Notes under the pieces: model-generated
The model's input: only the letters and a program-made list of their open reading frames with translations
What the model was told of the DNA's origin: nothing
The model's database searches: none
Program-made: the position numbers and the translations under genes
Shown: positions 1 through 64,000 of the stretch, piece after piece
Numbering within the stretch: position 1 is the first letter of the stretch
How the letters are laid out: the number at the start of each line of letters is the position of its first letter
Assembly: GCA_963976215.1 (NCBI GenBank)
Contig: CAXBJV010000014.1
Coordinates: 6,158 to 70,157 of the forward strand
Direction of reading: 5' to 3'
Source of the DNA: an uncultured Woeseiaceae bacterium
GTDB lineage: Bacteria > Pseudomonadota > Gammaproteobacteria > Steroidobacterales > Woeseiaceae
Length of the DNA stretch: 64,000 nt

Positions 1-210
1 GATCGCAATCACCGGGATGTGATCGAGCGCCGCCTCTTCGAGAATACCCACGCCGAGCCCGGTCTTGCCAGAACCCGTCATGCCGATAATCACCGCATGC
101 GTCGTCAGGTCCTTGGAGTCGTATAGGACCAGCTCGTCGGTCAGTTTGTCAGTCTCGTCATCAACGCGCTTGCCAAGATAAAACGCGCCGAGTTTCTCGA
201 AGTCATGCAT
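1..210 (-). CDS. P-loop ATPase, HerA/DUF87-like, N-terminal fragment (gene runs off the window start)
   Basis: Minus-strand translation from the ATG at 210 gives [18 protein letters not shown]...[32 protein letters not shown]. It has a Walker A motif (GMTGSGKT), an AAGGA Shine-Dalgarno upstream, and is still open at position 1. The family name is from recall of the N-terminal motif only. Confidence 0.5.
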
Positions 211-222
211 GTGCTGCTGTCC

Positions 223-1752
223 TTACGGGTATGTGTAGCTCGCCTGAATACCCAGCGGGAAACCCAATGCGAAATAAATAAGCAGGAAGATTGTCCACAA
301 CACCAGGAATGACATCGAAAACGGCAGCATCAGAGCTGTCAATGTTCCGATGCCGGTGCTCTTCACGTAGCGTTGGCAATACACCACAACCAGCGGGAAG
401 TATGGCATCAGCGGCGTGATGATATTGGTGCTGGAATCACCAACGCGATAAGCCGCCTGCGTCAGGTCCGGCGAAATACCGAGTGACATCAGCATCGGCA
501 CGAAGATGGGTGCCAGCAAGCCCCACTTGCCGCTCGCCGAACCGACGAAAATATTCACAACTGCGGTCAGCACAATGATGCCGATGATGGTTACCGCTGC
601 GGGCATCGCCATTGCCTGCAGGAATGCGGCCCCCTGTAATGCAAGCAACACGCCGAGGTTGGATTGACCAAACGCGTAGACGAACTGCGCAATGAAAAAC
701 ATAATAACCAGGTAGTAGGCCATGCTGTGCATCGATTTCGTCATGCCGACGATGATGTCCTTGGTGCCTTTGACCGTTCCGGCAACGTAGCCATAGACGA
801 CGCCGGGGATCAGGAACAACAGGAATATCAACGACACAATCGAGCGCATGAGCGGCGCCTGGAAGCTCGAAATGTTTCCGCTTGTGTCGCGCCACGGGGA
901 GCCGACTGGCAATGCTGTCACAAATAACAGAATTACGCCGAGCAACATGGCGATAAGCGACCAGCGCAGACCTTTACGCTCGTGGTCCTCAAGATCGTGC
1001 ATCTCCGGCAGGTCCTCGGCATCGCCGTCGACTTCAACACCCGCCAGTCGTGGCTCAATGATCTTCGAGGTCACGTACCAGCCGATACCGATAATGAGCA
1101 GCGAGGATGCTGTTGTGAAGAAATAATTGTTGAGCGGATTCAGCTCAATGGCCGGATCGAGAATCCGCGCGCCCGCCTGCGACAGGCCCTGCAACAGTGG
1201 ATCAATCGAGGATGGGATGAAGCTCGCTGAAAAGCCGCCGGAGACACCAGCAAATGCAGCGGCGATACCTGCGAGCGGGTGCCGTCCTGCGGCGTAAAAG
1301 ATAACGCCGCCCAGCGGGATAACTAGAACGTAACCGGCATCCGCTGCTGTGTGACTCGCAATGCCAACCATGATCACCATCGGCGTCAGGAAGCGGTCGC
1401 TCGTCACATTAAGGAGTGCGCGCAGGCCCGTGTTAATAAAGCCGGTTGCTTCGGCAACACCGATGCCCAGCATCGCGACCAGCACGACGCCGACCGGGTG
1501 AAAGTGCGAGAAATTGGTGACCATTACCGAGAGGAACTCGGTCAGCGCCGCCCCCGCCAGCAGGTTGTTGATGACGAGAGTCTCACCCGAGCGCGGATCG
1601 ACAACATCGAACGTCACGTAAGACAGCAGCCAGGAAAGAACCCAGACCACGACCAACAACCCGACGAACAACATCGCCGGATCCGGGAGCTTGTTGCCTA
1701 CCCGCTCTACCGTTCCAAGAAACCCGCCTGACGCGGTACTCTGGTTCGACAT
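223..1752 (-). CDS. AbgT family (p-aminobenzoyl-glutamate/dipeptide-type) transporter
   Basis: 509-aa polytopic membrane ORF. The N-terminus FLGTVERVGNKLPDPAMLFV and the overall length are typical of AbgT. Confidence 0.85.
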   Translation of the reverse strand: MSNQSTASGGFLGTVERVGNKLPDPAMLFVGLLVVVWVLSWLLSYVTFDVVDPRSGETLVINNLLAGAALTEFLSVMVTNFSHFHPVGVVLVAMLGIGVAEATGFINTGLRALLNVTSDRFLTPMVIMVGIASHTAADAGYVLVIPLGGVIFYAAGRHPLAGIAAAFAGVSGGFSASFIPSSIDPLLQGLSQAGARILDPAIELNPLNNYFFTTASSLLIIGIGWYVTSKIIEPRLAGVEVDGDAEDLPEMHDLEDHERKGLRWSLIAMLLGVILLFVTALPVGSPWRDTSGNISSFQAPLMRSIVSLIFLLFLIPGVVYGYVAGTVKGTKDIIVGMTKSMHSMAYYLVIMFFIAQFVYAFGQSNLGVLLALQGAAFLQAMAMPAAVTIIGIIVLTAVVNIFVGSASGKWGLLAPIFVPMLMSLGISPDLTQAAYRVGDSSTNIITPLMPYFPLVVVYCQRYVKSTGIGTLTALMLPFSMSFLVLWTIFLLIYFALGFPLGIQASYTYP

Positions 1753-1830
1753 ACCAATCCCCTGATTCTTATTGTTGTATGGATCTTACCCGATTCCACC
1801 TCATCAGCTGCGGCAATATGTCCCTGCGGC

Positions 1831-3651
1831 CTACCAGCCGCAGCTACGACCGGCGTTCTGTTCTTTCAGGTAGCCCATCAGCGGCGCGAAGTAGTCGATG
1901 ATCGCTGTTGCGTCCATTTCGCGGGTGCCGGTCAGCAGCTCCAATGTGTCCTGCCACGGTTGGCTCGCACCAGCCGCCATCATGGCATGAAATTTCTCAC
2001 CCGCCTCTTCGCTGCCATAGATCGAACAGGCCGCAAGGTCGCCTTCATGGCCAGCGACTTCGCAAAGTGAACGCTGGAACTGAAATTGCAGGATGCGCGC
2101 GAGGAAATAACGCGTGTAAGAAACGTTCGCCGGGATATGGTATTTCGAGCCAGGGTCGAAATCGGCCTCGCTGCGCTCAACCGGCGGTGCGATACCCTGG
2201 TAACGCGTGCGCATTTCCCACCACGCCTTGTTGTAATCCTCCGGTTTGATTTCGCCGGAAAACACCCCCCAGCGCCATTCGTCGATCAGCTTGCCAAACG
2301 GCAGGAACGCGATTTTGTCGAGTGCCATCTGCATTTGCCGGTTGATGACCGCCTGCTCGCTTTCTTCCGCCGAGCTGACAAGGCCGACTTCTTTGAGGTA
2401 CTCAGGCGTCATCGACAAGGTCACGGTATCGCCGATCGCCTCGTGGAAGCCCGAATGCGCACTGCCCTGGAACAGCGGCGGCTGATCCTTGTACGCCGCC
2501 TGGTAATAGTTGTGTCCGAGCTCGTGATAGATCACGCGCAGTTCGTCATAGGTTTGCTTGATGCACATCTTGATGCGCAGGTCGTTGCCACCGTCGAGGC
2601 CCCAGGCGCTGGCATGACAAACAACGTCGCGATCCTGCGGCTTCGTAAACTGCGAACGTTCCCAGAACGTATCCGGCAGGCGGTCCATGCCCAGCGACAC
2701 ATAGAAGTTTTCCGCCGAACGCACCATTTCCTGTGGTGAGTAGTCTTTTTTCTTCAGCGTGCTGTCGACATCAAGATCCGAAACACCCGGGTACGGTTCC
2801 ATCAGGTCATAAATAAAGCCCCATTCCTGCGCCCACATGTTGCCCAGCAGGTGGGCCGGAATCGGACCGTCCTGCGGGACCTTGTCTTCGCCGTAGTGTT
2901 CGCCAAGCTTCGCACGAACCGCGCAATGCAGCTCGTCGTATAAGGGTTTGACCTGTTCCCAGAGTCGCGACGCCTCGCCCTCGAACTCTGCCGGGCTCAT
3001 GTCGTACCCGGCGCGCCACATCTCGCCGAGATCCGCGTAACCCAGGACGCCCGCCCCTTCGTTCGCGAGTTCGACATAGCGCTCGTATTTCTCTCGCATC
3101 GGTGGTGCGATGGTGCGCCAGCCGGCCCAGTATTCTGCAAGTTCATCGTAGTCGCGGCTGGTTTGCATCAGGCCTTCCAGCTCGGATCCCGAGATGCAAT
3201 CGTTGTCGTTGCGGCAGTACTTTCCGGCGCCGTACATGCCCGTCAACTCAGTGGCTATCTGCGTCAGCTCCTTGAGCTTCTCCGGAGACTCGGGTGCCGG
3301 CAGCGATGTGCCGAGTTTCAGCAGGTCGATGGCACGACGCGTACTGGCATCGAGCTCCTGGTCATCATAGGCGAGCGCCTGCTTCACCATGCCGCTGTGC
3401 CATTGCGCGTATTTCTCGCTCGCGGCCGACGCAAGGATAGCCGTGTCGCCGGTGATATAGGTTGCGCGCACCCACTGAGCAGCTCCAATCTCGCGGCTAA
3501 GCTCTGCAAGTTCGGTATTTGCGCGCGCTACGAATTCCTCGGCTGTCTCTGTTGGCGCGGTGACACTTGCCTCTTCGGATGGCGGTTGTGAGCAAGCTGA
3601 AATGACAGACACGAGCAGTACGCCCGCGAATAGTGCAGCGAGATTTTTCAT
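1831..3651 (-). CDS. Secreted M2 (angiotensin-converting-enzyme-like) zinc peptidyl-dipeptidase, probable lipoprotein
   Basis: 606 aa. Signal peptide with lipobox (VISAC). Zinc motif HELGH followed by GFHEAIGD, which is the ACE/M2 signature. Confidence 0.85.
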   Translation of the reverse strand: MKNLAALFAGVLLVSVISACSQPPSEEASVTAPTETAEEFVARANTELAELSREIGAAQWVRATYITGDTAILASAASEKYAQWHSGMVKQALAYDDQELDASTRRAIDLLKLGTSLPAPESPEKLKELTQIATELTGMYGAGKYCRNDNDCISGSELEGLMQTSRDYDELAEYWAGWRTIAPPMREKYERYVELANEGAGVLGYADLGEMWRAGYDMSPAEFEGEASRLWEQVKPLYDELHCAVRAKLGEHYGEDKVPQDGPIPAHLLGNMWAQEWGFIYDLMEPYPGVSDLDVDSTLKKKDYSPQEMVRSAENFYVSLGMDRLPDTFWERSQFTKPQDRDVVCHASAWGLDGGNDLRIKMCIKQTYDELRVIYHELGHNYYQAAYKDQPPLFQGSAHSGFHEAIGDTVTLSMTPEYLKEVGLVSSAEESEQAVINRQMQMALDKIAFLPFGKLIDEWRWGVFSGEIKPEDYNKAWWEMRTRYQGIAPPVERSEADFDPGSKYHIPANVSYTRYFLARILQFQFQRSLCEVAGHEGDLAACSIYGSEEAGEKFHAMMAAGASQPWQDTLELLTGTREMDATAIIDYFAPLMGYLKEQNAGRSCGW

Positions 3652-3679
3652 AAGCGTAATCCAGTCTTATTGATTAACC

Positions 3680-5494
3680 CTAGTGAATACCATGCATCCA
3701 GCGACGCAGGATTGGTGAAATCAGGATCATGATGGCGCCGGCGACCAGGCCGAACCACATCAGGAATGAGAACAGTTCCGTGTAAGAAGCCAGTGCAACC
3801 GCAACATCCGCCGATTCACCCGCGGTTGTGTCGATCGCGGCCATCTTGCCGATTCGGGTCGCAACGGTTTCCGACAGCGCGGTTGCCAGGAACCAGGTAC
3901 CCATGCTGACGCCGACAACGCTGCCGATCGACAGCTTGGTGACCGCCGACAGACCGACAGGCGACAGGCAAAGTTCACCGGTGGTGTGCAGCAGGTAAGC
4001 GAGGATCAACCAGATCATCGCTACCTGGCCCACCGCGTTCGGGTGTTCGGCGCCGTACACCAGCGCGCCGAAGCCGAGCCCAACCTGAACGATGCCGAGG
4101 CCGAACTTGACCGGCGTATTCGGTTCCAGGTCTTTTTTCGCAAGCCAGGTCCACAATGCCGCAAACGGGATCGCGAGCAACATGATAAAGCCGGCGTTCA
4201 GCGAACCGAACTGGGACGCGGTGAATGTCGTCGAACCGACGGTTCGATCGACAACCCGGTCGGCGTACAGCGTCATTGAGCCAGCCGACTGTTCGAACAG
4301 TGCCCAAAAGACAATCGTCGACAGGATCAAAATCATCAGAACCACGGTGCGCCCGAATTCCGGCGAGTAGTGCGTCAGGAAACCGTAGATGACAAAGCCG
4401 ATGATCAGGAAGATCGACAGGTACAGGACCTCGTCGGCAACTGCCTCGAGCCCGCCAATCGGATGCAGGTTCGCGATGACCGCGAGAATACCGGAAATTA
4501 TCGCAATCGCTGCAATCGTATAGGCGAGGTTATTGTTGGCATCTTTTTTGGTGTGAACCATCGAGTACAGGATCAGGCTGACGACAGCGACGATCAGGAA
4601 AACGTTTTGCGTGATCAGGACCACCGGCTCGTTCTGCACCAGCAGCCAGAAGATATACAGGAACGGCAGGCTTAAGAGGTAAATGCCCCACTCAACGTTA
4701 ATCGGCCCGAGCAAACTCTTCTTCAGTTTCTCTGGTTCGCTCGGTTCTGCCAGGCCCAGCAAGTGCTTCTGGCCGATCGTAAAAGTGATTAGCCCGATGA
4801 TCATGCCGATACCCGCAGCGCCGAAGCCGTACTTCCAGCCAAAGGTTTCACCGAGCCAGCCGCACAACAGCGTTGCGGTAAACGAGCCGATATTGATGCC
4901 CATGTAGAAAATCGTGAAACCGCCGTCGCGGCGCGGGTCGTCCTGTGCGTACAGTCTGCCAACGATGGTCGAGATGTTCGGCTTCAGGTAACCAACGCCC
5001 ATGACGATCAGCGCCAACGCCAGGTAGAAGACCTTGAGTGCTGCCGTATCCTGAAGAGTGACGTCTTCGGCGAGCACGGTGCCGGCGGCCAGCACCTGGC
5101 CGCTTGCCAGTGTCAGGTTTTCGGCAAGCGTGGTTCCCGCGGCGTAAAATTTCGCGGCATGTCCTTCGACCGCCATCAGGATATGACCAAGAGATAAAAG
5201 GATGCCGCCAAACAAAACGGACTTTCTCATGCCCAGGTAACGATCGGCGATCATGCCGCCGATAAGTGGCAGTGCGTACACGAGACCGGCATAGGAACCA
5301 AGGACATCGAGTCCTTCGCCATCAGAAAACAGGTGATACTTTGTCAGGTAAAGCAGTAACAGGTATTTCATTCCGTAAAATGAAAACCGCTCCCACAGTT
5401 CCGTCGTAAAGCAAACGTACAAGCCCTTTGGATGACCCAGGAACTCTTCCTGGTTGGCTAAAGCGTCCGCTGGCGCGGCGACGGCGTCGTTCAT
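3680..5494 (-). CDS. POT/PTR2 family proton-dependent oligopeptide transporter
   Basis: 604 aa with the PTR2 signature ELWERFSFYGM and the motif GYLKPNISTIVG. Polytopic membrane protein. Confidence 0.85.
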   Translation of the reverse strand: MNDAVAAPADALANQEEFLGHPKGLYVCFTTELWERFSFYGMKYLLLLYLTKYHLFSDGEGLDVLGSYAGLVYALPLIGGMIADRYLGMRKSVLFGGILLSLGHILMAVEGHAAKFYAAGTTLAENLTLASGQVLAAGTVLAEDVTLQDTAALKVFYLALALIVMGVGYLKPNISTIVGRLYAQDDPRRDGGFTIFYMGINIGSFTATLLCGWLGETFGWKYGFGAAGIGMIIGLITFTIGQKHLLGLAEPSEPEKLKKSLLGPINVEWGIYLLSLPFLYIFWLLVQNEPVVLITQNVFLIVAVVSLILYSMVHTKKDANNNLAYTIAAIAIISGILAVIANLHPIGGLEAVADEVLYLSIFLIIGFVIYGFLTHYSPEFGRTVVLMILILSTIVFWALFEQSAGSMTLYADRVVDRTVGSTTFTASQFGSLNAGFIMLLAIPFAALWTWLAKKDLEPNTPVKFGLGIVQVGLGFGALVYGAEHPNAVGQVAMIWLILAYLLHTTGELCLSPVGLSAVTKLSIGSVVGVSMGTWFLATALSETVATRIGKMAAIDTTAGESADVAVALASYTELFSFLMWFGLVAGAIMILISPILRRWMHGIH

Positions 5495-5584
5495 ACTGTG
5501 TGTCCCCCGGGAGGCGTCAAGCGCCGTTTTGAATTCTAGGGTGGGTCAGGTAGTTGCATTTAACACTATTTCTACCCTGTTAGG

Positions 5585-6328
5585 CTACTCGACAGCCTTT
5601 TGCCTGAATAGTTTCGACATAATAATGCCGAGTTCATAAAGCAGGTAAACGGGGACGGCCAGTATGGTCTGCGAAATAACGTCCGGCGGGGTCAGCAACA
5701 TGCCGACGACGAAGGCACCCAGAAATACATAAGGCCGCGCTTTCGCGAGTTTTTCCGGCGTCGTCAAGCCGGTAGCGACTGTCAGAACTGTTGCCACCGG
5801 CGTTTCAAAAGCGATGCCGAACACCAGCGCAATCAACATGACAAAGCTGACGTACTCAGCCATGTCCGGTTTCCATTCAACGACGTCCGGCGTGAATGCT
5901 GCGACAAAGCCGAATATCAGCGGAAAGACCACGTAATAAGCGAATGCAAGCCCGGCAAAAAACAGGATCACGCTGGTCGCGAGTAGTGGCAACGCGAACT
6001 TCTTTTCCTTCCTGTAAAGACCCGGCGCAACAAAGGCCCACACCTGGTAGAGAACGATTGGCATGGAAATAAAAAGCGCCAGGTAGAAGGTCAGGGAGAT
6101 CGTAGACGTCAAAGAATTGACGGCGCCGATAGCCTGCATCTCACCACTCGGCACAAATCGTGTCAGGGGCTCGGCAACAAAATTAAATATCGTTCGAGCA
6201 AAGGGGATTAAAGCGAGAAACACCAAAAAAACACTGCCAAAAATCCAGAACAGGCGACCTCGCAACTCGACCAGATGCGACATCAGCGTACCTTCGCCAA
6301 GCTCCTCTTTTTCCTGCGTGTCGCTCAA
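5585..6328 (-). CDS. tatC: Twin-arginine translocase subunit TatC
   Basis: 247 aa with six predicted TM segments. The motif LVELRGRL and its position after tatA/tatB fit TatC. Confidence 0.9.
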   Translation of the reverse strand: MSDTQEKEELGEGTLMSHLVELRGRLFWIFGSVFLVFLALIPFARTIFNFVAEPLTRFVPSGEMQAIGAVNSLTSTISLTFYLALFISMPIVLYQVWAFVAPGLYRKEKKFALPLLATSVILFFAGLAFAYYVVFPLIFGFVAAFTPDVVEWKPDMAEYVSFVMLIALVFGIAFETPVATVLTVATGLTTPEKLAKARPYVFLGAFVVGMLLTPPDVISQTILAVPVYLLYELGIIMSKLFRQKAVE

Positions 6329-6678
6329 GGACGGGTGTCCTCTCCGGCCGCGGGCTCTTTGTCGGTATCGGCCTGGGTATCATTCCGGGTGTCGACGTCG
6401 GCATCGACCTCATCCTCTTCGTCGTGCAACGGAGAATACGTGTCGTCGTCACGTGGCTTCATCATTTCGGTCGGGTCGAGTTCTTTTGGATCGAAGCCAA
6501 AGTTTTTCTCGACGCTGACTTCTTCTTCAAGTTGGCGTTGCAGGGAGCGTGTCATCTGGCGCGCCTTGCCAACCCACTGGCCGACCTGGCGTGCCACGCG
6601 CGGCAAGCGCTCGGGCCCCAGGATCAGGAGCCCGATCAGTACGAGAAGAATGAATTCGGAACCGCCGATTCCTGACAT
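6325..6678 (-). CDS. tatB: Twin-arginine translocase subunit TatB
   Basis: 117 aa. N-terminus GIGGSEFILLVLIGLLILGPERLP followed by an acidic tail. 4-nt overlap with tatC. Confidence 0.85.
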   Translation of the reverse strand: MSGIGGSEFILLVLIGLLILGPERLPRVARQVGQWVGKARQMTRSLQRQLEEEVSVEKNFGFDPKELDPTEMMKPRDDDTYSPLHDEEDEVDADVDTRNDTQADTDKEPAAGEDTRP

Positions 6679-6690
6679 GGTCGCAGCGCG

Positions 6691-6933
6691 TTACGCGTCT
6701 TTTTTCTCAGCGCTCTCTTCGGCGGGCGTGTTGTCGAAGTCTGCGTCGCCGGAGTTGCTGCTCGAGTCGCTGAGCTGGTCCTTGGCCTCATCGGCTTCGT
6801 TCATTGCGTTGCGAAAACCTTTTACGGACTTGCCGAGGTCGCTGCCCAGCGAACTGAGTTTTTTGGTACCGAAGATAGCCAATACTATGACCAGGATGAT
6901 CAGTAATTGCCACGGTCCGATGTTGGCGAACAT
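6691..6933 (-). CDS. tatA: Twin-arginine translocase subunit TatA
   Basis: I chose the internal ATG at 6933 ([26 protein letters not shown]), which has a GGGAG Shine-Dalgarno upstream. The longer ORF to 7041 adds a non-TatA-like leader. Confidence 0.85.
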
Positions 6934-7076
6934 TATTGTAACTCCCGGGGTCTTGCCCCTGATCGAATGACTTGCGCCGACAATGCCGCACGGAAATGCC
7001 GGGCGCGAATTATGTTCATGATACGCCAGCGAACGCAACAAAACCGTACCGGCGTCACAGGGTGCCCGGCGGGCCC

Positions 7077-7514
7077 TCAGGATTCGAGCCAGAAGGTTAC
7101 TGGTCCGTCATTAACGAGCTGAATCTGCATGTCGGCACTGAACTGGCCGACTTCGACGCAGGTCAGTCGTTCGCGGCAGCATGCCACCAGCTGATCGAAG
7201 TATGCGCTGGCCTTTTCCGGATCGGCACCCTTGGTGAAACTGGCGCGCGTGCCCTTTCGGGTATCCGCCGCGAGCGTGAATTGTGGCACCAGCAGCAATC
7301 CGCCACCGATGTCCTCAACGCTACGATTCATGCGACCTGCAGCGTCCGGGAACACCCGGTAGGTCATTACGCGCTCGGCGAGGCGCGTGATGTCGTAGTC
7401 CTCGTCGTCCCGGTGAATGGCCACGAACGCCAGCAAACCACGGCCAATCTTGCCGATCACCTGCTTGTCGACACTGACCGATGCCTCGCTGACCCTTTGT
7501 ATCAAAGCGATCAT
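7077..7514 (-). CDS. dtd: D-aminoacyl-tRNA deacylase
   Basis: Starts at [15 protein letters not shown], giving 145 aa, the typical Dtd length. The C-terminal motif NDGPVTF is present. Confidence 0.85.
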
Positions 7515-7713
7515 TTCTTGTTCCTTGTTATTTCGTTGCCACGATACTTGGGCCTTTATTAATGCATCAAGCAATTACGAATAGCTACACCCCGGTGCCG
7601 GCTCTGCAACACTGGATTGCCGGCCGGTGGGCAGGCGTGTCGTTTCGCGCCCCTCTTTCCCGGGCCATGGAGGGCGTGGACAGGGTAAGCCCGTCGGCCG
7701 GACCAAGGAAGCA

Positions 7714-7745
7714 GGGCCCCGGCACGCGGTCGGGGCCCATTTTTC
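7714..7745 (+). terminator. Intrinsic terminator on the plus strand with no upstream plus-strand gene
   Basis: Perfect 8-bp GC stem GGGCCCCG (7714-7721) / CGGGGCCC (7731-7738) with a 9-nt loop, followed by ATTTTTC. Confidence 0.5.
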
Positions 7746-7746
7746 A

Positions 7747-7830
7747 ATAAAAGTGGGCGATTATTATCATATTTAACCCAATTTCCTCCATAAGTGGGAA
7801 CTTCATACGACTCTATTTTCCCACTTTTAT
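7747..7830. promoter_or_regulatory. Candidate operator: 11-bp inverted repeat plus a third half-site upstream of the TRAP binding-protein gene
   Basis: ATAAAAGTGGG (7747-7757) and its exact reverse complement CCCACTTTTAT (7820-7830). A third AAGTGGG lies at 7792-7798. The element sits in AT-rich DNA 85 nt upstream of the ATG at 7915. Confidence 0.3.
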
Positions 7831-7914
7831 CGCGACATACATCTAAAATGACTGGTTGAGTCGCCTTGATCGACCGCATAGACTAGTGCGCACCCGTCAA
7901 GTACCGGATTTATA

Positions 7915-9024
7915 ATGAAAAGAAGAGAATTTGTGGGTGGTATTGCCGCCGCCGCAGGGTTGGCTGGCTGTTCAAAAACCAGTGACACGGGCCAGGGAGC
8001 CTGTAGCGATGCCGGCACGCAGGCCGGGCAATTCGAATGGTCCTGTGTCACGTCCTGGCCGCCGAAGTTTCCAGGGCTGGGAATGGCCGTAGAAAACCTG
8101 GCCGAACGGCTCGGGCGTGCCTCCGGCGGTCGCCTCAAGATAAAGGTCTACGGGGGCGGCGAGCTGGTGCCGGCCTTCGAAGTATTCGACGCCGTCAGCC
8201 GCGGCGCAGTCGAAATGGGTCACGATGCGTCCTACTACCACAAGGGCAAGGTAGACGCGGCGCAGTTCTTCACGGCAATACCGTTCGGCATGAGCTACAT
8301 GGAGCTCAATGCGTGGATTTACTACGGCGGCGGTCTCGAGCTCTGGCGGGAGCTGTATGAGCCTTTCAACCTGGTGCCGTTTCTGTGCGGTAACACCGGC
8401 GTACAGATGGGCGGCTGGTTCAACAAGGAGATCAACAGCGTTGCCGACCTGAAAGGATTGCGCATGCGCATCCCCGGCCTCGGTGGCGAGGTACTGCGGC
8501 GCGCGGGCGGGACACCGGTAACGCTTCCCGGCGCAGAGATTTTTACCTCCCTGCAAACCGGGGTGATCGATGCGACCGAGTGGGTCGGTCCGTACAACGA
8601 CGTCTCATTCGGCCTGCACAAGGCCGCCAAATACTATTACTACCCGGGCTGGCAGGAGCCGGGCCCGGGCCTTGAGTGCATCATCAACAAGGAACACTGG
8701 GACGCGCTGCCGCCAGACTTGCAGGCCCTGGTCGACATCACCTGCCAATCGATAACGACGGACATGGCGGCTGAATACAGTCACGGCAACGCCAATTCGC
8801 TGCAGCAAATTCTTGAGGACAAGAAAATTGACGTGCGCCCGTTTCCGGACGATGTCCTGCAGCACCTGAAACGCATAACGCGAGAGATCGTCGAGGAAAT
8901 GGCCGCAGCGGATCCGGCCATGGCAAAAATTGGCACAGCCTATTACGCCTACCTCGACAAGATGCGGGCGAACACGCGCATATCGGAACAGGCTTATCTT
9001 GATACGCGCAAAGAGCCGTCCTGA
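7915..9024 (+). CDS. TRAP transporter solute-binding protein (DctP-type, mannitol/chloroaromatic subgroup), Tat-type signal
   Basis: 369 aa. N-terminus MKRREFVGGIAAAAGLAGC. Conserved stretches YYHKGK..FFTAIPFGM and IDATEWVGPYND. Confidence 0.85.
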   Translation: MKRREFVGGIAAAAGLAGCSKTSDTGQGACSDAGTQAGQFEWSCVTSWPPKFPGLGMAVENLAERLGRASGGRLKIKVYGGGELVPAFEVFDAVSRGAVEMGHDASYYHKGKVDAAQFFTAIPFGMSYMELNAWIYYGGGLELWRELYEPFNLVPFLCGNTGVQMGGWFNKEINSVADLKGLRMRIPGLGGEVLRRAGGTPVTLPGAEIFTSLQTGVIDATEWVGPYNDVSFGLHKAAKYYYYPGWQEPGPGLECIINKEHWDALPPDLQALVDITCQSITTDMAAEYSHGNANSLQQILEDKKIDVRPFPDDVLQHLKRITREIVEEMAAADPAMAKIGTAYYAYLDKMRANTRISEQAYLDTRKEPS

Positions 9025-9045
9025 TACAGACTGATTATCCGCGTG

Positions 9046-9633
9046 TTACTGCGACGGCGTCGCGGCGTCCATCTTTTTGATCAGCTGCAGCACGCGCTTC
9101 AGGTTGGCATAACGGTCGACAATGGTGAGCATGTTTGAGTCCGGGTGGCCTACCAGGTGCCCTTGCTTTGGCAGCATCGGACGCAGGATGGGCACAAAGA
9201 GTCGCGCATCCGCGTCCTCAATCTCGATGAGCATCGTCACCCATTCTTCGTCAGCAATGGAGCCGTCTAATTTGTCAATCAACGGCAGCGGGTATTGCCG
9301 AATGCGATCGACGCTGACAATGCTGGTGAGGCCATCGTAGTTCACAGCTGCAAGCTGGTTGTTACGCAATACGATTAGCAGCGTGTCGTAGTCCATTCTT
9401 CGTGTCTCGACTTGTCCGACAACAATGTTGGGATCAATATTGCGTTCAACGACAAACACCTTGCCGGTCTTCTTGCTGACCGCATCGAGCACAGTCATCA
9501 GCTCTATACGCGGTAACTGCTGCGCCTCAGAGTGATCCTGTTCGGCAGCAAAAACCGGTAATGCAAGCAGACAGGACAGCACAGCGAGTGCCGAAAATCG
9601 AATGATCATGTTGTCTCTCCCCTTGGAATGCAC
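9046..9633 (-). CDS. Periplasmic protein resembling secretin (GspD-type) N0-N1 domains without a secretin pore domain
   Basis: 195 aa with a signal peptide. VLDAVSKKTGKVFVVERNIDPNIVVG...LLIVLRNNQLAAV resembles N0. ADARLFVPILRPMLPKQGHLVGHPDSNMLTIVDRYANLKRVLQLIKKMD resembles N1. Judged by pattern only. Confidence 0.55.
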   Translation of the reverse strand: MHSKGRDNMIIRFSALAVLSCLLALPVFAAEQDHSEAQQLPRIELMTVLDAVSKKTGKVFVVERNIDPNIVVGQVETRRMDYDTLLIVLRNNQLAAVNYDGLTSIVSVDRIRQYPLPLIDKLDGSIADEEWVTMLIEIEDADARLFVPILRPMLPKQGHLVGHPDSNMLTIVDRYANLKRVLQLIKKMDAATPSQ

Positions 9634-9695
9634 CCAGTTAAACGCAGCGATCCTGCAAGACGGGTTAATATGGCGCCACTACAGGTGAGAATACA

Positions 9696-11741
9696 ATGAT
9701 CAAAACGAACAGCTATGTATACGGCCAATGGGTCGAGGGAGACAGCGACGGCAAGCAAATCCGTCACGCCGTTTCCGGCAAGCCGGTCGCAACCGTCAGT
9801 AGTGCGGGCGTCGATTTCAACAAAGTGCTGACTTATGGGCGTAGCGTTGGTGGGCCCGCTCTCAGAGCACTAACCATCCATGAGCGTGCTGTTGCACTCA
9901 AGGAACTCGCCAAGCATCTGCTGACATGCAAAGACGAGCTCTACAGGATTTCGGCATGTACCGGTGCCACCAGGGGTGATAGCTGGGTCGACATTGACGG
10001 TGGCATCGCGACGCTGTTTTCATTTTCCGGAATTGCGCGTCGCGAATTCGCTAACGAAAAATTCATTGTCGAAGGCGAGCCCGAACGGCTGTCAAAAGAA
10101 AATACGTTTGCAGCACGCCACATCCTCGTACCCAAGCTCGGCGTCTCGGTACACATCAACGCCTTCAATTTTCCCTGCTGGGGCATGCTGGAAAAAATCG
10201 CTCCAAGCCTGGTTGCGGGCGTACCGGTTGTCGTCAAACCGGCGACCGATTCCTCTTACCTGACTGAAGCCATGGTGCGCGAGATCGTGGCGTCCGGTCT
10301 CCTGCCCGACGGTGCTGTGCAACTGATATGTGGCTCAACCGGCGACTTGCTGGAACACCTGATTGAGCAGGACGCAGTGACCTTCACAGGCTCGGCAAGT
10401 ACCGGGCAGATGCTGCGTACGCACCCGAACATCATTGCGAGAAGCATACCGTTCAACATGGAGGCCGATTCGCTCAACTGCTGCATCCTGGGCGAGACCG
10501 TGCAGGAAGATGATCCCGAGTTCGAGCTCTTCATCAAAGAAGTGGTTCGCGAGATGACGGCCAAGGCCGGGCAGAAGTGCACGGCTATCCGCCGCGTACT
10601 GGTTCCGGCCAGCAAAGTCGAAGCCGTAAGCAATGCGCTGAACAAACGCCTCGACAAGGTGGTGATCGGCGATCCGGCCGTCGAGGGCGTGCGCATGGGC
10701 CCGCTGCTCGGGGCAGGGCAGAGAGCAGATGTGCACGAAAACGTACTGAAGCTGGCCGAACAATGCGAGCTGCTGCGCGGCGGCAACGATAAGTTCGATA
10801 TCGTGGGTGATGACGTTTCGCGGGACGCGTTCTATCCGCCCACGTTACTGCTCTGCAAGGATCCTCTGAATACCGAGGCACCCCATTCAATCGAGGCCTT
10901 TGGCCCGGTCAGTACATTAATGCCGTACACAGGGCTCGACGAAGCAGTACACATCGCAAGCCTTGGTCGCGGCAGCCTGGCAGGCTCCGTTTTTACCTAC
11001 AACAATGAAGAGGCCGGTGACCTGATTCTGGGTTGCGCGGCCTATCACGGTCGCATGCTGGTGATCGATCGTGACTGTGCAGGCGAATCCACCGGACACG
11101 GTTCACCGTTGCCGATGCTGGTGCATGGCGGCCCGGGACGAGCCGGCGGTGGCGAAGAGCTCGGCGGGGCGCGTGCCGTGAAACACTACATGCAACGCAC
11201 CTCGATCCAGGGTTCACCGACAATGTTGATGGCGATTACTCGGGAGTACATGTCGGGTGCGCAGACGATCAACAAGGATGTGCATCCATTCCGGCGTTAT
11301 TTCGATGACCTCGACATCGGCGAAAGCCTGACAACACATCGGCGCACTGTAACGGAAGCGGACATCGTCAACTTTGGCTGCCTGTCCGGCGATCATTTCT
11401 ATGCACACTTTGACGAGCTCGCGGCGAAGGACTCGTTCTTTGGCAAGCGTGTAGCCCACGGTTATTTTGTAATCTCCGCCGCTGCCGGAATGTTTGTCGA
11501 ACCATCACCCGGGCCGGTGCTGGCGAACTACGGCCTGGAAAACTTGCGTTTTATCGAACCGGTTGGCATTGGCGATACCATCCAGGCGAGGATCACGGTG
11601 AAAAGAAAGATCAGAAAAGACCGGCGCCCGGAGGATGATCAGGCGACCGGTGTGGTGGTCTGGGCCGTCGAAGTATTCAACCAGGAAGAGGAAGTCGTAG
11701 CGATTTACGACATTCTTACGCTGGTTGTTCGCAAAGAGTGA
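9696..11741 (+). CDS. paaZ: Bifunctional oxepin-CoA hydrolase / 3-oxo-5,6-dehydrosuberyl-CoA semialdehyde dehydrogenase
   Basis: 681 aa, the same length as E. coli PaaZ. It shows near-colinear motif identity ([26 protein letters not shown], [25 protein letters not shown], MaoC C-terminal domain). Confidence 0.95.
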
Positions 11742-12181
11742 CGCCGATGAACGACGATACGCTGGCGCGCCGCTGTGTCGACGCAATGTGGAAATCGGAC
11801 AGCGCTTCGAAAGCGCTGGGCATGCAGGTCGACAGCATCGCAAAGGGGCGTGCGCAGGTGAGCATGACCGTGCGTGACGACATGGTTAACGGGCACGACC
11901 TGTGCCACGGCGGTATGATTTTTTCGCTGGCTGACTCGGCATTCGCGTTTGCCTGCAATTCTGAGAACCAGAGCGCGGTCGCGGCGAGTTGCAGCATCGA
12001 CTATGTCCGGCCAGCGCGTCGCGGCGATACACTGGTTGCTAAAGCCGCGGTGGTTAACCAGGGTAAGCGCAGCGGTCTCTACGACGTCACTATCAGCAAC
12101 CAGGAAAATCAGCTCATCGCAGAATTTCGCGGTCGCTCGGCGCGACTGGGCCACCCGCTTCTGCACGAGGATATTGAATGA
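11738..12181 (+). CDS. paaI: Hydroxyphenylacetyl-CoA thioesterase (hotdog fold)
   Basis: The motif HGGMIFSLADSAFAFACNS is present. GTGA overlap with the paaZ stop. An ATG at 11747 is an alternative start. Confidence 0.85.
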   Translation: MTPMNDDTLARRCVDAMWKSDSASKALGMQVDSIAKGRAQVSMTVRDDMVNGHDLCHGGMIFSLADSAFAFACNSENQSAVAASCSIDYVRPARRGDTLVAKAAVVNQGKRSGLYDVTISNQENQLIAEFRGRSARLGHPLLHEDIE

Positions 12182-13383
12182 AAGATGCATTTATTTGTGA
12201 CGCGATTCGCACCCCGATAGGCCGTTATGGCGGTGCGCTTTCGTCAGTACGGGCCGACGATCTCGGTGCGTTGCCGATCAAGGCGTTAATCGAGCGCAAC
12301 CCGAACGCTGACTGGAGCGGTGTCGAAGATGTGTTCTACGGTTGTGCCAATCAAGCGGGTGAGGACAATCGAAACGTTGCGCGGATGAGTGGACTGTTAG
12401 CGGGACTGCCGGCGGGGGTGCCCGGCAGTACGATCAATCGCCTTTGCGGTTCCGGGATGGATGCTGTGGGCACTGCGAGCCGGGCAATCAAGTGCGGCGA
12501 AATGCAGCTTGCGATTGCGGGCGGCGTCGAGTCGATGTCGCGCGCACCGTTTGTCATGGCCAAGGCCGACTCGGCGTTCAGCCGCAACGCCGAGATGTAC
12601 GACACGACGATCGGCTGGCGCTTCGTCAATCGCTTGATGAAAGCGCAGTACGGTATCGACTCGATGCCGGAAACGGCTGAAAACGTCGCCGAGCAGTTTG
12701 CTATCAGCCGCGAGGACCAGGACGCATTTGCCTTGTTGAGTCAGCAACGCGCCGCAACAGCGCGAGACAATGGCACGCTCGCCGAGGAAATCGTCGCGGT
12801 CAGCATTCCCCAGCGTAAGAAAGACGACCTTGTAGTAAGTGACGATGAACACATCCGTGCAGACAGTTCGCTGCATGCGCTGGCGAAACTGGGCACGCCG
12901 TTTCGACAGGGCGGCACCATAACCGCGGGCAACGCGTCCGGTGTGAACGATGGCGCCTGTGCTTTGCTACTCGCGTCAGAGGACGGGGCAAAGCAGCATG
13001 GCCTGACGCCGCGTGCGCGAGTGCTCGGAATGGCGACCGCGGGCGTCGAGCCACGCATCATGGGCTTCGGTCCGGCACCTGCGACACGCAAGGTCTTGAA
13101 GCAGGTGGGCCTCAAACTTGAGCAGATGGATGTGATCGAGCTGAATGAAGCGTTCGCGGCACAGGGCCTGGCCGTGATGCGCGACCTTGGCCTTGCTGAC
13201 GATGCCGATCACGTTAATCCGAACGGCGGCGCGATTGCGCTGGGTCATCCGCTGGGCATGAGTGGCGCACGGCTTGTCACAACGGCGATGTACCAGTTAC
13301 ATCGAACGGGCGGTCGCTACGCGTTGTGCACGATGTGTATTGGTGTCGGTCAGGGTATTGCGCTGATTATCGAACGCGTCTAG
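12178..13383 (+). CDS. paaJ: 3-oxoadipyl-CoA / 3-oxo-5,6-dehydrosuberyl-CoA thiolase
   Basis: 401-aa thiolase (NRLCGSGMDAV, C-terminal CIGVGQG). ATGA overlap with paaI. Confidence 0.9.
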   Translation: MKDAFICDAIRTPIGRYGGALSSVRADDLGALPIKALIERNPNADWSGVEDVFYGCANQAGEDNRNVARMSGLLAGLPAGVPGSTINRLCGSGMDAVGTASRAIKCGEMQLAIAGGVESMSRAPFVMAKADSAFSRNAEMYDTTIGWRFVNRLMKAQYGIDSMPETAENVAEQFAISREDQDAFALLSQQRAATARDNGTLAEEIVAVSIPQRKKDDLVVSDDEHIRADSSLHALAKLGTPFRQGGTITAGNASGVNDGACALLLASEDGAKQHGLTPRARVLGMATAGVEPRIMGFGPAPATRKVLKQVGLKLEQMDVIELNEAFAAQGLAVMRDLGLADDADHVNPNGGAIALGHPLGMSGARLVTTAMYQLHRTGGRYALCTMCIGVGQGIALIIERV

Positions 13384-13459
13384 GCCCGTCCGGCGCGGGT
13401 CCAGCGAGTGACCCCCTTTGCCACCTAAAAAGGAGTACAGTGGATCGTAGAGGTTAACG

Positions 13460-14800
13460 ATGCGCATGCTGAAGCTTCTTCTGCTGTTGATGGCCGTGAT
13501 CCTGACCGGTGGGTCGGGTGCCTCTGAGCGCAGTATCTGGCTGGTCGACCTGGACGGTGCCGTCGGTCCGGCCACGGCGGACCTCGTAATCCGCAGCATC
13601 GACAATGCGGCAGACGCCGGCGCCGCGGCCATCGTTATTCGGATCGACACGCCGGGCGGCCTTGATCGCGCCATGCGCGACATCGTCAAAGCGATTCTTG
13701 CATCCCGCATTCCGGTCGTCACCTACGTCTCGCCGGATGGTGCCCGGGCGGCGAGCGCGGGGACCTACATCGTGACCGCCAGTCATTTTGCCGCCATGGC
13801 GCCAGCCACCAATATCGGATCTTCGACGCCCGTAAGCCTTGGCTCAGCGGCGCCGTTTTCGCCGGATGGGCAAGGCGACGAGCCGGGCGCCGAAACGCCG
13901 CAGTCGGCCGATGCGATGACGCGAAAAGTCGTCAACGATGCGGTGGCCTACCTGCAAAGCCTGGCCGAGTTGCGCGGGCGCAATGTTGAGTGGGCCGAAA
14001 AGACGGTGCGAGAGGGGGCCAATCTCCGCGCGAGCGAGGCCCTCGAACTCGGCGTTATCGACATTGTTGCGCCAGACTTGCCTACGCTGCTTGAAAGCCT
14101 CGACGGTAAAGCAGTCGAGATCGATGGCAAAACGATTGTGCTCGCGACTGGCGATCCGACTGTCGTCCAGGTGGAGACGGACTGGCGCCACGAAGTTCTC
14201 AGCATCATCACCGATCCGTCCATTGCTTATATTCTATTGATGGTCGGTTTTTACGGCCTGATTCTCGAGTTTTACAACCCCGGCATGCTCGTGCCCGCGG
14301 TGGTCGGCGGCATCAGTCTGCTGCTGGCTGCGTACGGCTTGCAAATGCTGCCCATCAATTACGTCGGTTTCGCGCTACTGCTGCTAGGCATAGCGCTGAT
14401 GATCGCAGAGGTCCTGTCGCCCAGCTTCGGCGTATTCGGCATCGGTGGCATTGCGGCATTCGTAATAGGGTCCGTCATGCTCATTGATACCGATCTGCCG
14501 GGTTTTCAGCTGCCGTTGTCGATTATTGCAGGGGTCGCGTTCTCGGCCGCCTTTCTTACCTTCATCACCGTTGGCGCTGCCGTGCGCGCGCGTCGCCGCC
14601 CCATTGTCAGTGGAGTTGAAGGGATGCTTGGCGGTGAGGGAAAAGTGCTGGAGGACTTTGACGGTACCGGTCGTGTGCAGGCGTTCGGTGAAAACTGGGA
14701 GGCACATTGTGACCGGCCATTGCGCCGGAACGATCGTGTCCGCGTAACGGCAGTCGAAGGTCTGGCGCTCAATGTCGAGCCGATTCAGGAGGAGGAATAA
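13460..14800 (+). CDS. NfeD family membrane-bound ClpP-class serine protease
   Basis: 446 aa with a signal peptide, a ClpP-like domain, four to five TM segments and a C-terminal OB-like NfeD domain. It lies immediately upstream of an SPFH gene. Confidence 0.85.
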
Positions 14801-14802
14801 TC

Positions 14803-15567
14803 ATGGAACTGTTTACCAGCATTGTCCTGGCAGTCGTCGTTGCGTTACTGGCCAGCGCGATCCGTATCTTGCGGGAGTATCAACGCGGTGTCGTATTCAT
14901 GCTCGGACGCTTCTACAAGGTAAAGGGTCCCGGCCTGATTATCATCATCCCGATCGTGCAACAGATGGTCCGCGTCGACCTGCGCACGCTGGTCCTCGAT
15001 ATTCCCACTCAGGATTTGATCACTCGTGACAATGTGTCGGTCAAAGTGAATGCGGTGCTCTACTTTCGCGTGGTAGACCCCGAGCGGGCCATTATCAATG
15101 TCGAAAACTACATCGAAGCGACCGGTCAGCTGGCACAAACCACCCTGCGCTCGGTGCTCGGACAGCATGAGCTCGATGAGTTGCTGGCCGAACGTGAGCG
15201 CCTGAACCATGACATTCAGAAAATCCTCGATGAGCAGACCGATATCTGGGGTATCAAGGTGAGTAATGTGGAAATCAAACACGTTGATATCGACGAGAGC
15301 ATGATTCGCGCAATAGCTAAACAGGCCGAAGCCGAGCGCGAAAGGCGGGCGAAGGTCATCCATGCCGATGGTGAAAACCAGGCGGCTGAGAAGCTGGTCG
15401 AAGCTGCGTCACAACTGAACACGCAGGCCGGGGCCATGCAGTTGCGCTACCTGCAAACTCTGGTTGAAATCGCGGGCGAGAAAAGCTCGACGATCGTGTT
15501 TCCGCTACCTGTGGATATCATGCAGGGGCTGAAAAGCATCTTGCAAAAAGAAGAAAGCCCGCCCTAG
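14803..15567 (+). CDS. SPFH/band-7 (stomatin-like) protein
   Basis: 254 aa. N-terminal TM segment, then [13 protein letters not shown] and the [12 protein letters not shown] coiled region. Confidence 0.9.
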
Positions 15568-15672
15568 GCCGGTTGCCGGGCAAAGCTCGCGGCAGGGTCT
15601 TGAAAGGCAAATCGACTTTTGATAAAAAATGCCGCGCTCGCCGACAGTCAAGCGGCGTTTACGACAATTCCG

Positions 15673-16413
15673 ATGCTAGAGATAGAAGGCCTGACAAAAC
15701 GTTATGGCCGGCACAAGGTTGTAGACAACCTGTCCTTTCGCTGTGGCCCCGGAGAAATACTGGGCTTTCTTGGACCAAACGGTGCCGGCAAATCCACGAC
15801 CATGAAAATGGTCACCGGATTCGTGGCGCCCAGTGCGGGTGCGGCCAGCGTTTGCGGCCACGATATCCAGTCCGAACCCCTGGCTGCGCGGCGGCGCATC
15901 GGCTACCTGCCGGAGGGCGCTCCGCTGTATGCGGAGATGAAACCGGGACAGTTTCTTGAGTTCATTGCCGACGTCCGTGGCTTGAGCGGCACAAAGCGAC
16001 GCGATCGACTCGCCGAAGTCATCGACTTGTTGCACCTCGGACCGGTGCTCAACCAGGGCATCGATACCTTGTCGAAAGGCTTCAAGCGGCGCGTCGGCCT
16101 TGCACAGGCAATCTTGCACGATCCCGACGTGTTAATTCTCGACGAACCCACCGATGGACTGGACCCAAATCAGAAGCACGAAGTTCGTGAGCTGATTCGC
16201 TCGATGTCCAAGGATAAGTTGATCGTGATTTCGACACACATCCTCGAGGAAGTCGAGGCGGTTTGCACGCGCGCCATCATCATCGCGGACGGGCGCTTGT
16301 TGGTTGATGACACACCCGCAGCACTGGCGGCCCGGGGCGATGGTGATCTTGAGGCTGTGTTCCGTCGTATTACGCAAGACGGATCGCCGATCGACGAAGA
16401 GAGGGCGGCATGA
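15673..16413 (+). CDS. ABC transporter ATP-binding protein (GldA-like)
   Basis: Start chosen at MLEIEGLTKRYG. Walker A GPNGAGKST, signature LSKGFKRR, Walker B LILDEPT. Confidence 0.85.
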   Translation: MLEIEGLTKRYGRHKVVDNLSFRCGPGEILGFLGPNGAGKSTTMKMVTGFVAPSAGAASVCGHDIQSEPLAARRRIGYLPEGAPLYAEMKPGQFLEFIADVRGLSGTKRRDRLAEVIDLLHLGPVLNQGIDTLSKGFKRRVGLAQAILHDPDVLILDEPTDGLDPNQKHEVRELIRSMSKDKLIVISTHILEEVEAVCTRAIIIADGRLLVDDTPAALAARGDGDLEAVFRRITQDGSPIDEERAA

Positions 16414-17144
16414 ACATGATCCGAGCGCTGGTTCGCCGTGAGCTGCAAAGCTATTTTGCGACGCCTGTTGCCTATGTCTTTATCGTCATTTTCCTGATGT
16501 TGATGGGTGCGTTCACATTCTACCTGGGTGGTTTTTACGAACGCGGTCAGGCCGACCTGCGTGCATTCTTCAACTTCCATCCCTGGCTTTACCTGTTTCT
16601 GGTGCCGGCGTTGTCGATGCGCCTGTGGGCCGAAGAGCGCAAGTCTGGCACGATCGAATTGCTCATGACGCTGCCCGTTACCCCGTTGCAGGCAGTCCTC
16701 GGCAAGTTTTTGGCGGCTTGGGCATTCGCCGGGATCGCGCTCGCGTTAACGTTTCCGATCTGGTTGACAGTCAATTACCTGGGCGACCCGGACAATGGCG
16801 TCATCCTGGCCGCGTACATCGGCAGTTTTTTAATGGCCGGCGGATTCCTGGCCATTGGTGCGTGCCTGTCGGCATTTACGCGCAACCAGGTGGTAGCTTT
16901 TGTGCTGACCGTGGTTGCCTGCTTCGGGTTTCTGCTTTCCGGGTTTGCGCTGGTTCTGGATATGTTCTCCAGTTGGGCGCCGCAAGTCATCGTTGACGGG
17001 ATCGCATCACTAAGTTTCCTGACACACTTTGAGGACATTTCACGCGGCGTAATCGACATTCGCGACCTCCTCTACTTCGCCCTGGTTATCGTTACTTTTC
17101 TTTACGCGAACACGATTGTGCTCGGCTGGAAGAAGGCAGACTGA
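16410..17144 (+). CDS. ABC-2 type permease (GldF-like)
   Basis: 244 aa with six TM segments. 4-nt overlap with the ATPase gene. Confidence 0.8.
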   Translation: MNMIRALVRRELQSYFATPVAYVFIVIFLMLMGAFTFYLGGFYERGQADLRAFFNFHPWLYLFLVPALSMRLWAEERKSGTIELLMTLPVTPLQAVLGKFLAAWAFAGIALALTFPIWLTVNYLGDPDNGVILAAYIGSFLMAGGFLAIGACLSAFTRNQVVAFVLTVVACFGFLLSGFALVLDMFSSWAPQVIVDGIASLSFLTHFEDISRGVIDIRDLLYFALVIVTFLYANTIVLGWKKAD

Positions 17145-17146
17145 GC

Positions 17147-19048
17147 ATGAGTACACGAACTCGCAACCGCCTAGGTGCCTCAAGCCTTGTTCTTTTGATG
17201 GTGGCTTTTGTCATCGCGGTCACAGTTTCAAATCAGCTTTTCAAGGGCGTGCGAATCGACCTGACCGAAAATCGGCTGTATACGCTGAGCGAGGGAACCA
17301 GGCGCATCGTTCGCGATATTGAGGAACCGTTGAATCTGTATTTCTTTTTCTCGGATGAGGCGACACGGGATGTGCCGAGTTTGCGTAGCTACGCCAATCG
17401 CGTCAGGGAAATGCTCGAAGAGATTGCGGATGCCAGTCGCGGCAAGATTCGCCTTAGCGTTGTCGACCCGTTGCCATTTTCCGAAGAAGAGGACCAGGCA
17501 GCCCAATTCGGCTTGCAGGACGTAGTGTTAAGCGCGACGCCCGACCCGGTGTTCTTCGGCCTCGCCGGTACCAACAGTATTGGCGACGAAGAGGTCATCG
17601 CATTCTTTCAGCCCGACAGGGAGACCTCGCTCGAATACGACCTGGCGAAGCTTATCAGCACCCTGGCGAACCCGGAGCGAAGCGTCGTAGGATTGGTGTC
17701 GGGTGTCTCCATGACCGGTCAGTTCGATCCGCAAACGCAACGCATGCAACAGCCCTGGATGGTCTATCAACAGGCCCGCCAACTTTTTGAGATTCGCGAC
17801 CTGGGCGCGTCCTTCGAGGCCGTACCCGATGACATCGGCCTGTTATGGATTGTGCAGCCCAAGAACCTTTCTGCGGCAAGCCAGTATGCGATTGACCAAT
17901 TTGTCATGCGTGGAGGCAAAGCGCTGATATTCGTGGATCCGGTTGCCGCTGTCGACGCCACCGCGGCGGACGGCATGCCGCAGGGTATGCCGCCGATGGG
18001 CCAGAGTTCCGATTTGCCGTTGCTGTTCGAGGGTTGGGGCATCAGGTTCGATACGCAGGAAGTGGTCGCCGACGCACAGCTCGCCTTGCAGGTTAATTCG
18101 GGAATGAGCAATCGCCTGACTCGCCACTATGGCTACCTCGGACTCACGCCCGATCAAATCAATGCTACCGACATTGTCACGACGGAACTCGGCACGCTTA
18201 ACATGGCGATGCCCGGCCAGCTCGGCATCGCTGAAGGCAGTGCGGTCTCGCTGGAACCGCTGCTAAGCTCAAGTTTCGCGTCCGCGATCCTGCCCGCATC
18301 ACGGTTCTCGTTCCTGCCCGACCCGGCCGCACTGCAACGTGATTTTACTGCCTCCGGCGAACAGCACGTGATCGCCGCACGGTTCAGTGGTGCTTTGCGC
18401 AGCGCCTTTCCGGAGGGCAGGCCCTCTTTGATACCTGACCAGGTTGATACGTCCGGTGACGGGAACGACGACGATAGTCACCTGGAAGAATCGACCGGGC
18501 CGGTGAACCTCATCGTCGTCGCCGACGTCGATTTGCTGAGCGATTCAATGTGGGTTCAATTGCAGAGTTTCTTTGGCCAGCAGATCGCCAACGCGTTCGC
18601 GAGCAATGGCGCATTCGTCGTCAATTCGCTGGAGAACCTCGCGGGCAGCTCCGACCTGATTGCCGTTCGCAGCCGCGGCAGCTTTTCGCGGCCATTCACC
18701 AAGGTCGACGAACTGCGGATCGATGCCGAAGCACGCTTCCTGGAAACGGAACAGCGGTTGCAGCAGGAGCTCTCCGAAACGGAGCAGCGGCTGCGGGAAC
18801 TGCAGTCGTCGCGGGAAGACTCCGGAAGCCTGTTGCTGACAGACGAGCAACAGGCGGAAATCGATCGCTTTGTTGACCAACGCGCATCGATACGGAAAGA
18901 GCTTCGTGCTGTACAGCGCGGCCTGGACAGGGACATCGAAAACCTGGGCACATGGCTCAAGATCATCAATATCGGTCTTGTGCCGCTGTTGTTGACACTC
19001 GGCACGCTGATCGTCCTGTGGCGACAGCGCAGGAGATCGCGTGTATGA
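17147..19048 (+). CDS. GldG-like ABC-transporter auxiliary protein
   Basis: 633 aa with N- and C-terminal TM anchors around a large periplasmic domain. It follows the GldA/F-like genes. Confidence 0.75.
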   Translation: MSTRTRNRLGASSLVLLMVAFVIAVTVSNQLFKGVRIDLTENRLYTLSEGTRRIVRDIEEPLNLYFFFSDEATRDVPSLRSYANRVREMLEEIADASRGKIRLSVVDPLPFSEEEDQAAQFGLQDVVLSATPDPVFFGLAGTNSIGDEEVIAFFQPDRETSLEYDLAKLISTLANPERSVVGLVSGVSMTGQFDPQTQRMQQPWMVYQQARQLFEIRDLGASFEAVPDDIGLLWIVQPKNLSAASQYAIDQFVMRGGKALIFVDPVAAVDATAADGMPQGMPPMGQSSDLPLLFEGWGIRFDTQEVVADAQLALQVNSGMSNRLTRHYGYLGLTPDQINATDIVTTELGTLNMAMPGQLGIAEGSAVSLEPLLSSSFASAILPASRFSFLPDPAALQRDFTASGEQHVIAARFSGALRSAFPEGRPSLIPDQVDTSGDGNDDDSHLEESTGPVNLIVVADVDLLSDSMWVQLQSFFGQQIANAFASNGAFVVNSLENLAGSSDLIAVRSRGSFSRPFTKVDELRIDAEARFLETEQRLQQELSETEQRLRELQSSREDSGSLLLTDEQQAEIDRFVDQRASIRKELRAVQRGLDRDIENLGTWLKIINIGLVPLLLTLGTLIVLWRQRRRSRV

Positions 19049-20031
19049 CCCGGAAAACGGTACAGGCGCTGGTCGCGCTCGTCATCGCACTGGTGTTGCT
19101 ATTGTTCGTCGTTGATCGCCGCGGCAACGACATTGCGGCGGACCGGGAGGTCTTGCTTCCGGACCTTCGCGAGCACATAGGCAACGCGCAACAAATTCGC
19201 ATAACGCGCTCCAGCGATGGCGAAAACATAACCATCGACCGGGAGGGCGAACGCTGGCTGGTGCGTGAGCGCGATGGCTATCCGGCCGACGTTGACAAGC
19301 TCGGACTGCTGGTCAGCGACCTGGCGGATGCCGGTATTGTGGAAGAGAAAACATCGAATCCTGCGAATTACGCCCGACTGGGTGTCAATGATCCTGAAGA
19401 CGGCGGCAGCGGCGATCTTGTTGCTATTGACGGAGCGGGTTTCCTCTACTCGGTCATTCTCGGCCAATCGGCTCAGGGTGAATTTCGCTATGCCCGGGTT
19501 CCCGGCGAGGCAAGAAGCTTCCTTATTGATCGAAATCCCCCGGTTCCGGAAACAACCGGTGATTGGCTGGCGCCGGAAATCGTCGATATTCCGGCTAGCC
19601 GCATTCAGCGAGTGACTATTGCGCACGACGACGGCGAGACCATTGTGGTTGAGAAGACCGATGAGTCGCAAACCGACTTCGTGGTACTGGATATTCCGCA
19701 GGGTCGCGAGCTTAGCTACGCAACTATCGGTAACAGCATCGCTGGAGCGCTCGCGCAACTGCAGCTCGACGATGTGCGCCAGCGGGTTGACGCGCCAGCG
19801 TTGGCTTCCGCGCAATTTGACACCTGGGACGGTATGACACTATCCGTTGAGTTGGTCGGCGAGGGTGAAGCAAGCTGGCTGGCGTTTACAGCAGCATCGA
19901 CGGGTGAAGAAGCCGAGCACGAAGTGGCAACGATCAACGAACGACTGGCTGGCTGGCACTACCGGATCGCCGAGCACAAAAAGAACCAGCTGACCAGGCG
20001 CTGGGAGGATTTGCTCAGAACGACTGACTAG
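19045..20031 (+). CDS. DUF4340-like membrane-anchored protein
   Basis: The start MTRKTVQALVALVIALVLLLFVV makes an ATGA overlap with the gldG-like stop. The family call rests on position and architecture. Confidence 0.6.
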   Translation: MTRKTVQALVALVIALVLLLFVVDRRGNDIAADREVLLPDLREHIGNAQQIRITRSSDGENITIDREGERWLVRERDGYPADVDKLGLLVSDLADAGIVEEKTSNPANYARLGVNDPEDGGSGDLVAIDGAGFLYSVILGQSAQGEFRYARVPGEARSFLIDRNPPVPETTGDWLAPEIVDIPASRIQRVTIAHDDGETIVVEKTDESQTDFVVLDIPQGRELSYATIGNSIAGALAQLQLDDVRQRVDAPALASAQFDTWDGMTLSVELVGEGEASWLAFTAASTGEEAEHEVATINERLAGWHYRIAEHKKNQLTRRWEDLLRTTD

Positions 20032-20533
20032 CTTCTGGCTGCTCCAGGGTCCGGGCGCCCTTTTGTAGCAGATTTTTCAACTGCACCATTTCGCGCTTGT
20101 TATAGGCCCGGTGCAGCCACTCGTCGCGCACCTCCTGAACAGCGGCCATGGCTTTTTCCGCGACCTTTTTGCCTTTCGGTGTCAGGTGCACACGCTTGCA
20201 GCGCTTATCCCTTTCTCGAACCGAACGGCTCACAAGGCCGCTGGATTCCAGCTGGTGCAGGATTTTCGTTAGTCCGCCGGACGTACAAAGCACAGAACGC
20301 TGTAACTGGGTGGGCAACAAGACATGGGGCTTACCGGAGCGGCATAAGGCGGCAAGGATATCGAATTCGCCGAGGGTCAGGTTCAGGTCGGCGAGCACAT
20401 CGCGCGATCTGGCGATGCCAAACTCATTGACCCGATTCATATAGACGACAAGGTCGACGGTGGGGCTGTACATGTTCGGCCAGTTCTCCTTCATCATCTC
20501 AATGATTTGTTCCGAAGTGATGTTGTCCGCCAT
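20015..20533 (-). CDS. MarR family transcriptional regulator
   Basis: 172 aa with a winged-HTH region (LPTQLQRSVLCTSGGLTKILHQLESSGLVSRSVRERDKR). It is divergent from the RND operon. Confidence 0.85.
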   Translation of the reverse strand: MADNITSEQIIEMMKENWPNMYSPTVDLVVYMNRVNEFGIARSRDVLADLNLTLGEFDILAALCRSGKPHVLLPTQLQRSVLCTSGGLTKILHQLESSGLVSRSVRERDKRCKRVHLTPKGKKVAEKAMAAVQEVRDEWLHRAYNKREMVQLKNLLQKGARTLEQPEASQSF

Positions 20534-20583
20534 TGCTGTAAATCCCGCCAGGAAGTTGCGCTAAAGTATAGCTTCGAAATATT

Positions 20584-20630
20584 TATCTTGCAAGATAGAT
20601 AAAATCCCCCTAAGATTATCTTTCCAGATA
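20584..20630. promoter_or_regulatory. Two candidate MarR operators in the divergent promoter region
   Basis: TATCTTGCAAGATA (20584-20597) is a perfect 14-bp palindrome. TATCTTTCCAGATA (20617-20630) is a near copy. Both are followed by GAT(A/T)A, and the two starts are 33 bp apart. Confidence 0.45.
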
Positions 20631-20638
20631 GATTATTG

Positions 20639-21865
20639 ATGCGCGGCCCCACCATGAAAACCACCAGAACCCCCCAGAAAACCGGAATCGTCCCTGTTGC
20701 AGGTGCAATTTTTGTCCCGCTGATGGCGTTGTTGCTATCCGCGTGCGGGTCTTCGAACTCATCCGCGGCGCCCGCGAGCGCCCAGCAGGCGGCACCGGCC
20801 CCGCAAGTGGGGATCCACGAAGTCAGACCGCAAACACTGACCGTTAGCTCGGAGCTGGCGGGCCGTACGTCGACGTATCTCATCGCTGAGGTACGCCCGC
20901 AGGTAAGCGGCATCATCATTGAGCGTCCGTTCCGCGAAGGCGGCGATGTTGAAGCGGGTGATGTGCTGTACCAGATCGACTCATCAACATACCAGGCCGC
21001 TTACGACAGTGCCGCGGCCACCCTTGCCCGCGACGAAGCACTACTGGCTGCGGCGCGCCTCAAGGCTGAGCGCTACGCGGAGCTGGTAAAGATCAATGCC
21101 GTCAGCCAGGAGGGCAATGATGACGCAACGGCCGCCCTGAAGCAGGCGGAGGCCGTGGTGGCAATGGATAAGGCGGCGCTGCAAACCGCGCGCATCAATC
21201 TCGCCTACACGCGTGTCACTGCACCCATCAGCGGCCGCATCGGGCGCTCCTCGGTCACGCAAGGCGCACTCGTCACTGCCAATCAGGCGACAGCGCTGGC
21301 AACGATTCGCCAACTCGATCCAATGTATGTCGACGTTACCCAGTCCAGCGCTGAACTGCTGCGCCTGAAGCGAGCGCTTGGCAACGGCGACGTGCAGCGA
21401 CCGGATGAGCTGTCGGCGGAAGTACAACTGATTCTCGAAGACGGCAGCCTGTATGCCCACAAAGGCACACTGGAGTTCTCGGAAGTAACCGTCGACGAGA
21501 GCACTGGTTCCGTCACGCTGCGCGCGCTATTCCCGAATCCGGAACAGGAACTGCTGCCCGGCATGTTCGTACGCGCGCAAGTACAGGAGGGCGTTACTGA
21601 AAACGCCATGCTGGTGCCGCAGATGGCCGTGACGCGTGATAACACGGGTAATGCCAGCGTGATGGTCCTGAACGACGGCGACCAGGTCGAACAGCGTCCG
21701 GTCGATATCGCGCGCGCGGTTGGCAATCAATGGTTGGTGCGCAATGGCCTGGACACAGGTGACCGTGTAATCGTGGATGGGCTGCAAAAGGTCAGGCCTG
21801 GCGTTCAGGCCAGTGCCGTGCTGCTTACAGCCAGCAACGACGACGACACCCTCATCGCACAATAA
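20639..21865 (+). CDS. RND efflux periplasmic adaptor (AcrA/MexA-like lipoprotein)
   Basis: Lipobox LLLSAC and a hairpin coiled-coil region. The start is ambiguous (TTG 20636, ATG 20639, ATG 20654). Confidence 0.9.
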   Translation: MRGPTMKTTRTPQKTGIVPVAGAIFVPLMALLLSACGSSNSSAAPASAQQAAPAPQVGIHEVRPQTLTVSSELAGRTSTYLIAEVRPQVSGIIIERPFREGGDVEAGDVLYQIDSSTYQAAYDSAAATLARDEALLAAARLKAERYAELVKINAVSQEGNDDATAALKQAEAVVAMDKAALQTARINLAYTRVTAPISGRIGRSSVTQGALVTANQATALATIRQLDPMYVDVTQSSAELLRLKRALGNGDVQRPDELSAEVQLILEDGSLYAHKGTLEFSEVTVDESTGSVTLRALFPNPEQELLPGMFVRAQVQEGVTENAMLVPQMAVTRDNTGNASVMVLNDGDQVEQRPVDIARAVGNQWLVRNGLDTGDRVIVDGLQKVRPGVQASAVLLTASNDDDTLIAQ

Positions 21866-21889
21866 ACTGTACCCGAAAGGACGCTGAGC

Positions 21890-24800
21890 ATGGCTCGATT
21901 CTTCATTGATCGCCCGGTCTTCGCCTGGGTTATCGCTATTGCCATCATGCTGGCGGGCGCATTGTCCATCATTGCGCTGCCGGTGGCACAGTACCCGCCG
22001 ATCGCTTCACCGCAGATCAGTATCACGGCGAGTTACCCGGGCGCTTCGGCGCAGGCGGTGCAGGACACGGTTGTGCAGGTCATCGAACAGCAGATGTCCG
22101 GACTCGACGGCCTGCGCTACATGTCGTCGACCAGTGAGTCGACCGGCACCGGTACCGTTACCCTGACCTTTGACAACAGCACCGACCCGGACGTTGCACA
22201 GGTTCAGGTGCAAAACAAATTGCAGCTGGCCGTTCCCCAGTTGCCGAGCGAAGTGCAGGCGCAGGGCATGCGCGTGGCGAAGTCCGTGCGTAACTTCATG
22301 CTGGTGGTTGGACTGGTATCCCCAAACGGAACTTACGATGACGGAGCGCTGGGCGACTATCTGACCAGCCGTATCCAGGATCCGATCAGCCGGCTACAAG
22401 GTGTCGGCGAAGTAACCTCCTTCAGTTCGCAGTACGCCATGCGCATCTGGCTGGATCCGGCCGGGCTGCACCAATACGGCCTCGTGCCGAGCGACGTGAC
22501 AGCCGCTATCCAGGCACAAAATGCCCAGGTGTCGGCCGGGCAACTCGGTGCAACGCCGGCGGTTCCGGGACAGCAGCTCAATGCGACCATACGGGTACAA
22601 AGCCGCCTCAATACATCGGAGCAGTTCGAAAATATCCTGTTGCGTACCAGTGCCGACGGTGCGCGCGTCTACTTGCGCGACGTCGCACGGGTAACGCTGG
22701 GCAACGAAACCTATGGCAGGCTGGCACGCCACAATGGCCGCCCGGCTGCCGCTATGGCGGTTCGTCTCGCTACCGGCGCTAATGCACTCGAAACAGCCGA
22801 TGCGGTACGCGCAAAACTCGATGAGATGTCGCAGTTCTTCCCGGCAGACATGGAGGTCATTTACCCCTATGACACCACGCCGTTCGTGCGTATTTCAATT
22901 GGCGAGGTCGTCAAAACCCTGATCGAGGCCGTCGTCCTTGTTTTCCTGGTGATGTACCTGTTCCTGCAAAATCTTCGCGCTACCCTGATCCCGACACTGG
23001 CCGTGCCCGTGGTGCTTCTCGGTACTTTCGGCGTGCTCGCTGCGTTCGGCTATTCGATTAACACCCTGACGATGTTTGCCATGGTGCTCGCCATCGGCCT
23101 GTTGGTGGACGACGCCATCGTCGTGGTGGAAAACGTCGAACGCGTCATGCGAGAAGATGGCTCGACGCCGCGCGACGCGACCCGCAAGTCGATGGGCCAG
23201 ATCACTGGTGCCTTGATCGGTATCGCGCTGGTGTTGTCGGCGGTATTCGTGCCCATGGCATTTTTCGGTGGCTCGACCGGCGTCATCTATCGTCAGTTCT
23301 CAATTACCATCGTCTCCGCGATGCTGCTGTCGGTGGTCGTCGCGCTGGTGTTCACGCCAGCGTTGTGTGCAACCATGCTGAAGCCGATCGACGGCGAAAA
23401 GCACGCCGCGGGCAACCGCTTTTTTGCCAGATTCAATCGTGGTTTCGACGCTGCTCGGGACGGCTATCTTGCAATAGTGGGGCGCATGCTCATGCGCCGA
23501 CGCCGCTCGCTGTTCGTGTATGGCCTGTTAGTGGCCGTCATGGCAGTACTGTTCATGCGTACACCCACTGCTTTCCTCCCGGACGAGGACCAGGGCATCC
23601 TGATCAACCAGATCGTGCTGCCGGCGGGTGCGACGCAGGAGCAAACGGTTTCAGTCATCGAGAAAGTCGAGAGACACTTCCTGAACGATCCCGCCGTGGA
23701 GCAGATGATGGCGGTGGCCGGGTTCAGTTTTGCCGGTAGCGGACAGAACATGGCGATTGCGTTCGTTCGCCTGAAAGACTGGGATGACAGGCAAAGCCCC
23801 GAGCTCAGTGTTACTGCTGTGGCCGGTCGGGCGATGCAGGCATTCAGCCAGATCCGGGATGCGCAGGTCTTCTCGTTCGCGCCGCCCGCGGTCATGGAAC
23901 TGGGCACGGCTAATGGCTTTGACCTGTATTTGCAGGACCAGGCTAACGTTGGCCACGACAAGCTCATGCAGGCACGCAACCAGCTGCTCGGCATGGCCGC
24001 GCAGGATGCACGACTCGTCGGTGTACGTCCGAACGGCCTCAATGACACACCGCAATTACAGGTGAATGTCGATCACACCCGGGCGGGAGCCTTGGGTCTG
24101 TCGGTTGCTGATATAAACGCCGGCCTTTCCAGTGCATGGGGAAGCGCCTACGTTGACGACTTCGTGCACGAGGGCCGTGTGAAGAAGGTTTACATGCAGG
24201 CCGATGCGCCGTTCCGCATGCTGCCCGAGCATCTCAACGACTGGTGGGTAGAAAACAGCGCCGGCGACATGGTGTCTTTCCCGGCATTTGCCGATGCTGA
24301 ATGGAGCTCCGGGTCGCCGCGTCTCGAGCGCTACAACGGCCTCCCGGCACTGCAGATTAACGGCGCGGCCGCCCCGGGCGTAAGTTCGGGTGAGGCTATG
24401 GCGACGATGGAAAACCTGATTGCCCAACTGCCGGAAGGGGTCGGTTTGAGTTGGACCGGGCTGTCGCTTGAAGAACGCCTGGCCAGCGGTCAGGCTCCGG
24501 CTTTGTATGCATTGTCTATCCTGGTGGTGTTCCTGGCGCTGGCGGCGCTGTATGAAAGCTGGTCGGTCCCGTTCTCGGTGATGCTGGTGGTGCCGCTGGG
24601 TATTTTCGGTGCGGTGCTCGCGACCACATTGCGCGGCTTTCCAAACGACATCTATTTCCAGGTTGGCTTATTGACCACTATCGGCCTCGCGTCGAAAAAC
24701 GCCATCCTGATTGTCGAGTTTGCCAAGACCCTCAGCGAACAGGGCCGCGGGTTCGCAGAAGCGGCTGTTGAAGCGGCGCGCATGCGACTGCGACCGATCA

Positions 24801-25033
24801 TCATGACCTCACTGGCATTCGGCTTCGGCGTATTGCCGCTGGCGATCAGCAGCGGTGCCGGGTCGGGCAGTCAGAACGCCATCGGCACCGGTGTGCTCGG
24901 TGGCATGCTGGCGGCGACTCTGCTGGGCATTTTCTTTGTGCCGCTGTTCTTCGTGCTGGTGTTGAAGCCTTTCTCCCGCACACGAGCGGATGCCGCGGCA
25001 CTGCCCGGTCATCCTGTCACGCAAGAGGGCTAA
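21890..25033 (+). CDS. RND multidrug efflux permease (AcrB/MexB-like)
   Basis: 1047 aa. N-terminus [17 protein letters not shown], typical of the HAE1 family. Confidence 0.95.
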
Positions 25034-25036
25034 CGC

Positions 25037-26452
25037 ATGCGTACCATCAGTAATCTTGCCGTAACCACGCTGACCCTTTTGCTGCTTGGCGGATGTGCCA
25101 GCATGGCACCGGACTATGAGCGACCGGCGGCACCGGTTCCGGAGAGTTGGCCCGCAGAAATCTCAGACACTCCCGAAGTGCCGGGTGCGGTTGCGGCGAT
25201 CGACCTCGACTGGCGCGACTACTTCAATGACGCCACTCTGCAACAGCTTATCGAGCTGGCGCTCGAGAACAATCGCGACCTGCGGGTGTCGGCACTCAAT
25301 ATCGAAAAGGCGCGCGCGCAGTATCGTATCCAGCGTGCCGACCTGCTGCCCGCCTTCGAGGCCAGCGCGGCGAGCAATGCGCAGCGTACGGTATCCGCAT
25401 TGCCGGGATCCACGGGCACGTTCACCAGTCACACCTACGGTGTGGACCTCGGTTTCTCTGCCTGGGAACTCGACCTGTTCGGGCGGTTGCGCAGTCTCAA
25501 GGACCAGTCACTCGAACAGTTCCTGGCCACTACGCAGGCCGCTCACAGTACCCAAATCAGCCTGATAGCCGAGGTCGCTGCCGCCTACCTGACCTGGAGT
25601 TCGGATGCCGAACGTTTGCGGCTTGCGCAGGAAACCCTGGCGAGCCAGAGCACGTCCTACGAACTTACACAACGTAGTTTCGAGGTGGGCGTGGCATCGG
25701 AGCTGGATGCTCGTCAGGCGCAAACCAGCGTCGATGCGGCGCGTGTTGATGTGGCTGTGTTCACCGCCCAGGTAGCGCAGGATCGCAACGCCCTTGCCGT
25801 ATTGCTCGGTACGCCGGTTCCGGCCGACCTGCAGCCAGCGGAGCCGGAGCAACTTGCCTCGGCAATTGCAGAACTGGCGGTTGGGATTCCCGGCGAAGTA
25901 TTGTTACGCCGCCCGGATGTGCTGCAGGCGGAACACGAATTGCGTGCCGCCAATGCCAACATCGGCGCAGCGCGTGCCGCTTTTTTCCCGAGCGTTACCC
26001 TCACGGCGAGCACCGGAACGGGCAGCGAAAGCCTCTCCGGGCTGTTCGAATCCGGATCGCGAACCTGGAGCTTCTTGCCGCAGCTGACGCTGCCGATCTT
26101 CAATGCGGGCAGTAACCGGGCAAACCTGCGGGTCACCAAGGTGGAACGTGACATCATGGTGGCGCAATACGAGCAGACTATTCAGACAGCATTTCGTGAA
26201 GTCGCTGATGCTCTGGCGGTGCGTAGTACTATCGGCACTCAGCTTGACGCGCAACGGTCATTGTCGGAAGCCACCGAAGTGACCTACCAGCTATCCGAGG
26301 CACGTTACCGCCGCGGCATCGACAGCTACCTCAGCGTGCTCGATGCGCAGCGTGCGCTATATGGTGCGCAGCAGGCACTGATTACAACGCAATTATCGCA
26401 AATGACCAATCTCGTGACGCTGTACAAGGTGCTTGGTGGCGGACTGCGTTAG
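25037..26452 (+). CDS. Outer-membrane factor lipoprotein (OprM/NodT family)
   Basis: 471 aa with lipobox LLGGC. It is the last gene of the RND operon. Confidence 0.9.
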
Positions 26453-26461
26453 CGGTTTTCT

Positions 26462-27382
26462 TTAACGCAACTTACGCCACGAGGCATCCTGATCCACCGG
26501 CTGACCGGGTAACGTTCGCAAGTAGGCGAGCAAGTCGTCAAGTTCGTCGTCGCTGAAGTTTGCAAATCGGTCCCTCGCAATCGTGCTCATCAGCTCGAGA
26601 TTTTTTCGCCCACCAATGGCCACACCCGTTTTCATGAGGTGGCGAAAGTCAGCGTCAGAATAGGCCGTCACGATCGCAAGGTCCGGCGTACCGAAGTCGA
26701 TATCGATCTGACCGCGTAAGTCGAATCCATGACACTCATTGCAAGTAGTCTTGGCGAGGTACTCGCCGCGAACGAGTTGCGGGTCGTCGCCCTCGCCCAA
26801 CAGCAGCGGCGGCATGCGGTCTGCCCATTCGGCCATGTGTTGTGCTTCGCCGCGGACAATACGCATTCGCGCATCCCAGCCAAGGTCAGGTTCCGGGAGT
26901 GCTTTTTCAACGACAGGCGCCGACCGCAGAAACGCGATAAGTGCCGTCATGTCTTCGTCACTTAACAAAGCGTAATTGTAGGAAGGCATCGACCAAAGCG
27001 CTTTGCCTTCATGACCTATGCCCTGCCGCACAGCGGCTTCAATGGTTGAGGCATCGTGTTCCCGGGCGTATTGGGCAAGATTTGGTGCTACGGCGGTAGC
27101 AACCCAGACCCACTCATCGGAGAAGTCGACCCCTTCGAGTTGTTGTCCGTGGCAGCCGAAGCAACCGCGCGTACGTGCAACATGCTTTCCTGCCTCGACA
27201 ATAGCGGTGTCGGCCGTGTCTACGTAGGTAAACCCTTCATTAACGACGACGTCTTTAAGGTACGTCTCGCTGGCAATGTGCACGTATAGATAAAAACCGC
27301 CGACCGCGAGCAGTACACCAAGTAGCAGGGCCAGAAGCCCGCGTTTCACGATAGCCAGTCTAGTCGTCCGCCTGGTATTCAA
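26462..27382 (-). CDS. Membrane-anchored dihaem c-type cytochrome
   Basis: 306 aa with an N-terminal TM segment and two CxxCH motifs (CFGCH, CNECH). Confidence 0.75.
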   Translation of the reverse strand: MNTRRTTRLAIVKRGLLALLLGVLLAVGGFYLYVHIASETYLKDVVVNEGFTYVDTADTAIVEAGKHVARTRGCFGCHGQQLEGVDFSDEWVWVATAVAPNLAQYAREHDASTIEAAVRQGIGHEGKALWSMPSYNYALLSDEDMTALIAFLRSAPVVEKALPEPDLGWDARMRIVRGEAQHMAEWADRMPPLLLGEGDDPQLVRGEYLAKTTCNECHGFDLRGQIDIDFGTPDLAIVTAYSDADFRHLMKTGVAIGGRKNLELMSTIARDRFANFSDDELDDLLAYLRTLPGQPVDQDASWRKLR

Positions 27383-27569
27383 GAATGTCCCCCGGTTGGC
27401 AATTCAGGGTTCGGCAAATCTTTTCGAGTGTTGAGAACCGCACGCCTTTTACCTTGCCGGTACGAAGCAGGGACAAATTCTGCTCTGTAATACCGACCTC
27501 CGACGCGAGCGTTTTCCCCTTCATTTTACGCTTCGCGAGCATCACGTCCAAATTCACCTGGATTGGCAT
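27360..27569 (-). CDS. Small Cro/C1 (XRE)-type HTH regulator, YozG-like
   Basis: 69 aa: MLAKRKMKGKTLASEVGITEQNLSLLRTGKVKGVRFSTLEKIC. Confidence 0.85.
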   Translation of the reverse strand: MPIQVNLDVMLAKRKMKGKTLASEVGITEQNLSLLRTGKVKGVRFSTLEKICRTLNCQPGDILEYQADD

Positions 27570-27578
27570 CGCCGTAGT

Positions 27579-28100
27579 CTATACGAACTGCTGATTTTCG
27601 GTTTGCAGTCTGCATCCTTCGACCAGGAGATTGCTTATCACCCAAAGAACCAGCGCTACGCCCACGGCCCGAAACTCATTGCTATTAAACGAAACAGAAA
27701 GCACTTTCTGACCGGCCGGATGATGCAATGACAACAACACGCTTGACGCCATGAAGTGCACCGGCGTCGCGATTGCCTGTACCAGCAACAGAATCGAGAA
27801 GCGGCGGAGATCGCGGCTATTGTGCATGTTGAAGAACTCCCCTCTGGCAAAGTTTACGAACGCGCGGCGCAGGAAGTACAGGGCGGCCAGGCCGATCGAT
27901 AGATACATCGCGGTCAATCCCCAGAAGGCATACCACTGGCCATCGGAAACCGTTTGCCAGCGTATCGGCAGCCCCATGCTGTGGCGGACGAAGTCGGCGA
28001 GGGATGCCAGGTCGGTGAGGAAGTACAGGGCAAAAAGGGGCACAAGGACCAATAGCGCCGTGCAGGACCAGGCGATCACGAGCGATAGGCGATTCGTCAT
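27579..28100 (-). CDS. DUF2975-like four-TM membrane protein
   Basis: I chose the internal ATG at 28100 (MTNRLSLVIAWSC...), giving 173 aa. Pairing with a YozG-like HTH gene downstream is a recurrent arrangement. Confidence 0.7.
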   Translation of the reverse strand: MTNRLSLVIAWSCTALLVLVPLFALYFLTDLASLADFVRHSMGLPIRWQTVSDGQWYAFWGLTAMYLSIGLAALYFLRRAFVNFARGEFFNMHNSRDLRRFSILLLVQAIATPVHFMASSVLLSLHHPAGQKVLSVSFNSNEFRAVGVALVLWVISNLLVEGCRLQTENQQFV

Positions 28101-28178
28101 AAAAAGACCTCTTGAAATACTTGTTATAGATATATAAATTAATGTAAAACAGTAAGAACTGCAAGGAGCACTACCACG

Positions 28179-28526
28179 ATGAAAATACGCTTCCTGGCCA
28201 GAGTGGCCATTCTCACCTGTCTTTTTGGGCTTCACGATACGGCGACCGCGCTGACGACCGAGCAATTCGGCGCAATCTGCGATGCGGGCGAAATGGAGTG
28301 CGGCAAACACCCTGTCTTGAATGCCTACGTCGGTGGTGCGCTGGATCTCATCGCGGTCCTGGATGAGCAGACCGACTATTTGGGCGATGTGTATTGCGGC
28401 AGGCCCGACAAACTGTTCGACGTGCCGGCAATCATTGCCTATATCGTGGCGCACCGGGATTCGCACGCAGATAAAAATGCGATGCTGCTACTCGTGCGAT
28501 ACCTGGAGGAAAATGGCGGCTGTTAG
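28179..28526 (+). CDS. Small secreted cysteine-containing protein (possibly Rap1a/Tai4-like fold)
   Basis: 115 aa with a signal peptide ending TATA. The mature chain is about 91 aa with 4 Cys. The motif [14 protein letters not shown] recalls the C..Y..G..D pattern of the Rap1a family, but the family call is weak. Confidence 0.5.
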
Positions 28527-28686
28527 CCAATCTGCATCTGTTGCCCCCGAGGCCAGATCGACCCGTAACGCCGCCGCAGATTGCCAGAAAGCAGCCAGTC
28601 GACAACGCCGGTCGAGCGTCACCTAGCCGCCAAAGGGCCGCCGGGCCTGTGTTTCCGCGGTTGACTGCATGCGCCCCTTCAAAAAC

Positions 28687-28722
28687 GATACACATTTCTC
28701 ACAATATCGACAATAATGTATC
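28687..28722. promoter_or_regulatory. Candidate PaaX operator upstream of paaA
   Basis: GATACA (28687-28692), a 24-nt spacer, then TGTATC (28717-28722). It ends 35 nt upstream of the paaA ATG. Confidence 0.4.
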
Positions 28723-28756
28723 ACTACCACACACAGGGCCGACCAGGGCGTTACCG

Positions 28757-29713
28757 ATGACCGAATTCACCAAAAGCGCGGCGGAGCTGGAAGCGGCTTT
28801 CGATGCGCGTATCCAGGCTGAGCAAAAGATCGAGCCCAAGGACTGGATGCCCGAAAAATACCGCAAGAACCTGATACGACAGATGTCGCAGCATGCGCAT
28901 TCCGAAGTCATCGGCATGCAGCCGGAAGGCAACTGGATATCGCGTGCACCGAACCTGCGTCGAAAGATGGTCTTGCTGGCCAAGGTTCAGGATGAGGGCG
29001 GTCATGGACTGTACTTGTACAGCGCCACCGAAACACTCGGCATCACGCGTGAAGAATTGATCGACGCACTGCACGAAGGCAAAGCCAAATACGCTTCAAT
29101 TTTCAACTATCCATCGCTGACCTGGGCCGATGTCGGCACCATCGGCTGGCTCGTCGACGGTGCGGCCATCGTCAACCAGATATCACTGCAGCGCACCTCG
29201 TACGGGCCGTACTCGCGGGCGATGATCCGTATCTGCAAGGAAGAAAGTTTTCATCAGCGCCAGGGTTACGAATCGCTGATGGTGCTCGCCAAGGGCAGCC
29301 CGGAACAAAAAGCAATGGCGCAGGATGCGCTGAATCGATGGTGGTGGCCGTCGCTGATGATGTTCGGACCGCACGACGCCGAATCGGCGCACAGCGCGCA
29401 ATCAATGAAATGGAAAATCAAACGCAAGAGTAACGACGAGTTACGCCAGGCATTCGTCGACCAGACCGTTCCGCAGGCCGAGTACCTGGGGCTGAAAGTG
29501 CCGGACCCGGACCTGCAATGGAATGACGACCGAGGCCACTACGATTTTGGTGAAATCGACTGGAATGAATTCTACGAGGTGATTAACGGCAACGGCATGT
29601 GCAATCGCCAGCGCATCGAACATCACAAGCGCGTGCATGACGAAGGTCGCTGGGTACGCGAAGCGCGACGCGCTTATGAGGCGAAAAAGCGCGATAGACA
29701 GGAGGTGGCGTAA
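28757..29713 (+). CDS. paaA: 1,2-phenylacetyl-CoA epoxidase catalytic subunit A
   Basis: Start at [12 protein letters not shown], giving 318 aa. Di-iron motifs are present ([19 protein letters not shown]). Confidence 0.95.
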
Positions 29714-30003
29714 TGAGCAAAGAGAAATTCCTGCCGCTGTTTGAAGTGTTCGTGCGCTCCAAGCGCGGGCTCGATCACAAGCACGTTGGCAGCCTGCACG
29801 CGGAAGATGCCGAACAGGCGCTCGAATATGCGCGCGATTGCTACACCCGACGCAGTGAAGGCGTCAGCCTCTGGGTCGTAAATTCGAAAGATATTGTTTC
29901 TTCGCAGGAAGAAGACGCTGCGAGTTTTTACGATCCGATGGAAGACAAGCCCTATCGCCACGCCACTCACTACGAGTTGCCGGAAGCCGTCAAAAATATG
30001 TGA
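29713..30003 (+). CDS. paaB: 1,2-phenylacetyl-CoA epoxidase subunit B
   Basis: 96 aa with FEVFVRSKRGLDHKHVGSLHA. Confidence 0.95.
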   Translation: MSKEKFLPLFEVFVRSKRGLDHKHVGSLHAEDAEQALEYARDCYTRRSEGVSLWVVNSKDIVSSQEEDAASFYDPMEDKPYRHATHYELPEAVKNM

Positions 30004-30036
30004 TGCAGCGACGCTGCATCGCTTTGGGAGCAAAAC

Positions 30037-30798
30037 TTGACTGACACCCAACAACATTTGATCGACTACACCATTGCCCAGGGTGACGATGCTTTGATAT
30101 TCGGGCAGCGATTATCGGAGTGGTGTTACCACGCGCCGTTCCTTGAGGAAGATCTTGCGATTGCAAACGTAGCACTGGATTTCATCGGCCGCGCGCAGAT
30201 GTTCTACGACTACGCGGTTGAACTCGAAGGCAACAAGCGCACGCCGGACGACATCGCTTTCCTGCGCGACACGCGCGAATTTCGCAACCTGTTGATACTT
30301 GAGCTGCCCATTGGTGACTTTGGTTTCACAATCGCGCGACAGTTCATCATCGATGCGTTCAATATCGAATACCTCGAACTTATGACGGCTTCAACCGATG
30401 CACGATTGGCTGCCATCGCAGCAAAGTCCATTAAAGAGAGTCGTTATCACCTGCGCCGCAGCCAGGACTGGGTGCGACGCCTCGGCGATGGCACCGAGGA
30501 GAGCCACCAGCGCATCCAGAAGGGTTTCAATGAACTGTGGGGTTACACCGGTGAATTATTCGCGATGACGCCTGCGGAAGAGGCCTTGCTGGCTGATGGC
30601 ATTGTCGTCGACCGAGAACAGCTGCGCGATGAATGGCTGCGAAAAATGCAGGCAACTTTGCAGCAGGCGACGCTGACTGTGCCCGAAGACGAATGGCAGT
30701 CGACCGGCGGTCGAAGCGGTGTGCATACCGAACATCATGGTCACCTGCTTGCCGAAATGCAGTTTCTGCAGCGCGCGTATCCGGGGCTTGAGTGGTAA
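30037..30798 (+). CDS. paaC: 1,2-phenylacetyl-CoA epoxidase subunit C
   Basis: 253 aa with a TTG start. Ferritin-like helical protein in the paaC position. Confidence 0.9.
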   Translation: MTDTQQHLIDYTIAQGDDALIFGQRLSEWCYHAPFLEEDLAIANVALDFIGRAQMFYDYAVELEGNKRTPDDIAFLRDTREFRNLLILELPIGDFGFTIARQFIIDAFNIEYLELMTASTDARLAAIAAKSIKESRYHLRRSQDWVRRLGDGTEESHQRIQKGFNELWGYTGELFAMTPAEEALLADGIVVDREQLRDEWLRKMQATLQQATLTVPEDEWQSTGGRSGVHTEHHGHLLAEMQFLQRAYPGLEW

Positions 30799-30800
30799 GC

Positions 30801-31328
30801 ATGAGCGCTGCCAGCCTCCCGGCCGAAAACCCGCTTTTGCACGAGCGAATGCTGCGTCGTCGGCAAAGCCACTGTCCGGAATTGTGGGAGCTCCTCGAGC
30901 AGATCAGGGACCCCGAAATCCCGGTGTTATCACTGTGGGACCTCGGCATATTGCAGGACATCGAACAAGCTGCCGATGGCACCGTGCAGGTGACGATCAC
31001 GCCGACCTACTCGGGCTGTCCGGCCATGCGCGAAATCGAACAGGACATCTACAAGGTGCTGGCTGAAGCCGGCTACCCGGACGTAAACGTTGCATCAGAG
31101 CTTTCACCCGCCTGGACAACAGACATGATGACTGTCGAGGGCCGGCAGCGACTTAAAGAATACGGGATTGCGCCGCCGCGGGATGCCGGCTCGCGTCTGC
31201 CGGTGCAGTGCCCGCAGTGCGGCGCTGATGAAACACGCAAGATCAGTGAATTCGGTTCCACGCCCTGCAAAGCGCTGTACCAGTGCCAGCAATGCAAAGA
31301 ACCCTTCGACTACTTCAAATGTATTTAA
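30801..31328 (+). CDS. paaD: 1,2-phenylacetyl-CoA epoxidase subunit D
   Basis: The motif DPEIPVLSLWDLGIL is present, with a C-terminal Cys cluster CPQCG...CQQC. A GTG at 30792 is an alternative start. Confidence 0.9.
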   Translation: MSAASLPAENPLLHERMLRRRQSHCPELWELLEQIRDPEIPVLSLWDLGILQDIEQAADGTVQVTITPTYSGCPAMREIEQDIYKVLAEAGYPDVNVASELSPAWTTDMMTVEGRQRLKEYGIAPPRDAGSRLPVQCPQCGADETRKISEFGSTPCKALYQCQQCKEPFDYFKCI

Positions 31329-31338
31329 CGCGTAAGCT

Positions 31339-32433
31339 ATGAACGACTCCCAATTCTATCCACTGCGCCTGGCAGACGTCCGCCCGGAAACAGACGCAGC
31401 AGTGTGCCTGACCTTTGATGTTCCAGCTGAGTTGCAGGACAGGTTCACGTTTACGCAGGGCCAGTACCTGACGCTGCGAACGAGTATCGACGATGGGGAA
31501 GTCCGACGTTCGTACTCGATATGTTCCGGCCTCGATGACGAACAGCTGCGCGTCGCAATCAAGCGTATCGATGGCGGCGTGTTTTCAAACTACGCCAACG
31601 AACATCTACATGCCGGTGATGTGATCGACGTGATGCCGCCACAGGGCGAATTTCATACACCGCTGTCTGCAACGCACGCCAAGAACTATATGTGCATTTG
31701 CGCTGGCAGCGGCATTACGCCGGTGCTGTCGATCGTCAAGTCCATCCTGAGCCGCGAGCCCGATAGCCACGTGACACTGCTGTACGGCAATCGCAATTCC
31801 GCGACCGTGCTGTTCAAGGACGAACTCGGTTTCTTAAAGAATCGCTACATGACCCGGTTTAACTGGGTCAATATCTTAAGCCGCGAAGAACAGGACGCCG
31901 ACGTATTATTCGGCCGCCTCGATAATCGCAAGGGCGCCGAATTACAGGCTTCCCACCTGATTGATATTGCGGCGACCGACGAATTTTTCCTTTGCGGTCC
32001 CGAGTCCATGATTTCGGAAGTCTCGCGTGGGCTGCGCGGCTCGGGTGTTGATGAAAGCAATATTCACTACGAGCTGTTCTACGCGTCCGCCGAAGATGCC
32101 AGGGCTGTCGTCGAAAAACATCACGCTCGAGCGAAGCAATATGCCGGCCAGGTGAGCGAAGTGCAGGTGAAAGCGGACGGACGCACAACCTATATCGAGC
32201 TGACCGCCGACGGTGAAAACATTCTCGATGGCGCCATGCGCAGCGGCGCCGATCTGCCGTTCTCATGTAAGGGCGGTGTGTGTGCAACCTGCAAGGCGCG
32301 TCTCATCGAAGGTGATGTCGAGATGGACCTGAATCATTCATTGAGCGCGGAGGAAATCGAAAGCGGCATGATCCTCACCTGTCAGGCACACCCGATCAGC
32401 AAGAAAGTCGTTGTAGACTTCGATCAGATCTAG
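31339..32433 (+). CDS. paaE: 1,2-phenylacetyl-CoA epoxidase reductase subunit E
   Basis: 364 aa. FNR-like domain (RSYSICS) plus a C-terminal plant-type 2Fe-2S motif (CKGGVCATCKA...C). Confidence 0.9.
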   Translation: MNDSQFYPLRLADVRPETDAAVCLTFDVPAELQDRFTFTQGQYLTLRTSIDDGEVRRSYSICSGLDDEQLRVAIKRIDGGVFSNYANEHLHAGDVIDVMPPQGEFHTPLSATHAKNYMCICAGSGITPVLSIVKSILSREPDSHVTLLYGNRNSATVLFKDELGFLKNRYMTRFNWVNILSREEQDADVLFGRLDNRKGAELQASHLIDIAATDEFFLCGPESMISEVSRGLRGSGVDESNIHYELFYASAEDARAVVEKHHARAKQYAGQVSEVQVKADGRTTYIELTADGENILDGAMRSGADLPFSCKGGVCATCKARLIEGDVEMDLNHSLSAEEIESGMILTCQAHPISKKVVVDFDQI

Positions 32434-32434
32434 C

Positions 32435-33361
32435 ATGAGTGTTGCTGTAGCCAATACACCAACCGCGCTGCCCGACCTGGAAGCACGCGTCGCGGATAAA
32501 AATTACAGTTGTACCTCGATGGTCGTGACCGTCTTCGGCGACACTGTTTCGCAACACAACGGCTGGATATGGTTGGGCAGTTTGATCAAAGCGCTCGACC
32601 TGATGGGCTACAGCGAGCGGCTGGTGCGCACAGCGGTCTACCGCCTGGTGCAGCAGGACTGGCTGCAGGCTAAAAAAATCGGACGTCGCAGCTACTACCG
32701 GTTTACCGGCATGGCCGATGCCCAGTATGAAAAAGCCGCACGACGGATTTATGCACCGACACAGCCACACTGGGACGGCACCTGGACGCTGGTATCACCG
32801 GTCATGGTGCCGGACGAAAAACGCGATTTATTGCGCAAGAGCCTGCTTTGGCAGGGCTACAACACCTTGCTAACCGGCCTGTTCGCGCACCCGTCATCGG
32901 ATCGTACCTCCCTGAATGAAACGCTTGAGGAGCAGAACCTCGCAGACAAGGTGTTGGTATTTTCAGCAGTGACCAATGACGCGTTGTCCGCGGCCCTGCT
33001 CAGGGAGGTGGCGCAGCATAAATGGAACCTTGATGAACTGCAGGGCATGTACCAGGAGTTTTTTAGTTTCTACCGCGCTATCGATGCCAGCCTGGATGCA
33101 GACAACATCGATCCGCAGTCGGCTTTTGTGTTGCGTACGCTGCTGATTCACGAGTATCGCCGCATCCTGTTGCGCGACCCGGACTTCCCGGAGGCCGTAT
33201 TGCCCGCCGACTGGGCAGGCCAGAATGCGCAGGCGCTAACGCGACGGATTTACCGCAAGCTGATCACGTCATCACTCAGCTACGTGCAGGCAAACTTGCA
33301 GAATGCAGACGGTGCACTGCCGGAAGCGACAGCGACATTCCAGCGGCGCTTTACTGTCTAA
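32435..33361 (+). CDS. paaX: Phenylacetyl-CoA-responsive repressor
   Basis: 308 aa, colinear with E. coli PaaX (IWLGSL...RTAVYRLVQQDWL...IGRRSYY...WDGTW). Confidence 0.9.
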   Translation: MSVAVANTPTALPDLEARVADKNYSCTSMVVTVFGDTVSQHNGWIWLGSLIKALDLMGYSERLVRTAVYRLVQQDWLQAKKIGRRSYYRFTGMADAQYEKAARRIYAPTQPHWDGTWTLVSPVMVPDEKRDLLRKSLLWQGYNTLLTGLFAHPSSDRTSLNETLEEQNLADKVLVFSAVTNDALSAALLREVAQHKWNLDELQGMYQEFFSFYRAIDASLDADNIDPQSAFVLRTLLIHEYRRILLRDPDFPEAVLPADWAGQNAQALTRRIYRKLITSSLSYVQANLQNADGALPEATATFQRRFTV

Positions 33362-34731
33362 CTGCCGTAAATTTTTCCGGGCAACCAGGTAACCAGCTCG
33401 GGAAATACGGCGAGCAACACCAGCGCGAGCAGCTGGATGACGACAAATGGTATTGCGCCCCGGTAGATCTGCGCCGTCGTAATCGATGGTGGCGCAACAC
33501 CACGAAGATAAAACAATGCGAAGCCAAACGGCGGCGTCAGGAAGGACGTCTGCAGGTTGATCGCGATCATGATACCCAGCCAGACCGGATCGAGGCCCAT
33601 GGCCAGCAGCACCGGACCGACAATGGGTACGACTACAAATGTGATCTCGATAAAGTCCAGCACAAAGCCAAGCAGGAACATAACCAACATCACAACAATC
33701 ACGGCGCCGACGACACCACCAGGCAGTGCCTCAAGAATCGCACGCACACCGTCGTCGCCACCGTAGCCGCGAAACACCAGTGAGAAGATCGATGCACCGA
33801 TCAGGATCATGAACACCATGCTGCTAATGCGCAGCGTGCTTTGCATGATTTCCTGCAAGCGGGAGCGGTCAAGTTGCCGCCGCGAAATAGCCAGTAGCAA
33901 CGCACCCATGCTGCCAACACCAGCTGCTTCTGTCGGCGTTGCAAAGCCGCCCAGTATCGAACCAAGTACCGCGAAGATCAGCAACAACGGCGGAAACAGC
34001 GCGTGCAGAACCTGCACTAGCGATGTTGTTTCACCCGCTGCACGCCGATGGGCCGGCATCGAGTCCGGCTTCAGGAAGGCGACGCCGAGGATATAGAGCA
34101 CGTACAGCGCCACCAGCAGCAAGCCGGGAATCAGGGCCCCGGCGAACAAGTCGCCAACAGACACCGTTTTCGGCGAAAAAATGCCCATCTCGAGTTGCGC
34201 CTGCTGGTATGCAGTGGTCATGACATCGCCGAGCATGACGAGAATGATCGAGGGCGGAATAATCTGGCCGAGCGTGCCTGACGCGCAAATGGTCCCGGCC
34301 GACACATCTGGCGAATAGCCGCGTTTCAACATGGTCGGCAGTGACAGCAGGCCCATCGTTACGACCGTCGCACCGACAATGCCGGTGCTGGCGGCCAGCA
34401 ACATGCCGACCAGCGTCACTGAAATTCCAAGACCACCACGTAGTGAGCCAAACAGGGCACTCAGGGTTTCGAGCAATTCTTCGGCGATTCGCGCCCGTTC
34501 GAGCGTCACCCCCATGAAAACAAACAGTGGCACGGCGACCAGGGTTTCATTGCTCATGATGCCGAAAATCCGGTTCGGCAAACCCGATAGCAGGGCTTCG
34601 TGAAAGACGCCGCTTAGCACGCCAGCGCCCGCAAACAGTAACGCCACGCCACCGAGCGTGAAGGCAACAGGAAAGCCCGCCAGCAGAAACAGGATAACGG
34701 AGAAAAACAGTAGTCCGGCGACCCACTCCAT
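33358..34731 (-). CDS. TRAP transporter large permease (DctM-type)
   Basis: Start at MEWVAGLLFFSV, giving 457 aa. Polytopic membrane protein lying 1 nt after the dctQ-like stop. Confidence 0.9.
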   Translation of the reverse strand: MEWVAGLLFFSVILFLLAGFPVAFTLGGVALLFAGAGVLSGVFHEALLSGLPNRIFGIMSNETLVAVPLFVFMGVTLERARIAEELLETLSALFGSLRGGLGISVTLVGMLLAASTGIVGATVVTMGLLSLPTMLKRGYSPDVSAGTICASGTLGQIIPPSIILVMLGDVMTTAYQQAQLEMGIFSPKTVSVGDLFAGALIPGLLLVALYVLYILGVAFLKPDSMPAHRRAAGETTSLVQVLHALFPPLLLIFAVLGSILGGFATPTEAAGVGSMGALLLAISRRQLDRSRLQEIMQSTLRISSMVFMILIGASIFSLVFRGYGGDDGVRAILEALPGGVVGAVIVVMLVMFLLGFVLDFIEITFVVVPIVGPVLLAMGLDPVWLGIMIAINLQTSFLTPPFGFALFYLRGVAPPSITTAQIYRGAIPFVVIQLLALVLLAVFPELVTWLPGKIYGS

Positions 34732-34732
34732 G

Positions 34733-35236
34733 TCAGCGGTCCCGCAGGGTTTGCAGCGCACGCAGCAGCATGGCAACGCCCTGCAATCCGAGTGTCACTG
34801 GCATGACCAGGATGATGGTCTTGAGCATCGGAATCAGTGGATATGGCAGTCCGCCGGATTCACGCGATGCTTCCTTGAGCTTCCAGGACACGGCAATGAA
34901 GTCATAGCTTTTCATGCCGAGAAACACGCATAACGGCAGCAGGAACAGCAATACTCCAGTGAGGTCGACCCATGCACGCTGCCTGTCGCTCATCTTGCGG
35001 TAGAAAATATCGACGCGAACGTGTTCTTCCTGTTGCAGGGTATAGGCGGCACCTACCATGAACACGAACGCATGCATCCAGACCACGGACTCCTGCATCC
35101 AGATCAAACCTGCATCGAATACGTAGCGCATCACGACGACAACAAATGTCATCAGGACCATGAATAGTGTCAGCCATGCGCTCGCTTTGCCGAGCTGCAC
35201 GCTGATGCGATCCAGGATGCCCGGCCGTGCTGACAC
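34733..35236 (-). CDS. TRAP transporter small permease (DctQ-type)
   Basis: Four TM segments with ILDRISVQLGKASAWLTLFMV. The start is uncertain. A GTG at 35236 overlaps the trkH stop (TAGTG). The ATG at 35323 would overlap trkH by 88 nt. Confidence 0.7.
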   Translation of the reverse strand: MSARPGILDRISVQLGKASAWLTLFMVLMTFVVVVMRYVFDAGLIWMQESVVWMHAFVFMVGAAYTLQQEEHVRVDIFYRKMSDRQRAWVDLTGVLLFLLPLCVFLGMKSYDFIAVSWKLKEASRESGGLPYPLIPMLKTIILVMPVTLGLQGVAMLLRALQTLRDR

Positions 35237-36687
35237 TAGTGGCGCCAGAATGTCGGCGTAATCAGGACCAGTAGCGTGAAGATTTCGAGACGCCCCAACA
35301 GCATGCCGACAATTGAAATCCACTTGGCTGTGTCACTGACCGACATAAAGCCTGCACTGACGTCGCCGAGGCCGGGACCGAGATTATTCAGTGTGGCAGC
35401 AACTCCGGAAAAAGCAGTGACCTGGTCGAGTCCGGTCGCCATCATTGCCAGCATCATGACGCCGAAAACAACGATATAGACCGAAAAGAATCCCCACACG
35501 GCATCGACAACGCGGGGTTGCACGGCAGAGTTACCCAGTTTGACCGGAATTTCCGCGTTCGGGTGTACCAGCCGGGCAACTTCACGCGCGCCCTGCTTGT
35601 AGATCAGGAGACAGCGAATGACCTTGATGCCACCAGCCGTTGAACCGGCGGAGCCGCCAATGAAACTCGAAAAGATCAGCAGCACCGGCAATACGGTGGG
35701 CCACGCTGCAAAGTTCTCGGTGGTAAACCCGGTTGTCGTGGCAATCGACACCGCCTGGAATACACCGTTGATAAACGTATCGCCCAGGTCATCGATCCCG
35801 CGATCCTGGTAAAGCACGACCAGCACGATGACAGACAGGGAAAACAGGATGGCCGTGTACGCGCGGAACTCGGGATCCTGGAAATAGTGTTTGATCGAAA
35901 CGAAGCGCCAGGCGAAAAAATGCAGCGAAAAGTTAATGCCGGCGACAAACATGAAAACGATAGCGACTGCGTCGACCATCGGGCTGGCAAAATAGGCAAC
36001 GCTTGCATCATGCGTTGAGAAGCCGCCGATCGCGACCGTTGAGAAGGCGTGACACAAGGCGTCGAACCAGCCCATGCCGGCAACGCGATAGCTCAGCATG
36101 CAAGCGATGGTGAAGGCGAGGTAAACATACCAGAGCGCTTTGGCCGTCTCGGTAATGCGGGGCGTGAGCTTGGTGTCTTTAACCGGCCCCGGTGTTTCTG
36201 CTCGATACAGCTGCATGCCACCGACGCCCAGCATCGGCAGGACGGCAACAGCCAAAACGATGATTCCCATACCGCCAAGCCATTGCAGTTGCTGGCGGTA
36301 ATAGAGAATCGACAGTGGCAGGTCGTCCAGTCCGGTCAGCACGGTGGCACCGGTCGTTGTCAGTCCTGACATTGATTCGAAGACCGCATCGGTAATCGAC
36401 ATCGTTACCGCATCCGCGAAATACAGTGGCGCGGCACCAAAGGTGCCCAGTACTGTCCAGAATGCGGCAACCACCAGGAAGCCATCGCGCAGTCGCAAGT
36501 CCTTACGTGATCGGTGTACCGGAAACCAGATCAGGGCCCCGGCGGCCAGCGTCAGTCCGAAGCCCTCGACAAACGGCAGCCATGAACCGTCGTCGTAATA
36601 CAGGCTGAAGATAACCGGCGGCAGCATTGTCAGGCTGAACATCATCAGAAGAAGCCCGAGTATCCGCTGTACGACAGTCCAGTTCAT
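35236..36687 (-). CDS. trkH: Trk potassium uptake membrane subunit
   Basis: 483-aa polytopic protein, typical of TrkH. Confidence 0.9.
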   Translation of the reverse strand: MNWTVVQRILGLLLMMFSLTMLPPVIFSLYYDDGSWLPFVEGFGLTLAAGALIWFPVHRSRKDLRLRDGFLVVAAFWTVLGTFGAAPLYFADAVTMSITDAVFESMSGLTTTGATVLTGLDDLPLSILYYRQQLQWLGGMGIIVLAVAVLPMLGVGGMQLYRAETPGPVKDTKLTPRITETAKALWYVYLAFTIACMLSYRVAGMGWFDALCHAFSTVAIGGFSTHDASVAYFASPMVDAVAIVFMFVAGINFSLHFFAWRFVSIKHYFQDPEFRAYTAILFSLSVIVLVVLYQDRGIDDLGDTFINGVFQAVSIATTTGFTTENFAAWPTVLPVLLIFSSFIGGSAGSTAGGIKVIRCLLIYKQGAREVARLVHPNAEIPVKLGNSAVQPRVVDAVWGFFSVYIVVFGVMMLAMMATGLDQVTAFSGVAATLNNLGPGLGDVSAGFMSVSDTAKWISIVGMLLGRLEIFTLLVLITPTFWRH

Positions 36688-36703
36688 TCAGGGCTCGCTG
36701 CGC

Positions 36704-38080
36704 CTAGACAAAAGAAACACCCACCTGGAACAGGCTTTCCAGTTTTTCAATCTTGCGACGGTCGGTCATGAACAGGATGACATGGTCATCGGTTTCGATG
36801 AGTGTGTCGTGGTGTGCAATGATGACCTCTTCGCCGCGCACAACGGCGACAATCGCCGTGCCCTTCGGCAGCTCGATCTCCTCGATCGTACGGCCGACGA
36901 CCTTGGAGCTTTCCTTGTCGCCGTGTGCAATGGCTTCCATGGCCTCCGCAGCGCCGCGACGTAGCGAATGCACCTTGACGACATCGCCACGGCGCACATG
37001 CGCCAGCAATGAGCCGATCGTAATCTGCTGTGGCGAAATGGCGATATCGATACTGCCGGATTCGACCAGGTCGACATACGATGGCCGGTTTATCAGCGCC
37101 ATGACCTTGTTTGCGCCAAGTCGTTTCGCCAGCATTGAGCTCAGGATATTGGCTTCTTCCGAGTTAGTCAGTGCACAGAACACATCGACGCTGTCGATGT
37201 TTTCTTCCAGCAGCAGTTCTTCATCGGCGGCATCGCCCACCAGCACGATGGCCTTGTTGAGCTGCTCAGAAATTACCCGCGCCCGTTGCGGGTCCCGCTC
37301 GATGATTTTTACCTGGTTGGTTTGCTCGAGTGCCAGCGCCAGGCGTACGCCGATATTACCGCCACCGGCAATGACAACGCGCCGCACCGGGTCTTCGAGC
37401 CGCCGCATCTCGCTCATGAAAACGCGGATGTCCTTGCGATCGGCAATAAAGAAAACCTCGTCATTTTCCTGGATGACCGTGTCGCCATCCGGCAGCATCG
37501 CCTCGCCCTGTCGATAGATCGCCGCAATGCGCCCCTCGGTGTTCGGAATATGATCTTTCAGCGTGGCAATGCGCTGCCCGACCAACAGGCCTTCGCGATC
37601 CGCTTTGGCGCCGACGAGGCGCACCTTGCCGCCGGCGAAGTCCAGCACCTGTGATGAACCGGGGTACAGAATGAGCTGTTCGATATGCGAGCAGACCAGT
37701 TGTTCCGGACTGATGCGCACGTCGATGGGAATTGCGTCCTGTGTGAACAGCTTGTTCGCGTTCATGTACTCGGCGGATCGAATACGCGCAATCTTGGTTG
37801 GCGTGCGGAACGCGGTGTACGCAATCTGGCACGCGATCATGTTGGTTTCGTCGGAATTGGTCAGCGCTACGACGATGTCGGCATCGTTGGCGCCTGAGCG
37901 TTCCAGCACATCGGGATAGGCGGCATGGCCGATGACGGTGCGAATGTCGAGGCGGTCCTGCAGCTCCCGCAGCACGTCCGCACGCATGTCTACGACGGTG
38001 ACCTCATTGGCCTCTTCTCGCGACAGGTGGTATGCCGCGGATGATCCAACCTGGCCGGCGCCGAGTATGAGAATCTTCAT
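36704..38080 (-). CDS. trkA: Trk potassium uptake NAD-binding subunit
   Basis: 458 aa. Starts MKILILGAGQVGS and has a second Rossmann motif IAGGGNIGV. Confidence 0.95.
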   Translation of the reverse strand: MKILILGAGQVGSSAAYHLSREEANEVTVVDMRADVLRELQDRLDIRTVIGHAAYPDVLERSGANDADIVVALTNSDETNMIACQIAYTAFRTPTKIARIRSAEYMNANKLFTQDAIPIDVRISPEQLVCSHIEQLILYPGSSQVLDFAGGKVRLVGAKADREGLLVGQRIATLKDHIPNTEGRIAAIYRQGEAMLPDGDTVIQENDEVFFIADRKDIRVFMSEMRRLEDPVRRVVIAGGGNIGVRLALALEQTNQVKIIERDPQRARVISEQLNKAIVLVGDAADEELLLEENIDSVDVFCALTNSEEANILSSMLAKRLGANKVMALINRPSYVDLVESGSIDIAISPQQITIGSLLAHVRRGDVVKVHSLRRGAAEAMEAIAHGDKESSKVVGRTIEEIELPKGTAIVAVVRGEEVIIAHHDTLIETDDHVILFMTDRRKIEKLESLFQVGVSFV

Positions 38081-38090
38081 CGCGGGTAGT

Positions 38091-40262
38091 CTACATCAGT
38101 TCGAGATTGGCATAACTCAGAACGAGCCATTTTGTGCCTGCGCCTTCGAAATTGACCTCGACACGCGCATGCGCGCCCTGGCCTTCGTAGTTGAGAATAA
38201 CGCCGTCACCGAACTTCTTATGACAAACCCGCTGCCCGAGGCGAATGCCAAGCTCGTTGTCCGACGGCCGTGCGGCGCTGCTTTGCCGCGAGGGTCGCGA
38301 CGAATGCAGTGGCCGGGCGACTTGTACACGCGGCCGAATCTCCTCGATATGTTCCTCGGGAATTTCGGCGATAAATCGTGACTGTTGCGAGAAATTGTCC
38401 ATGCCGTGCAGGCGTCGTTGCTCGGCGTAGGTGATATACAAAGTCTGCATCGCGCGTGTAATGCCGACATAGCAAAGGCGTCGCTCTTCCTCGAGCCCGT
38501 GCGGGTCCGCAACAGATCGTTGGTGCGGAAACAAGCCGTCTTCCATGCCACACATGAATACCAGCGGAAACTCGAGGCCTTTTGCCGAGTGCATCGTCAT
38601 CAGCTGCACGCAGTCCTCCCAGGCATCGGCCTGACCTTCCCCGGCCTCGAGTGCCGCGTGCGACAGGAACTCATCCAGTGGCGACATCTCTTCGGCGGGA
38701 TCGGGTTCGAAGCTCTTGGCTGCGCTGACCAGCTCCGCCAGGTTTTCGATGCGGGTTTCGCCCTTCTCGCCCTTGTCCTTCTTGAAGTGCTCAATCAATG
38801 TGCTGAGATGGATGACGTGGTCGACTTTGTCGTGCAGGTCGAGCCCATTGGTCTCACGCGCCATGCGCTCGATCAACGACATGAACGCATTGACCGCATT
38901 GGCGGCCCGACCGTTCAGGTCATCGCTCGCGATTGCGCCGGCGGCACGCCACAATGAACAGGCGTTTGCCCGGGCATAAGCGCGCATCATTTCAACCGTG
39001 CGCGCGCCGATGCCGCGTGTTGGCTTGTTGACAATGCGTTCAAACGAACTGTCATCATCGCGATTTGAAGTCAGGCGCAGGTACGCAAGCGCATCCTTGA
39101 TTTCCGCACGCTCGAAAAAGCGCAGGCCACCGTAAACCCGGTACGGGATACGCGCATTGATCAAACCTTCTTCCAGCACGCGCGACTGGGCGTTGGAGCG
39201 ATACAGGATTGCAGCGTCCGCACGGGCATTGCCCTGTGCGATCCAGTCACGCAGCCGGCCAATCACGAAATCGGCCTCATCGCGCTCGTTGTACGCGGAA
39301 TAGAGCTTTATCGCTTCGCCTTCGGAGCCGTCGGTCCACAGGTTTTTGCCCATGCGCGAACTGTTGTTAGCGATGACTGCATTCGCTGCGTTAAGAATTG
39401 TCGCGGTGGAGCGATAGTTTTGTTCAAGCTTGACGACTTGCGTGCCTGGGAAGTCTTTTTGAAAGCGGTGAATATGCTCAACGCGTGCACCGCGCCAGCG
39501 GTAGATCGACTGGTCGTCGTCGCCAACAACAAACGGCACGCCTTTACTCCCGGCCAGCAGTCGCAACCATGCATACTGAATCGCATTGGTGTCCTGAAAC
39601 TCGTCGACGAGCAAGTGCTGGAAGCGGCGCCGATAATGCTCGAGCAGCTCGGCGTTGTCGCGGAGCAACTCATGTGCCCGCAACAACAGCTCGGCAAAGT
39701 CCACCAGTCCGCCACGCTGACAGATTTCTTCGTAGGACTGGTACAGGGATATCTGTTGCCGCCGGTTTGGGTCACCTTCATCATCGATGTGTTCGGGTCG
39801 CAGGCCCTCATCTTTCTGGCCATTGATAAACCACTGAATTTCTTTTGGCACCCAGCGGCTGTCATCGACCTCGAGGTTCTTCAGCAGTCGCTTGATCAGT
39901 CGCAACTGGTCGTCAGAGTCGATGATCTGAAAGTTCTGCGGCAGTTTTGCTTCGCGCCAGTGGCGCCGGAGCATGCGGTGGGCGAGGCCATGGAAAGTCC
40001 CGATCCACAAGTGCTGGACCGGGACGTTCAGGAGCGACTCGATGCGACCGCGCATTTCCGCGGCAGCTTTGTTGGTGAAGGTAACGGCGAGCAAGCCCTG
40101 GGGAGACACGCCCTCCACTTCGATCAGCCAGGCGGCGCGATGCACCAGGACCCGTGTCTTGCCGCTCCCAGCCCCGGCGATGACCAGCGCGGGTTCGGAT
40201 GGCGCGGTAACGGCTTGACGCTGGGCGTCATTAAGGTTGTCGAGGATCGGTGTGACATCCAT
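38091..40262 (-). CDS. uvrD: DNA helicase II (UvrD family, SF1)
   Basis: 723 aa with the motifs AGAGSGKTRVL, LLVDEFQDTN and VGITRA. Confidence 0.9.
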   Translation of the reverse strand: MDVTPILDNLNDAQRQAVTAPSEPALVIAGAGSGKTRVLVHRAAWLIEVEGVSPQGLLAVTFTNKAAAEMRGRIESLLNVPVQHLWIGTFHGLAHRMLRRHWREAKLPQNFQIIDSDDQLRLIKRLLKNLEVDDSRWVPKEIQWFINGQKDEGLRPEHIDDEGDPNRRQQISLYQSYEEICQRGGLVDFAELLLRAHELLRDNAELLEHYRRRFQHLLVDEFQDTNAIQYAWLRLLAGSKGVPFVVGDDDQSIYRWRGARVEHIHRFQKDFPGTQVVKLEQNYRSTATILNAANAVIANNSSRMGKNLWTDGSEGEAIKLYSAYNERDEADFVIGRLRDWIAQGNARADAAILYRSNAQSRVLEEGLINARIPYRVYGGLRFFERAEIKDALAYLRLTSNRDDDSSFERIVNKPTRGIGARTVEMMRAYARANACSLWRAAGAIASDDLNGRAANAVNAFMSLIERMARETNGLDLHDKVDHVIHLSTLIEHFKKDKGEKGETRIENLAELVSAAKSFEPDPAEEMSPLDEFLSHAALEAGEGQADAWEDCVQLMTMHSAKGLEFPLVFMCGMEDGLFPHQRSVADPHGLEEERRLCYVGITRAMQTLYITYAEQRRLHGMDNFSQQSRFIAEIPEEHIEEIRPRVQVARPLHSSRPSRQSSAARPSDNELGIRLGQRVCHKKFGDGVILNYEGQGAHARVEVNFEGAGTKWLVLSYANLELM

Positions 40263-40320
40263 CGGGGAGGTACTGCCAGGGAGTCGAAAGCGCGCCAGTG
40301 TAGCAGGAATCGAGCGCTCT

Positions 40321-40342
40321 AAAACTCGCGAATTGGCGCGAG
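40321..40342 (-). terminator. Weak intrinsic terminator after the TPR/barrel OMP gene
   Basis: CTCGCG (40325-40330) / CGCGAG (40337-40342), a 6-bp GC stem with a 6-nt loop. It is followed on the minus strand by TTTT (40321-40324). Confidence 0.35.
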
Positions 40343-40355
40343 CGAAACGGAAACG

Positions 40356-41963
40356 CTATTGCTCCCAGCGCACACCCAGGTTGTACTGGTAGCGTTCAAA
40401 CTGGATACGCGGATCGTTGGATACCGTTTCCCGGTAGCGGCCTTCAGCGACCAGGCTCAAATGGCGCGTCATCTGGAATTCTGCTGTCAGGCTGATCTCC
40501 GCCGATTCGTGTGTCTTGCGCGGGGAGTTCGGGTTATTGAAGGCGAATGCATTCGGGTAGTCGTAAAGGTGGTAGATGCCACGGGCCTCGAATTCGAAGC
40601 GCTCGCCCGGGTCCCAGTGAATTTCCACGCCGGCGCTGTCGCGCGTGTAGTCGTAGTAGCCGACATACTGATCGATGCGCTCGGTGCGTTGTGCGTCGAA
40701 GCCAAACCAGAGGCTGCCGAAAATACGCTGCCGTGCCGTTAACTCCAGCGCATAATAGTCATAGCGAATATTGGGATTGCCCTGGCGCGGCGTGCCGTCG
40801 AGGTCATAGGCCACGCGATCGCCAAAGCGGCGGCTGTACCCTTCCGCGGTAATGCGAAACAGCGACGACGATGTAAATTTGTACTGTCCATACAGCCGCA
40901 ACAGGAAATACTCGTGATCGTATTCAGGCACGAGGTCCTGTGATTCGTAATTCCACAGCTGCCCCTTGATCGTTGCGCCGATGGCGAGACGTTCGTGCGA
41001 TTGTCGCAGTCGCAGTTCCGGTCCATAGCGCAGGTAGTTCAGCCGGTCGTCGAGCAGCATGCCATTGAAGTCGCGCGTGGTACCGTCGTCCGGATCGAAA
41101 TAGGTTTCCACGTGTTGCGATATCGTGAAGGCACTGCGCACCTGGCGCTCTCGGCTACCTTCCTTGCGCTGATACTCGCTACCGAAACTCGCCTCATGCT
41201 GATACTCGTTGGCGTTCTCCAGTTCCTTGTCCTGGTAATAACGACCAGCAAGTCGGTAGCGAACATAAAACCCCTCGAACTTGAGGCTGTTGATCAGGTA
41301 TTTGGCATTCAGGCTGACCGGAATAAAGGCACCCGACTGTACGACAGGAACCACTGTTGGCGCGGCCGGATCGGACTGGTCGGTATACGGGTCTTCAGGC
41401 GAACGAAACACGTTGTCGTCGGTGCCAAACCCGACACGAATGCGAAACTGTAAGTCGGCGAACTTGCGTTTTTCTTCGCGCTCGGCAACGCGAATCTCGA
41501 AGTCGTCCAACTGCGCCTGTTCAGCGCGAATTCGGTCGATCGCAACAACGGCATACGATTGAATCTTCTCGCTGCGGTTCTGGTCGCGCGCCAGGCGAAA
41601 CCAGCGCAGTGCTTCTTCGATGTCACCAAGCGCGTAAGCATTGAGGCCGAGGTTGTATTGCGCGGTGATCTGCAGTGCCGGATCGTCAAGCGCCTGCAGC
41701 AGTTCGTCCCGCGCGCGAATGTGTTGACCGGCACGGTAATGCGCAACGCCCATGTTGTAATGCAGCGTCGGCGTATCCATGCCCTCTTCCTGCGCCTGTC
41801 GATAGCGCAGCAAGGCCGCCCAGTACAGGTCGTCACGAAACAAGCGGTTACCGTCGTCAAAATACTGGCTGGCCGTCATGGCATGTGCCGGTACGAGCGG
41901 CAGCAAACCGATGATTGCTGCCAGCAATGCCGGGCAAACCGTGCGATGAATCTTCTTGAGCAT
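40356..41963 (-). CDS. Outer-membrane protein: signal peptide + N-terminal TPR domain + C-terminal beta-barrel
   Basis: 535 aa. Signal peptide ending PAHA. TPR-like repeats at about residues 30-150 (YNMGVAHYRAG, AQYNLGLNAYALGD). The C-terminal ~360 aa show an alternating aromatic/polar beta-strand pattern ending YNLGVRWEQ. Confidence 0.7.
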   Translation of the reverse strand: MLKKIHRTVCPALLAAIIGLLPLVPAHAMTASQYFDDGNRLFRDDLYWAALLRYRQAQEEGMDTPTLHYNMGVAHYRAGQHIRARDELLQALDDPALQITAQYNLGLNAYALGDIEEALRWFRLARDQNRSEKIQSYAVVAIDRIRAEQAQLDDFEIRVAEREEKRKFADLQFRIRVGFGTDDNVFRSPEDPYTDQSDPAAPTVVPVVQSGAFIPVSLNAKYLINSLKFEGFYVRYRLAGRYYQDKELENANEYQHEASFGSEYQRKEGSRERQVRSAFTISQHVETYFDPDDGTTRDFNGMLLDDRLNYLRYGPELRLRQSHERLAIGATIKGQLWNYESQDLVPEYDHEYFLLRLYGQYKFTSSSLFRITAEGYSRRFGDRVAYDLDGTPRQGNPNIRYDYYALELTARQRIFGSLWFGFDAQRTERIDQYVGYYDYTRDSAGVEIHWDPGERFEFEARGIYHLYDYPNAFAFNNPNSPRKTHESAEISLTAEFQMTRHLSLVAEGRYRETVSNDPRIQFERYQYNLGVRWEQ

Positions 41964-42040
41964 TTGGGTGGAATCGGCTCGCGTTATGTCAGATTTGAAA
42001 GAGTACAGACTAAAGGGGTCATAAAACTATGACGTAGTCG

Positions 42041-42079
42041 AAAAAAATCCCCCCGAAAGGCTGGCAATCGGGAGGATTT
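42041..42079 (-). terminator. Intrinsic terminator after the polyacidic protein gene
   Basis: The minus-strand RNA is AAUCCUCCCGA-(11-nt loop)-UCGGGGGGAUU followed by a U-run. The stem is 11 bp with one mismatch. It begins 26 nt after the stop at 42105. Confidence 0.6.
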
Positions 42080-42104
42080 GAGGTTTCAGGCGGTTTGCGG
42101 GTGT

Positions 42105-42614
42105 TTAGTCGACCACGGCGCTGTCGTCATCATCGTCGTCGTCATCCTCATCCTCCATATCGTCATCCATGTCGTCGTCGTCATCTTCGACCGGGATGTC
42201 GTCTTCAATTTCGTCACCGTCTTCGAAGTCGTCGTCATTCTCGAGCTCATCTTCGTGCTCTTCTTCCTCTTCGTCACGATCGAAATCGTCCTCTTCATCG
42301 TCCTCGTCAACGAAGTCGTCCTCGTCCTCTTCCTCTTCTTCGTTACGGCGATCTTCATCGTCATCGATTTCGTCTTCGCCGCGGTCATTCTCGCGTTCTT
42401 CCTCTTGTTCCTCGTCGCGTTGCTCGTCTTCGTCGATGTCATCGTCGTCAGGGCCGCGCATCTCGGCAATTGCCTCGTCCAGATCATCGGCATCGTCAAC
42501 AATGATCATTGTGACGTCGAGGTCGTCCATGGCGTCATCCGCGTGCGCAAGGCCCGGGAAAAGTGCGAAACAGGTAAGCACCAGTGTTGCTGCAAAAATA
42601 GTAAGTTGTTTCAT
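42105..42614 (-). CDS. Secreted hyper-acidic (Asp/Glu-rich) low-complexity protein
   Basis: 169 aa. GGAG lies 8 nt upstream of the ATG. Signal peptide MKQLTIFAATLVLTCFALFPGLAHA. By my count the mature ~144 aa contain 96 D/E, 7 R and no K. The gene starts 12 nt after the anti-sigma candidate stop. Confidence 0.65.
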   Translation of the reverse strand: MKQLTIFAATLVLTCFALFPGLAHADDAMDDLDVTMIIVDDADDLDEAIAEMRGPDDDDIDEDEQRDEEQEEERENDRGEDEIDDDEDRRNEEEEEDEDDFVDEDDEEDDFDRDEEEEEHEDELENDDDFEDGDEIEDDIPVEDDDDDMDDDMEDEDDDDDDDDSAVVD

Positions 42615-42626
42615 CGTACTGCTCCG

Positions 42627-43163
42627 TTAACTGACGTCGATGCGCAGGCGAAAGGTCCGGCCGCGATCGTTGTGAACCAAAGTTGCAAAAACCTCACCGC
42701 CAACCGGCGATGTGGCTATCAATTTGAGTGGCAACAGATTCTTGCCTTCGCTCAGGCTGGTTTGCCACGTGACTTCGCGTTGTCCAGGAAATCCGGATAA
42801 CTCGATGCCATCGGGCAGGCTGACGGTGAGCGTTGCCGAATCGAGTGCTTGCGCCGATGCGAACACGAGCTTCACAGTTTGCGGTTCGGCAAGCGTCATC
42901 GTGATACCGGGTATTGCGGGCTCCGCTGTCGGCAGCTCCGGTGTAGCAAGAAAGACGATACTGATCATCCAGAGGGCCAGACCGGCCGCAACTGCCGTGC
43001 CAAAACCGGTCATCAACCAGCGGTTCCGCTGACGACGCGTGCCCTCGTGGGTTGCACGCACCAGTGCCTGGTCAAAAAAGCCTGCGTCTGCCTCGGGCAT
43101 CGGGTAGTCCTTTAGTAATGCCTGGATCGCCTGATCCTGTTTGTCGATGTCGTCGTTTCGCAT
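42627..43163 (-). CDS. Single-pass membrane protein, probable anti-sigma factor
   Basis: 178 aa with a ~50-aa cytoplasmic N-terminal segment, one TM segment (FGTAVAAGLALWMISIVFLA) and a ~105-aa periplasmic domain. It starts 30 nt after the ECF sigma gene. No HxxxCxxC motif is present. Confidence 0.6.
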   Translation of the reverse strand: MRNDDIDKQDQAIQALLKDYPMPEADAGFFDQALVRATHEGTRRQRNRWLMTGFGTAVAAGLALWMISIVFLATPELPTAEPAIPGITMTLAEPQTVKLVFASAQALDSATLTVSLPDGIELSGFPGQREVTWQTSLSEGKNLLPLKLIATSPVGGEVFATLVHNDRGRTFRLRIDVS

Positions 43164-43193
43164 TTTTCGTATCCTGCTTGTTCCCTTACACGA

Positions 43194-43736
43194 TCACAGG
43201 GATGAAAAGGTTCCGTCGGCCTGAAGAATTTCCCGCAGGCGGGCGCGGGCGCGGTGCAGCCGGGACTTGACAGTGCCGACCGGGATACCCATAAGTTTCT
43301 GAATTTCCGTGAGTTTATAGCCCTCGGTATCGTGCAGAAGCACAATAACGCGATGCTCGTCACTGAGTTGGGCGAGGGCCTTGTCGAGCATCTTGATGCG
43401 CTCAAGGCGTTGCTGGTCATGAACCGGATCGTCGCTGGCCGGAAAGCCGGCGATGCCGTCGTCCGATAATGCGCCTTCGTCCACCGTGCGCATTCGATGC
43501 CGGGCGAAGCGCCGCCGCTCATCGATAAACAGGTTGTACATCATGCGCGCCAGCCAGGAACCCGGCTCGTCAATGCGGACAAGGTCGTCGAGCTTGCCGT
43601 AGGCCTTGATCAAAAGCTCCTGAAACAGGTCCTCGGCCTCCGCCTTCTGTCCCGCCAGACGCCAGGCCAGGCGATACAGCCGCTCAAAATGCGGTCGCAC
43701 GAGAGTTTCAAACGTCTGTTGGCTGGAACGGGTCAT
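43194..43736 (-). CDS. ECF (group 4) sigma-70 family RNA polymerase sigma factor
   Basis: 180 aa. Region 2 (LFQELLIKAY, SWLARMMYNLFIDERRR) and region 4 (LTEIQKLMGIPVGTVKSRLHRAR) are recognisable. Confidence 0.9.
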   Translation of the reverse strand: MTRSSQQTFETLVRPHFERLYRLAWRLAGQKAEAEDLFQELLIKAYGKLDDLVRIDEPGSWLARMMYNLFIDERRRFARHRMRTVDEGALSDDGIAGFPASDDPVHDQQRLERIKMLDKALAQLSDEHRVIVLLHDTEGYKLTEIQKLMGIPVGTVKSRLHRARARLREILQADGTFSSL

Positions 43737-43826
43737 TGCAGACGCAGTGTAGAACGAATGACGGCTGGAGCAAGGAACGGGTTGGTAATCCGGAGATCGG
43801 TGGCGGCATTCAGCCGGGGTATTTGC

Positions 43827-44393
43827 CTAGCGCAGGAGTATCGGCACGCCCGCAAAATACGGATGCAAAAAGAACGCAATCGCGAATATCACGGCACTGA
43901 TTGCGAGCCCCCCGAGCTCGGCACCCGGCCCGGGGCTCACAACCGGTTCGGGGGCACCGTCACGCCGATTGATTAACACTATTTCGAGTGCGGCCCACAA
44001 ACCGAGACCGCCAAAAAGAACCCACGCTCGCATGGTGCCGTTGGTCAGCAGGTGACTCACCGACCAGGCAACGACGCCTGCCAGCATCGGATGGCTGATA
44101 AAACGGCGGATGCCCGTTTTGTAATGCGCCGCACCGAGCAGCGCAAAAGAAATCATCATTAAAACGAGCCCGGCGGGCCGAGACCAGGCTGGTAATGCAT
44201 AGATATAGACTTCCGGCGACGAGCGCCAGCCCATAACGATGAGGACCAGAGATGCGAGGATGGCCAAAGAAAAAACGCCGCGATAGCCCTTTTTCCCTAA
44301 CGTTCCGACCAGGCCTTGTTTCAATCCAGTGGCAAGCGACGGAATCAGGTGCACGCTGCACCAAAGTACAACTCCAATGATCAGTAGGCTCAT
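43827..44393 (-). CDS. NnrU family membrane protein
   Basis: 188 aa with five TM segments. N-terminus GVVLWCSVHLIPS. Confidence 0.75.
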   Translation of the reverse strand: MSLLIIGVVLWCSVHLIPSLATGLKQGLVGTLGKKGYRGVFSLAILASLVLIVMGWRSSPEVYIYALPAWSRPAGLVLMMISFALLGAAHYKTGIRRFISHPMLAGVVAWSVSHLLTNGTMRAWVLFGGLGLWAALEIVLINRRDGAPEPVVSPGPGAELGGLAISAVIFAIAFFLHPYFAGVPILLR

Positions 44394-44526
44394 AATTGTC
44401 TCGCCTTCTTTTCTGGTTTCGCTTGTGCTTGATTCGGGCTTGTCTTGCCTGCGACAAAATGCGGCATCGCGTACTGATACAATCGCATATTCTCAGATAA
44501 GAAGAAAACAAAAAAAGGAATTTTGA

Positions 44527-44913
44527 ATGACGAACAAAGAAATTGTCCAGGCCCTTTATCAAGACTTTGCAAACGGCGATGTTCCAGCTGTGGTCGCGAA
44601 GTTCGATGACAATATTTCATGGACCGAAGCCGACGGTTTCCCTCTCGCAGGTACTTATACAGGCCCGCAAGCGATTGTCGAAAACGTTTTCATGCGCCTT
44701 AGCGAGATCGGTGATGACTGGGGCGTTGTTGTCGACCGAATCGTTGCAGATGGCGACACCGTCATCGCCGACGGCAAATACACCTGGAACCACAAGGAGT
44801 CCGGTGATCCCTGCGAAGTAAGAATGGCACACGTGTGGACGTTGGCGGACGGTAAGGCGACTGCCTTTTTGCAACATGTCGACACTGCACGTGTTCGTGA
44901 ACTTACCCGGTAA
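44527..44913 (+). CDS. SnoaL-like / NTF2-fold (ketosteroid-isomerase-like) protein
   Basis: 128 aa: IVQALYQDFANGDVPAVVAKFDDNISWTEA. Confidence 0.75.
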   Translation: MTNKEIVQALYQDFANGDVPAVVAKFDDNISWTEADGFPLAGTYTGPQAIVENVFMRLSEIGDDWGVVVDRIVADGDTVIADGKYTWNHKESGDPCEVRMAHVWTLADGKATAFLQHVDTARVRELTR

Positions 44914-44944
44914 CAGGCGTTGACGTGATGTGGGCAAAGCGCTC

Positions 44945-45721
44945 TCAGGGGATTCTTGTGACGACAGTACCCGCAATTAAATCGTGAAGAGCACGGCGCT
45001 TCTTGCTAAACAACATCGTGACGATCTCAACAAGCCACCACGTCATCGCAACGATTCCCGTGCCCATCAGAATAATTTCTGCAGTCCTGGTCAGTTCACC
45101 GCTGTCTTCGGTTACACCAAAGCCGAGAAAGTAGAATAAAGAAATGCAGGCAAACAACACGGGCACTATATCTCGGAGGACAGACTGTTTTAGCGTAATT
45201 TCCCGGGACTCAGACTTGTCCCAAACCTTGACGTGCGTTGCCATTTTGCCAACGGTTTGACCGTAATTGGCGTGCATGGCGATATAGTAAATTAGTACGA
45301 CGAACTGGCTGACCTGATCGACATAAGCTTTGGCAGCGGGTCGGAGAATATCCGCGCCATGCAACACGGACAGAATCACGACCAGAGGCAAGCCGACGAC
45401 AAACCCGTCAATAAAATGTGCCCAGAACCGCCGCCAGAACGTTCGATATTTATTCTCTTCCGTTACTTCGAACGGCCTCAATAGCGTGAATCCACCGAGC
45501 TTTTCTATTTCTCCAAGCAAGCGCTCGGCATACTCGGGGTGTTTCTGCTTGTCGAGTACGAAGTAACAATCCTCAAGTTCGACGACTGACCTCGGCTCCC
45601 TTTTCAGGAGCTCACTCTGCAGGGCGTCGAATACGTGTGGATACAGGTCACCTCGTATCGAGTTGAGGACGTGATATAGCTCAACGAGAGAATAGTCCGC
45701 GTAGTTGGGTATCTTGACCAA
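44945..45721 (-). CDS. RDD family membrane protein with an extra N-terminal soluble domain
   Basis: 258 aa. The RDD-type core starts at RRFWAHFIDGFVV and ends with RRALHDLIAGTVV. The TTG start abuts the upstream stop (TAATTG). Confidence 0.75.
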   Translation of the reverse strand: MVKIPNYADYSLVELYHVLNSIRGDLYPHVFDALQSELLKREPRSVVELEDCYFVLDKQKHPEYAERLLGEIEKLGGFTLLRPFEVTEENKYRTFWRRFWAHFIDGFVVGLPLVVILSVLHGADILRPAAKAYVDQVSQFVVLIYYIAMHANYGQTVGKMATHVKVWDKSESREITLKQSVLRDIVPVLFACISLFYFLGFGVTEDSGELTRTAEIILMGTGIVAMTWWLVEIVTMLFSKKRRALHDLIAGTVVTRIP

Positions 45722-46933
45722 TTATTCGACCTTGCGAATGACCACGCGTCGATTGAGGGCGCGACCCTGGGGAGAGTCGTTGTCGGCTTCGGGCTGGCTT
45801 TCGCCTTTGCCAATGGTTTCGATTCGGTCAGCTTCGATGCCTTTGTCGATCAACCAGGACTTAACGGACTCTGCTCGTCCCGCTGACAGCTCCATGTTGT
45901 ATTCGTCCGCACCCTGGGCATCGGTATGGCCTTCGATCAGGATTCGCCATGTCGGCTCTGTCGTCAACGCATCGAGCAGAGCATCCAGTGTTTGCCTGGA
46001 GTCGGCCCGCAATTTTGCTGAGTCGAGATCAAAGCGAATGCCGTAAAGCGTTGCTGTGCCGCCTTGCTTGATGGCGGAGGTCACCAGGTTGGTTTGACCG
46101 GTCTGGCACACCGGCTCACGACCGTCCGTAACCAGTGGGCCGCGCCAAACGCCCATCAAGCGGCCACCTTCATACCAAAGACCATTCAGGAAAGTCGCGT
46201 CTTCGGTTAGCACCATTACCGCTGAGCCTACCTGCGGACCATCTTCACGCCATTCGAACCGAATCACACGGCCATCGGTGTCACCGCTTAACGTACCGTT
46301 GTCATGGTCATAGCAGCCTTCAACGGACCGCCCGGTCTGCACGATTCGCATCAGGTTGTAGTTTGTTGCGAACACGCCGGAAAGATTCTTTTTCTCCCCG
46401 GATGCGAGACGTTCGCCGTATGCCTCAAGCTCCATAATCTCGGTGTACTTGGGTGCGCCCCAGTTGTCCGCTACATGCAGCCGTAGCCACCGCACCGGCT
46501 CATCATGCTCGACAGCGAATTCCGTCCGGGTTTCGTCACCGGCTTGACCGGAAACAAGCTCGCGGTAGCCGTCCCCGGCAGACGTCGCCGACCCATACAG
46601 CGTGAAATTCCTGGCCCCGCGACGCTTGCCATCTATTCCGTTGGTGTCAATGACAAAGCTTGAAAGCCGGGTTGGGTCGGCGAGCTCTATGGTGATTTCA
46701 TTGTCGGCGATTGCGCCGGACTTTGTCGCCCAGCCGGTCTTCGTGGTGCCATCGATCAGCGCCAGGCCTCCCCAGGACGATGCATTGTATTCACTCGTTA
46801 CGTTCAGCACGATCGCGCCACTAACCAGGTCGAGCACGTCGTCCGCCGGCTGTTCCGGGGCCTCAGGTGCTTGCGCGATCGCGGTGTGGCAACACACGCT
46901 GAGCTGTAGAATCGCAAACCAGAATAAACGCAT
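45722..46933 (-). CDS. Secreted discoidin (F5/8 type C)-like domain + OmpA C-terminal peptidoglycan-binding domain protein
   Basis: The start at 46933 (MRLFWFAILQL) has a GGAGGA Shine-Dalgarno 7 nt upstream. The C-terminus LIEGHTDAQGADEYNMELSAGRAESV...NRRVVI is OmpA_C-like. Confidence 0.8.
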   Translation of the reverse strand: MRLFWFAILQLSVCCHTAIAQAPEAPEQPADDVLDLVSGAIVLNVTSEYNASSWGGLALIDGTTKTGWATKSGAIADNEITIELADPTRLSSFVIDTNGIDGKRRGARNFTLYGSATSAGDGYRELVSGQAGDETRTEFAVEHDEPVRWLRLHVADNWGAPKYTEIMELEAYGERLASGEKKNLSGVFATNYNLMRIVQTGRSVEGCYDHDNGTLSGDTDGRVIRFEWREDGPQVGSAVMVLTEDATFLNGLWYEGGRLMGVWRGPLVTDGREPVCQTGQTNLVTSAIKQGGTATLYGIRFDLDSAKLRADSRQTLDALLDALTTEPTWRILIEGHTDAQGADEYNMELSAGRAESVKSWLIDKGIEADRIETIGKGESQPEADNDSPQGRALNRRVVIRKVE

Positions 46934-47033
46934 CGATTTTTCCTCCATTAATTGCCGGGCCAGATCAGATAAATGCCACCCATTTAGTTAGCAATGGCGG
47001 TGAGCCCAAGAATTGCATCAGCCCGTATGCGCA

Positions 47034-47552
47034 CTAGACGATAATTCCGCCGGGTTCAATTTGAAAGGATTCAAATGAATTCTGAGACTCTATTAAACGC
47101 ATAGTAAGTCCGCCATCAAACACAATATCAAGCCGGCGAGGTGGATGAACAGCTGTTGCAACGATTTCCCGACCTAGCAACGAAACCAATGCCGTCGATT
47201 CGAGGTGCACATCTGAGCGCCATGATTCAAGCAAATTGCCCGAGGCGTCATAAAGCTCGACAGAGCTATCGACATGAATGGAACCGCTGTCGGAAAGCTT
47301 TATCTGGAGCTGATGTTTGCCAAGTGCAACTTGCTGGACGCATAACCCAATCAGCGCGGACAAATCCAGATTTCTGGTGACACCGTCCAATGTGCTGCCT
47401 AACGTCGAGGAAATCAGAGCCAAGTATCTGGCGCGCCTCAATGTAAAGCAAGCGAGAGTAAGCGAGCTGACGTTATTGCCGCCTGAACACAGTCTGGACG
47501 CTATTAGCGTCACCAGAAAAATCTGCACTGTATTCGCTGGGTACAGCCACAC
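47034..47552 (-). CDS. Hypothetical protein (start uncertain)
   Basis: 172-aa ORF with a GTG start in the lowest-GC part of the window. Only the C-terminal ~100 aa look protein-like (beta-rich, ends ESFQIEPGGIIV). Confidence 0.35.
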   Translation of the reverse strand: MWLYPANTVQIFLVTLIASRLCSGGNNVSSLTLACFTLRRARYLALISSTLGSTLDGVTRNLDLSALIGLCVQQVALGKHQLQIKLSDSGSIHVDSSVELYDASGNLLESWRSDVHLESTALVSLLGREIVATAVHPPRRLDIVFDGGLTMRLIESQNSFESFQIEPGGIIV

Positions 47553-47744
47553 TGTTGTGACCAGCTGACTGACTGACCCATAGGTACCAAATGCACCATA
47601 GAGAATCAGAGTCCAGGCAAGGACTGCAATAAACGTGCTCCGGTTCTAGCAGGTTATAGCGACCAGTGATCCCCCACTATTGCGAATGTAAGAATGGAGA
47701 CGGGAGTGTCTGCAACTGCAACGCATTGATTTGTGGCTGGACGA

Positions 47745-48656
47745 TCACTCGCTCGCAGTTGCGAAGATTTCAGCGATCTCGTCCGAAACCATGCGAATCT
47801 CCGGAATGTCTTTTCGCAAAGCAAGATGCCCCTCGTCAAAAATCTCGTACTGATCATCGACGCTAATTGGATCGCCGTAGTTGACGGTGAGGAATTCACG
47901 AAGACGCGGTATGTCGCCGGTGTCAAACATCAACCAAACCTGCTGCAGGGTTTCGTCGCCAAAGACGAACTCAAGCTTGCGGGGGTATCCGGCAATCTCA
48001 TAGCCGTAGCAGTCGATCTGGAATTGCGCCGCCGGTGCCGTCGCCAGCCATATCTTGTCGACCGAGCGTCCCACGGCAAGGGCGCAGGCTTCATTCAGAA
48101 TTTCCGTCATCTCGGCAAGTGAGTTTCCGAAGACGATTTCAGGTGGCAGGAAGAACTCAGTATTGGTCGGGCTGATGGTATCCGATGTCCAGGCCGGATT
48201 ATCCCAATGGAAGGCAAGCGGGACGATCGGGAACTCGCCAAACACAGCAGACTGCCCGGTTTCCGGGTTCACGATAATCCGATGCGGCATGTAGACATCA
48301 AAGTCTTCGAATTGTGCAACCGGTTCTGCTTCTGGGCGGAGGTTGTCGGCCTGACCGCGAGTGTGGATCAAAACCAGCTTGTCATCGGCGAATGTGAATA
48401 TGGCACCGCCGCCGGCACGGCCGTCCGCGAGCGTCAAAGCGGCACAGCGAAGGTGAACCTCTGACTCGCTGGCTGCGGGGAATTGGGTGGGCGCTACTTC
48501 TATTCGTGCAACGCCACCGCAGGCAGCATCGATGGCCGCGGTGGCGACACCTTCCGATTGGCCCATTTCCAGTCCTTCGATGGGTATTTCCTGTGCTCGA
48601 GCAATGCCTAGAGCGACAAGGCCCAGCATAGCGACCGGCAGAAAGTGTTTTATCAC
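47745..48656 (-). CDS. Secreted hypothetical protein with an internal two-fold duplication
   Basis: 303 aa with a GTG start and a GGAGA Shine-Dalgarno. Signal peptide ending IARA. Residues ~32-99 and ~177-246 share the pattern G.S....I..AC...QF...C...F.F.D..L. Confidence 0.6.
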   Translation of the reverse strand: MIKHFLPVAMLGLVALGIARAQEIPIEGLEMGQSEGVATAAIDAACGGVARIEVAPTQFPAASESEVHLRCAALTLADGRAGGGAIFTFADDKLVLIHTRGQADNLRPEAEPVAQFEDFDVYMPHRIIVNPETGQSAVFGEFPIVPLAFHWDNPAWTSDTISPTNTEFFLPPEIVFGNSLAEMTEILNEACALAVGRSVDKIWLATAPAAQFQIDCYGYEIAGYPRKLEFVFGDETLQQVWLMFDTGDIPRLREFLTVNYGDPISVDDQYEIFDEGHLALRKDIPEIRMVSDEIAEIFATASE

Positions 48657-48798
48657 GGTTGTCTCCAGAGTTGACGTGCTGGAGACAGGATGCTTGTCGA
48701 CGCAGTTTGGATTCGGCTGCAGGCCGCATGCATTTGGTAGTGTCGTTGTTAACGACGCCTAGCTTTCTCATCAGCCATTGAGATCTTGACTAACTCCC

Positions 48799-49563
48799 TC
48801 AAGCACGCTGAATGGTTCCGGGGCGGACAAAGATGTAATTCCGGTGATGAATACCCGGCCGGGCATGTTCGTAGTCAGCGAACTCAGAGTATTTGACCAA
48901 TTCGCAGCGCCCTTTGTTAAACCAACTGCGATGATCTTCCTGGGTCACATGAAAGAAATAGCCTTCGTAGCCCAGTGACACCAGGAACTCGAATAACTCG
49001 CCACTCTTTGCTTCGACGTCATGGCACTCGAACAGCAGCGTCGGATGATCGCGTTTGAGCATGTCAGCGCCGCCCTGAAAAACCGGCAGCTCATGTCCCT
49101 CGACATCGCACTTGATAAAACTGATCGGGCCAACCTTGTTGTCTCTTATGTAGTCATCGAGTCGAATCACCGGTATATCAATTTCGTCCAACCCTTTTCC
49201 AAGTTCGTTGTGAAAGCTTGCCATGCCCGAGCCCGCCTTGTCGCGAAGCATTTTCAATACACCCGGTTCCGAAGACAGCCCCTTGTTCACCAACGTCATG
49301 TTGTCGAGACCAAAACTCTCCTTAACATTCAAGAGGTGCGGCCCCAGTTCCGGTTGCGCTTCAAATGCGATCAGTCGCCCATTCTTTCCTGCTGCCCGGG
49401 CCATGTATATTGAATACACGCCTTTATTGGCACCGATATCCAGCACGGTCGTGCCTGCCAGATCCGCTTGCCGAACGTACTCGATGCAGGTCACTTCCGA
49501 CTTGAATCGCAGCCGCCAGCAGCGGTGTATCATGTGCAGCTTGTCCCAAACGCTTAGCGCCAT
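48799..49563 (-). CDS. FkbM family SAM-dependent methyltransferase
   Basis: 254 aa with VLDIGANKGVYS and IKCDVEGHE. Confidence 0.8.
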   Translation of the reverse strand: MALSVWDKLHMIHRCWRLRFKSEVTCIEYVRQADLAGTTVLDIGANKGVYSIYMARAAGKNGRLIAFEAQPELGPHLLNVKESFGLDNMTLVNKGLSSEPGVLKMLRDKAGSGMASFHNELGKGLDEIDIPVIRLDDYIRDNKVGPISFIKCDVEGHELPVFQGGADMLKRDHPTLLFECHDVEAKSGELFEFLVSLGYEGYFFHVTQEDHRSWFNKGRCELVKYSEFADYEHARPGIHHRNYIFVRPGTIQRA

Positions 49564-49668
49564 TTTGATCTCGTTTCATCGTGTTTTCGGCACCGATTGT
49601 CGCATACACTCGCCGCTATGCCAGCTACACGGTGATACTCTGAGCTAACACAAAAAACAGGAATCGGC

Positions 49669-50154
49669 ATGACAGCCTTCAGAATCAACGATAAACCGTT
49701 TTCATTCGACGGCGACGACAGCACACCATTGTTATGGGTCATTCGCGATGAACTGAACATGACCGGCACCAAGTATGGTTGCGGTATCGGTCAGTGCGGT
49801 GCCTGTACCGTGCACATCAATGGCAAGGCGCAGCGCTCCTGTATCACACCGGTTGCCGCTGTCGCCGATCAAACCATCACAACAATCGAGGGCCTTGCGA
49901 AATCGGATGACGATCTGCACCCGGTGCAACGAGCCTGGCTGGAGTTTGATGTGCCGCAATGTGGCTACTGCCAGGCCGGCCAGATCATGGCTACGGTCGA
50001 CTTCCTGAAGCGATTCCCGAACCCCAGTGATGACGATATTGATAGCAACATGACTAACATTTGTCGTTGCGGCACCTACGCGCGAATTCGCAAGGCCATT
50101 CACCGCGCTGCCGAACTGAGCAGACAAGCCAGCGAGACAGGAGACAGCCAATGA
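49669..50154 (+). CDS. (2Fe-2S)-binding small subunit of a molybdopterin oxidoreductase (IorA-like)
   Basis: 161 aa with CGIGQCGACTV and CRCGTY. Confidence 0.9.
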   Translation: MTAFRINDKPFSFDGDDSTPLLWVIRDELNMTGTKYGCGIGQCGACTVHINGKAQRSCITPVAAVADQTITTIEGLAKSDDDLHPVQRAWLEFDVPQCGYCQAGQIMATVDFLKRFPNPSDDDIDSNMTNICRCGTYARIRKAIHRAAELSRQASETGDSQ

Positions 50155-52382
50155 ATGTCGCCAACGAAACGCTCGCCCTTAACCGACGTGAATTCCTGAT
50201 CGCTGGCGCGACGGCCGCCGGCGGTTTTCTTCTTGGCCTGCCGCACATTGGATCAGCGAAAGATGCAGACGGCGGCAAGATCGGCTTCTTCGTGCAGATA
50301 GAACCGGATGGCAAAATTATCATTGGCTCGAACCAGCCGGAAATCGGACAGGGTGTTCGCACCGCCCTGCCGATGCTCGTCGCCGAGGAACTCGATGTCG
50401 ACTGGTCGCAGGTCAGCATTCGCCAGATGCCGCTCGGCATTGTCAAGGTTGACGAAGGCTATACCTGGAAGTACGGCGGCCAGGGCGTCGGCGGCAGCAC
50501 CGGCCTGACCAGTAACTGGGACTACATGCGCGAGGTCGGTGCAACTGCACGCGGCCAGTTGATCAAAGCGGCAGCGCAGCGACTCAATGTCGACGAGTCC
50601 GATTGCAGCACACGACCCGGCGTTGTGGTTTGCGAGTCACTCAATATCGAAATCCCCTACGGTGACCTCGCCAGCGATGCTGCGGCATTGCCACTACCCG
50701 AAGAAAGTCCGCCGCTGAAGTCCATTGATGACTACCGCATCGTCGGCACGCGTCTCAAAACCATCGATGCACGCGACATCGTGACCGGGAAAACGAAGTA
50801 CGGTGTCGATACCGTGCAACCCGACATGCGATATGCGGTAATCGCGCGTGCACCGGTGCTGAATGCAACGGTGAAGGGCTTCGACGATACCAAGGCACGC
50901 AAGGTCTCCGGTGTGCTCGATGTCTTCGAGATAAAGGGTCCCGCTATGGGAGAGCCTTATCTGATTCTGGCCAGCGGTGTCGCGGTTGTCGCAACATCGA
51001 CCTGGGCGGCGATGCAGGGTCGCGATGCCTTGTCCATCGAATGGCATGACAGTCCCAGTGCTTCCGACAGTACCGACGCGTTCTGGGAAGAAAACGAGGC
51101 GATGCTGGACGGCGAGGGTCAGGTCGTTCTTGACGATGGAGATTTTCCTGCGGCCATGGCGGCGGCCGACAAGACCGTCACACGGCGTTATCGTGTGCCG
51201 TTTGTCAATCATGCGCCGCTCGAGCCGCAGAACTGCTACGCGTACGTGCAGGAAGATAAGTGCCACATCATAGCGCCGACGCAGTCGCCCAGCGGCGCGT
51301 CCCGTTCCGCTCACGCAGTCACCGGCATTGCTCGTGAAAATATTCACGTCGACATGACGCGTGTCGGCGGCGGGTTCGGCCGCAGGCTGACCACAGACTA
51401 CGTTGCCGAAGCGGCAATGATTTCGAAGCACACGGGCTGGCCGATCAAGCTCATGTGGTCACGCGAAGACGATGTCAAAAACGACTTCTATCGGCCGGCT
51501 GGCGTACATGAAATGCAGGCTGGCCTGGACTCGGCAGGTAAGGTCACGGCATGGACGCAGCGGCTGGCGAGTGCCAGCAAGTACTATCGGCGACCCAACA
51601 TGCCGGACGAAAACCTGTTTGGCGCCGAGTTGTACATCGATGATTTTCCACGCCGCATTGTCGAAAACCTGCGGCTGGAGTACTTCAATCACAAGATCGG
51701 CCTGCCACGAGGATCCTGGCGCGCGCCGGCACATACGGCAAACGCCTGGGTCATACAAAGCTTCATTGACGAAATCGCACATGAATCCGGGCAGGACCCG
51801 TTGGCATTGCGGCTTGAATTGTATGGCGAAGAACGTGAACTTGAATACACGAATCACGGCGCACCCACGTTTAACCCGGGCCGGCTGGCGAGGCTCGCAA
51901 AGTTTGTGGCGGAACGCATCGGCTACGGAAAAGAGTTGCCCGACGGCCACGGCATTGGCATCGCGAGCCACTTCACATTTGGCGGTTACTGTGCGCACGC
52001 GATAGAGGTTAGTGTGACCGATGGTCGTCTGAGTATCGAACGTATCGTCGCGGCCATAGACTGTGGTCTTGCCGTGCACCCGAATGCCGTCGAAGCTCAG
52101 TTGCAGGGCGGCACTATCGATGGAATCAGTACCGCATTGGGGCTGCAAATTACGGTCAAGGACGGACAGGTCCAGCAATCAAATTTTCACGACTACCCGC
52201 TCGCGCGCATTGCCCGGTTCCCGGAACGTTTTGAGGCACACATACTGCCGTACAACGATACGCCGACGGGCGTCGGCGAAATGGGCCTGCCTACAGCAGC
52301 GCCGGCGTTAACCAATGCAATCTTCAATGCGACGGGCTTGCGAATTCGCTCACTGCCGATCAGTGAGCACCTGCAGGTTTAG
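50151..52382 (+). CDS. Molybdopterin-binding large subunit, xanthine dehydrogenase/aldehyde oxidase family (IorB-like), Tat signal
   Basis: The start at [19 protein letters not shown] makes an ATGA overlap with the small-subunit stop. 743 aa. Confidence 0.9.
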
Positions 52383-52408
52383 GCGCGTTGCTCGACGCGT
52401 TAACAGCG

Positions 52409-53311
52409 CTAGAGGCTGAGTTGCACCAGTAAATAGTGGTCGATCAACAATGCCGCGAACAGGAAGCCCAGGTAGCTGATGGAATACTTGAACATGTCCA
52501 TCGGCAGATCGGCGTCATCATGGTCGAGGTACATGCGTACCGCGTAGTACAGAAAGTAGCCGCCGAGAATTACAGCACTGGCCAGGTAGATCAGGCCGCT
52601 CATGCCGATCAGGTACGGCAGTACGGTGATCACCAGCAACAGAATCGTGTACAGCAGGATATTGAGTCGTGTGTACGCCTCGCCATGTGTTACCGGCAGC
52701 ATCGGGATATCCACTTTGGCGTACTCTTCCTTACGCGCGATGGCAAGCGCCCAGAAATGCGGCGGCGTCCAGATAAAGATGATCAGGAACAGCAACAAGG
52801 CACCGCTGGTTACTTCATTGGTGATCGCGGCCCAGCCAAGTACCGGAGGCGCCGCCCCCGCTGCACCACCAATAACAATATTCTGTGGCGTCGCGTGTTT
52901 CAGCCAGACCGTGTACACAACGGCGTAGCCAATCAGTGAGAGGAACGTCAGTACCGCGGTCAATGGGTTGACCAGGTACCAGAGGATGACCATCGAGATC
53001 GCCCCGATTGTGAAACCGAAGGTCAACGCTTCGGTCGCGGTCAGTTTTTGCTGTGGCAGCGGCCGGGCACGGGTGCGTGACATCTGAATATCGGTGCGCG
53101 CATCAAGGACATGATTGAAAACAGCCGCCGACGAGGAGGCCATGCCGATACCGAGGGTGCCGAAGAACAATGCGCCGAGATCCGGAAGTCCCGGCACGGA
53201 CAGGAACATACCGACGATTGCCGTAAACACGATCAGCATGACGACACGAGGCTTGGTCAGCTCGTAGTAGTCGCGCCAGCTTCTGGCTTGTGTTTCGACG
53301 TTGGTATTCAC
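52409..53311 (-). CDS. cyoE: Protohaem IX farnesyltransferase (haem O synthase)
   Basis: 300 aa of the UbiA superfamily, starting [10 protein letters not shown]. It lies at the distal end of the cox cluster. Confidence 0.9.
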
Positions 53312-53313
53312 GC

Positions 53314-53886
53314 TCAGCCTATTCGAGACAGCTTTAATAGCCGCTTCATGTCTTCGACAATCAAGCTCGGGTAAGTGTCGGGCTCGAAATACATCACGAG
53401 GTTGCCCAGTGGATCTACCAGGAAGTAACCCCCTGCCGTTAATTCTGCAGGTTTCTTGTTATTCAGCAATGAGGATAAACCGCTATCCTCAAGGGTCATG
53501 AGCCCCGCATGCTCATTTGTCAGAAACACTGTATCGGGCGACGTTGCGCCATGCAACCAGACACGCTTCAGGCGGTCCATCTCCTTGCCGAGCATCTTGC
53601 GCAGCTGGCGAGTCGTGTACAGGGCCTGGGTGCAGGCTGTCCCACACGCCGCCTCGTCGTTGTAGATCAGCAGCCAGTAGCCATCGCCGAGTTCACGAAT
53701 GCGGGATTCGGGCAGGCTTTCGGGGATATTGATGATCGGCTCGAGTAGTGCGCCGTGATTAGTACGCCCCTCGGGCTGCAATGCCCCGCCGTAGTACATA
53801 AATGCGGCGACCAGCAGCGGGCCCAAGAATACGCTGGCGATGACCAGCATCTGCAGGCGAGCCCAGGTGGTTTTCTTCTCAGTCAT
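53314..53886 (-). CDS. Cox-cluster membrane-anchored hypothetical protein
   Basis: The start [20 protein letters not shown] makes an ATGA overlap with the SURF1 stop. It has one TM segment and a CGTAC motif. Confidence 0.6.
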
Positions 53887-54599
53887 GAATCGAATCGCTT
53901 TTTGCGGTAGTTCAGAGCCAACAGAAATGACAGGACAGCGGCCATCGCAAACCATTGCAATGCGTAGCCAAAATGCTTCGCCGGCGATAATCCGGGCGGC
54001 ACCCAGTGCCGGAAAAAGCCGTTGGCATCGTCGGGGTCCAGCAGTAACACAAAGGGCTGGACTTTGCGGCCCAGCGCCTGCTCGATTTCCTCCGCCGACG
54101 GATAGACAGCGTACTTTGGCCAGTCGGATGACGGGTTTATCGCTGCTCCCATCTTGTAGCCTGCCCGCGGCAGCCAGCCAGCGCGACCGCGCACTGTGAC
54201 GATCTCGTCCGGTAGTGCAAACAGACCCGCGTCCAGATCGCCGGATTCCTTTGGCACCCAGCCCCGATTGACGAGCAGCAGTGGCGCATCGGCGGCAACA
54301 ATCATTGGTGTGATGATGTTGTAGCCATAGCGGCTTTCGTCAACGATGATGTTTTCAAGAACGAACTGGTGTTCGGCGTCGTATCGGCCATCCACCTTGA
54401 GCTGCTGGAATGAGCGCACTTCCCGGCCGTCCTGCCAGAGGCTAAAGCTGCTTTCATCGTGAAAAGCATTGCGTTCAGCGCGTTTGTCGATGCCCTTGGT
54501 TAACTGCCAAACGCCGAGGCCTGTAAATTGCACGACGATAAAAAAACCGACCACCAGTGGCAGCCAGCGCGGCAGGGGCTTTTTGCTTTTCGTGTTCAC
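53883..54599 (-). CDS. SURF1 family cytochrome oxidase assembly protein
   Basis: 238 aa with N- and C-terminal TM segments and the motif GLGVWQL. Confidence 0.8.
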   Translation of the reverse strand: MNTKSKKPLPRWLPLVVGFFIVVQFTGLGVWQLTKGIDKRAERNAFHDESSFSLWQDGREVRSFQQLKVDGRYDAEHQFVLENIIVDESRYGYNIITPMIVAADAPLLLVNRGWVPKESGDLDAGLFALPDEIVTVRGRAGWLPRAGYKMGAAINPSSDWPKYAVYPSAEEIEQALGRKVQPFVLLLDPDDANGFFRHWVPPGLSPAKHFGYALQWFAMAAVLSFLLALNYRKKRFDS

Positions 54600-54634
54600 T
54601 GTATACTGCGCGCTCGAACCCTAAGGCATGCTCT

Positions 54635-54841
54635 ATGAAATTCGTCATCTTCGCACTGTTGGCCGCCATACTCATCAGCCTGGGGTCAGGTCTCTGGTAC
54701 CTGTCCCGCGATAACGCCGACTCCACCAAGGTGCTCAAAGCACTGAAAATCCGCGTCGCACTTTCAGTGCTGTTGATGCTGGTCCTGGTGGCCGCGTACT
54801 TCCTGGGCTGGATCGAAGCCCCCAGCCCCCAAATACGGTGA
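54635..54841 (+). CDS. Twin-TM small protein (DUF2909-like)
   Basis: 68 aa from MKFVIFALLAAILISLG with two TM helices. It occupies the usual opposite-strand position inside cox clusters. Confidence 0.7.
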   Translation: MKFVIFALLAAILISLGSGLWYLSRDNADSTKVLKALKIRVALSVLLMLVLVAAYFLGWIEAPSPQIR

Positions 54842-54936
54842 AAATACGGAAAATACGGTGACAGTGACCTAATTTGCAGAGCGAATTAGGGTCACTGTCA
54901 CCAGATTTTGCAAATTGGGTCACTGTCACCGTATTT
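54831..54936. repeat. Nested palindromic (REP/BIME-like) element and bidirectional terminator between convergent genes
   Basis: Three copies of the core GGTGACAGTGACC (one forward at 54857-54869, two reverse at 54890-54902 and 54918-54930). AAATACGG occurs three times (54831, 54842, 54851). Two mutually exclusive ~18-19-bp stems are possible. Confidence 0.7.
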
Positions 54937-54938
54937 AG

Positions 54939-55808
54939 TTACATCCAGTAGACGAATACGTACAGTCCGACCCAGACTACGTCAACAAAGTGCCAGTACC
55001 AGGCCACGGCCTCGAAGCCGAAGTGATTATCAGCGGAAAAGTGGCCTTTAACGACACGGAACCAGATTACGGTCAGCATGATCGCGCCAATCGTGACGTG
55101 CATGCCATGGAAACCTGTCAGCATGAAAAACGTCGAGCCGTAAATGCCTGACGTGAGCTTGAGATTGTAGTGCTCGTAGGCCTCGATGTACTCGACACCC
55201 TGCAGGTAGACAAAGATGAAGCCCAGGATAAAGGTCAGTGCGAGGAATGCGGTCAGTTGCGCACGTTTGCCGGCAATCAGTGCATGGTGCGCAATCGTAA
55301 TGGTTATCGAGCTGGTCAGCAGTAGAGCAGTATTGATCAACGGCAGTCCGAATGGGCCCATGGCCTGGTACTCGCCACCGACATTGCCCGGACCGTTGCT
55401 CGGCCAGGTGCTCTCGTAACCTTCCCACAACAGCATGTTGGTAAAAAAGTTGTTGCTGTCGCCACCGAGCCATGGAATCGACATGTTACGAGCGTAAAAC
55501 AGTGCACCAAAGAACGCTGCGAAGAACATGACCTCGGAAAAGATGAACCAGAACATGCCCTGTCTGAACGACTTGTCTACCTGATCATTGTAGAGTCCAC
55601 CAACGCTTTCGCTGATAACCGTGCCGAACCAGCCGGCAAGCATGAAAATAATCACGGCGAAACCGGCCAGCATAATGTAGAAGCCAGTACCAGCGCCGTT
55701 CAGCCAGCTCGATACGCCGACCATCATGAATAGCAGTCCGATTGAGCCAACGATGGGCCAATGACTTCCGTGGGGAACGTAGTAGCGATCGTCTGTGTGT
55801 GTCGTCAT
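54939..55808 (-). CDS. coxC: Cytochrome c oxidase subunit III
   Basis: 289 aa with seven TM segments and the C-terminus WYWHFVDVVW. Confidence 0.95.
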   Translation of the reverse strand: MTTHTDDRYYVPHGSHWPIVGSIGLLFMMVGVSSWLNGAGTGFYIMLAGFAVIIFMLAGWFGTVISESVGGLYNDQVDKSFRQGMFWFIFSEVMFFAAFFGALFYARNMSIPWLGGDSNNFFTNMLLWEGYESTWPSNGPGNVGGEYQAMGPFGLPLINTALLLTSSITITIAHHALIAGKRAQLTAFLALTFILGFIFVYLQGVEYIEAYEHYNLKLTSGIYGSTFFMLTGFHGMHVTIGAIMLTVIWFRVVKGHFSADNHFGFEAVAWYWHFVDVVWVGLYVFVYWM

Positions 55809-55809
55809 T

Positions 55810-56361
55810 CTAATTCTCTGTGTTCGCGGCTAGTCGCGAGGTGTCGAAAAAAGTGTACTGCAAGGTAATGGTGTCGACGTACTCCGGCAGGTCCGGGTCG
55901 ACAATAAATTGCAGTGGCATTGCACGTGCTTCGTCCGCGACAAATTCCTGGCTCTCGAAGCAGAAGCATTCAATCTTGGTAAAGTGCTCCGCCGCAGAAG
56001 TCGGCGCGACGCTCGGCACTGCCTGGGCAATCTTTGCTTTGCTTGTGAGGTTTTTCGCCGTGAAAGTCGCGTAGTACATCTTGCCGGGGTTAACGGTCAT
56101 GCTGTCGGCGTCGGCGGCGAACTCGAACTGCGCATATTCATTCGTCGATGTAACAAACTCTATGCGGATTTCCCGGCTCAGGTCCGGCGCTTCAAGAGCC
56201 GCAACGGCCTCGGTGTTGGTACGGCCACCGAACCCGGTGATTTCACAGAACACATCGTACAGCGGCACCAGCGCAAAGCCGAACGCGAAACTGCCGGCGA
56301 CGAGCAACAGTAACTGTGCGACCAGTGTGCGGTTGTTACGACTCTCAGGCACGTAAAACAC
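55810..56361 (-). CDS. ctaG: Cytochrome c oxidase assembly protein Cox11/CtaG
   Basis: 183 aa with [13 protein letters not shown] and KIECFCF. Confidence 0.9.
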
Positions 56362-56455
56362 CCATCAGTATGAAGCCCAAATAGAACGCAAGCGCAATTG
56401 CCGCGACAATCAATGTCGTGCGGCGAATACGTTTCTTGCGTTCAACCTCGTCCAT
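56345..56455 (-). CDS. 36-aa single-TM micro-protein between coxA and ctaG
   Basis: [36 protein letters not shown]. The ATG lies 2 nt after the coxA stop and the ORF overlaps the ctaG start by 17 nt. Confidence 0.45.
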
Positions 56456-56457
56456 CT

Positions 56458-58071
56458 CTACTCGAAGGCCTCGTTGGCGATGCGCGCTTTCGGCGGAGTG
56501 TCGAATGTATGGAACGGTGCCGGTGACGGTACGGTCCATTCGAGCCCGTGCGAGCCTTCCCAGACTCGATCGGTTGCCTTCGCGCCCTTCTTCGAAGTCA
56601 GCAATACCCAGACGAACAGCAGCTGCGACATGCCAAAGCCTATCGCTCCAATACTGGCGACAGTATTAAAGTCGGCGAACTGAGTGGAGTAGTCCGGAAT
56701 ACGACGCGGCATTCCGGCGAGGCCCAGGAAGTGCATCGGGAAGAAGGTCAGGTTTACGAAGATTGTTGACGCCCAGAAGTGCACTTTGCCGAGCGTCTCG
56801 TTGTACATGAAGCCGGTCCACTTCGGCAGCCAATAGTAGGCAGCGGCCATAATGGCGAAGACCGAGCCGGGCACCAGCACGTAGTGAAAGTGCGCCACGA
56901 CAAAATAGGTGTCGTGGTACTGCACGTCCGCCGGCTGCACCGCAAGCATCAGGCCGGAAAACCCGCCGATCGAAAACAGGAACACGAACGCCAGTGAAAA
57001 CAGCATCGGTGTTTCGAAGGTCATCGAGCCACGCCACATTGTGGCGACCCAGTTGAAGATCTTCACGCCGGTCGGTACTGCGATCAGCATGGTTGCGAAC
57101 ATGAAGAACAGCTGGCCGGTCAATGGCATGCCCACGGTAAACATGTGGTGTGCCCAGACGATGAACGACAGGAACGCGATACACGAGGCTGCGTAGACCA
57201 TCGAGTCGTGACCGAAAAGTTTCTTGCGTGAGAACGTCGGAATGATCTCTGACACGACACCGAATGCCGGCAGAATCATGATGTACACCTCGGGATGACC
57301 GAAGAACCAGAAAATGTGCTGGAACATCACCGGGTCACCGCCACCTGCTGCGAGGAAAAAGCTGGTGCCGAAGAACTGGTCGGTCAGCAGCATGGTCACG
57401 GCACCGGCAAGTACCGGCATGACCGCGATCAGCAGGTAGGCTGTGATCAGCCAGGTCCAGACGAACATCGGCATTTTCAGAAGCGACATGTCCGGGGCGC
57501 GCATGTTGATGATGGTCACGATCACGTTGATTGCACCCATGATCGACGACAGTCCCATCAGGTGAACCGAGAAAATCAGGAACGGGAATGAGTCACCTGT
57601 CTGCAGCACCAGCGGTGGATACATTGTCCAGCCACCCGCCGGCGAACCACCTGGCATGAGCAGTGTGGACAGCAAAATGCCGAATGCCACCGGCAATATC
57701 CAGAACGACCAGTTGTTCATGCGCGGTAACGCCATGTCCGGCGCGCCGATCATCAGCGGAATCATCCAGTTCGCGAGCCCGACAAAAGCCGGCATGACCG
57801 CACCGAAGACCATGATCAAAGCGTGCATGGTCGTCATCTGGTTGAAGAATTCCGGGTGTACAAACTGCAGGCCTGGAATCGCGAGCTCGGAGCGTATGAC
57901 CATGGCCATGGCGCCGCCGATAAAGAACATCGTAAGGCTGAAAATCAGGTACAGCGTGCCAATGTCTTTGTGGTTGGTTGAGAACAACCAGCGACCGATA
58001 CCTTTGGCCGGTCCGTGGTCGTCGTGATGGTCGTCATGAGCGACGCCTGCGTCTGTAACTGCTGTATTCAT
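56458..58071 (-). CDS. coxA: Cytochrome c oxidase subunit I (aa3-type)
   Basis: 537 aa with WFFGHPEVYI and VWAHHMF. Confidence 0.97.
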   Translation of the reverse strand: MNTAVTDAGVAHDDHHDDHGPAKGIGRWLFSTNHKDIGTLYLIFSLTMFFIGGAMAMVIRSELAIPGLQFVHPEFFNQMTTMHALIMVFGAVMPAFVGLANWMIPLMIGAPDMALPRMNNWSFWILPVAFGILLSTLLMPGGSPAGGWTMYPPLVLQTGDSFPFLIFSVHLMGLSSIMGAINVIVTIINMRAPDMSLLKMPMFVWTWLITAYLLIAVMPVLAGAVTMLLTDQFFGTSFFLAAGGGDPVMFQHIFWFFGHPEVYIMILPAFGVVSEIIPTFSRKKLFGHDSMVYAASCIAFLSFIVWAHHMFTVGMPLTGQLFFMFATMLIAVPTGVKIFNWVATMWRGSMTFETPMLFSLAFVFLFSIGGFSGLMLAVQPADVQYHDTYFVVAHFHYVLVPGSVFAIMAAAYYWLPKWTGFMYNETLGKVHFWASTIFVNLTFFPMHFLGLAGMPRRIPDYSTQFADFNTVASIGAIGFGMSQLLFVWVLLTSKKGAKATDRVWEGSHGLEWTVPSPAPFHTFDTPPKARIANEAFE

Positions 58072-58074
58072 TTA

Positions 58075-58860
58075 TTAAAGCTCCGTGTCGCGGCTGGCGA
58101 CCCAGGCGTCATACGCCTCGGGCTCGACAACTTCGACAACGATTGGCATATAGCCGTGATCCTTGCCACACAATTCGGCGCATTGGCCGCGGTAAGTTCC
58201 GGTCTCATTTGCCCGGAACCAGGTTTCGTTCACCATGCCGGGAATCGCGTCCTTCTTGATTGCAAGCTCCGGAACCCACCAGGAATGAATCACATCGTTT
58301 GCGGTGAGCAGCAGGCGCACCTTGGCGCCGCGCGGAACGACGACCGGGTTATCGACATCGAGAAGGTAGTTCGGTACCGAGAACGGGTCGATTTCTGCTT
58401 GCTTGCGCCGTGCTGCGAGGCTCGACTGTGCGAGGCTTGAATAAAAATCGACACCAGTGTCCTGGTATTTGTAGTGCCACTTCCATTGATAGCCGGTAAT
58501 GACGATGGACAAGTCCGGGTCGCGCGCGTCCTCGAGTTTCACCATGGTTTCGGCGGTCGGTACCGCCATCAGGATGAGAATCACAACCGGAATCGCCGTC
58601 CAGATAACTTCCGCCGTGGTGCTGTGAGAAAAACTGGCCGGCTCAGCACCTTTCGATTTACGGTGTTTGAATAACGAGTAAATCATCACGCCGAACACGA
58701 CGATGGCGATGGCAACACACCACCAGAAAACCATCATGTGCAGGCCATAAGTCTCGAGACTGAGGTCAGTGACGCCTTTGGGCATGTTCACCGCCCAATC
58801 AGCTTTCGCCGTGCCAGCCAAAACGAGGCCAAGCAAGCCCAGGGTTAAATTTCGTATCAT
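58075..58860 (-). CDS. coxB: Cytochrome c oxidase subunit II (no fused cytochrome c domain)
   Basis: Start at MIRNLTLGLLGL, giving 261 aa. CuA motif HSWWVPEL...CAELCGKDHGYM. Confidence 0.9.
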   Translation of the reverse strand: MIRNLTLGLLGLVLAGTAKADWAVNMPKGVTDLSLETYGLHMMVFWWCVAIAIVVFGVMIYSLFKHRKSKGAEPASFSHSTTAEVIWTAIPVVILILMAVPTAETMVKLEDARDPDLSIVITGYQWKWHYKYQDTGVDFYSSLAQSSLAARRKQAEIDPFSVPNYLLDVDNPVVVPRGAKVRLLLTANDVIHSWWVPELAIKKDAIPGMVNETWFRANETGTYRGQCAELCGKDHGYMPIVVEVVEPEAYDAWVASRDTEL

Positions 58861-59030
58861 TGATTGTTCACCTTGCGAGCCGCGTCTGCGGCTGGATTGG
58901 CGGGGACACCCTGCCAAAAAGCTCGCGAAGTGTACTGAAAACGGCGCTGCCATGCAATCCTGATTCCCCCCAATGGTTTCTGGCAAACCGTTATATTACA
59001 GGGGCTTACATACAGTACTTTGGTCGAAAA

Positions 59031-59882
59031 TTATCCACTGCCGCGTATCGGTATGCGATTGGCGTCGATCCGGTAGTTTGCCGGGTCCATTTTCGGGCCC
59101 GCGCCCCAGCAATGACCGTACACCAGCTCGAGGTCGAGCGTGATTCTGCCGTCATTGGCCAGTGCGTCCAGCGCCGTGATCATCGCCTGGAATCGTGTCT
59201 TTCCCGTCAAAGCTGAAAAGCGCTCCGCGACAGCATTGCGGGCGCCAACCGCGGACAGGTCTTTCATCAGGGACTCGCTGTTGCCGTAGCTGACCGCCAG
59301 CCGGTCGACATCAAGTACCGGGTCCCGCAGCCCAGCGTTAACCAGCCCGTCGCCGAGGTTATGCATGTCGGGGAAAAGGCTGACATGCGCGCCGTCATCG
59401 ACTTCGCGCCAGGCACGCCGAATTTCCAGCAGGCTGTCCGGGCCTAGCGATGCGAACGCAAAAACGCCACCTTTTCGCAATACTCTTGCGACTTCGCCGA
59501 ACAGCGCATCCAGATCCGCGATCCAGGGCAACATCTGGTTCGAGAAAATAACGTCAACAGATTCGTCGGCAAATGGGAGCGCACAGGCATCGGCTTGCAC
59601 ATAGCTTGTTTTTGCCAGCCAGGCCTTGCGTCTGCGAGCTTGTCTCAGCATGTCTCGAGCGATATCGACGGCTATCAGGCGGGCTTTCGGAAATCGTTTG
59701 TGCAATTGCCGGTGGGATGCGCCGGTGGCAGAGCCAAGGTCAACGACCGTGTTCGCCTTGACCAGCAGCGGTTCGAGCCGCGCCAGCAGGCCCTCCCGGG
59801 TTGCGGCGTGAACGAAGTCGGCGTTGTCAAAGGTGTCAGCCGCTTTTTCAAACCGCATGCGAATGTGTTTCGTGTTCAACAT
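59031..59882 (-). CDS. bioC: Class I SAM-dependent methyltransferase, BioC-like (malonyl-ACP O-methyltransferase)
   Basis: Start at MLNTKHIRMRFEKAADTFDNADF, giving 283 aa. VVDLGSATG and LPFADESVDVIFSN are present. No other bio genes are adjacent. Confidence 0.65.
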   Translation of the reverse strand: MLNTKHIRMRFEKAADTFDNADFVHAATREGLLARLEPLLVKANTVVDLGSATGASHRQLHKRFPKARLIAVDIARDMLRQARRRKAWLAKTSYVQADACALPFADESVDVIFSNQMLPWIADLDALFGEVARVLRKGGVFAFASLGPDSLLEIRRAWREVDDGAHVSLFPDMHNLGDGLVNAGLRDPVLDVDRLAVSYGNSESLMKDLSAVGARNAVAERFSALTGKTRFQAMITALDALANDGRITLDLELVYGHCWGAGPKMDPANYRIDANRIPIRGSG

Positions 59883-59965
59883 CGGCGAAACGGTAGCACG
59901 CTTTCCGGCGCAAACGCCCGCTTTCACAGCGCGCAATGAGTCGCCGGATGCAGCACGCTTGATGC

Positions 59966-60592
59966 GTGTTTCTAATCGATCTTGTCGTGCCGCATCACTG
60001 CGCGTTTTGCGGCTGCCCCACACGGCCTGCGGATTCAAGTCTCTGCACGGGGTGCTACCGGGAGCTGCCGTGGAACGCGCCCCCGGTAGCAAGTGATCCC
60101 GGAATCTTCACTCTGCGCATAGCCATGCTGCGCTACGAGTTTCCGGTGGATGCCGCAGTCAAGGCGCTGAAGTTTCGGCGCAAACTGTACTATGCGCCCG
60201 CGTTTGTGCGGGTGCTGCTCGAAAGCCGTGAGTTATTGCCCGACGATCTCGATGCCGTTCTACCGGTGCCGCTACACTGGCGGCGCGAAGCACGCCGGGG
60301 CTTTAATCAGGCCCTGGAGTTGGCAAAGCCAGTCGCCAAAGCGCTGGATCTGCCGTTGCTAAAGACTGTGCGACGCCGCAAGGCCACCCTGTACCAGTCA
60401 GGGTTGCGCGCAGACGCACGACGGAGAAATCTGCAGGATGCATTCGACGTGCGCAAAAACCTGTGCTGTCGGCATGTACTGATTATTGACGATGTCACGA
60501 CAACCGGTGCAACCCTTTTACAACTTGCGAAAACCCTGCAGCGATCGGGTGTCGAGAAAGTCAGCGCTCTAACGCTTGCCGAGGCGCAATAG
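59966..60592 (+). CDS. comF: ComF family phosphoribosyltransferase-like protein
   Basis: 208 aa with a GTG start. N-terminal Cys pairs CAFCG...CTGC and the PRT motif VLIIDDVTTTGATL. Confidence 0.8.
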   Translation: MFLIDLVVPHHCAFCGCPTRPADSSLCTGCYRELPWNAPPVASDPGIFTLRIAMLRYEFPVDAAVKALKFRRKLYYAPAFVRVLLESRELLPDDLDAVLPVPLHWRREARRGFNQALELAKPVAKALDLPLLKTVRRRKATLYQSGLRADARRRNLQDAFDVRKNLCCRHVLIIDDVTTTGATLLQLAKTLQRSGVEKVSALTLAEAQ

Positions 60593-61018
60593 TCAGGCGA
60601 CGACCATTTTGACGTTCGGGATCCAGTTTCGCTTGCGCCGCGCCAGGCGGCTGCCGGTATCTTCGCCATCGAAGTCAGTAGCGCTGCTTGAAAACCTGTA
60701 CTGCGAAGGTTCGTCAAAAGAATTTACGTTGACGACCGCATAATGGGCGCCGTCAATTTCACTCACAGCAATTGGAATGACGCCACATCGGGCGCACACG
60801 AGGAAGTTCGCCGTGTTTGTCCCGAATTGATATTTTGACAGCAAGTCAGGGCAGCGCGCGTTGACGGTGAGCCTTGCATCGCGATGTGATGTCCAGCTGC
60901 CAACGTGTTTGACGCAAAACGAACAACTGCACTGACGCCGTGGAATTTCTTCGCTGTCGTCAGGCCAGTCAAGACGATAGCGCAGGTTTCCGCAATGACA
61001 GCCGCCGTGAATTTCCAT
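60593..61018 (-). CDS. GFA (glutathione-dependent formaldehyde-activating)/CENP-V family protein
   Basis: 141 aa with GGCHCGNLRY and further Cys ligand pairs. Confidence 0.8.
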   Translation of the reverse strand: MEIHGGCHCGNLRYRLDWPDDSEEIPRRQCSCSFCVKHVGSWTSHRDARLTVNARCPDLLSKYQFGTNTANFLVCARCGVIPIAVSEIDGAHYAVVNVNSFDEPSQYRFSSSATDFDGEDTGSRLARRKRNWIPNVKMVVA

Positions 61019-61020
61019 AC

Positions 61021-61560
61021 TTAGCGTGTTCGTTTCCGGCGCCGGCGATGCTTTGCCGCGTCCGGGTGCATCGATACCAGTACCTTGTGCAACAGGTCGC
61101 GCATAGCATCGCGTTTGACGAACAGTATTATCAGGAAGACAAACAGAAACGGTGTAAATACGACAAACAGCACGAAGAGTGTCAGCACTGACAACAGGAC
61201 CTTCTTCTGTAGTTGCGGCAGTTCACTGAAGAGCTGCCACAGATGCCCCCAGCTTGAGTCGCCGTCCTGGGTGACGAAGGTTCTTGCCTCGCTCGCCGCT
61301 GCCGATTGGCTCAGTGCGGGTGCCAGCCTGTGTTTCTTCTGGCTGACCGCGCTTGTATCGGCGGCGATCGCATACTCAACGTCGAGCTGCGCCAGGATTG
61401 CGCGTGCCTGTTGTGCTTCCGGGCTGACCGGGTAACGTCGCAATACACGTTTGGCGAATTTTTTCGCGCGAGCCCGATTGCGTTTCTCATCGGTGGAGCC
61501 GGGCCCGACATTGTGGAACGCAAACTGTGCTTCCCGGATCAATTCCTCGGCGCTTGCCAT
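61021..61560 (-). CDS. Hypothetical membrane protein
   Basis: Start at MASAEELIREAQ, giving 179 aa. It has a helical N-terminal domain, one long TM region (LLSVLTLFVLFVVFTPFLFVFLIILFV) and a basic tail. Confidence 0.5.
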   Translation of the reverse strand: MASAEELIREAQFAFHNVGPGSTDEKRNRARAKKFAKRVLRRYPVSPEAQQARAILAQLDVEYAIAADTSAVSQKKHRLAPALSQSAAASEARTFVTQDGDSSWGHLWQLFSELPQLQKKVLLSVLTLFVLFVVFTPFLFVFLIILFVKRDAMRDLLHKVLVSMHPDAAKHRRRRKRTR

Positions 61561-61564
61561 TTGC

Positions 61565-62470
61565 CTAGCCGGCGGGCGAGGTGAAGGTGTAATGCAGCAC
61601 GATGCCGATAAAGACCACCATTCCGATGTAATGATTGTGCAAAAAGGCCGCGAAACAGCCTGCCGGGTCACGATCACGGGCAAGCCACAGGTGATAGGCC
61701 ATGAGCACCGCCGCAATCGCGACCGACACGAAATACCAGGCACTTAAGGATGCTCGAACGCCGACCAGGACCAGCGCAAGCAACATCAAAAGCTGCAGCC
61801 CTGCGATCACGAAAATGTCGACATCACCGAACAGAATGGCGGTCGACTTGACGCCCAGTTTGAGGTCGTCTTCGCGATCGACCATCGCGTAGAAGGTGTC
61901 GTATATGACAGCCCAGATCATCGCCGTGCCGAACAGCAGCCAGGCCAGCTCCGGTGTTTCGCCGGTTTGCGCTGCAAATGCCATTGGCACCGCCCAGCCG
62001 AACGCAGCGCCCAAAATAAACTGTGGAATCGACAAGAACCGTTTTACAAACGGATAGGCAACCGTCAGCACAGCCGCGACGATGGCCAGCATTTGCGCCG
62101 CTGTATTGAGCATCGTCGCCAGCCCTATTGCGATCAGGCTCAGCGCGGTAAAGAGTATTAATGCCTCCATCGGCGCGACGGCGCCCGATGCAATGGGCCG
62201 GCTCCGGGTGCGCTCGACATACGGGTCAATCTTGCGGTCGACGAAGTCGTTCAGGACACAGCCGGCAGAACGCATAACCACAACACCAAGTACGAATACC
62301 AGGAACAAGCCTTCATCCGGCTTGCCGCTACCGGCAAGCCACAGCGCCCACAGCGTTGGCCACAACAGCAGCCAGATACCAATCGGCTTGTCGACGCGCA
62401 TCAATTTGCCGTAATTGCGCAGCTGGCTGACCAGCTCGGGTGCAAAACCTGAAGCGAGCAGTGATTTCAT
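61565..62470 (-). CDS. ubiA: 4-hydroxybenzoate polyprenyltransferase
   Basis: 301 aa with NDFVDRKIDPYVERT. Confidence 0.9.
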   Translation of the reverse strand: MKSLLASGFAPELVSQLRNYGKLMRVDKPIGIWLLLWPTLWALWLAGSGKPDEGLFLVFVLGVVVMRSAGCVLNDFVDRKIDPYVERTRSRPIASGAVAPMEALILFTALSLIAIGLATMLNTAAQMLAIVAAVLTVAYPFVKRFLSIPQFILGAAFGWAVPMAFAAQTGETPELAWLLFGTAMIWAVIYDTFYAMVDREDDLKLGVKSTAILFGDVDIFVIAGLQLLMLLALVLVGVRASLSAWYFVSVAIAAVLMAYHLWLARDRDPAGCFAAFLHNHYIGMVVFIGIVLHYTFTSPAG

Positions 62471-62481
62471 CGTCGCAGAGT

Positions 62482-64000
62482 CTACACTTTCCCGTAGCGG
62501 CCCGCGTCACCCAGCCAGCGACGGACAATCGCGGCACTTTGCGCTCCTGATTCCTGCATCAGGGCCTCGGCGGTGATCTGCACCTGCGGCATCAATTTCG
62601 CGTCGCGAATGAGGTTGGCGATACGGTATTCCGGCAGGCCGGTTTGCCGGGTGCCGAGTAATTCGCCGGGACCGCGCAGCTCAAGATCGCGTTGCGCGAC
62701 GACGAAGCCGTCATTGGTATCACGCAATACCGCCAGGCGCTGTTTTGCGATGCGGCCGAGCGGTGCCTTGTACAGCAGCACACAATGACTTTGCTCGGCA
62801 CCGCGCCCGACGCGGCCGCGCAGCTGGTGCAATTGCGACAAGCCCATGCGCTCGGCGTTCTCGATAATCATCAGGCTGGCGTTTGGCACATCGACACCCA
62901 CCTCAATAACCGTGGTGGCCACCAGCAACTGGATCAGGCCTTCTTTAAAGGCCTTCATGCCGCGCTCTTTTTCCGCCGCACGCATGCGGCCGTGGACGAG
63001 TCCGATACGCAGGTCCGGGAGCGCCTCGCTCAACATTGCATAGCTTTTTTCGGCGGCCTGGTAGTCAAGTACCTCAGATTCCTCTATCAGTGGGCAGACC
63101 CAGTACGCCTGCTGCCCACTTTCACAGGCACCGCGCACTCGCTCGACAACTTCAGCCCGTCGGGTTTCCGGAATTGCGATCGTGCCGACGGGTTGTCGAC
63201 CCGGCGGCAGCTCGTCGATAATCGACGTATCGAGATCCGCGTACGCTGCCATCGCCAGTGTGCGAGGTATCGGCGTCGCGGTCATGACCAGTTGATGGGG
63301 TTGCCCGTCCGCTGAAACGCCCTTTTCCCGCAAAGCCATTCTCTGGTGCACACCGAAACGGTGCTGCTCATCGATGACCACAAGTCCCAGGCGATGAAAC
63401 TCGACACCCTCCTGGAACAAGGCATGCGTACCGACGATCAGCTGTGCGTCGCCGCCTGCAATCGCCGCCAGCGATTCGCGCCGCGCCGCCGCACGTTGAC
63501 TGCCGCTCAGCCAGGCGGGCTCGATGCCCAGCGGCCGCAGCCAGTCGGAAAAGCTTCGATAATGTTGTTCAGCGAGGATTTCCGTCGGCGCCATAATCGC
63601 GGCCTGCACTCCGCTGGCGATTGCTTTCAGGCAGGCGATTGCGGCGACAACGGTCTTCCCGGAGCCCACGTCACCCTGGATCAGGCGCATCATCGGGTGT
63701 GGTCGTTCCAGGTCCGCAAGAATCTCGGCTACGACACGCTGCTGCGCCGCGGTCAGCGTGAATGGCAGGCTGCTCAAAAACTGTTTGACGGTGTCTCCAC
63801 CCTCTTTAATGGCAAGCGCCGACTCGGTGGCTGCCTGTAAGCGCACCTTGCGCAGGCTGAGGTAGTGCGCCAGCAATTCCTCGAAGGCAAGTCGCTGCTG
63901 ACACGGGTGCAATCCCTTCAACAAGGCATCGACGTCGGCATCCGGCGGCGGGCGGTGCAGGTAACGGATGGCGTCGGCGAGCGACGGCATACCGAGTTTC
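62482..64000 (-). CDS. recG: ATP-dependent DNA helicase RecG (C-terminal ~500 aa; the N-terminus lies beyond the window)
   Basis: SF2 motifs GDVGSGKT, VIDEQHRFGV and QLRGRVGRG. The frame is still open at 64000. Confidence 0.9.
   Translation of the reverse strand, partial: KLGMPSLADAIRYLHRPPPDADVDALLKGLHPCQQRLAFEELLAHYLSLRKVRLQAATESALAIKEGGDTVKQFLSSLPFTLTAAQQRVVAEILADLERPHPMMRLIQGDVGSGKTVVAAIACLKAIASGVQAAIMAPTEILAEQHYRSFSDWLRPLGIEPAWLSGSQRAAARRESLAAIAGGDAQLIVGTHALFQEGVEFHRLGLVVIDEQHRFGVHQRMALREKGVSADGQPHQLVMTATPIPRTLAMAAYADLDTSIIDELPPGRQPVGTIAIPETRRAEVVERVRGACESGQQAYWVCPLIEESEVLDYQAAEKSYAMLSEALPDLRIGLVHGRMRAAEKERGMKAFKEGLIQLLVATTVIEVGVDVPNASLMIIENAERMGLSQLHQLRGRVGRGAEQSHCVLLYKAPLGRIAKQRLAVLRDTNDGFVVAQRDLELRGPGELLGTRQTGLPEYRIANLIRDAKLMPQVQITAEALMQESGAQSAAIVRRWLGDAGRYGKV

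Follow-up and report, generated by a model that had tools for sequence, protein, structure and literature searches.

Four minus-strand genes, for a sigma factor, a membrane anti-sigma factor, a strongly acidic secreted protein and an outer-membrane protein (OMP), raise the question of whether they belong together and, if so, what they do. They are encoded in a 64,000-nucleotide stretch of DNA (the window) of a Woeseiaceae scaffold from Tara Oceans; Woeseiaceae are bacteria of marine sediments. An initial annotation described the four reading frames, a Shine–Dalgarno site, two signal peptides and an intrinsic terminator, all of which are present where it placed them (Table 1), and proposed that the genes form an uncharacterised envelope module. 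We find that this module is real and conserved in Woeseiaceae and that it is uncharacterised; the acidic protein and the barrel OMP form the constant core, and the sigma/anti-sigma arm is a frequent, ancestral, yet dispensable companion.

Table 1. Features of the four-gene locus (window positions)
Feature	Position	Strand	Basis or remark
Putative sigma-70-like promoter of the sigma operon	43746–43773	−	Read from sequence
ECF (group 4) sigma-70 family sigma factor, 180 aa	43194–43736	−	Pfam, NCBIfam
Single-pass anti-sigma factor, 178 aa	42627–43163	−	Starts 30 nt after sigma stop codon
Anti-sigma, short cytoplasmic segment (residues 1–48)	43020–43163	−	
Anti-sigma, transmembrane helix (residues 49–73)	42945–43019	−	
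Anti-sigma, Ig-like periplasmic beta-sandwich (residues ~84–178)	42630–42914	−	AlphaFold2
Secreted disordered acidic protein, 169 aa	42105–42614	−	Starts 12 nt after anti-sigma
Acidic protein, Sec signal peptide	42540–42614	−	Ends AHA, followed by DD
Acidic protein, motif 1 (DLDVTMIIVDD)	42492–42524	−	
Acidic protein, motif 2 (DDFEDGDEIEDD)	42198–42233	−	
Intrinsic terminator closing the sigma/anti-sigma/acidic-protein operon	42041–42079	−	Hairpin and T-run
Conserved non-coding block upstream of the OMP gene	41981–42035	−	Alignment, 65 loci
Upstream block, ACGTCATAGTTT	42024–42035	−	
Upstream block, −10-like TACTCT	42000–42005	−	
Upstream block, CTGACATAACGC	41981–41992	−	
OMP, 535 aa	40356–41963	−	Pfam, AlphaFold2; signal peptide, residues 1–28
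OMP, periplasmic helical/TPR domain (residues 31–166)	41466–41873	−	
OMP, 16-strand beta-barrel (residues 169–534)	40362–41459	−	Predicted

Eighty Woeseiaceae genome loci were anchored on the OMP gene, 69 of them with enough upstream DNA, and the order sigma factor, anti-sigma factor, acidic reading frame and OMP is kept in 63 of the 69 (~91%). Gene order in this family proves little by itself, because the whole Woeseiaceae region is syntenic, including cox genes, CyoE, UvrD, TrkA and TrkH; the four genes might be neighbours by inherited synteny with no functional link, the acidic frame being a non-functional low-complexity one. We consider this very improbable. The four orthologous genes occur in unchanged order in distant gammaproteobacterial contigs that differ in GC content (L081, L084, L085 and L171; GC 0.47 in L084), and their joint recurrence amid unrelated flanks identifies a module rather than inherited synteny. 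Identity to the window proteins in the three contigs compared (L081, L084 and L085) is 31–38% for the OMP, 37–46% for the anti-sigma factor and 48–53% for the sigma factor, the orthologues of which span 48–76% in distant clusters.

In every informative locus the acidic protein and the OMP occur together as obligate partners, which upholds the functional link suggested between them. A metagenome scan anchored on the acidic gene found the OMP gene downstream in 42 of 42 loci, the anti-sigma gene upstream in 55 of 56 and the sigma gene in 41 of 43; the pair was likewise complete in every OMP-anchored locus that has upstream DNA and in 10/10 distant contigs. Loci devoid of sigma and anti-sigma genes likewise have a small reading frame upstream of the OMP gene (L033, L045, L055, L061, L072 and L080, as well as L086, L087 and L170). 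As sigma-less loci are scattered over the OMP tree, at least five independent losses must have occurred, all of which the pair has outlived. It has also stayed together after rearrangement (L033, L086 and L087), which further counts against an accidental neighbourhood; in L033 no UvrD gene lies downstream.

The acidic frame is a real gene and not an artefact of composition. It is annotated as a 169-amino-acid gene in the public assembly, has a GGAG Shine–Dalgarno sequence 8 nt upstream and is found unbroken ahead of the OMP gene in essentially all related loci with upstream DNA. Codon differences in the motif core number 14709 at third positions, compared with 6256 and 4891 at the other two, and the motif is under purifying selection. 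The codon-position bias and the conserved motifs show that the frame is translated, and the reading without a functional link is thus largely refuted. Two frames on the opposite strand, one Ser-rich (42169–42630) and one Val/Ile-rich (42078–42800), were rejected as mirror artefacts of the run of GAN codons.

The protein consists of a signal peptide, motif 1, a charged linker, motif 2 and a poly-Asp tail, and Pfam and NCBIfam profile searches assign it to no family. Of the 144 residues of its mature chain, 59 are Asp and 36 are Glu (net charge −88), and the median Asp+Glu fraction across 81 loci is 0.61; for the disordered linker the median is likewise 61%, with a minimum of 30%. The initial annotation saw in it a polyanion for cation buffering or surface charge; spelled out, the acidic protein, which in some lineages is rich in His or Met, would act in the periplasm or at the surface as a sponge or chaperone of multivalent cations, with the net-negative barrel as a matching channel and the sigma arm tuning expression to cation stress. 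SilE and PcoE provide a precedent for a disordered periplasmic metal sponge, and the HESE, DH-rich or DSDM repeats of the small protein in some lineages resemble metal-binding low-complexity sequence. A ZnuA/ABC-3 metal importer is inserted beside the OMP gene in L082, and a P-type cation ATPase is encoded nearby in L086. However, such neighbours occur in single loci only, the protein has no metal-binding domain, canonical EF-hand or DxDxDG motif, and its acidity is not invariant: L170, L086, L083 and L085 have an Asp+Glu fraction of 0.25–0.35, and in L171 and L011 ERD repeats make the linker a polyampholyte, yet all of these loci retain both motifs and the OMP. The invariant part is instead two short motifs, the strand motif 1 (DLDVTMxVLDD, in 77/81 loci of the family architecture survey) and the acidic–aromatic motif 2 (DDFEDGEDVDxDEFD, in strict form in 59/81), while the linker varies in sequence, length and even acidity. 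The polyanion idea is weakened by this pattern, and we regard it as rather improbable.

The sigma factor matches Pfam Sigma70_r2 (8.7e-13), Sigma70_r4_2 (3.6e-16) and Sigma70_ECF as well as NCBIfam TIGR02937 (88.3 bits, cut-off 42.9), and reaches no NCBIfam equivalog cut-off. Its presumed antagonist in the window has no Pfam or NCBIfam match, and none of 1711 relatives carries a domain assignment. The orthologues in L081, L084, L085 and L171 have an extra N-terminal segment with HxxxCxxC, however, and Pfam zf-HC2 matches those of L085 and L171. Because these orthologues carry the full zinc-binding anti-sigma (ZAS) domain, the window protein is an N-terminally truncated ZAS anti-sigma factor with an Ig-like periplasmic domain, and its identification as the anti-sigma factor stands. 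The periplasmic domain (AlphaFold2 pLDDT ~80) retrieved only generic Ig/macroglobulin folds in a PDB fold search, and FecR, RseB or CnrX homology was not found by Pfam and NCBIfam profile searches.

Is the module controlled by its own sigma factor, as its earlier description as stress-sigma-controlled implied? The promoters do not support this. The sigma gene is preceded by a putative sigma-70-like promoter (−35 TTGCTC at 43768–43773, 16-nt spacer, −10 TACACT at 43746–43751), and the pattern TCCTTGy-N16-17-TAnACT recurs in many Woeseiaceae loci 9–11 nt 5′ of the sigma ATG; the loci compared show no recognisable ECF-type autoregulatory promoter. With the −10 element ending 9 nt before the ATG, the operon mRNA probably carries no leader, or only a very short one. 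At the other end, the terminator (RNA fold −20.8 kcal/mol, z = −2.3) has counterparts, each a hairpin and T-run, in 74 of 80 homologous intergenic regions, and the distant loci L081, L084 and L085 have terminators too; the stems vary in sequence from locus to locus, suggesting compensatory change. In nearly every lineage, a strong terminator thus stands between the small gene and the OMP gene, and the two are not co-transcribed. The conserved block that follows is probably a promoter, operator or 5′ untranslated region of the OMP gene, the ATG of which has no Shine–Dalgarno sequence. Each half of the block occurs once in the window, and the block has no Rfam family match. It is unchanged in loci that have lost the sigma gene (L033, L045, L061, L072 and L080), so the adjacent sigma factor is not needed for OMP expression.

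The OMP itself has three TPRs (Pfam TPR_2, E = 7e-8, and TPR_4) and, in an AlphaFold2 model with a mean pLDDT of 87.5, 16 barrel strands. The best Foldseek match is BcsC (E = 1e-9, TM 0.38), with PelB and AlgE also matched, and hhalign aligns both TPR domain and barrel with a TPR+SlipAM-like protein at 99.6% probability. The likeness to TPR-porins and Slam proposed initially therefore holds for architecture and distant homology, with BcsC as the best PDB fold, but not for membership of Slam/DUF560 or PgaA/BcsC. SlipAM does not match the window OMP even at E ≤ 10, and BBP2_2 aligns with its last 50 residues alone (14.6–16.1 bits, cut-off 23.7). One family member, P0409, passes the Pfam SlipAM threshold (27.7 bits against 22). 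Among 29 members, Pfam barrel matches are to BBP2_2 in seven (best E = 5.7e-9), MtrB_PioB in four and SlipAM in two, a spread over several families of the outer-membrane barrel (MBB) clan that makes the Slam link non-specific; TPR-less relatives of 385–420 aa also match BBP2_2 (P0379). The OMP represents a small family in this clan, distant from BBP2_2 and Slam and a member of neither, and clustering of the barrel family at 50% identity gives only 269 clusters. Conservation within the barrel is highest in the long loops L1 and L3, as would be anticipated for loops that fold into the lumen as a gate. A crude parity estimate assigns 25 Lys+Arg and 19 Asp+Glu to the lumen, and by this mixed charge the pore would not be clearly electropositive; the OMP as a whole is acidic (net charge −16).

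We tentatively propose, with slightly less than even confidence, that the TPR-barrel protein binds the disordered protein and threads or displays it, under surveillance by the sigma arm. The first unit would be an operon running from the sigma-70-type promoter to the intrinsic terminator, encoding the ECF sigma factor, a membrane anti-sigma factor of ZAS type, from which the N-terminal zinc-binding helices have been lost in Woeseiaceae, and the Sec-secreted disordered protein. The second would be the separately transcribed OMP. Its TPR domain may bind one of the two invariant motifs, and the gated barrel could thread the charged, unfolded linker and tail or display them on the cell surface; physically, this would be analogous to the passage of anionic polysaccharide through TPR-porins and of proteins through Slam. 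The anti-sigma periplasmic domain, touching either the OMP or the disordered protein, would read the state of the pair and release the sigma factor when handling is blocked or altered. Several points count against this proposal: no energy source for translocation is evident, the estimated lumen charge is mixed, the small gene and the OMP gene are not co-transcribed, OMP expression does not need the adjacent sigma factor, no ECF-type autoregulatory promoter was recognised, and the Slam link is non-specific.

The same parts could instead serve signalling, which we judge unlikely. The OMP would then be the sensor or transducer of a pathway like cell-surface signalling and the disordered protein a periplasmic coupler or modulator, protecting the anti-sigma factor as RseB does, sensing a ligand as CnrX does, or spanning the periplasm as a tether. 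As a tether, its motifs would bridge the OMP TPR domain and the anti-sigma Ig-like domain, and disturbance would lead to anti-sigma proteolysis and sigma release; two conserved motifs with a variable charged spacer fit such a two-ended device. The arrangement of sigma factor, anti-sigma factor and periplasmic protein, with gaps of 12–18 nt and a terminator after the third gene, follows the logic of rpoE–rseA–rseB. Within the family, the anti-sigma periplasmic domain is conserved above the OMP (74–80% against 64–70% identity), which is easier to reconcile with a conserved protein as partner than with a variable ligand from the environment. Its first periplasmic strand (G-I/V-T-M-T/A-L/V) resembles motif 1 (D-V-T-M-E-V) in most lineages examined, although over only 4–5 residues. 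Against signalling, the anti-sigma factor has no FecR, RseB or CnrX homology, and at least nine lineages or contigs lacking the sigma and anti-sigma genes have kept the small protein and the OMP together, so the pair must have a function of its own.

The module resembles several known systems in part. RpoE–RseA–RseB and CnrH–CnrY–CnrX also combine an ECF sigma factor, a single-pass anti-sigma factor and a periplasmic third protein in one operon, whereas the third protein here is disordered and without RseB or CnrX homology, the anti-sigma periplasmic domain has an Ig-like sandwich, and a dedicated OMP always adjoins. FecI–FecR–FecA likewise encodes an ECF sigma factor, an inner-membrane anti-sigma factor and a dedicated outer-membrane protein together, but the present module is without a FecR domain, its OMP is neither a TonB-dependent transducer nor equipped with a signalling domain, the OMP promoter does not look sigma-dependent, and a secreted disordered protein is added. 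The HxxxCxxC domain of the distant orthologues is shared with ZAS anti-sigma factors (zf-HC2; RsrA, RslA and ChrR), whereas Woeseiaceae anti-sigma factors, including that of the window, lack the first ~35 residues with the zinc motif and retain ~48 cytoplasmic residues.

For the OMP, the commonest barrel match is BBP2_2 (PF10082, putative beta-barrel porin 2), a family that lacks a TPR domain and is itself uncharacterised. Slam/DUF560 proteins (type 11 secretion, T11SS; Pfam PF04575, SlipAM) share the N-terminal TPR domain, the C-terminal barrel and a Sec-exported partner encoded next door, but have 14 strands rather than the 16 predicted here. Known T11SS cargo is defined by a C-terminal eight-strand barrel domain (PMC12282271), which the acidic partner lacks, and the survey of such cargo mentions neither sigma factors nor acidic partners (PMC12282271). 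The TPR-porin exporters (BcsC, PgaA and PelB; AlgK/AlgE) also join a periplasmic TPR domain to a 16-strand barrel and have conserved loops that probably fold into the lumen; the presumed substrate is likewise a long polymer, unfolded, hydrophilic and mostly anionic. The window OMP differs in having only three TPRs, ~9–12% sequence identity and a TM-score of ~0.38, and no polysaccharide synthase operon adjoins its gene in any locus, there being only isolated glycosyltransferase genes at a distance of several kb in L084 and L086; its constant neighbour is instead a ribosomally made disordered protein, to which an ECF sigma/anti-sigma pair is linked.

The four genes constitute a conserved module, with the small protein and the outer-membrane protein (OMP), an obligate pair, as its invariant core; the sigma/anti-sigma arm is frequent, ancestral and dispensable. 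All four minus-strand ORFs were confirmed at exactly the coordinates claimed by the initial annotation. By homology searches, the window comes from a Woeseiaceae scaffold of Tara Oceans. The sigma factor contains regions sigma-2 and sigma-4 only and scores 88.3 bits against NCBIfam TIGR02937 (cut-off 42.9), which places it among the ECF (group 4) sigma-70 factors; it reaches no named ECF equivalog (RpoE, SigW, ECFxx) in NCBIfam (for example, 119 bits versus 265).

Features of the module and its non-coding elements, in order of transcription
Feature	Coordinates	Strand	Remarks
Sigma gene promoter region	43737-43773	minus	sigma-70-like -35/-10 pair
ECF sigma factor	43194-43736	minus	Pfam Sigma70_r2, r4_2, Sigma70_ECF; NCBIfam TIGR02937
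Anti-sigma factor (candidate as to sigma binding)	42627-43163	minus	178 aa; one transmembrane helix, residues 49-73; 30 nt after sigma gene
Anti-sigma cytoplasmic segment	43020-43163	minus	compare L081:4588-5211, L085:4660-5301, L171:2603-3232
Anti-sigma strand GITMTL	42888-42905 (residues 87-92)	minus	compare motif 1 of the small protein, DVTMII/EV at 42492-42524
Small protein gene	42105-42614	minus	12 nt after anti-sigma gene; GGAG Shine-Dalgarno; Sec signal peptide AHA/DD (cleavage at the slash)
Intrinsic terminator	42041-42079	minus	hairpin and T-run, -20.8 kcal/mol
Conserved non-coding block, terminator to OMP start	41981-42035	minus	
OMP	40356-41963	minus	signal peptide and TPR matches (Pfam)

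A genome scan anchored on the OMP recovered 80 Woeseiaceae loci, in which the usual order is sigma, anti-sigma, acidic ORF, OMP, UvrD, TrkA and TrkH; the sigma/anti-sigma pair is present in 63 of the 69 loci that have at least 2.6 kb of sequence upstream of the OMP. The whole region is syntenic in Woeseiaceae, so gene order there is by itself no proof of a functional link, as chance synteny would have it. More distant contigs were recovered with a profile built from distant TPR-barrel members. Four from Gammaproteobacteria (L081, L084 (GC 0.47), L085 and L171) carry all four genes in the same order amid flanks unrelated to those of the window, with identities to the window proteins (L081, L084 and L085) of 48-53% for sigma, 37-46% for anti-sigma and 31-38% for the OMP. 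All four genes are also found at three further loci (L082, L083 and L169), and the small ORF and OMP only at another three (L086, L087 and L170). A separate metagenome scan took the N-terminal motif of the small protein as its anchor; among informative loci, the OMP lay downstream in 42/42, the anti-sigma gene upstream in 55/56 and the sigma gene upstream in 41/43. Chance synteny is thereby essentially refuted. The initial annotation would have been refuted had orthologous sigma/anti-sigma pairs lacked the acidic ORF and OMP as neighbours; the loci recovered here do not bear this out, and the proposal of a four-gene module stands.

Six loci (L033, L045, L055, L061, L072 and L080) cleanly lack the sigma/anti-sigma pair and retain the acidic ORF and OMP, with a cox/CyoE cluster as their upstream neighbour; in L033 the acidic ORF and OMP stay together with no UvrD downstream. 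These loci are scattered over the OMP tree, implying that the sigma/anti-sigma pair was lost at least five times while the small gene and the OMP stayed. No paralogues were found within the window. Several neighbouring genes were seen once or are not conserved with the module: an uncharacterised 431-aa gene and a ZnuA/ABC-3 metal importer between OMP and UvrD (L082:7996-10962, a single occurrence); a P-type cation ATPase upstream in L086 (likewise single); and, in the window, a protein of 408 aa (45722-46948, minus strand) whose signal peptide is followed by a discoidin (F5/8 type C) domain and a C-terminal OmpA peptidoglycan-binding domain, with an RDD-family membrane protein (44945-45721) and an NnrU protein (43827-44393) encoded beside it, none of which is conserved with the module.

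The module forms two transcription units. Of 80 intergenic regions downstream of the small gene, 74 contain a terminator, distant clusters included, and its stem sequences vary; an Rfam search of 40000-44600 gave only a sub-threshold NsiR1 match, over the terminator. Upstream of the sigma ATG lies TTGCTC-N16-TACACT, with the end of the -10 hexamer 9 nt from the ATG, and related loci have TCCTTGy-N16-17-TAnACT at 9-11 nt. This promoter looks like a sigma-70-type one; the sigma gene has no Shine-Dalgarno site, and because the same 9-11-nt spacing recurs in related loci, the operon mRNA is probably leaderless or near-leaderless. Immediately 5' of the -35 element, many loci share an 'AAAtGCCAA' box. 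No ECF-type autoregulatory motif was recognised upstream of the sigma gene, and no ECF-type promoter common to the sigma and OMP genes was found.

The OMP gene is preceded by a different element, which in Woeseiales reads ACGTCATAGTTT-N14-cCGGTAnnCT-N6-8-CTGACATAACGC. Two heptamers within it, GTCATAG and GACATAA, resemble each other and lie about 41 nt apart on either side of a -10-like TACTCT; the element occurs once within the window, and no Shine-Dalgarno site precedes the OMP ATG. A reading as a sigma-28 promoter was rejected (loose likeness, spacing 2-3 nt too long), as were sigma-54 and RpoE promoters, the spacings of which do not fit. The block is kept across 65 Woeseiales loci, is absent from the distant clusters and is unchanged in the sigma-less loci. 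The block thus does not need the adjacent sigma factor, unless those genomes have the sigma gene at another site, and the earlier description of the module as sigma-controlled was not borne out.

Several observations bear on the status of the acidic ORF as a gene. Essentially every related locus with upstream DNA has an intact ORF of the same layout 5' of the OMP, and the public assembly annotates it as a 169-aa gene. Differences between loci concentrate at third codon positions, both over the whole ORF (45552 versus 29478 and 24687) and in the motif core (14709 versus 6256 and 4891). Judged from these comparative data, the codon-position bias, the intact layout and the public gene call show the acidic ORF to be a translated, Sec-targeted gene. 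Opposite-strand ORFs at 42078-42800 (plus; 240 aa, Val/Ile-rich) and 42169-42630 (plus; 153 aa, Ser-rich) were dismissed as mirrors of the GAN-codon run, and an ORF in an alternative minus-strand frame over the acidic gene (138 aa, Thr/Lys/Arg-rich) as a by-product of the GAN-codon repeats. In L082 (5187-5800) and L021, the acidic ORF changes frame inside a GA-rich repeat and then has a Lys/Thr/Arg-rich tail, the acidic reading being carried on in a different frame. Slippage during assembly or sequencing of the repeat is the probable cause, and real phase variation a possible one.

The mature chain in the window has 144 residues, including 59 Asp and 36 Glu, with a net charge of -88, and matches no Pfam or NCBIfam family even at E <= 10. 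Across 81 sequences, the order is signal peptide, motif 1, a charged low-complexity linker, motif 2 and usually a poly-Asp/Glu tail. Motif 1, directly after the cleavage site, is an amphipathic strand, (D/G)L(D/E)VTMxV(L/I/V)DD, with the strict pattern in 77 of 81 sequences and near misses in the remaining 4. Motif 2 is (E/D)DDFEDG(E/D)D(V/I)DxDE(F/Y)D, strict in 59 of 81 and present as looser variants in most others. EF-hand, DxDxDG and carboxylate-clamp readings of the motifs were dropped, as key positions do not match.

Neither the length nor the sequence of the linker is constant: DSDM repeats are present in L081, and HESE or DH-rich repeats occur in L046 and L169 (HESE), L058, L059 and L086. 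The His- and Met-rich versions resemble metal-binding low-complexity sequence. Composition varies as well. The Asp+Glu fraction of the mature protein has a median of 0.61 and a wide range; the L086 protein is His- and Asp-rich, those of L171 and L011 are ERD-type polyampholytes, and the L170 ORF keeps both motifs at an Asp+Glu fraction of 0.25 over the whole ORF. Polyacidity is typical, not obligatory, and what is conserved in the protein is a pair of short linear motifs with a disordered, highly charged spacer between them. The earlier suggestion that the polyanion is itself the function, in cation buffering or surface charge, is weakened, as acidity varies while both motifs stay; a cation or metal sponge-and-channel, for which the usual polyacidity would speak, we regard as quite improbable. 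Conservation of the two motifs without conservation of polyacidity points to a docking or adaptor protein or a threaded substrate.

An AlphaFold2 model of the OMP (77 sequences; mean pLDDT 87.5) has helices at residues 31-166, forming three TPRs and two connecting helices, and 16 strands within residues 169-534. Within the barrel, conservation is highest in the long loops that follow strand 1 (DDNVFRSPxxPYxDxSDP) and strand 5 (ETYFDPDDGxxR); such conservation in loops that are expected to be extracellular suggests that they may fold into the barrel lumen as a gate. Foldseek against the PDB placed BcsC first (E = 1e-9, TM 0.38, identity about 9%), followed by generic porins, with PelB and AlgE among the matches; a sequence profile of the family found TPR proteins only, and no barrel homologue, among PDB sequences. 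In 29 family members tested, Pfam matches of the barrel are spread over the outer-membrane barrel (MBB) clan: BBP2_2 in 7, OMP_b-brl in 5, MtrB_PioB in 4, BBP2 in 3 and SlipAM (DUF560) in 2, the window protein having no SlipAM match. A relative outside this set, P0409, is above the SlipAM threshold, and hhalign aligned the family with a TPR and SlipAM-like protein over both domains (99.6% probability). An exhaustive HMMER search with the barrel gave only 269 clusters at 50% identity, in two classes, TPR plus barrel (about 520-550 aa) and barrel alone (about 385-420 aa). Among the relatives listed (P0293-P0390), roughly two thirds lack the TPR (385-420 aa) and are 25-31% identical to the window barrel; some TPR-less relatives match BBP2_2. 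The OMP thus represents a small, distinct family with the architecture of TPR-porin exporters, distantly akin to BBP2_2 and Slam and a member of none of these.

The product of 42627-43163 matches no Pfam or NCBIfam family even at E <= 10. It lies directly downstream of the sigma gene, is single-pass and is homologous to recognised anti-sigma-domain proteins, being 37-46% identical to the ZAS-domain proteins of L081, L084 and L085; we therefore class it as an anti-sigma factor, a candidate as to sigma binding. The distant orthologues have 207-213 aa and a classical zinc-type (ZAS) domain at the N-terminus (for example, 'HVEACADC' in L081): the HxxxCxxC motif is found in L081, L084, L085 and L171, and zf-HC2 (PF13490) matches those of L085 and L171. 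The motif is missing from the window protein and all Woeseiaceae relatives, which align from about residue 35 of the distant orthologues and keep about 48 nearly invariant cytoplasmic residues. On this alignment, the Woeseiaceae protein is an N-terminally truncated ZAS anti-sigma factor from which the HxxxCxxC helices are gone, raising the question of how it still binds its sigma factor.

For the periplasmic domain, the model predicts an Ig-like sandwich (pLDDT about 80), and Foldseek gave generic Ig/macroglobulin-domain matches only; the cytoplasmic part of the model has low confidence. Within the family, this domain is more conserved than the OMP (74-80% versus 64-70% identity), as would be expected of a domain that meets a protein partner more than of one that meets a variable ligand. 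The first strand of this domain, G(I/V)TM(T/A)(L/V), is similar to the small protein's motif 1 across most of the lineages examined, a short match that recurs in L081, L083, L084 and L085, and a shared docking site or strand exchange may lie behind the likeness. Such contacts would suit a model of pure signalling or tethering, which we consider possible if rather unlikely; the small protein and OMP persist in loci that have lost the sigma/anti-sigma pair.

Our preferred reading, held tentatively and at somewhat less than an even chance, is that the TPR domain of the OMP binds the small protein at one of its motifs, the unfolded charged chain is threaded through the barrel or displayed by it, and the periplasmic domain of the anti-sigma factor monitors the pair. 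Against threading or display, there is no obvious energy source for translocation, and the pore is not clearly electropositive (by crude strand parity, lumen-facing residues are of mixed charge, with 25 Lys+Arg versus 19 Asp+Glu). The fuller proposal of a new outer-membrane pathway, in which the chain passes through the 16-strand barrel, is anchored by its motifs on the periplasmic side and is read as a tether by the ECF sigma and truncated ZAS pair, is on balance unlikely.

Woeseiaceae (JTB255) are among the most abundant bacteria of marine sediments, and the module is near-universal in them; it is robustly real and widespread in an ecologically dominant clade, and its function is inferred. 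The module joins well-known components, an ECF sigma/anti-sigma pair and a TPR-barrel OMP, with an obligate partner of an unfamiliar sort, a secreted, mostly polyacidic disordered protein that carries two invariant short motifs. If the barrel translocates or displays this protein, disordered polyelectrolyte proteins would be added to what TPR-porin and Slam-like systems export, and translocation would raise the question of what powers it; if its role is that of a tether to the anti-sigma factor, it would be a new way of sensing the state of the envelope. Either way, there is now a small gene family with clear bounds, a pair of peptide motifs that can be tested and a set of naturally sigma-less variants to compare.

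Literature searches on the gene combination, T11SS cargo and ECF genomic contexts found no description of this module in the library searched. FecIRA signalling, with its FecR-domain anti-sigma factor and TonB-dependent transducer, differs in its domains: FecR, Plug and TonB_dep_Rec have no match in the four proteins. RseB/MucB and CnrX are periplasmic modulators, whereas the small protein has no Pfam or NCBIfam match and a composition that indicates disorder. PgaA, BcsC and PelB share with the window OMP a TPR domain fused to a 16-strand barrel (in the AlphaFold2 model; BcsC is the top Foldseek match), but an identity of about 9% and a TM of 0.38 fall short of homology by sequence. These porins are encoded in exopolysaccharide synthase operons, and no such operon borders the OMP gene, either in the window or at any of some 90 loci; L084 and L086 do have isolated glycosyltransferase genes, at a distance of several kb from it. 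BBP2_2 (PF10082) scores 14.6-16.1 bits against the window OMP, below its gathering score of 23.7, and only the C-terminal 50 residues align. Slam/DUF560 (PF04575) has a 14-strand barrel behind its TPR domain, whereas 16 strands are modelled here, and the window OMP has no match to it at E <= 10 (barrel alone) or E <= 1 (full length). T11SS cargo is defined by a C-terminal eight-strand barrel (TbpBBD or lipoprotein C-type) domain, and the cargo survey is silent on sigma factors and acidic partners alike (PMC12282271); the small protein, disordered and with no Pfam domain, lacks that domain. The components are of known kinds, and the novelty lies in a disordered protein as obligate partner, in a barrel family of its own and in a ZAS anti-sigma factor that is truncated. 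If the tether pathway is true, it would be a new architecture that joins secretion or display to cell-surface signalling, distinct from both TonB-dependent signalling and Slam/T11SS.

What the first reader, a model, noticed from the sequence alone, without database searches (positions are those of the whole stretch)
42105..42614. Hyper-acidic signal-peptide protein in a DNA stretch open in five reading frames
The ORF track shows five overlapping long ORFs here: 42078-42800 (+), 42095-42505 (+), 42169-42630 (+), 42086-42502 (-) and 42105-42614 (-). This happens because about 400 bp consist almost entirely of GAN codons on the minus strand.

Only 42105-42614 (-) has supporting context:
- GGAG lies 8 nt upstream of the ATG.
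- It has a credible signal peptide ending AHA.
- It is tightly coupled to the upstream gene.
- A terminator follows it.

By my count the mature ~144 aa contain 96 D/E, 7 R and no K, a net charge near -89. That is extreme for a bacterial exported protein.

Cys15 sits in a non-canonical lipobox (VLTC), so lipidation cannot be fully excluded. The triplet-repeat-like DNA could also vary in length between strains.
Basis: seen in the sequence. Interest (0 to 1): 0.7.

Follow-up and report, generated by a model that had tools for sequence, protein, structure and literature searches.

The report
Hyper-acidic exported protein in sigma-factor operon
This is a real gene for a small, exported, largely unstructured protein that is two-thirds aspartate and glutamate; it is always encoded just after an envelope-stress sigma factor and its anti-sigma factor in Woeseiales, a dominant group of marine-sediment bacteria, and no known protein family matches it.

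Summary
Window 42105-42614 (-) encodes a 169-aa protein with a Sec signal peptide. Its mature part has 95 D/E, 7 R and 0 K, a net charge of -88.

The five open frames follow directly from GAN codon runs. Only the acidic frame is conserved: it is open in 69/69 orthologues, shows third-position variation, and all indels between close species are multiples of 3.

The family is specific to Woeseiales. It has 73 species genomes, about 200 clusters at 50% identity, and no Pfam, NCBIfam or PDB relative.

Conserved parts:
- a signal peptide;
- an N-terminal module, LDDLDVTMEV..D..I..MRGP;
- an EF-hand-like motif, DDFEDGEDVDDDEF.

The acidic linker and tail between and after these are hypervariable (D/E 33-69% of the mature protein). 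In one sister lineage, otherwise identical strains differ in copy number of a 12-nt repeat.

The gene is the third in an ECF sigma / anti-sigma operon, and a conserved terminator follows it. An adjacent gene encodes an outer-membrane protein with TPR repeats and a 16-strand beta-barrel.

The lipoprotein reading is rejected: Cys15 is conserved in only 21/67 species.

Function is inferred, not shown. The protein is most likely a periplasmic polyanionic cation binder coupled to ECF signalling.

The parts
43746..43774 (-). Sigma-70-like promoter of the operon: CTTGCT (43774-43769), a 17-nt spacer, then TACACT (43751-43746). The -10 element ends 9 nt before the sigma gene's ATG, so the mRNA is nearly leaderless.
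   Evidence: The sequence is. The pattern CCTTG-N17-TA(c/a/g)ACT, 8-13 nt before the ATG, is conserved in most of 60 orthologous upstream regions. Function is inferred only.
43194..43736 (-). ECF-type sigma-70 family sigma factor, 180 aa; first gene of the operon.
   Evidence: Pfam Sigma70_r2, Sigma70_r4_2 and Sigma70_ECF all hit. NCBIfam TIGR02937 sigma70-ECF scores 88.3 bits against a cut-off of 42.9. The gene is present upstream of the acidic gene in 68 of 73 genome loci.
42627..43163 (-). Single-pass membrane anti-sigma factor, 178 aa. It has a short cytoplasmic N-terminus, a TM segment at about residues 49-74, and a highly conserved periplasmic domain of about 100 aa of unknown fold. The window's copy lacks the zinc-finger N-terminus.
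   Evidence: The window copy has no Pfam or NCBIfam hit. Orthologues in L020, L041, L066 and L068 carry an N-terminal zf-HC2 anti-sigma zinc finger (PF13490, E = 3e-9 and 2e-8). A family profile has no PDB relative.
42622..42625 (-). Shine-Dalgarno GGAG, 7 nt before the acidic gene's ATG and inside the 12-nt gap after the anti-sigma stop codon.
   Evidence: Sequence. An SD-like motif is present in 66 of 71 orthologues. The commonest gap between the anti-sigma stop and the acidic start is 12 nt.
42540..42614 (-). Sec signal peptide (residues 1-25, MKQLTIFAATLVLTCFALFPGLAHA). Predicted signal-peptidase-I cleavage is after AHA.
   Evidence: The n/h/c organisation can be read directly from the sequence. 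It is conserved across the family, with invariant K2 and P20 and with A or G at position -1. AF2 predicts a helix here with pLDDT about 86. No SignalP tool was available.
42450..42530 (-). Conserved N-terminal module M1 (residues 29-55, MDDLDVTMIIVDDADDLDEAIAEMRGP). It has a strand-like alternation (L-x-V-x-M-x-V), then a short amphipathic helix, then RGP.
   Evidence: This is the most conserved part of the family. AF2 predicts a helix at residues 42-50. The third-position excess of variation was measured around this motif. A profile of the signal peptide plus M1 (alignment A2) has no PDB relative.
42108..42449 (-). Hyper-acidic, intrinsically disordered region (residues 56-169), followed by the stop codon at 42105-42107.
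   Evidence: D/E make up 66% of the mature protein, the 5th highest of 71 orthologues. AF2 gives pLDDT 50-60 with no secondary structure. Length and sequence are hypervariable between species, with in-frame indels only.
42192..42248 (-). Conserved motif M3 inside the acidic region (residues 123-141, ELENDDDFEDGDEIEDDIP). The family consensus is (L/M)ExEDDFEDGED(V/I)D(D/E)DEF, which resembles an EF-hand loop.
   Evidence: M3 is conserved in most orthologues, including the least acidic ones (L074, L078, L079). The consensus matches 11 of 13 positions of PROSITE PS00018. It matches exactly in 3 of 72 orthologues, two of them (L041, L063) at M3. The window's copy fails at positions 12 and 13.
42041..42075 (-). 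Intrinsic terminator of the sigma / anti-sigma / acidic operon: stem CCUCCCGA / UCGGGGGG followed by U7.
   Evidence: Folding gives -18.9 kcal/mol. A hairpin plus T-run is found in 64 of 69 loci, median -18.8 kcal/mol. The stems show compensatory changes between species, e.g. L011 and L017.
41982..42035 (-). Conserved non-coding region upstream of the beta-barrel gene: ACGTCATAGTTTT (42035-42023) ... GTACTC (42006-42001) ... TCTGACATAACG (41993-41982). It is probably the barrel gene's promoter or operator.
   Evidence: Columns are 70-100% conserved across 68 species. The motif occurs once in the window. No Rfam family matches. Function is unknown.
40356..41963 (-). Neighbouring gene for a 535-aa outer-membrane protein: signal peptide, TPR domain (about residues 30-165), and a 16-strand beta-barrel.
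   Evidence: Pfam TPR_2 and TPR_4 hit, and BBP2_2 hits weakly. The AF2 model has mean pLDDT 85 and 16 strands. Foldseek returns only generic barrels such as FadL, BcsC, porins and AlgE, with TM-score 0.38 or lower relative to the query. The gene follows the acidic gene directly in 62 of 63 genome loci.

Best explanation
Shown:
- 42105-42614 (-) is a genuine protein-coding gene under purifying selection.
- It is the third gene of a sigma-70-family ECF sigma / membrane anti-sigma operon found only in Woeseiales, and a conserved intrinsic terminator closes that operon.
- The product has a Sec-type signal peptide with an AxA cleavage site.
- It also has a conserved N-terminal module of about 27 aa (M1), a conserved EF-hand-like acidic-aromatic motif (M3), and otherwise a disordered Asp/Glu polymer that evolves fast.

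Inferred:
- After export, the mature protein of about 17 kDa and charge -88 stays in the periplasm or cell envelope as a high-capacity, low-affinity binder of divalent cations (Ca2+, Mg2+, metals) or other polycations.
- It is functionally coupled to the ECF system in a CpxP-like dual way: it is both a working envelope component and an accessory or feedback input to the anti-sigma factor with which it is co-translated.
- The conserved motifs M1 and M3 are docking sites for a protein partner. The variable acidic bulk supplies the charge.
For: The gene is real:
- The acidic frame is open in 69 of 69 intact orthologues, while every other frame is interrupted in many of them.
- Third-codon-position entropy is 22.4, against 9.2 and 7.9 for positions 1 and 2.
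- All 33 indels in 14 close species pairs are multiples of 3 and lie in the acidic part.
- There are 73 species-level genomes and 201 clusters at 50% identity.

The protein is exported:
- The n/h/c signal peptide with an AxA site is conserved.
- AF2 predicts only the signal-peptide helix and a short helix at residues 42-50; the rest is disordered.

Operon linkage:
- Sigma plus anti-sigma lie directly upstream in 68 of 73 genome loci.
- An acidic gene follows the anti-sigma gene in every metagenome locus that has enough downstream DNA.
- The commonest gap between the two genes is 12 nt, and 66 of 71 orthologues have an SD-like motif.
- A terminator follows in 64 of 69 loci, and its stems show covariation.

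The upstream gene is an anti-sigma factor: orthologues carry zf-HC2.

Cation binding:
- Composition: 66% D/E, pI about 4.
- M3 matches 11 of 13 EF-hand loop positions, and matches exactly in some orthologues.

Coupling of acidity to the sigma system: the four lineages that lost sigma and anti-sigma have less acidic proteins (D/E 0.33-0.53 against a median of 0.61; Mann-Whitney p = 0.003, not corrected for phylogeny).

Precedent: in Caulobacter, the periplasmic EF-hand protein CaBP forms a regulatory loop with the adjacent ECF sigma SigV (PMC13171946).
Against: - There is no experimental or expression evidence of any kind.
- No canonical Ca2+-binding domain is present. PS00018 matches are not enriched over shuffles (3 observed, 4.3 expected), and the window's own M3 fails at two positions.
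- The acidic gene stays intact, with M1 and M3 conserved, in lineages where sigma and anti-sigma were deleted (L005/L006 with remnants, L072, L074, L078). So M1's partner is not only the anti-sigma factor, and the protein is not merely a regulator.
- The anti-sigma periplasmic domain is itself mildly acidic (pI about 5). It therefore cannot bind the tail by charge.
- The operon promoter looks sigma-70-like rather than ECF-like, so induction by the ECF sigma is not shown.
- All loci come from one bacterial order with conserved synteny, so gene neighbourhood is weak evidence of function.
Confidence: 0.4

Rival explanations
1. The acidic protein is cargo or a partner of the adjacent TPR / 16-strand beta-barrel outer-membrane protein. 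After Sec export, M1 or M3 docks on the periplasmic TPR domain. The disordered polyanion is then threaded to the cell surface or the medium. There it forms a ribosomally made anionic coat, for example against mineral encrustation or for cation capture in sediment.
For: - The barrel gene follows the acidic gene directly in 62 of 63 genome loci. By contrast, 12 of 66 loci have an insertion of 0.5 kb or more between the barrel gene and uvrD.
- The barrel is present in every lineage, including those that lost sigma and anti-sigma but kept M1 and M3.
- The TPR-plus-barrel architecture is that of polymer exporters. BcsC is among the top Foldseek hits, and AlgE is also listed.
- Lumen-facing residues are Arg-rich: 21 R, with K+R = 25 against D+E = 19. 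This is a rough estimate made from strand periodicity.
Against: - A conserved terminator and a separate conserved upstream region put the barrel gene in a different transcription unit.
- All the synteny comes from one order, where uvrD and trkA are also syntenic.
- Foldseek matches are generic, with TM-score 0.38 or lower relative to the query.
- The barrel as a whole and its TPR domain are acidic (pI about 5.1-5.4).
- There is no DUF560/Slam signature.
- No interaction prediction could be run.
Confidence: 0.2
2. The protein is a passive effector only. It acts as a periplasmic fixed polyanion (Donnan or osmotic role, like anionic periplasmic glucans) or as a decoy sponge for cationic toxins, polyamines or metals. 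It has no signalling role, and the operon link only ensures co-expression.
For: - Extreme charge and disorder.
- Acidity and length drift freely between species and even between strains. That pattern is expected if bulk charge is what matters.
- The gene persists without sigma and anti-sigma in some lineages.
Against: - M1 and M3 are strongly conserved even in members with only 33% D/E. This argues for specific protein contacts beyond bulk charge.
- The tight 12-nt coupling to the anti-sigma gene in about 150 loci is typical of proteins that act together.
Confidence: 0.2
3. The protein is a lipoprotein, anchored through Cys15 in a VLTC lipobox.
For: Cys15 is preceded by V-L-T in the window's copy and in its close relatives.
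Against: - Thr at position -1 is outside the lipobox consensus [LVI][ASTVI][GAS]C (established knowledge).
- The position is Cys in only 21 of 67 species; elsewhere it is L 17, V 7, A 7, S 6 and G 3.
- The hydrophobic core continues past Cys15 to a conserved AxA site.
Confidence: 0.02
4. There is no real gene in the acidic frame. The ORF is a by-product of simple-sequence DNA, or another frame (poly-Ser on the plus strand, or the K/T-rich minus frame) is the one translated.
For: Five frames are open in the window. A few database entries read the K/T frame (P0002, P0189, L044, L138).
Against: - The alternative frames are interrupted in 28-60 of 69 orthologues, while the acidic frame is never interrupted.
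- The codon-position pattern and the in-frame indels fit only the acidic frame.
- The K/T-frame entries are frameshifted versions that begin in the acidic frame. For L044 and L073 a sequencing-error origin is suspected (long-read MAGs) but was not tested.
Confidence: 0.01

Closest known systems
RseB / MucB in rpoE-rseA-rseB type operons
   Same: The gene order is the same: ECF sigma, then a single-pass anti-sigma, then an exported protein encoded immediately downstream. RseB binds the periplasmic domain of RseA and gates its proteolysis.
   Different: There is no sequence or fold relationship and no Pfam hit. RseB is a folded two-domain protein, whereas this one is a disordered polyanion. This gene also survives loss of the anti-sigma factor in some lineages.
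CpxP (periplasmic accessory protein of the Cpx envelope-stress system)
   Same: It is a small exported protein that is both a working envelope factor and a feedback input to the membrane sensor. This is the dual role proposed here.
   Different: CpxP is a helical LTXXQ dimer that acts on a histidine kinase, not on an anti-sigma factor. There is no homology. The analogy is functional only and was not tested.
Caulobacter CaBP-SigV circuit (PMC13171946)
   Same: It is a small (133 aa), Sec-exported, acidic periplasmic Ca2+-binding protein encoded next to an ECF sigma gene. Each regulates the other.
   Different: CaBP has three canonical EF-hands and a different gene arrangement: the sigV promoter lies inside cabp. 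The present family has at most one degenerate EF-hand-like loop and far higher charge.
Calsequestrin-type polyacidic, high-capacity low-affinity Ca2+ buffers
   Same: Both show an extreme excess of Asp/Glu and disordered acidic tails. Both are expected to bind many cations electrostatically.
   Different: Calsequestrin is eukaryotic and has folded thioredoxin-like domains. There is no homology and no Pfam hit. Cation binding by the present protein has not been tested.
TPR-plus-beta-barrel polymer exporters (BcsC, PgaA, AlgK/AlgE) and Slam / type XI secretion
   Same: The neighbouring 535-aa protein has the same overall layout: a periplasmic TPR domain fused to an outer-membrane barrel. Slam genes typically sit next to their cargo genes.
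   Different: Structural similarity is only generic (TM-score 0.38 or lower). There is no DUF560 hit, and TPR_Slam scores E = 1.5. The model has 16 strands, against 14 in Slam. The known cargos are polysaccharides, lipoproteins or folded proteins, not a polyacidic disordered protein.

Membership tests
Sec-exported protein with a signal-peptidase-I site | A positively charged n-region, a hydrophobic h-region, and a c-region with small residues at -3 and -1. | tested here: met
   MK-QLTIFAATLVLTCFALF-PGLAHA|DD. K2, P20 and the A before the cleavage site are invariant in the aligned homologues. A rough heuristic finds A or G at position -1 in 71 of 71 orthologues. No SignalP run was possible.
Bacterial lipoprotein | A lipobox [LVI][ASTVI][GAS]C with an invariant Cys at +1. 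| tested here: not met
   The window has V-L-T-C, with Thr at position -1. The position is Cys in only 21 of 67 orthologues.
EF-hand Ca2+-binding proteins | The 12/13-residue loop of PROSITE PS00018, normally paired and flanked by helices. | tested here: inconclusive
   The window protein has no PS00018 match. The M3 consensus matches 11 of 13 positions. Three of 72 orthologues match exactly, two of them (L041, L063) at M3. Hits are not enriched over shuffles (3 observed, 4.3 expected). AF2 predicts no flanking helices.
RseB/MucB (PF03888) or CpxP/Spy (LTXXQ) periplasmic regulators | Sequence membership in the Pfam family. | tested here: not met
   No Pfam family reaches E < 0.01, and there are no relevant hits up to E = 10. 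NCBIfam gives no hit. A profile of the signal peptide plus M1 (alignment A2) finds no PDB relative.
ECF sigma factor (upstream gene 43194-43736) | Sigma-70 regions 2 and 4 only, with a match to the sigma70-ECF model above its cut-off. | tested here: met
   PF04542, PF08281 and PF07638 hit. TIGR02937 scores 88.3 bits against a cut-off of 42.9.
Zinc-binding anti-sigma factor (ZAS, zf-HC2) (gene 42627-43163) | An N-terminal HxxxCxxC anti-sigma domain, followed by a TM segment and an extracytoplasmic domain. | tested here: inconclusive
   Orthologues in L041, L068 and L020 have zf-HC2 (E = 3e-9, 2e-8 and 0.02). The window's copy and most orthologues start about 35 aa later and lack H/C/C. They keep only the distal part of the cytoplasmic segment.
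Slam / type XI secretion (neighbouring barrel 40356-41963) | An N-terminal TPR_Slam domain plus a 14-strand DUF560 barrel. | tested here: not met
   There is no DUF560 hit, and TPR_Slam scores E = 1.5 over the wrong region. The AF2 model has 16 strands.
Exopolysaccharide TPR-barrel exporters (BcsC/PgaA/AlgE type) | Specific structural or sequence similarity, and location in a polysaccharide-synthesis operon. | tested here: not met
   Foldseek hits BcsC at E = 1e-9 but with TM-score only 0.36, no better than porins or FadL. No synthase genes are nearby; the neighbours are uvrD and trkA/trkH.

The most novel reading that the evidence does not exclude
Woeseiales make a ribosomally encoded polyanion. 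Its conserved N-terminal strand-helix module and EF-hand-like motif hand it to the dedicated neighbouring TPR / 16-strand barrel, which threads the disordered Asp/Glu chain to the cell surface. This would be a protein counterpart of alginate or poly-gamma-glutamate export and a new outer-membrane secretion route. The ECF sigma / anti-sigma pair would monitor the periplasmic pool. The charge and length of the coat would be tunable by repeat slippage.
Probability: 0.1. Interest if true: 0.85.

Novelty: new variant of a known kind. Interest (0 to 1): 0.55.

Why it matters
Woeseiales (the JTB255 group) are among the most abundant bacteria in marine sediments. This gene is part of a cluster conserved across the order, yet it has no annotation, no domain and no structural relative.

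An exported protein with net charge near -90 is at the extreme of bacterial proteomes. If it binds cations and feeds into an ECF anti-sigma factor, it would be a new kind of periplasmic sensor or buffer module for envelope ion homeostasis in a mineral-rich habitat. If it is instead exported by the neighbouring barrel, it would define a new secretion route.

There are also practical points:
- The region is a trap for gene callers, because five frames are open.
- It is a trap for assemblers, because many contigs end inside it.
- In some lineages its 12-nt repeats behave as strain-level length markers.

Tried and rejected
- A homology search with the full acidic protein gave only 18 hits, because poly-D/E words swamped the candidate list. 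Searching with an alignment of the N-terminal 57 aa worked better.
- Pfam, NCBIfam and PDB sequence searches found nothing for the acidic protein, for the signal-peptide-plus-M1 profile (A2), or for the anti-sigma periplasmic domain.
- The simple terminator scan missed the real terminator because its loop is longer than 8 nt. Direct folding recovered it.
- P0001, a 65-aa in-frame deletion variant, was considered as strain-level variation. I rejected it as probably an assembly artefact: its contig has 2.3x coverage and a second 54-nt deletion in the conserved barrel N-terminus.
- I looked for an ECF-type (AAC-N16/17-CGT) autoregulatory promoter upstream of the sigma gene and upstream of the barrel gene. 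No conserved match was found. The conserved pattern upstream of sigma looks sigma-70-like.
- Rfam found no family in the conserved intergenic region. The only hit was a sub-threshold NsiR1 match over the terminator.
- Foldseek on the barrel gave only generic barrel matches.
- The metagenome scan anchored on the anti-sigma factor was meant to reach distant relatives in other taxa. It returned only close Woeseiales relatives (69-80% identity), so no independent genomic context was obtained.
- Literature searches found no description of this family.
- The tools do not allow multi-chain structure prediction, so M1 docking to the anti-sigma factor or to the TPR domain could not be tested.
Full report
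**1. The observation.**

The minus-strand ORF 42105-42614 encodes 169 aa. After the predicted cleavage at AHA|DD, the mature 144 residues contain 59 Asp, 36 Glu, 7 Arg, no Lys and 1 His. That is a net charge of -88 and a pI of about 4. Of the 144 mature codons, 95 are GAN.

- GGAG ends 7 nt before the ATG.
- The upstream ORF stops 12 nt before the ATG.
- A hairpin plus U7 terminator follows at 42041-42075 (-18.9 kcal/mol).

The "five open frames" need no special explanation. GAN repeats cannot generate stop codons in five of the six frames. Only the frame that reads GAT|GA as TGA is closed. In 69 orthologues that frame has 15.6 stops on average. The DNA itself is only cryptically repetitive.

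**2. Which frame is real.**

- Homologues found with the whole protein and with an alignment of the N-terminal 57 residues all share the signal peptide and an N-terminal motif, and all continue in the acidic frame.
- A scan of one genome per species found 73 loci.
- In 69 intact orthologues the acidic frame is never interrupted. The other frames are open in only 0-41 of them.
- Around the conserved motif, nucleotide variability is 9.2 / 7.9 / 22.4 for codon positions 1 / 2 / 3.
- In 14 pairs of closely related species (75-94% nt identity), all 33 indels are multiples of three and fall in the acidic part.
- A fifteenth pair tested involves L044, one of the few frameshifted copies (also L073, L138, P0002, P0189). 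I suspect long-read or low-coverage assembly errors, but did not test this.

The alternative frames, including the poly-Ser frame, are therefore by-products.

**3. Anatomy of the family.**

Lengths run from 130 to about 270 aa. D+E makes up 33-69% of the mature protein, with a median of 61%. The window's copy, at 66%, ranks 5th of 71.

Four things are conserved:
- A signal peptide with an AxA-type site.
- Module M1, (L)DDL(D/E)VTMEV.DD...(I/L)D..I..M(R)GP. Its first half alternates hydrophobic and polar residues like a beta-strand. AF2 predicts its second half as a short helix, residues 42-50.
- A Trp in DDDDWEDE and an FEHD-like motif in many members.
- Motif M3, (L/M)E.EDDFEDGED(V/I)D(D/E)DEF.

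M1 and M3 persist even in the least acidic, Ala-rich members (L074, L078, L079). So hyper-acidity is a variable, lineage-amplified trait laid over a conserved motif scaffold. Everything outside the signal peptide and the short helix is predicted to be disordered (pLDDT 50-60).

M3 resembles an EF-hand loop. The consensus matches 11 of 13 PS00018 positions, and the match is exact in L041 and L063. However, such matches are not enriched over shuffles, and the window's own copy deviates at two positions.

The Cys15 "lipobox" is not conserved: the position is Cys in 21 of 67 species. Lipidation is rejected.

Pfam, NCBIfam and PDB sequence searches give no relative.

**4. Length variation.**

Between species, different acidic repeats have expanded: ESED, EYED, EDEM/EDEL/EDEF, ESDH and RERE.

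Five contigs from five samples have an identical 500 nt upstream, and four of them an identical 400 nt downstream (L094 has 9 mismatches there). Their coding sequences are identical apart from one mismatch, but the genes are 504, 528, 528, 552 and 576 nt long. The difference is copy number of a 12-nt unit, GAGTCCGAAGAC / GAGTACGAAGA(C/T). This is strain-level repeat variation, or at least assembly-level allele variation, in a sister lineage.

For the window's own lineage, four contigs are identical. The single shorter variant, P0001/L083, is probably an assembly artefact.

The region also breaks assemblies. Of 57 metagenome loci where my first-pass scan found the acidic gene, 13 end inside it. 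Many database entries are partial for the same reason.

**5. Genomic context.**

The window matches a Tara Oceans scaffold. All named relatives are Woeseiaceae, Woeseia, or unclassified gammaproteobacterial MAGs.

The minus-strand gene order is: ECF sigma (43194-43736), a 178-aa single-pass membrane protein (42627-43163), the acidic gene, a terminator, a 535-aa TPR/beta-barrel protein (40356-41963), uvrD, trkA, trkH.

- **Anti-sigma factor.** The 178-aa protein is an anti-sigma factor. Several orthologues carry an N-terminal zf-HC2 domain. The window's copy and most others have lost that segment. Its periplasmic domain is the best-conserved part and has no known relative.
- **Operon linkage.** Sigma plus anti-sigma precede the acidic gene in 68 of 73 genome loci. 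Every metagenome locus anchored on the anti-sigma factor that has enough downstream DNA has the acidic gene next. The commonest intergenic gap is 12 nt.
- **Terminator.** It is present in 64 of 69 loci and shows compensatory stem changes.
- **Promoter.** Upstream of the sigma gene, a conserved CCTTG-N17-TAnACT lies 8-13 nt from the ATG. This suggests a sigma-70-type, nearly leaderless promoter rather than a classic ECF promoter.
- **Lineages without sigma and anti-sigma.** In L005/L006, L072, L074 and L078 these two genes are missing. In L005, remnants of sigma region 4 and of the anti-sigma C-terminus are still visible. The acidic gene there is intact and keeps M1 and M3. These proteins are less acidic than the rest (p = 0.003, uncorrected for phylogeny).

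**6. The neighbouring barrel.**

AF2 gives a confident model (mean pLDDT 85): a signal peptide, a TPR domain, and a 16-strand barrel. Foldseek finds only generic barrels (FadL, BcsC, porins, AlgE) with TM-scores of 0.38 or lower relative to the query. There is no DUF560/Slam signature.

The barrel gene directly follows the acidic gene in 62 of 63 loci. By contrast, 12 of 66 loci have insertions of 0.5 kb or more between the barrel gene and uvrD.

The barrel gene has its own conserved upstream region, ACGTCATAGTTTT ... GTACTC ... TCTGACATAACG. This region has no Rfam match.

A crude estimate from strand periodicity suggests an Arg-rich lumen, with K+R = 25 against D+E = 19. The protein as a whole is acidic.

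**7. Interpretation.**

*Shown:* this is a real, exported, disordered polyanion, encoded as the third gene of an ECF sigma / anti-sigma operon in one abundant bacterial order.

*Inferred:* it binds cations or polycations in the envelope and is functionally coupled to the ECF system. A CpxP-like dual role, both working component and feedback input, fits three facts:
- the tight coupling to the anti-sigma gene;
- the survival of the gene after loss of the sigma pair;
- the drop in acidity in those lineages.

A published precedent for a periplasmic Ca2+-binding protein in a loop with a neighbouring ECF sigma exists in Caulobacter (PMC13171946).

The main rival is that the protein is cargo or a partner of the adjacent TPR-barrel. 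This is attractive because M1 and M3 are conserved wherever the barrel is, and the barrel is present in every lineage. The support is only synteny within one order.

A purely passive polyanion role is a further possibility. Conservation of M1 and M3 argues against it.

The lipoprotein, wrong-frame and artefact readings are rejected.

**8. Novelty and verdict.**

The operon layout (sigma, anti-sigma, exported accessory protein) is a known kind. A hyper-acidic disordered protein in the third position, with its own conserved motifs and repeat-driven length variation, has no described counterpart that I could find. It also has no database family. I class it as a new variant of a known kind.

Interest is moderate to high (0.55). 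The anatomy is clear and the clade is ecologically important, but the function rests on inference.

Noticed in passing
window 41982-42035 (-); same position in L005-L082: A strongly conserved non-coding block lies between the operon terminator and the barrel gene: ACGTCATAGTTTT ... GTACTC ... TCTGACATAACG. Columns are 70-100% conserved across 68 species whose barrel proteins are only about 50-80% identical. It has no Rfam match and occurs once in the window. In L074 and L078, ACGTCA is replaced by (G/A)TTTCA. It is probably a promoter or operator, but the regulator is unknown.
   Followed up: partly
window 43746-43774 (-) and orthologous regions: The ECF sigma gene is preceded by a conserved sigma-70-like -35/-10 pair, CCTTGC-N17-TAcACT. 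Its -10 element ends only 8-13 nt before the ATG, and there is no Shine-Dalgarno sequence. This implies a leaderless or nearly leaderless mRNA. An upstream AAAnTGCCAAC box is also conserved. No ECF-type AAC...CGT promoter is conserved.
   Followed up: partly
window 42627-43163 (-) compared with L020, L041, L066, L068: The anti-sigma factor has lost its N-terminal zinc-finger (HxxxCxxC, zf-HC2) segment in the window's lineage and in most Woeseiaceae. Some Woeseia-like genomes keep it. Only about 45 cytoplasmic residues remain, which raises the question of how the truncated protein still binds the sigma factor.
   Followed up: partly
L005 5700-5950 (and L006): An in-situ deletion removed most of the sigma gene and nearly all of the anti-sigma gene. 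What remains is a fused remnant of sigma region 4 plus the last about 10 codons of the anti-sigma gene, directly upstream of an intact acidic gene. L072, L074 and L078 also lack both genes.
   Followed up: partly
L090, L091, L094, L095, L096 (acidic gene): Contigs from five samples, with identical or near-identical flanks, differ by 24, 24, 48 and 72 nt in a 12-nt tandem repeat (GAGTCCGAAGAC / GAGTACGAAGAY) that encodes ESED/EYED units. This behaves like a variable-number tandem repeat inside a coding region.
   Followed up: yes
metagenome hits P0139-P0194, L084-L163: Many database entries for this family are truncated at contig ends or frameshifted. Thirteen of the 57 loci where my first-pass scan found the acidic gene end inside it. 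The acidic repeat region systematically breaks short-read assemblies and misleads gene callers.
   Followed up: partly
window 40356-41963 (-): The 535-aa neighbour is a confident TPR plus 16-strand beta-barrel outer-membrane protein (mean pLDDT 85). It has more than 1100 database relatives at 90% clustering but no functional annotation beyond 'TPR repeat protein'. Its C-terminus hits BBP2_2 (PF10082) weakly.
   Followed up: partly
L063 8411-10611: This is the only genome locus with an insertion between the acidic gene and the barrel gene (about 2.2 kb). The inserted sequence was not examined.
   Followed up: no
window 44945-46948 (-): Upstream of the cluster lie an RDD-family membrane protein and a protein with F5/8 type C (discoidin) and OmpA domains, according to the gene table of the source scaffold. 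They were not studied. The genes upstream of the sigma gene differ between species.
   Followed up: no
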